A stretch of 11,883 nucleotides of DNA from Candidatus Heimdallarchaeota archaeon (lineage in GTDB: Archaea > Asgardarchaeota > Heimdallarchaeia > Heimdallarchaeales > Heimdallarchaeaceae), in NCBI GenBank assembly GCA_021399395.1, contig JAAFKJ010000030.1:1-11883 (forward strand). Reading direction: 5' to 3'. Position 1 is the first letter of the stretch; each line of letters opens with the position of its first letter. The notes under the pieces are model-generated. The model saw nothing but the letters and a program-made list of their open reading frames with translations. It did no database searches and had not been told where the DNA came from. Of the stretch, positions 1 through 11,883 are shown one piece after another. Both the position numbers and the translations under genes were made by a program.

Positions 1-1443
1 ATGGGTTTTACGCTTGATGATTCATCTATTGACAATATCGAAGGTATCAAACAAACTAGAATGGCTTTATCGCTTGTATACTCCTTCTCAGCTGAAATAG
101 GAAATAAATCAGTTTGGGACTATTGGGATAATATTTGTAGAACAACAAACTTCTTGGTTGGTGGCAGTGATGATCTTACTCCAGCAGAATATTATCAAGT
201 CTGGGAGGAAGAAGGAACCTTAGATTTTAATGATATAATAGATGATTCGTTCATAGAAATAATGATTGATTCTTTGCAAGAACTGAGAGCACCAAAAATT
301 AATTCACGATATGTTGAATCTTTTGAAGGACAAGAAGGTGCAATTAAAGGATTCAAACTTTTCGGGCAAAGTTATACACCAGATGCATATATTTTCCAAG
401 AACTAGTCTTTGACAATTTACCAGATCGACTTATGCCTAAAGCTCTAGACATTTTCTCTGTTTTTGGAAGTGAAAGAGCAGAATATCATTTAGAATCGGA
501 GAAGGATTTTGATGGGTATGAAGAAAAGATATTAGAATTGAGGGAAGAATTTAGCAATCTCACTCTTTCTGATTGGACTCAGAATATCTATTGGCAATGG
601 TTGTATTCTCTTTTACCATTATTGGAGGAAAAAGAAGTAGGAACAGGTTATCCAGGTTATATGCAATCTGATTCTTGGACAGATAAATCACTTATGACTT
701 CTTTAGCAAGTTGGGTAGAGCTTAAACATGACACTATTCTATATGCAAAACAGTCGTATAGTGTATTGGGGATAGGTGACGAAATTACCCATTATGTTGA
801 ACCATATCCGCAAGTTTATTCTAGAATAGCAGCAACTCTAAGGATGTTGAAGGAAGGTCTCCAATCTAGAGGAGTCTTGTATGAGAATCAAACTGTTGAA
901 CCAGATTACAATGATCAAATCTCAAGTAATTTTACTCTAAAATTTGATGAATTAGCACATATATTTGATAGATTAACTGATATAAGTATCAAAGAACTAC
1001 AAAATGAAGAACTAAGTACAGATGAGATGAGATTCATTCATCATTTAGGAAAGGATCTTCAAAGAATTGTTTCATTTAATTATGATGCAGCTGAATCGTA
1101 TCAAAGTGAAGCTGATAAAAGAACTGCCCTAATAGCAGATGTACATACTGACCCTAATAGCGGTAATGTATTAGAAGTAGCTGTAGGAAATCCATTCTTG
1201 ATTTTCGTAGTTGTACAAGATCATTCAGGGCAATTGTATCTAACTCGAGGAGTAACATTCTCATTTTATGAATTTAAGCAACCTTATGATCAACGTTTGA
1301 CTGATGAAGAGTGGCAAGAGATGTTAGAAACAGCTCCACCAAGTTTACCAGAATGGATTACAGATAACCTGCCTATAATAATATATGAAGAATCTTTAAG
1401 TGTAAAAATGCTTGTAAACACCATTACAACAAAGGAGAACTAG
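1..1443 (+). CDS. DUF3160 domain-containing protein, probably 5'-partial (putative extracellular/surface protein)
   Basis: Recognisable DUF3160 motifs: FKLFGQSYTPDAYIFQELV, RLMPKALDIFSVFGSERA, DKSLMTSLASWVELKHDTILYAKQS, YVEPYPQVY, ALIADVHTDP, RGVTFSFYEF, RLTDEEWQEML. The frame is open from base 1 with no signal peptide, so it likely starts upstream of the window. Several N-x-S/T sequons (NKS, NLT, NQT, NFT). Confidence 0.85.
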   Translation: MGFTLDDSSIDNIEGIKQTRMALSLVYSFSAEIGNKSVWDYWDNICRTTNFLVGGSDDLTPAEYYQVWEEEGTLDFNDIIDDSFIEIMIDSLQELRAPKINSRYVESFEGQEGAIKGFKLFGQSYTPDAYIFQELVFDNLPDRLMPKALDIFSVFGSERAEYHLESEKDFDGYEEKILELREEFSNLTLSDWTQNIYWQWLYSLLPLLEEKEVGTGYPGYMQSDSWTDKSLMTSLASWVELKHDTILYAKQSYSVLGIGDEITHYVEPYPQVYSRIAATLRMLKEGLQSRGVLYENQTVEPDYNDQISSNFTLKFDELAHIFDRLTDISIKELQNEELSTDEMRFIHHLGKDLQRIVSFNYDAAESYQSEADKRTALIADVHTDPNSGNVLEVAVGNPFLIFVVVQDHSGQLYLTRGVTFSFYEFKQPYDQRLTDEEWQEMLETAPPSLPEWITDNLPIIIYEESLSVKMLVNTITTKEN

Positions 1444-1461
1444 TTTCTTCTTTACTTTTTT
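1444..1461 (+). terminator. Oligo-T/pyrimidine tract, archaeal-type terminator
   Basis: TTTCTTCTTTACTTTTTT directly after the DUF3160 stop codon. Confidence 0.55.
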
Positions 1462-1468
1462 GAATACA

Positions 1469-1476
1469 TTTATTTA
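1469..1476 (+). promoter_or_regulatory. Putative TATA box for the GNAT gene (leaderless start at 1505)
   Basis: TTTATTTA ends about 28 nt upstream of ATG 1505. Confidence 0.4.
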
Positions 1477-1504
1477 GAACATGAATATTGAATACAAGAT
1501 TAAT

Positions 1505-1942
1505 ATGACAATTTCGATAAAAGAAATTACAGCAGATAATTGGATCAAAGCAGTAAAATTAGAAGTTAGAAGCGATCAAAAGGGTTTTGTAGCATCCAAT
1601 GCTAAGTCTATAGCTCAATCTAAATTCCAAACATTTCTGGAATGTTATGGAGTTTATGAAAATGAACAAATGGTAGGATTTGCAGCTACAGGAAAAAATC
1701 CTGAGGATGGAGAGATTTGGATCGCTAGATACATGATAGGAGTACAGTATCAAGGAAAAGGATTGGGAAAAAAAGGGTCACAGAAATTAGTTAGTTTTCT
1801 TCAAGAGAAACACAATTGTTCCAAGATTTTTCTCGACGTAGACCCAGAAAATAAAGCTGCAATAAACTTATACAAATCCTTGGGATTTAAAGAAACAGGG
1901 AAATTACAAGGAAACAGTTTGATTTTTGAGCTGAATTTATAA
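1505..1942 (+). CDS. GNAT N-acetyltransferase, BltD/spermidine-spermine acetyltransferase-like
   Basis: N-terminus ISIKEITADNW..AVKLEV..DQ.GFVASNA.SIAQSK is typical of BltD-like GNATs. Motif A is MIGVQYQGKGLGK and motif B is VDPENKAAINLYKSLGF.ETG. ATG 1505 is preferred over 1481 because of homologous length and TATA spacing. Confidence 0.85.
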   Translation: MTISIKEITADNWIKAVKLEVRSDQKGFVASNAKSIAQSKFQTFLECYGVYENEQMVGFAATGKNPEDGEIWIARYMIGVQYQGKGLGKKGSQKLVSFLQEKHNCSKIFLDVDPENKAAINLYKSLGFKETGKLQGNSLIFELNL

Positions 1943-1965
1943 AATCAAAAAGATTGAACTGTGGA

Positions 1966-2376
1966 TTAGAACAATTTATTTCCACAGTTAGTACAGTAGC
2001 TCATTTCTTCCTTTATTTTCATTCCACAATAGTCACAAAATTGTTTGGAGTTAACAATTCTTTGAACAGGTTCTTGTTCTTGAACTACTTGTGTTTCTTG
2101 ATTCTTCCAGAAGGGATTTTCTGTAGGTTTGTAAGTCTCATACCTTCTGTGTTGCTGTCTTTGAGCGTGTCTATAGTTTGCTCTTCTTCTTGATGAACGA
2201 ATAATACTTGATACTATAATTATCAAAAATATTGTTCCAACCATGGGGATTGGCCAATACATGTATCTCAAAAACCCTGTTAAAAATCCAACTAGGACTA
2301 AGATACCCATTAACATTAGTATGAAACTAATCAAACCACCAATATTGCTTCGATGGCCATAATTTCTATTGTGCAT
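1966..2376 (-). CDS. Two-TM membrane protein with C-terminal zinc ribbon (CxxC-x10-CxxC)
   Basis: Two hydrophobic helices (IGGLISFILMLMGILVLVGFLTGFL; WPIPMVGTIFLIIIVSSII), an Arg/Gln-rich linker, then FCDYCGMKIKEEMSYCTNCGNKL. TATA-like TTTATTAA at 2413-2406 (minus), about 30 nt upstream of the ATG. Confidence 0.85.
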   Translation of the reverse strand: MHNRNYGHRSNIGGLISFILMLMGILVLVGFLTGFLRYMYWPIPMVGTIFLIIIVSSIIRSSRRRANYRHAQRQQHRRYETYKPTENPFWKNQETQVVQEQEPVQRIVNSKQFCDYCGMKIKEEMSYCTNCGNKLF

Positions 2377-2500
2377 TTGTTTCTAAGGAAAATTGTACAT
2401 GCGTATTAATAAACCAAACCAAATGAAAACAAGGTTTTAGAAAACTTTTAAGTAGAAAATCTTTTGAGTGTATCAACAAATAGTTTAGACGTGCATACAG
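2377..2500. promoter_or_regulatory. Divergent promoter region (zinc-ribbon gene / tandem GNAT)
   Basis: Minus-strand TTTATTAA (2406-2413). Plus-strand purine-rich BRE-like AGAAAA + TTTTAAGT (2439-2453), followed by an imperfect second copy (2453-2469). Confidence 0.45.
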
Positions 2501-3538
2501 ATGGAATACGAAATCAATGAATTTGATCCTCAAAAAGCTACTGATGAATTCTGGGAAATTTACTTTGAGTTTACAGAAACTAATTTCAGATATCACAATC
2601 CAGATGATCCACTACCTAATCGAGAAGTAGTTATTCAACGTCAGAAAACTGAAATACCATATTATCACGTTAAACGCTGGCTAGCTATTACTCCAGAAAA
2701 CAAAGTTATAGCTTGGGCTGGTTTTGGAGCAGGTGTTGAAGGTTCTTCAGATTATGAAGAGAATAAACATCTTTGCAATATGAATATTGCAGTTCTAGCA
2801 GACTATGTACGAAAAGGAATAGGTACAGATCTACTTAAAAGAGTAGTTCAAGAAGCTCAAATTCTTGGAAAAACAACCATGGAAGTAAGCACAGATACTG
2901 ATCCAGGTAGAGCTTTCTTAGAACATTTTGGAGCTCAACTCGCTATAGAGGCAGCAGAAAATCGTCTAGATTTAGAGGATATAGATTGGGATCTCATGCA
3001 ATCTTGGGTAGATGAAAGTTCTAAAAGAGCTGAAGAAGTTACAATCGAATCCTTCTATGAATGTCCTGAAGAGATTTTAGAGGAATATTCTGAATTGTAT
3101 ACTGAAGCTTTGAATATGCAACCTCTTGGGGACACCGAACACCGAGCTAATATTGATGGAAAATTAAGAAGGGAGTTGGAACAGGTACTCAAAGATAGAG
3201 GTTTCACAAATTACACCCTCATCAGCAGAGAAAAAGATGGAAAAATATCTGGTTTAACAGAGATACTTTATGATTCTCGAGAAAGCTACAAAATTCTTCA
3301 AGAACTTACTGGTGTTCGTCCCGAATTCAGGGGAAGAGGATTAGGAAAATGGTTAAAGGGAAAGATGATTCTCCATATTCGAGACAATTATCCTGATGTT
3401 GAAGTAATAATAACTGGAAACGCTGAAGCAAATTCACCAATGAACTCTATCAACGAAAGAATGGGATTCAAGAAGCATAAAGCAGCAGGCAGTTACAAAG
3501 TCCTAACAGAAGATATTACTAAACGCTTAGAGATTTAG
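2501..3538 (+). CDS. Tandem (two-domain) GNAT N-acetyltransferase
   Basis: Two acetyl-CoA-binding motifs: AVLADYVRKGIGTDLL...GRAFLEHFG and TGVRPEFRGRGLGKWLK...TGNAEANSPMNSINERMGF. 345 aa. Confidence 0.9.
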   Translation: MEYEINEFDPQKATDEFWEIYFEFTETNFRYHNPDDPLPNREVVIQRQKTEIPYYHVKRWLAITPENKVIAWAGFGAGVEGSSDYEENKHLCNMNIAVLADYVRKGIGTDLLKRVVQEAQILGKTTMEVSTDTDPGRAFLEHFGAQLAIEAAENRLDLEDIDWDLMQSWVDESSKRAEEVTIESFYECPEEILEEYSELYTEALNMQPLGDTEHRANIDGKLRRELEQVLKDRGFTNYTLISREKDGKISGLTEILYDSRESYKILQELTGVRPEFRGRGLGKWLKGKMILHIRDNYPDVEVIITGNAEANSPMNSINERMGFKKHKAAGSYKVLTEDITKRLEI

Positions 3539-4256
3539 AATGATTTTCTGTCTGAGGTTTTTTGACTCTTTTAACTAACAAAAAGAAGATTGTACCTTGA
3601 AGTATGTAAGTTATAACTGAGAGAAAGTTGAAAAGAGTATTTCCTAATCTTTGAGCTTGAGCATTGAAAGTTCCTCCTATAGAAGCGGCTATGCCAACAA
3701 GTATCGAGAAAGCTATCGCAATTATAGATAATATAAGAAAAGAATATTTACTTATTTTTGGAAGCCGTTTATCTATGAAGAAAACAGCTGTATAAAACAT
3801 TACAGCTAGATTTAGAAATAGTGGCCCCATTATTACAAAAATCATGTGAAACTCATAAGCTCCATGATAAACGAATATTATGATGTTCAATGGACATTGT
3901 GCTACCCCAAAGAAGGTTCCTACCCAACTAAGATACTTAGTTATTTTCCGTTCTTTGAAGAATAGCACAAGCAGAGAGAAAAATAACAAGAGTGAAATAA
4001 ATAGTATCCATATGGCTGTTTGAAGAAGTATAAAAGAAATGAGATCTGATTTTTCAATGACTTCTCTAACCACTCCCACTTCACAAAAACCATCATTTAG
4101 AATACTAAAATCAGGATAGAACGCTAAAGCAAATGATACCAAAAGAATCACTAGGAGCATCAATACTATGAAAGACTCGAAGAAATACTCAAGTAAATTC
4201 AATCTCTTCTTGTTCATATCTCTAAACATAGTTTCAGCTGCTTGTTCTAGTTCCAT
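3519..4256 (-). CDS. Polytopic membrane protein (about 6 TM), DUF998/Frag1-like
   Basis: About six hydrophobic segments. YPDFSILNDGFCEVG after TM1 resembles the DUF998 'YPgys..n.iSdLG' loop, and a His (YEFHMIF) sits at the start of a later helix. The ORF-track start 4265 is TTG; ATG 4256 lies 28 nt from TATA-like CTTAAATA (4291-4284). The CDS is confident, the family tentative. Confidence 0.6.
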   Translation of the reverse strand: MELEQAAETMFRDMNKKRLNLLEYFFESFIVLMLLVILLVSFALAFYPDFSILNDGFCEVGVVREVIEKSDLISFILLQTAIWILFISLLLFFSLLVLFFKERKITKYLSWVGTFFGVAQCPLNIIIFVYHGAYEFHMIFVIMGPLFLNLAVMFYTAVFFIDKRLPKISKYSFLILSIIAIAFSILVGIAASIGGTFNAQAQRLGNTLFNFLSVITYILQGTIFFLLVKRVKKPQTENHSKSLSV

Positions 4257-4421
4257 AGGATACAACTATCTTCAGAGAACGGCTATTTAAGGATTATCTG
4301 AAATTTAATCAATGTCACATATTTGTCCTAAGTTATTGATTATCGAAGAAATAATCATACAAACTAGTTGAAGCAAGGGAAAGAAATAAAATGGGAAACG
4401 AGCATGGCATCTGGAGATTAA

Positions 4422-4580
4422 ATGAAAAAAGTTGATTTAATAATCTTAATTTTGTTAATCAATCCTTTTTCATTGATAGAGAACACAACTGAATCATACG
4501 GATTTTTAATCAGATCATCTTTACTCACAATTTTCACAATCGTACTAATCTGTCTTAAAAAAAGAAGAAAGAAGAAATAG
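4422..4580 (+). CDS. 52-aa microprotein: signal-peptide-like segment fused directly to a C-terminal TM/basic anchor (or internally deleted surface-protein remnant)
   Basis: Hand translation: MKKVDLIILILLINPFSLIENTTESYGFLIRSSLLTIFTIVLICLKKRRKKK*. GGAGA at 4413-4417 precedes the ATG. Not in the ORF track. Confidence 0.55.
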   Translation: MKKVDLIILILLINPFSLIENTTESYGFLIRSSLLTIFTIVLICLKKRRKKK

Positions 4581-4638
4581 CCTTAATTTTCTTAATTGAA
4601 TCTTGGAATTACCTCTAAGACCTTAGGAAGAAACCTGC

Positions 4639-4652
4639 AAAAAGATTATATA
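4639..4652 (+). promoter_or_regulatory. BRE + TATA box upstream of surface protein gene
   Basis: AAAAAG followed by ATTATATA, about 44 nt upstream of ATG 4696. Confidence 0.5.
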
Positions 4653-4695
4653 TTCTGTCTAGATTACTTATTGCTTACTTAGATACTATAGGAGT

Positions 4696-5586
4696 ATGAT
4701 TAAAATTAGAAAGAAGTACTATGTAATAAGCTGTTTCGTAATATTAACTCTTTTTTATACACCAGGAGTCGCTGGAAGTATAAGTTTTTCTTTCCACGAA
4801 GACGTAACTGAAAATGCGGTTTTTCATTGGAAAGTTGAGAAATTGGAGGTTTTAGGATATCCAGAAGAAACTGATAGTTTCGACCTTTTCAATAATTATC
4901 TTTCGTTAAGTGAGAATGATGAAATATCAATAACAATCATTAATAATCCAGTTGAACTAGATGGATGGTATCTGGGTTCGGTTGAATATTGGTATGATAT
5001 AATCCTGAATTCAGAGATTGTCGGAAATAATACATTACACTTTGATTTCTTGAGGGTTGCATCATATTATATGGTGGATTTTGTTGATGAATATGGATTA
5101 CTACTGCCTCTAGAATGGACCAATAACACAGGTTACACTTATGAGGTTTTTGTAGAAGGTTACAATGATTTGGAACAAGAGGAATATTATAGTGCGTTTG
5201 ATTATGGAAATCCTGATGAATTCTTAGCAATAAATTACTTTAATGTCTCAAAAACTGAAAATTTCCTTACTCTTACTTATTACTACTATGAACTAGAAAG
5301 TTTTGGAGAAGATTCCGGAAAGGAAGAATTCGAATTTCATATTGAGATTATCTATAATATCCAACATGGTCTCGTTCATGAATTTTATCACAAGGAAATC
5401 ATCTATGATATGTATTCATCAGATATTAGTGGGAAGGTTGAATTTAAACTTGTCAATACTGATCATCTAGAAGAAACTCCTACAACAGAAACAACATTCT
5501 ATCATTCACTTTTATTAACAGGATTAATCACTCTAAGTGTAATTGTCACCCTCAAAAAAAAACATAGAAAGAATAGTATAAAATAG
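4696..5586 (+). CDS. Acidic secreted/surface protein with C-terminal membrane anchor, function unknown
   Basis: Signal peptide (MIKIRKKYYVISCFVILTLFYTPGVAG), a D/E/Y/F-rich body with sequons NNT, NNT and NVS, a Thr-rich stalk (EETPTTETT), a TM helix and a KKKHRK tail. Confidence 0.85.
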   Translation: MIKIRKKYYVISCFVILTLFYTPGVAGSISFSFHEDVTENAVFHWKVEKLEVLGYPEETDSFDLFNNYLSLSENDEISITIINNPVELDGWYLGSVEYWYDIILNSEIVGNNTLHFDFLRVASYYMVDFVDEYGLLLPLEWTNNTGYTYEVFVEGYNDLEQEEYYSAFDYGNPDEFLAINYFNVSKTENFLTLTYYYYELESFGEDSGKEEFEFHIEIIYNIQHGLVHEFYHKEIIYDMYSSDISGKVEFKLVNTDHLEETPTTETTFYHSLLLTGLITLSVIVTLKKKHRKNSIK

Positions 5587-5767
5587 TTCTAACAATTCTT
5601 TCTCCCTTTATTTTCTAAAATAGAATTTCTCAGTTATATCCACCAACGAACTGATGTGTTTCTTAAAGCGTAAAACTATTGATATTTTCAATTTCCAAAC
5701 GGAGTAAAATATACAGAGATTAGATGTCTAGTGTTTATTTGTAATCAAGTTATTTATTCGTTTATAT

Positions 5768-5791
5768 CACAACTTGTGTCCACATTATGTG
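5768..5791. promoter_or_regulatory. Tandem 11-bp palindromic operator-like boxes (CACA-N3-TGTG x2)
   Basis: CACAACTTGTG (5768-5778) and CACATTATGTG (5781-5791) are each perfect 5-1-5 palindromes, 10 nt upstream of TATA-like TTTTAAGT (5802-5809). Confidence 0.5.
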
Positions 5792-5838
5792 AGCAAGTCT
5801 CTTTTAAGTAAGGAGTTATGTTAGTATAGGTGCAAAAA

Positions 5839-5961
5839 ATGGCTCAAAAAGTTAAACAAACAAAAACTGAAAATCAAAGCAAAATGGTTTATCAACATGA
5901 GGATAAGAGATTAGAAAATATAAATGTTACTTACATATACGGACAAGTTTTTACTTTCTAA
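5839..5961 (+). CDS. 40-aa small protein of unknown function
   Basis: Hand translation: MAQKVKQTKTENQSKMVYQHEDKRLENINVTYIYGQVFTF*. AGGTG at 5828-5832, TATA-like TTTTAAGT at 5802-5809, and a T-rich tract after the stop. Confidence 0.5.
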   Translation: MAQKVKQTKTENQSKMVYQHEDKRLENINVTYIYGQVFTF

Positions 5962-6035
5962 CCCTTCTATCCTGAAGTTCTTTCTTTATTTTCTATTTAT
6001 ATTTTGATTCTTGAAAAGTCTTATATCACACACGT

Positions 6036-6221
6036 TTGTCAGAAGATGATTTCAAAAAAAATGTTCGAGCTCCATGGGGACAGGATCTTCCATATCATGA
6101 CTTACTGGAAATTTTCTTTGCTCATGAACACCAGCATAGAGGACAAGTGAAATTTCTAATTACGTTTTATAGAGGACCGCCTGAATTCACCCCTAAAGAT
6201 GAAAATATTGAGTATGGTTAG
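6036..6221 (+). pseudogene. C-terminal fragment of a DinB/YfiT-family protein
   Basis: LSEDDFKKNVRAPWG...DLLEIFFAHEHQHRGQV matches the DinB C-terminal HxxxHxGQ motif. An in-frame TGA lies at 6012-6014, and no N-terminal portion is recognisable upstream in any frame. The start is TTG with no RBS. Confidence 0.7.
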
Positions 6222-7666
6222 CTCTTCTTTGTTTTTTTAACAGACTTCAATCCAGTTATGAGACCAATTATCATACCTATGCCAAATGTCATCCCAGTTC
6301 CAATGAAGAAATGCCACCCATTCTGAGACAGAGCTGAACTAATTATGACCATAACAATTCCAACAAAGAAATCCACATTACCATCTAGAAATTCAAGAAA
6401 AGTTCCAATAGATTCAAACCCTTCTCCTTTTCCGACCAATCTTACAATGGTATCGACTATTATTAATCCAGCCAATCCCCAGATAGCACTGAGATTACTA
6501 ATACAGAATGTTTGGTTGGGACTCAAAAGATAGAACATAGCATTGCCAAGAAATCCGAACCCTAGATACAGTGTTGGAAAGACCCACTTTGGAAAAGTTC
6601 TTTCCATCCTTCTTCCATAAACGAACAAACACCAGATGAAAGTTAAGAGAACAACAATGCCCGAATATAACTGTAAATTGGAGATTGATGAGAGGAAACT
6701 TATGTCGTCTAAGAAAGAGGAACCATAAGCATAGAAAACACTAGAGAATATTTGCCATATATTGCCTGTAACAGCGTCCCCATTAGTTTGAGCTGATAAC
6801 CCATCGTATCCTCCAAAAACAGCTTGCATTACGATGAAAGCGACTATATATGCTCCAATAAATGTTAGAGTTAACCAATAATGTTTGAATGTTTTCTTGA
6901 TAGAAGGAACAACTTTTTTCTGCCAAAATCCTCTCTTTGGAGGGTCAAATCCTAGTTTGATTGCTTGTTCATAATCTGTTTGAGCAAACTCAAATTCGCC
7001 CATTTTAACATAAGTTTCAGATCTTGTCTTATAGAAAACATGGTTGGTAGGATCGAGTGTGATTGCTTTATCTAGACAGTTTAGTGCTTCTTGATGTTCT
7101 TCTTTTTCTGAATAAATTATACCTAGATTTGCATGTGCCCAGCTACTCTGAGGGTCAAGCTCGATAGCATTTTCATAATCACTAAAGGCTTCATCATACT
7201 TCTTTTGATGAAGATAGACACTACCTCTATTATGGAAAAACTGTGCCTCTGACTGGTCATATTTGAGAGCATTATCAAAATATTTGAGAGCTTCATCCAT
7301 CTCTAATCTCTGGTAATTAATAACACCTATATTTTCATGAGCCCAAGCGTAATCAGGTTTGAGTTTGATTACTTGATCATAATCTTCCAAAGATTTGTCA
7401 AACTCTTTTAAACTGAAGTAGATATTTCCTCTGTTATGAAAGAAAAGATAGTTTGTAGCATCAAGTTCAATTGCTTTGTCCAAATCTATCAATGCTCTCT
7501 TGAGTTTAGCTTGTTCAAAGAATATTCTGCCTCTATTACCTAAAGCACGAGCATTAGTAGGGTCAAGTTCAGCAGCCTTAGTGAAACATGTGAAAGCCTT
7601 ATCCTTATCATTATTTTTGTATAATTCGATTCCCTTTTCAACGAGTTTTTTTGCGTCGTCACTCAT
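6218..7666 (-). CDS. N-terminal 7xTPR + C-terminal rhomboid-fold membrane protein, apparently catalytically inactive
   Basis: Seven consecutive 34-aa TPRs, then a rhomboid scaffold: LTLTFIGAYIVAF, GNIWQIFSSVF, LFVYGRRMER, FPTLYLGFGFLGN, SAIWGLAG, GMIIGL. The GxSG site reads SNLS. The ORF-track start 7672 is TTG; ATG 7666 has AGGA about 10 nt upstream. Confidence 0.85.
   Translation of the reverse strand: MSDDAKKLVEKGIELYKNNDKDKAFTCFTKAAELDPTNARALGNRGRIFFEQAKLKRALIDLDKAIELDATNYLFFHNRGNIYFSLKEFDKSLEDYDQVIKLKPDYAWAHENIGVINYQRLEMDEALKYFDNALKYDQSEAQFFHNRGSVYLHQKKYDEAFSDYENAIELDPQSSWAHANLGIIYSEKEEHQEALNCLDKAITLDPTNHVFYKTRSETYVKMGEFEFAQTDYEQAIKLGFDPPKRGFWQKKVVPSIKKTFKHYWLTLTFIGAYIVAFIVMQAVFGGYDGLSAQTNGDAVTGNIWQIFSSVFYAYGSSFLDDISFLSSISNLQLYSGIVVLLTFIWCLFVYGRRMERTFPKWVFPTLYLGFGFLGNAMFYLLSPNQTFCISNLSAIWGLAGLIIVDTIVRLVGKGEGFESIGTFLEFLDGNVDFFVGIVMVIISSALSQNGWHFFIGTGMTFGIGMIIGLITGLKSVKKTKKS
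6941..7654 (-). repeat. Seven tandem TPR motifs (protein-level repeat)
   Basis: 34-aa units ending ELDPTN, ELDATN, KLKPDY, KYDQSE, ELDPQS, TLDPTN and KLGFDP. Confidence 0.9.
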
Positions 7667-7740
7667 AGTCAACGAATCCTAAGTTGCATCAACGAAATCT
7701 TTGTAAACCGCCCCACATTTAAGTGTAGTGTAGGAAAAAA

Positions 7741-7839
7741 CTAATTTGTCTCTGTCATGGTTACAGGTTCAAGTCTCAAAACATCTAATTCATCAAGCAA
7801 ATCTTCCTTGGATTCAGAGATACTCTCTTTAGATGCCAT
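7741..7839 (-). CDS. 32-aa acidic small protein of unknown function
   Basis: Hand translation: MASKESISESKEDLLDELDVLRLEPVTMTETN*. TATA-like CTTATTA (7872-7866) lies 27 nt upstream of the ATG, and a T6 run (7740-7735) immediately follows the stop. Confidence 0.45.
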   Translation of the reverse strand: MASKESISESKEDLLDELDVLRLEPVTMTETN

Positions 7840-7879
7840 CTAAGTTATGTAAATGCTCATCTCACTAATAAGGCTTACT

Positions 7880-8221
7880 TCATTTCTTTATCGTGGTTTT
7901 AACAAACTCAATTGATTGCAATATAAGATCCATTTCATCTTCAAAACTTTCTGGATCATCCTTTGTAATAACTACCCATTGTTTCATGTTATTCCCCAAA
8001 GGAGCAAAATGATCAAAACCATCTTCATTTTCAATCAAATTTTCACAGTGTTCCTTTGGTAATTTAATAACCAATCCTGACCCAAATATACTTGCGAAAA
8101 GCTTTCCTTCTACATAATATCCCGGCATACCGAACACCTTACCTGGTTGAACATCAGGGAGTTCTAACAAGAAAGAATCAAAAATTTCTTTTAATTCCTC
8201 ATCATGAGAGAATCTAGACAT
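7880..8221 (-). CDS. TfoX/Sxy N-terminal domain protein
   Basis: GKVFGMPGYYVEGKLFASIFGSGLVIKLP...FAPLGNNMKQWVVI is the TfoX_N/YjbR-like signature. AGGTG at 8235-8231 and TTTTAAG at 8249-8243 lie upstream. Confidence 0.8.
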   Translation of the reverse strand: MSRFSHDEELKEIFDSFLLELPDVQPGKVFGMPGYYVEGKLFASIFGSGLVIKLPKEHCENLIENEDGFDHFAPLGNNMKQWVVITKDDPESFEDEMDLILQSIEFVKTTIKK

Positions 8222-8314
8222 AGATTAACACACCTGTTTTCTCTTAAAAAACTAAGCAAAGGAAAAAACTTAACAAATCTCTTCTTCTGTTTTCCTTTCT
8301 TTTCTCTAACAATC

Positions 8315-8361
8315 TTTAAATAAGCAAGTGAGAAAAAAGAGTTCGGTTAACTTATGGAGGT
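8315..8361 (+). promoter_or_regulatory. TATA box and Shine-Dalgarno of the solute-binding protein gene
   Basis: TTTAAATA at 8315-8322. GGAGGT at 8356-8361, 6 nt before TTG 8368. Confidence 0.65.
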
Positions 8362-8367
8362 ATAAAA

Positions 8368-10134
8368 TTGAAAAGAAAAATCGTTTTGATTACTTTTGTT
8401 AGTTTATTTGTTTCATCTCTTGTTATGATTCAAAATACATCACAAGCAGCGATACCAGAGCTTTTCTCTATTACTTTGCTCTCGCCAAATACACTCCCTG
8501 CTCGTGATCAATGGGCATTACTAATGGAACAACAATTGCCAGAAATAGGTATTGGTGTATCTTTTCATGAATCTACTGGATGGGCCAATATATCTACACG
8601 AACATGGAGCTATCCTTTAATCGAGTATGATTATATTCCAACATATGATGAAGGAGGATATGACATATTCTTTTTAGGTTGGTCTCAGCGTTTTGATTTA
8701 CAACTAAGTGGGATATTTGAGACATCTGCAATAGTTCCAAATGGAGATAATTTTTATCAATATAGTAATCCTATATATGATGCAATTCTAGAAAATTATG
8801 AAGAAGAATATGATCCTGTTCTCCGAACACAATATGCACACCTACTTCAAGCTATTCTTTATGAGGATCTGCCAGCAATATGCATAGTTCATCAAAGTGA
8901 TCTTTTTGGATTCAAAACTGACTTAATTGGGATCAACCCTCTTTTACTCTCTACGGCTAATCAGCGTATAGAAAACTGGTATGACCCAGTCGACCGCATT
9001 ATCACACATGCGGTCCCATATAATTTGGAAGAACAAAATATCTACTCTTTAGATAATTATCCAGATAGGATATGGATGCAAAATGTATATGGTTCATTAT
9101 TCAGTCGAAACCCAATAGATCTAATGTGGGAGCCTAATATAGCAACAGATTGTATTATAACCGATGGAGGGACAAACATGACGGTAACAATTGATCCTAA
9201 TGCTAAATTTAGCAATGGTGATGCAGTTTTAGCAGAGGATGTCAAGTATTCTTATGAGTTACACATGACTCCAGAAGTTGGTTCTAATTTATATGGATAC
9301 TTTAATTCCTGGTTTGGTAACAATGATTCAATCATAGAACATAACTCTAACACTCTAAGTTTTATAATATCTGAGCCCTACAACTTCCCTCTAAGCTTGC
9401 TATCTTATGGGATTATTGATAAGAGCGATGTTGAAGCAAAAATTGCTACTTATGGTTATAATATTTTCGATGAATCACCCTTAACAGGAAATGTTTTAGA
9501 TTCATTGGTGAAATCATGTGGTCCAATGATACTCAACGATTATAATCCTGTCCTCAGTACTGTGCAGCTTCTACCAAATCCATACTGGCATGGGACTACA
9601 GTTGTATTAGACGAATGGAACGAGATTTTCATTTCAGATAAAGTAGGCGCTTTAGAATCTTTAAGTAATGGCACAATCGATATTATGGATGCTCAATATT
9701 TTCCAGTTCTGTCTGATTTCGAGGGTGTTGCAGGAATTGAAGGAATCAAAGTAGACGGGTTTACTGAACAAGGGATGGTCATTAATATGCACCATCCTAT
9801 TCTAGGAACAGGTGAGTTAACACCTTTAGGTACTGCTGAAGCGGCTAAATACGTGAGAAAAGCTATTAGCCATGCAACACCTCGACAAGATATAATTGAC
9901 AATATCCTTTTAGGGTTAGGTTACGAAGGCATTACTCCAGTCACTCCTGGATGTATAGGTTTTGATGATTCTCTACTTCCATATGAGTACAATTTAACCA
10001 TAGCATTAAGCTATATGGAAGCAGCAGGATATGATATAATAGTAGTACCAGAGTTTTCATCAGGTTACTTCATTCTACTTGGCTTCCTCGCTGTAAGTAG
10101 CACAATCATCTTTTATCGAAAGAAGAAACAGTAA
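8368..10134 (+). CDS. ABC transporter substrate-binding protein, family 5 (DppA/OppA-like), circularly permuted, with PEF-CTERM-like anchor
   Basis: Family-5 motifs: PNIATD..ITDGGTNMTVTIDPNAKFSNGDAVLAEDVKYSY, SCGPM, VRKAISHA..RQDII, YEYNLTIALSYMEAAGY, QLPEIGIGV, YDIFFLGW, NFYQYSNPIYD, LQAILYEDLPAI. N-terminal signal peptide, C-terminal VPEF-TM-RKKK. Confidence 0.9.
   Translation: MKRKIVLITFVSLFVSSLVMIQNTSQAAIPELFSITLLSPNTLPARDQWALLMEQQLPEIGIGVSFHESTGWANISTRTWSYPLIEYDYIPTYDEGGYDIFFLGWSQRFDLQLSGIFETSAIVPNGDNFYQYSNPIYDAILENYEEEYDPVLRTQYAHLLQAILYEDLPAICIVHQSDLFGFKTDLIGINPLLLSTANQRIENWYDPVDRIITHAVPYNLEEQNIYSLDNYPDRIWMQNVYGSLFSRNPIDLMWEPNIATDCIITDGGTNMTVTIDPNAKFSNGDAVLAEDVKYSYELHMTPEVGSNLYGYFNSWFGNNDSIIEHNSNTLSFIISEPYNFPLSLLSYGIIDKSDVEAKIATYGYNIFDESPLTGNVLDSLVKSCGPMILNDYNPVLSTVQLLPNPYWHGTTVVLDEWNEIFISDKVGALESLSNGTIDIMDAQYFPVLSDFEGVAGIEGIKVDGFTEQGMVINMHHPILGTGELTPLGTAEAAKYVRKAISHATPRQDIIDNILLGLGYEGITPVTPGCIGFDDSLLPYEYNLTIALSYMEAAGYDIIVVPEFSSGYFILLGFLAVSSTIIFYRKKKQ
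10045..10134 (+). other. PEF-CTERM-like C-terminal sorting signal
   Basis: VPEFSSGYFILLGFLAVSSTIIFYRKKKQ: motif + TM helix + basic cluster. Confidence 0.75.
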
Positions 10135-10135
10135 A

Positions 10136-10165
10136 TTGTTTCTTACTCACTTTTCTTTTTTATTC
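10136..10165 (+). terminator. T-rich terminator after the solute-binding protein gene
   Basis: TTGTTTCTTACTCACTTTTCTTTTTTATTC directly follows the stop. Confidence 0.5.
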
Positions 10166-10231
10166 TAATCTTGTTAAAAAGATGTTATTACTTATACTCA
10201 CGTTAAAAAATTCAAAAAGTAGAAGATTTAC

Positions 10232-10402
10232 ATGTGTCTGAATACTCTGGTTGACAAGTGCGTTGTTTGTGGAAAACAATAAGTTAATACTCACTGGAGC
10301 ACCAAACAGACTTTCTATTGCTAATTCAGATTCTATGATATGAGTTCTGGTAAATCACTTTTACTTCTATCATTTATCTTCTCTGCTCTCCAAAAGAATT
10401 GA
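10232..10402 (+). pseudogene. Decayed Cys-finger (TRASH/treble-clef-like) membrane protein remnant
   Basis: One frame reads MCLNTLVDKCVVCGKQ*VNTHWSTKQTFYC*FRFYDMSSGKSLLLLSFIFSALQKN*, with TAA at 10280 and 10322. Confidence 0.4.
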
Positions 10403-10416
10403 TTGAAGGAAAAAGA

Positions 10417-11883
10417 TCAAGCTCTACTCAATACAGCTCTGTTTCTTGCTCTGAATGATAAGCGACTAATCATTGGGAATAATAATCTTAAAGTTCTTTT
10501 TCCTGCATTAAATCTGTTCATGATATATTTTGCAGTGTTTATACCTGAGAAGAAATTGGGTGGCACACCCGCGCCTGAAGTATTAGCTCCTGCTAAAACT
10601 AGTTTTCTTATTGGAGTTTTCTTTCCAACTTTTTGTGACCCTTCTCTTGGACCATACCAAGCACCTTGAGTATTCAAAGAAAATCTTTCGAAAGTCAAGG
10701 GAGTTGAAATCAGTTTAACATCTATATGTTTGGATAGGTCTGGAATTATGTTTTCTGCTAGTTTGATAAGCTTGTCAGCATACTTCTCTTTTGTTTCTTC
10801 ATAGGATTCTCTGTCAGAACTGTTCCACTTATTTTCCCAACCATATGGAGCAAATGAAAGGAGAATGACTGAAGATTTGCCATCTTTTGAAAGATCGGGA
10901 TCTATCTTTGATGGAATTCTGATCAGTACTTCTTTTGGATCATACTTTCCACCCAAAATGTCTCGGATATACCTATCAGCTTCAAGATTGTAAGCCATAT
11001 GAGAAGGATAGCCTTTGAGTTCTTTATCTAAACCTAAGAAAACAGAAAATCCAGAAACTGATTGGTTCTTCTTAGCAACCTTAACCAAATATCTATTGGG
11101 GAACTTGTTCATTCCAACATATTCGAAAACGGTTCTCTTCAAATCAGCATTGGAAATAATCCATTTTGCGTTTATTCGAGTTCCATCCTTAAGTTCTACT
11201 CCAACAGCTTTTCTTCGTTTAGTTAAAATCCTAGTAACTTTCTTTCTATACTGGATTTCTCCTCCTCGTTCAACGAAAGAATCTGTAAGTTTCTCTGCAA
11301 GTGCAAACATTCCCCCTTTAGGATAGTAATGCCCATTGAATATAGGATAGAAAAATGTTAATCCAGCTGATACTGCACTTATAGAATCTGAAGGAACACC
11401 TAACCAAAGACAGTAGACAGATAAAACGTCTTTCAGTTGTTCATTTGTGATGAATTTATCAAGGAAATCCTTGTATGAAATCAGAGAATATTTGCGCATA
11501 GTTGGACTGGTTAAACCTATCTTAATTAGTTCTTTAAAGGTAGGATCTAATTGTGTTGTTACATTGGAATTGTAAGCGTGATTTATCTTTCTGAGAACAT
11601 CGAAGAATCGCTCGATTTCCTCTTTGTTTTCAGGATAATTTCTTTTTAATTCTGCTATATATTTATCAGGATTTGCGTGCATTGTTATAGTCTTATCTGG
11701 ATAATGGAGTACTTCAACGGGATCTATGCTAAGAAGATCTAAATTCAGACCTAATCCATCCATCGCCTTTTTAAATACTTGATTCTCTCCGCAAAAAACT
11801 AACCCTTCTGCTCCGGAATCAAAATAATATCCTTTTCTCTTGAATCCACTAATGTATCCACCTGGAGCATAATGTTGTTCAAG
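10417..11883 (-). CDS. Phytoene desaturase / retinol saturase superfamily (COG1233) FAD-dependent oxidoreductase, 5'-partial
   Basis: The frame is open to the window edge and adds LEQHYAPGGYISGFKRKGYYFDSGA (end of the FAD-binding Rossmann motif) before the track's Met. Further motifs: YYPKGGMFALAEKL, AVGVELKDG..INAKWIISNAD, SGFSVFLGLD, STPLTFERFSLNTQGAWYG, TPIRKLVLAG...GAGVP..FFSG. Confidence 0.9.
   Translation of the reverse strand, partial: LEQHYAPGGYISGFKRKGYYFDSGAEGLVFCGENQVFKKAMDGLGLNLDLLSIDPVEVLHYPDKTITMHANPDKYIAELKRNYPENKEEIERFFDVLRKINHAYNSNVTTQLDPTFKELIKIGLTSPTMRKYSLISYKDFLDKFITNEQLKDVLSVYCLWLGVPSDSISAVSAGLTFFYPIFNGHYYPKGGMFALAEKLTDSFVERGGEIQYRKKVTRILTKRRKAVGVELKDGTRINAKWIISNADLKRTVFEYVGMNKFPNRYLVKVAKKNQSVSGFSVFLGLDKELKGYPSHMAYNLEADRYIRDILGGKYDPKEVLIRIPSKIDPDLSKDGKSSVILLSFAPYGWENKWNSSDRESYEETKEKYADKLIKLAENIIPDLSKHIDVKLISTPLTFERFSLNTQGAWYGPREGSQKVGKKTPIRKLVLAGANTSGAGVPPNFFSGINTAKYIMNRFNAGKRTLRLLFPMISRLSFRARNRAVLSRA

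Follow-up and report, generated by a model that had tools for sequence, protein, structure and literature searches.

A gene on the reverse strand of an 11,883-nucleotide stretch of DNA (the window) from an uncultured Heimdall-group (Asgard) archaeon raises the question of whether its product is a rhomboid that has given up catalysis, and it thereby touches the wider question of how a protease fold turns into a non-catalytic client adaptor. In PMC12615303 and PMC7231995, accounts of rhomboid pseudoproteases come almost wholly from eukaryotes, and a full-text search of the open literature returned no paper focused on such an Asgard protein. The answer favored here, which we regard as reasonably probable, is that this gene codes for a rhomboid-superfamily protein that has lost catalysis (a pseudoprotease), belongs to one Heimdallarchaeial genus, is fused to tetratricopeptide repeats (TPRs), and has a proposed adaptor mode of action.

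Layout of the protein and fold of its membrane domain

The frame 6218-7672(-) is open through 484 codons when counted from an in-frame TTG at 7672, in agreement with the preliminary description, which had called the ORF intact; the ATG at 7666 corresponds to a Met that marks the start position common to all orthologues. Residues of the catalytic motifs (Leu394, Phe463, His454, and others) are numbered from the TTG and the TPR residues 3-237 from the ATG. The Asgard origin proposed earlier is borne out by the orthologues and by the canonical rhomboid of the same genome, which are named Heimdallarchaeota or Heimdallarchaeaceae. The stretch is present in six DNA runs from two studies (sediment and cold-seep metagenomes), and no RNA run is among the listed sequencing runs that hold it. 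The predicted protein begins with seven TPRs, which lead through a basic juxtamembrane helix into a membrane domain of six helices (Table 1).

Table 1. Coordinates of the TPR-rhomboid-like gene and its features in the window
Feature	Positions	Strand	Details
TPR-rhomboid-like CDS	6218-7666	(-)	482 aa from ATG at 7666; stop codon 6218-6220
Seven tetratricopeptide repeats	6956-7660	(-)	residues 3-237 (ATG numbering), cytoplasmic
Linker and basic juxtamembrane helix	6878-6955	(-)	7 K/R, zero acidic residues; helix 5-20 of second AF2 model
Six-helix rhomboid-fold membrane domain without catalytic residues	6245-6877	(-)	Pfam, hhalign, ESM Atlas, AF2 and Foldseek
21-residue insertion, L1 'WQIFSSVF' helix to TM2	6671-6733	(-)	MAFFT with 58 canonical rhomboids; holds invariant YGSSFLDD
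TM4 start ISNLSAIWG, replacing GASGxxFG	6476-6502	(-)	residues 391-399; Leu394 at nucleophile column, Ser395 adjoining
Invariant His454	6311-6313	(-)	within 8-residue insertion at top of TM6, 9 residues upstream of Phe463
TM6 motif TFGIGMIIG, replacing AHxxGxxxG	6263-6289	(-)	residues 462-470; Phe463 at His column, GxxxG spacing kept

The seven clean N-terminal TPRs of the preliminary description were recovered as tandem 34-residue helix-turn-helix repeats by the Pfam TPR models (TPR_1, 167.9 bits, 1.1e-50, 7 stretches), and an AF2 model built from an alignment of seven orthologues contains 14 TPR helices with pLDDT >90. For the TPRs, Foldseek gave a designed consensus TPR and the TPR domain of OGT as best matches. 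The superhelix is consensus-like, the sixth position of the repeat is Asn in TPR2-6, and N78, N112, N146, and N180 are invariant in all seven orthologues. A hydrophobic N-terminus is absent from the protein, and positively charged residues are distributed unevenly along it, with seven K/R before TM1, four in the end of TM2 and L2, two around L4, five in the C-terminal tail, and none in L1, L3, or L5. This distribution points to an N-in/C-in topology in which the TPRs and both termini are cytoplasmic, as had been supposed from the missing signal peptide.

The membrane domain is a rhomboid that has diverged very far. Its likeness to the family lies below the Pfam threshold, since the Rhomboid model (PF01694) scores 15.9 bits against a gathering cut-off of 22.6 (E 0.016), so that by this cut-off the protein falls outside the rhomboid proteases of PF01694/MEROPS S54. 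The matches of all seven orthologues are likewise sub-threshold (best E 0.0039), and no other credible Pfam family was found for the membrane domain in any of them. Of the two models named for an HMM check, PF01694 thus gave a match, if a sub-threshold one, and DER1 gave none. When the profile of the family was compared by hhalign with that of 23 archaeal rhomboids, a match of 96.2% probability (E 2.2e-9) was obtained over 175 columns, running from TM1 to TM6 in order. The ESM-Atlas feature neighbors were Rhomboid clusters in 30 of 30 cases, with a top score of 0.91. An AF2 model of the membrane domain (pLDDT 79.4, pTM 0.74) retrieved GlpG structures as the top 33 Foldseek matches in the PDB (probability 0.96-1.00, TM-score on target 0.55-0.71, with modest E-values of 0.014 and higher), and the alignment from which this model was made contained canonical rhomboids and so leans to the rhomboid fold. 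Alignment with canonical rhomboids by MAFFT shows a correspondence of motifs, namely QxFSSxF in L1, G..xE after TM2, and the G patterns of TM3, TM4, and TM6. Packing motifs survive: TM4 keeps its G/A pattern and TM6 its GxxxG, L1 has its Trp, and the Glu that follows TM2 is retained. The domain differs from canonical rhomboids by three insertions (21, 9, and 8 residues), and pLDDT falls to 59 within the longest of them.

Hydrophobic helices from an unrelated family might resemble a rhomboid by chance, and the low Pfam score would fit such an origin, as would the searches of the PDB with the membrane domain by phmmer and profile hmmsearch, which gave no match at E up to 10, and the AF2 model made with the seven orthologues alone, in which the membrane domain was too poor to use (block pLDDT 41-66 over most of it). 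However, the ordered hhalign match, the correspondence motif by motif in L1, TM2, TM3, TM4, and TM6, the Pfam Rhomboid matches in seven of seven orthologues, and the uniform Atlas neighbors all argue against it, and we consider a chance resemblance very improbable. Profile-profile and fold comparison together indicate that the rhomboid scaffold, which the preliminary description had read from the letters and for which it had named a structure search as a check, is more than chance: at the level of fold, a six-TM rhomboid bundle was found by both profile and structure.

Residues at the catalytic positions

In the alignments, the Ser, the His, and the TM2 oxyanion residues are lost from their canonical positions. 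The Ser of GxSG that marks PF01694/S54 proteases at the N-terminus of TM4 is replaced by Leu394 within SNLS; hhalign, MAFFT, and an HMM of 58 canonical rhomboids all align ISNLSAIWG to SAGASGxxFG, in the HMM with high posterior, and in hhalign and MAFFT both Gly of GxSG are replaced as well. SNLSAIWG is identical in nine of nine genome copies and seven of seven database proteins, the residue before it being I or L. The general-base His in AHxxGxxxG of TM6 corresponds to Phe463 in the same three alignments, with low posterior in the HMM, and the T-F pair is invariant in all nine genome copies. For TM2, the columns H..H...N are occupied by Tyr336, Val341, and Phe345 in MAFFT and the HMM, such that Val341 and Phe345 stand for the oxyanion-hole residues of HxxxN and Tyr336 for the preceding His; hhalign places this stretch differently and finds no His or Asn there either. 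Leu394, Phe463, Tyr336, Val341, and Phe345 are identical in 9/9 genome copies and 7/7 database proteins. The WR of L1 is WQ here, and among seven orthologues it is WQ in two and WH in five. Leu394, Phe463, the WQ, and the missing HxxxN had been named in the preliminary description, as had the position of His454 nine residues before Phe463, and these assignments were reproduced. Since Leu and Phe now stand in place of the Ser-His dyad, and Tyr/Val and Phe in place of the TM2 residues, a hydrated active site is not expected.

Residual or altered proteolysis might nevertheless persist by a shifted dyad, in which Ser395 or Ser392 would pair with His454, or by another nucleophile such as Cys390. 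Ser392, Ser395, Cys390, and His454 are invariant in seven of seven proteins (Ser392, Ser395, and His454 also in nine of nine genome copies), Ser395 and His454 lie near the canonical positions, and the TM6 alignment has low posterior. In the AF2 model, where DSSP assigns the predicted TM6 helix to 208-239, His454 also stands third in that helix, a place similar to that of His254 in GlpG. However, the TM4 alignment is of high confidence and puts Leu, not Ser, at the N-terminus of the helix, and the spacing of Gly residues fits the register of Leu394 and Phe463 (L+5 and L+8 in TM4, F+3 and F+7 in TM6), not that of Ser395 and His454. Both Gly of GxSG and the TM2 His and Asn of the oxyanion hole are absent. 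The distance to the cytoplasmic end of TM6 is 22 residues for His454 and 15 for the catalytic His of the genome's own rhomboid, so that His454 would be expected close to the outer surface and not in a recessed site. An estimate of the depth of His454 relative to Leu394 from DSSP helix lengths was contradictory, depending on the interface residues chosen, and was dropped as evidence. Judged from these alignments, a surviving protease activity appears quite improbable.

Distribution, selection, and proposed role

Within one genus the gene was found in nine of 25 genomes, and 58 other genomes of the class gave no copy. A canonical rhomboid is present in all 25 genomes of the genus. The canonical rhomboid of this genome (G000, contig C150; 210 aa) has HxxxN, GASG, and AH and is predicted to be active. 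An exhaustive phmmer search of 1.84 billion representatives retrieved four matches: one full-length cluster, P0008, two short fragments, and a repetitive protein of 686 aa (P0011) that was judged spurious from its sequence. No unfused relatives were found at E up to 0.001 in a profile word-search of proteins of 130-426 aa. Weak PF01694 matches elsewhere in the genus (E 0.004-0.07), to membrane proteins of about 370 aa, were treated as chance, and one of these that was inspected (G017:C64) is without rhomboid motifs. A tree was made from nine family members and 58 canonical archaeal rhomboids, in an alignment built without short fragments, four of its rows being distant rhomboids of 263-346 aa. 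The stem of the family measures 5.3 substitutions per site and carries a long-branch warning, and the tree therefore leaves the donor clade unplaced.

The patchy occurrence within the genus and broken extra copies in two genomes might suggest that the rhomboid was inactivated only recently and is decaying into a pseudogene. Against this, the frames are intact in all nine genomes carrying the gene, and between the deepest orthologues synonymous divergence is saturated while omega of the membrane domain is still <=0.12. The proposed comparison of orthologues with the same architecture gave evidence of purifying selection, with omega of 0.036-0.120 in the membrane domain and 0.117-0.347 in the TPRs (seven pairs with dS <1 in both domains), and the search for orthologues retaining GxSG or His, which would have indicated recent decay, yielded none with Ser or His at the canonical positions. 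Decay into a pseudogene is thus exceedingly improbable, and it is very probable that a dead rhomboid fold is being kept by selection.

What this fold is kept for is a separate matter. It might serve only as an anchor or oligomerization scaffold that tethers the TPRs, as a docking platform, to the inner side of the membrane, with no TM client being recognized. A precedent is S. aureus ActH, which acts via its TPRs and whose rhomboid domain is dispensable for the known function, according to PMC9245657. In the present family, however, constraint is tighter on the membrane domain than on the TPRs, as seen in the omega values and in the higher identity of the membrane domain in 34 of 36 pairs, which suggests more than a greasy anchor, and invariant polar and loop residues (YGSSFLDD, YGRRMERTFPKW, SPNQ, GKGEGFE, SSALSQNG) are hard to reconcile with a passive one. 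A role as mere anchor is therefore unlikely.

On the favored reading of its origin, a rhomboid gene of unplaced clade diverged to an extreme degree within one Heimdallarchaeial genus and became joined to an N-terminal superhelix of cytoplasmic TPRs. The adaptor mechanism is put forward tentatively, as a possibility somewhat short of probable. The membrane domain would bind TM segments of clients, as rhomboid-fold proteins do, and the basic juxtamembrane helix would hold the TPR groove at the cytoplasmic face, where the groove may bind an extended peptide or the tail of a soluble partner. A membrane client could in this way be coupled to a cytosolic factor. In a more specific form, the protein would be an archaeal, independently evolved counterpart of the iRhom/Derlin principle, by which unstable or orphan TM helices might be recognized by the dead rhomboid and handed, by way of the cytoplasmic groove of seven TPRs, to a soluble machine such as Cdc48/VAT-20S, PAN, or a chaperone; this form seems rather doubtful. 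Neither in the window nor in eight orthologous loci does the TPR-rhomboid gene have a linked gene for an AAA ATPase, the proteasome, or a chaperone, and the neighboring genes differ among the loci.

The family offers a clean natural case from prokaryotes, in which a paralogue predicted to be active is present alongside, the catalytic residues have all become hydrophobic, constraint is strong, and a cytoplasmic binding module is attached. As a small model system that can be expressed in bacteria, it could help to show which functions a rhomboid fold has apart from catalysis.

Comparison with known rhomboid-fold proteins

With canonical rhomboid proteases, such as GlpG of E. coli and H. influenzae and the 210-aa rhomboid of the same genome, the protein shares the six-helix bundle, the order of motifs, and the N-in/C-in topology. 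The Trp of L1, the Glu after TM2, and the small-residue packing motifs of TM4 and TM6 are kept, whereas the Ser, the His, both Gly of GxSG, the TM2 His, His, and Asn, and the Arg of WR are replaced. The N-terminal TPR domain, the three insertions, and the sub-threshold Pfam score set it further apart.

The eukaryotic pseudoproteases (iRhoms, Derlins, UBAC2/Dsc2, TMEM115) follow the same logic, a dead fold maintained by selection and joined to a cytosolic protein-binding module; PMC12615303 describes cytosolic binding domains on dead rhomboids of eukaryotes. By Pfam the present protein is neither a Derlin nor a TMEM115-type pseudoprotease, as neither DER1 (PF04511) nor DUF1751 (PF08551)/TMEM115 matched at E up to 10 and only Rhomboid and a DUF4131 match of 7.5 bits were seen. 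The iRhoms have a large luminal iRhom homology domain between TM1 and TM2 and a Pro before the lost Ser; here L1 has 47 residues and SNLS is without Pro. A family that is archaeal, restricted to one genus, and placed on a private long branch argues for an origin independent of iRhoms and Derlins, and any link to these that the preliminary description had implied is not upheld. The findings point to convergence with the eukaryotic dead rhomboids, not to ancestry, and a genus-restricted gene says nothing direct on the origin of eukaryotic Derlins and iRhoms.

The fusion of a rhomboid domain with TPRs is common to this protein, YqgP/GluP of B. subtilis, and ActH of S. aureus. ActH keeps its catalytic residues, and YqgP shares the layout of ActH. 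In ActH this layout consists of a seventh TM helix and three extracellular C-terminal TPRs, according to PMC9245657, which also cites Lemberg & Freeman 2007 for bacterial rhomboids without catalytic residues. YqgP is an active protease with a catalysis-independent role as an adaptor for FtsH, as stated in PMC7231995. The protein studied here differs from this type in that its seven TPRs are N-terminal and cytoplasmic, its TM helices number six and lead into a basic cytoplasmic C-terminal tail, and its catalytic residues are lost.

A rhomboid fold with hydrophobic residues at the canonical catalytic positions

When the C-terminal 240 amino acids of the TPR-rhomboid-like protein were searched alone, Pfam Rhomboid was matched with an E-value of 0.016 and 15.9 bits; the Pfam check proposed in the preliminary description therefore came out in favour of Rhomboid, but only below the 22.6-bit cut-off, and no match to the Derlin model was obtained. 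The same sub-threshold match was found in 7/7 orthologues (best E 0.0039), with no second credible family, and PDB sequence searches with the membrane domain gave no match. An hhalign comparison of the family profile with one built from 23 archaeal canonical rhomboids gave a probability of 96.2% (E 2.2e-9, 175 columns, helices TM1-TM6), and ESM-Atlas feature matches were Rhomboid clusters in 30/30 cases (top score 0.91, 172 shared features). AF2 modelled the membrane domain poorly from the orthologues alone. When 58 canonical rhomboids were aligned with the window's domain and 6 orthologues (65 rows), a model with six long helices was obtained (pLDDT 79.4, pTM 0.74), and the best 33 Foldseek matches of this model in the PDB were all GlpG (probability 0.96-1.00, TM-score on target 0.55-0.71, E 0.014-0.42), with iRhom1 chains lower in the same list, the model being biased towards the rhomboid fold by the rhomboids in its alignment. 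Profile and structure comparison show that the membrane domain has the rhomboid fold, as had been proposed from the sequence, and that the protein belongs, at fold level, to the rhomboid superfamily.

Catalytic columns were assigned by hhalign, MAFFT and an HMM built from the 58 canonical rhomboids, residues being numbered from position 7672 (ATG-based numbers are two lower). All three methods aligned SAGASGxxFGLLG of TM4 to CISNLSAIWGLAG with high HMM posterior, placing Leu394 in the nucleophile Ser column and Ser392/Ser395 in the two Gly columns. They also agreed in aligning AHxxGxxxG of TM6 to TFGIGMIIG with Phe463 in the His column, at low HMM posterior and in the sole register compatible with glycines at +3 and +7. 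Both replacements, Ser by Leu394 and His by Phe463, had been read in this way in the preliminary description, as had the loss of HxxxN from TM2: the H..H...N columns are occupied by Tyr336, Val341 and Phe345 according to MAFFT and the HMM, and the differing placement by hhalign likewise contains no His or Asn. The change of WR to WQ holds for the window protein and in 2/7 orthologues; 5/7 read WH. Retained features are the Trp of loop L1, a QxFSSxF helix, the Glu after TM2, aromatic Trp398 at Ser+4 and small-residue motifs. SNLSAIWG, His454 and Thr-Phe463 are identical in 9/9 genome copies and 7/7 database proteins, and no orthologue has Ser or His at the canonical positions. The window's genome also encodes an ordinary 210-aa rhomboid with HxxxN, GASG and AH.

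The invariance of Ser395, Ser392 and His454 might suggest that protease activity is retained, with Ser395 (or Ser392) meeting His454 as a shifted dyad. However, GxSG has lost both of its glycines, the oxyanion residues are missing, and the Gly registers match Leu394 and Phe463. In addition, 22 residues separate His454 from the cytoplasmic end of TM6, whereas the catalytic His in the canonical rhomboid of this genome is 15 residues from the corresponding end; we therefore regard such activity as improbable. The canonical catalytic positions are filled by hydrophobic residues and the protein is, judging from its sequence, probably non-catalytic.

Gene, TPR domain and topology

The reading frame is intact, as described earlier. 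The ATG at 7666, two codons inside the TTG, is the start shared with all orthologues, indicating a protein of 482 aa. Seven TPR_1 stretches (Pfam, 167.9 bits) and an AF2 model from the seven orthologues, in which residues 3-237 form 14 helices with pLDDT >90, bear out the seven N-terminal TPRs. Among solved structures, the model most resembles designed consensus-TPR superhelices (31-34% identity) and the TPR domain of OGT. In OGT, an asparagine ladder at repeat position 6 binds extended peptides. The TPR-rhomboid-like protein has Asn at this position in TPR2-6, four of the five being invariant in 7/7 orthologues, which is only a weak hint of OGT-like peptide binding since this Asn also belongs to the TPR consensus.

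Lys and Arg residues number 7 in the juxtamembrane helix, 4 in the end of TM2 and L2, 2 around L4 and 5 in the C-terminal tail, with none in L1, L3 or L5, and no hydrophobic segment precedes the TPRs. This distribution indicates that the TPRs and both termini are cytoplasmic, as in the six-TM rhomboid core, and agrees with the cytoplasmic location first suggested by the missing signal peptide.

Distribution, constraint and gene neighbourhood

The six database orthologues are 64-86% identical, have 482-491 aa and a common architecture and, where named, are labelled Heimdallarchaeota/Heimdallarchaeaceae. Exhaustive phmmer over 1.84 billion representatives returned this one cluster and fragments, and no unfused relatives were found among proteins of 130-426 aa. 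Among species-representative genomes, mostly 65-95% complete, the family occurs in 9/25 of the window's genus and 0/58 others of the class; a canonical rhomboid above the Pfam cut-off is present in 25/25 from that genus. The family is therefore accessory and genus-restricted, beside a paralogue predicted from its motifs to be active. This narrow distribution suggests an origin that is both independent and recent. In a phylogeny that included 58 canonical archaeal rhomboids, the family forms a clade with 100% support whose stem is 5.3 substitutions per site long, and a long-branch warning means that the tree does not fix the origin of the family.

The dN/dS analysis suggested earlier (Nei-Gojobori, 9 genome copies) revealed purifying selection, with omega of 0.036-0.120 for the membrane domain and 0.117-0.347 for the TPRs in the 7 pairs with dS <1 in both domains, pairs that are not independent, four of the nine copies belonging to a single clade. 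The membrane domain was better conserved than the TPRs in 34/36 pairs; of the other two pairs, one showed equal and one lower conservation of the membrane domain. The family is under strong constraint. That the membrane domain is more tightly constrained than the TPRs disfavours a role as mere anchor for them, a live alternative to which Staphylococcus aureus ActH lends weight, its TPRs acting alone (PMC9245657).

Gene copies in the family arise by duplication and undergo decay. The second copy in L012 is truncated, running off the contig start, and then broken, with a TAG in its tail fragment; the tail fragment in L013 has two stops and lies upstream of that genome's intact copy. Other genomes of the genus give weak PF01694 matches to membrane proteins that are about 320-376 aa long; these were rejected as rhomboids and are probably chance matches, as the one inspected (G017:C64) has no rhomboid motifs.

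Further neighbours in the window are a family-5 solute-binding protein and the amine oxidase, which is of the FAD type. The surroundings are only loosely kept in the 8 orthologous loci, with amine oxidase, TfoX_N-like and zinc-ribbon genes recurring; genes for an AAA ATPase, a proteasome, a protease or a chaperone are linked neither in the window nor in these loci. The GNAT genes next to the DUF3160 gene are also kept in L017. In L018 and L021 the zinc-ribbon gene is the next gene downstream of the orthologue. In L007 an opposite-strand DinB-like ORF separates the two, which are within about 600 bp of each other, and in the window and L017 they lie 3-4 kb apart with other genes intervening. 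The two family-less proteins in the window are predicted membrane proteins without a Pfam match at E up to 0.01; the 248-aa one is 86% identical to a homologue in L017, and its matches in L021 are weaker and shorter. The TfoX_N-like gene is located 208 bp upstream of the TPR-rhomboid gene on the same strand and has counterparts close to the orthologue in L017, L019 and L020. In four loci a 181-aa four-TM gene lies directly upstream, about 115 bp away; the L018 copy, the sole one scanned, matches PEMT/ICMT/DUF1295 methyltransferase families, and no such gene occupies this position in the window or L017.

Features of the TPR-rhomboid-like family and its neighbourhood (L, loci of other genomes; G:C, genome and contig)
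Feature	Location	Strand	Remarks
TPR-rhomboid-like ORF	window 6218-7672	minus	484 open codons from TTG
Insertion vs canonical rhomboids	L1/TM2		21 residues; invariant YGSSFLDD
Insertion vs canonical rhomboids	TM5		9 residues
Insertion vs canonical rhomboids	top of TM6		8 residues; invariant His454
Diverged second copy	L012 (G014:C32) 1-918, about 1909-2022		residues 17-322, 59% identity
Tail fragment	L013 (G015:C37) 377-565
Weak PF01694 matches	G017:C64:1021-1350 (L022 268-1380), G013:C135, G030:C55, G025:C44		E 0.004-0.07
DUF3160 protein	window 1-1443		cut by window start
Single-GNAT acetyltransferase	window 1481-1942
Two-TM protein, C-terminal zinc ribbon	window 1966-2376	minus
Zinc-ribbon protein, other loci	L018:6553-7041, L021:6732-7178, L007:1-384
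Double-GNAT acetyltransferase	window 2501-3538
Family-less membrane protein	window 3519-4265	minus	248 aa, about 6 TM
Family-less membrane protein	window 4696-5586	plus	296 aa, about 2 TM
TfoX_N-like protein	window 7880-8221	minus	113 aa; weak match E 3e-4, below cut-off
Four-TM protein	L018:8833-9378, L019:5405-5950, L020:4665-5210, L021:8820-9365	same as orthologue	181 aa

Proposed mechanism and comparison with known systems

As an adaptor, the rhomboid bundle would engage transmembrane segments and the TPR groove may bind a cytosolic peptide or tail. Precedents are Bacillus subtilis YqgP, which presents MgtE to FtsH independently of catalysis (PMC7231995), and eukaryotic dead rhomboids, which have cytosolic binding modules (PMC12615303). 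A search of the main text of openly accessible papers found none centred on such a protein.

The TPR-rhomboid-like protein lacks the defining features of rhomboid proteases, matches no Pfam model for Derlin or TMEM115, and differs from the TPR-rhomboids of Firmicutes in domain order, membrane side of the TPRs, helix number and catalytic status. It would, from its residues, work like a rhomboid pseudoprotease, and it lies outside every named pseudoprotease family.
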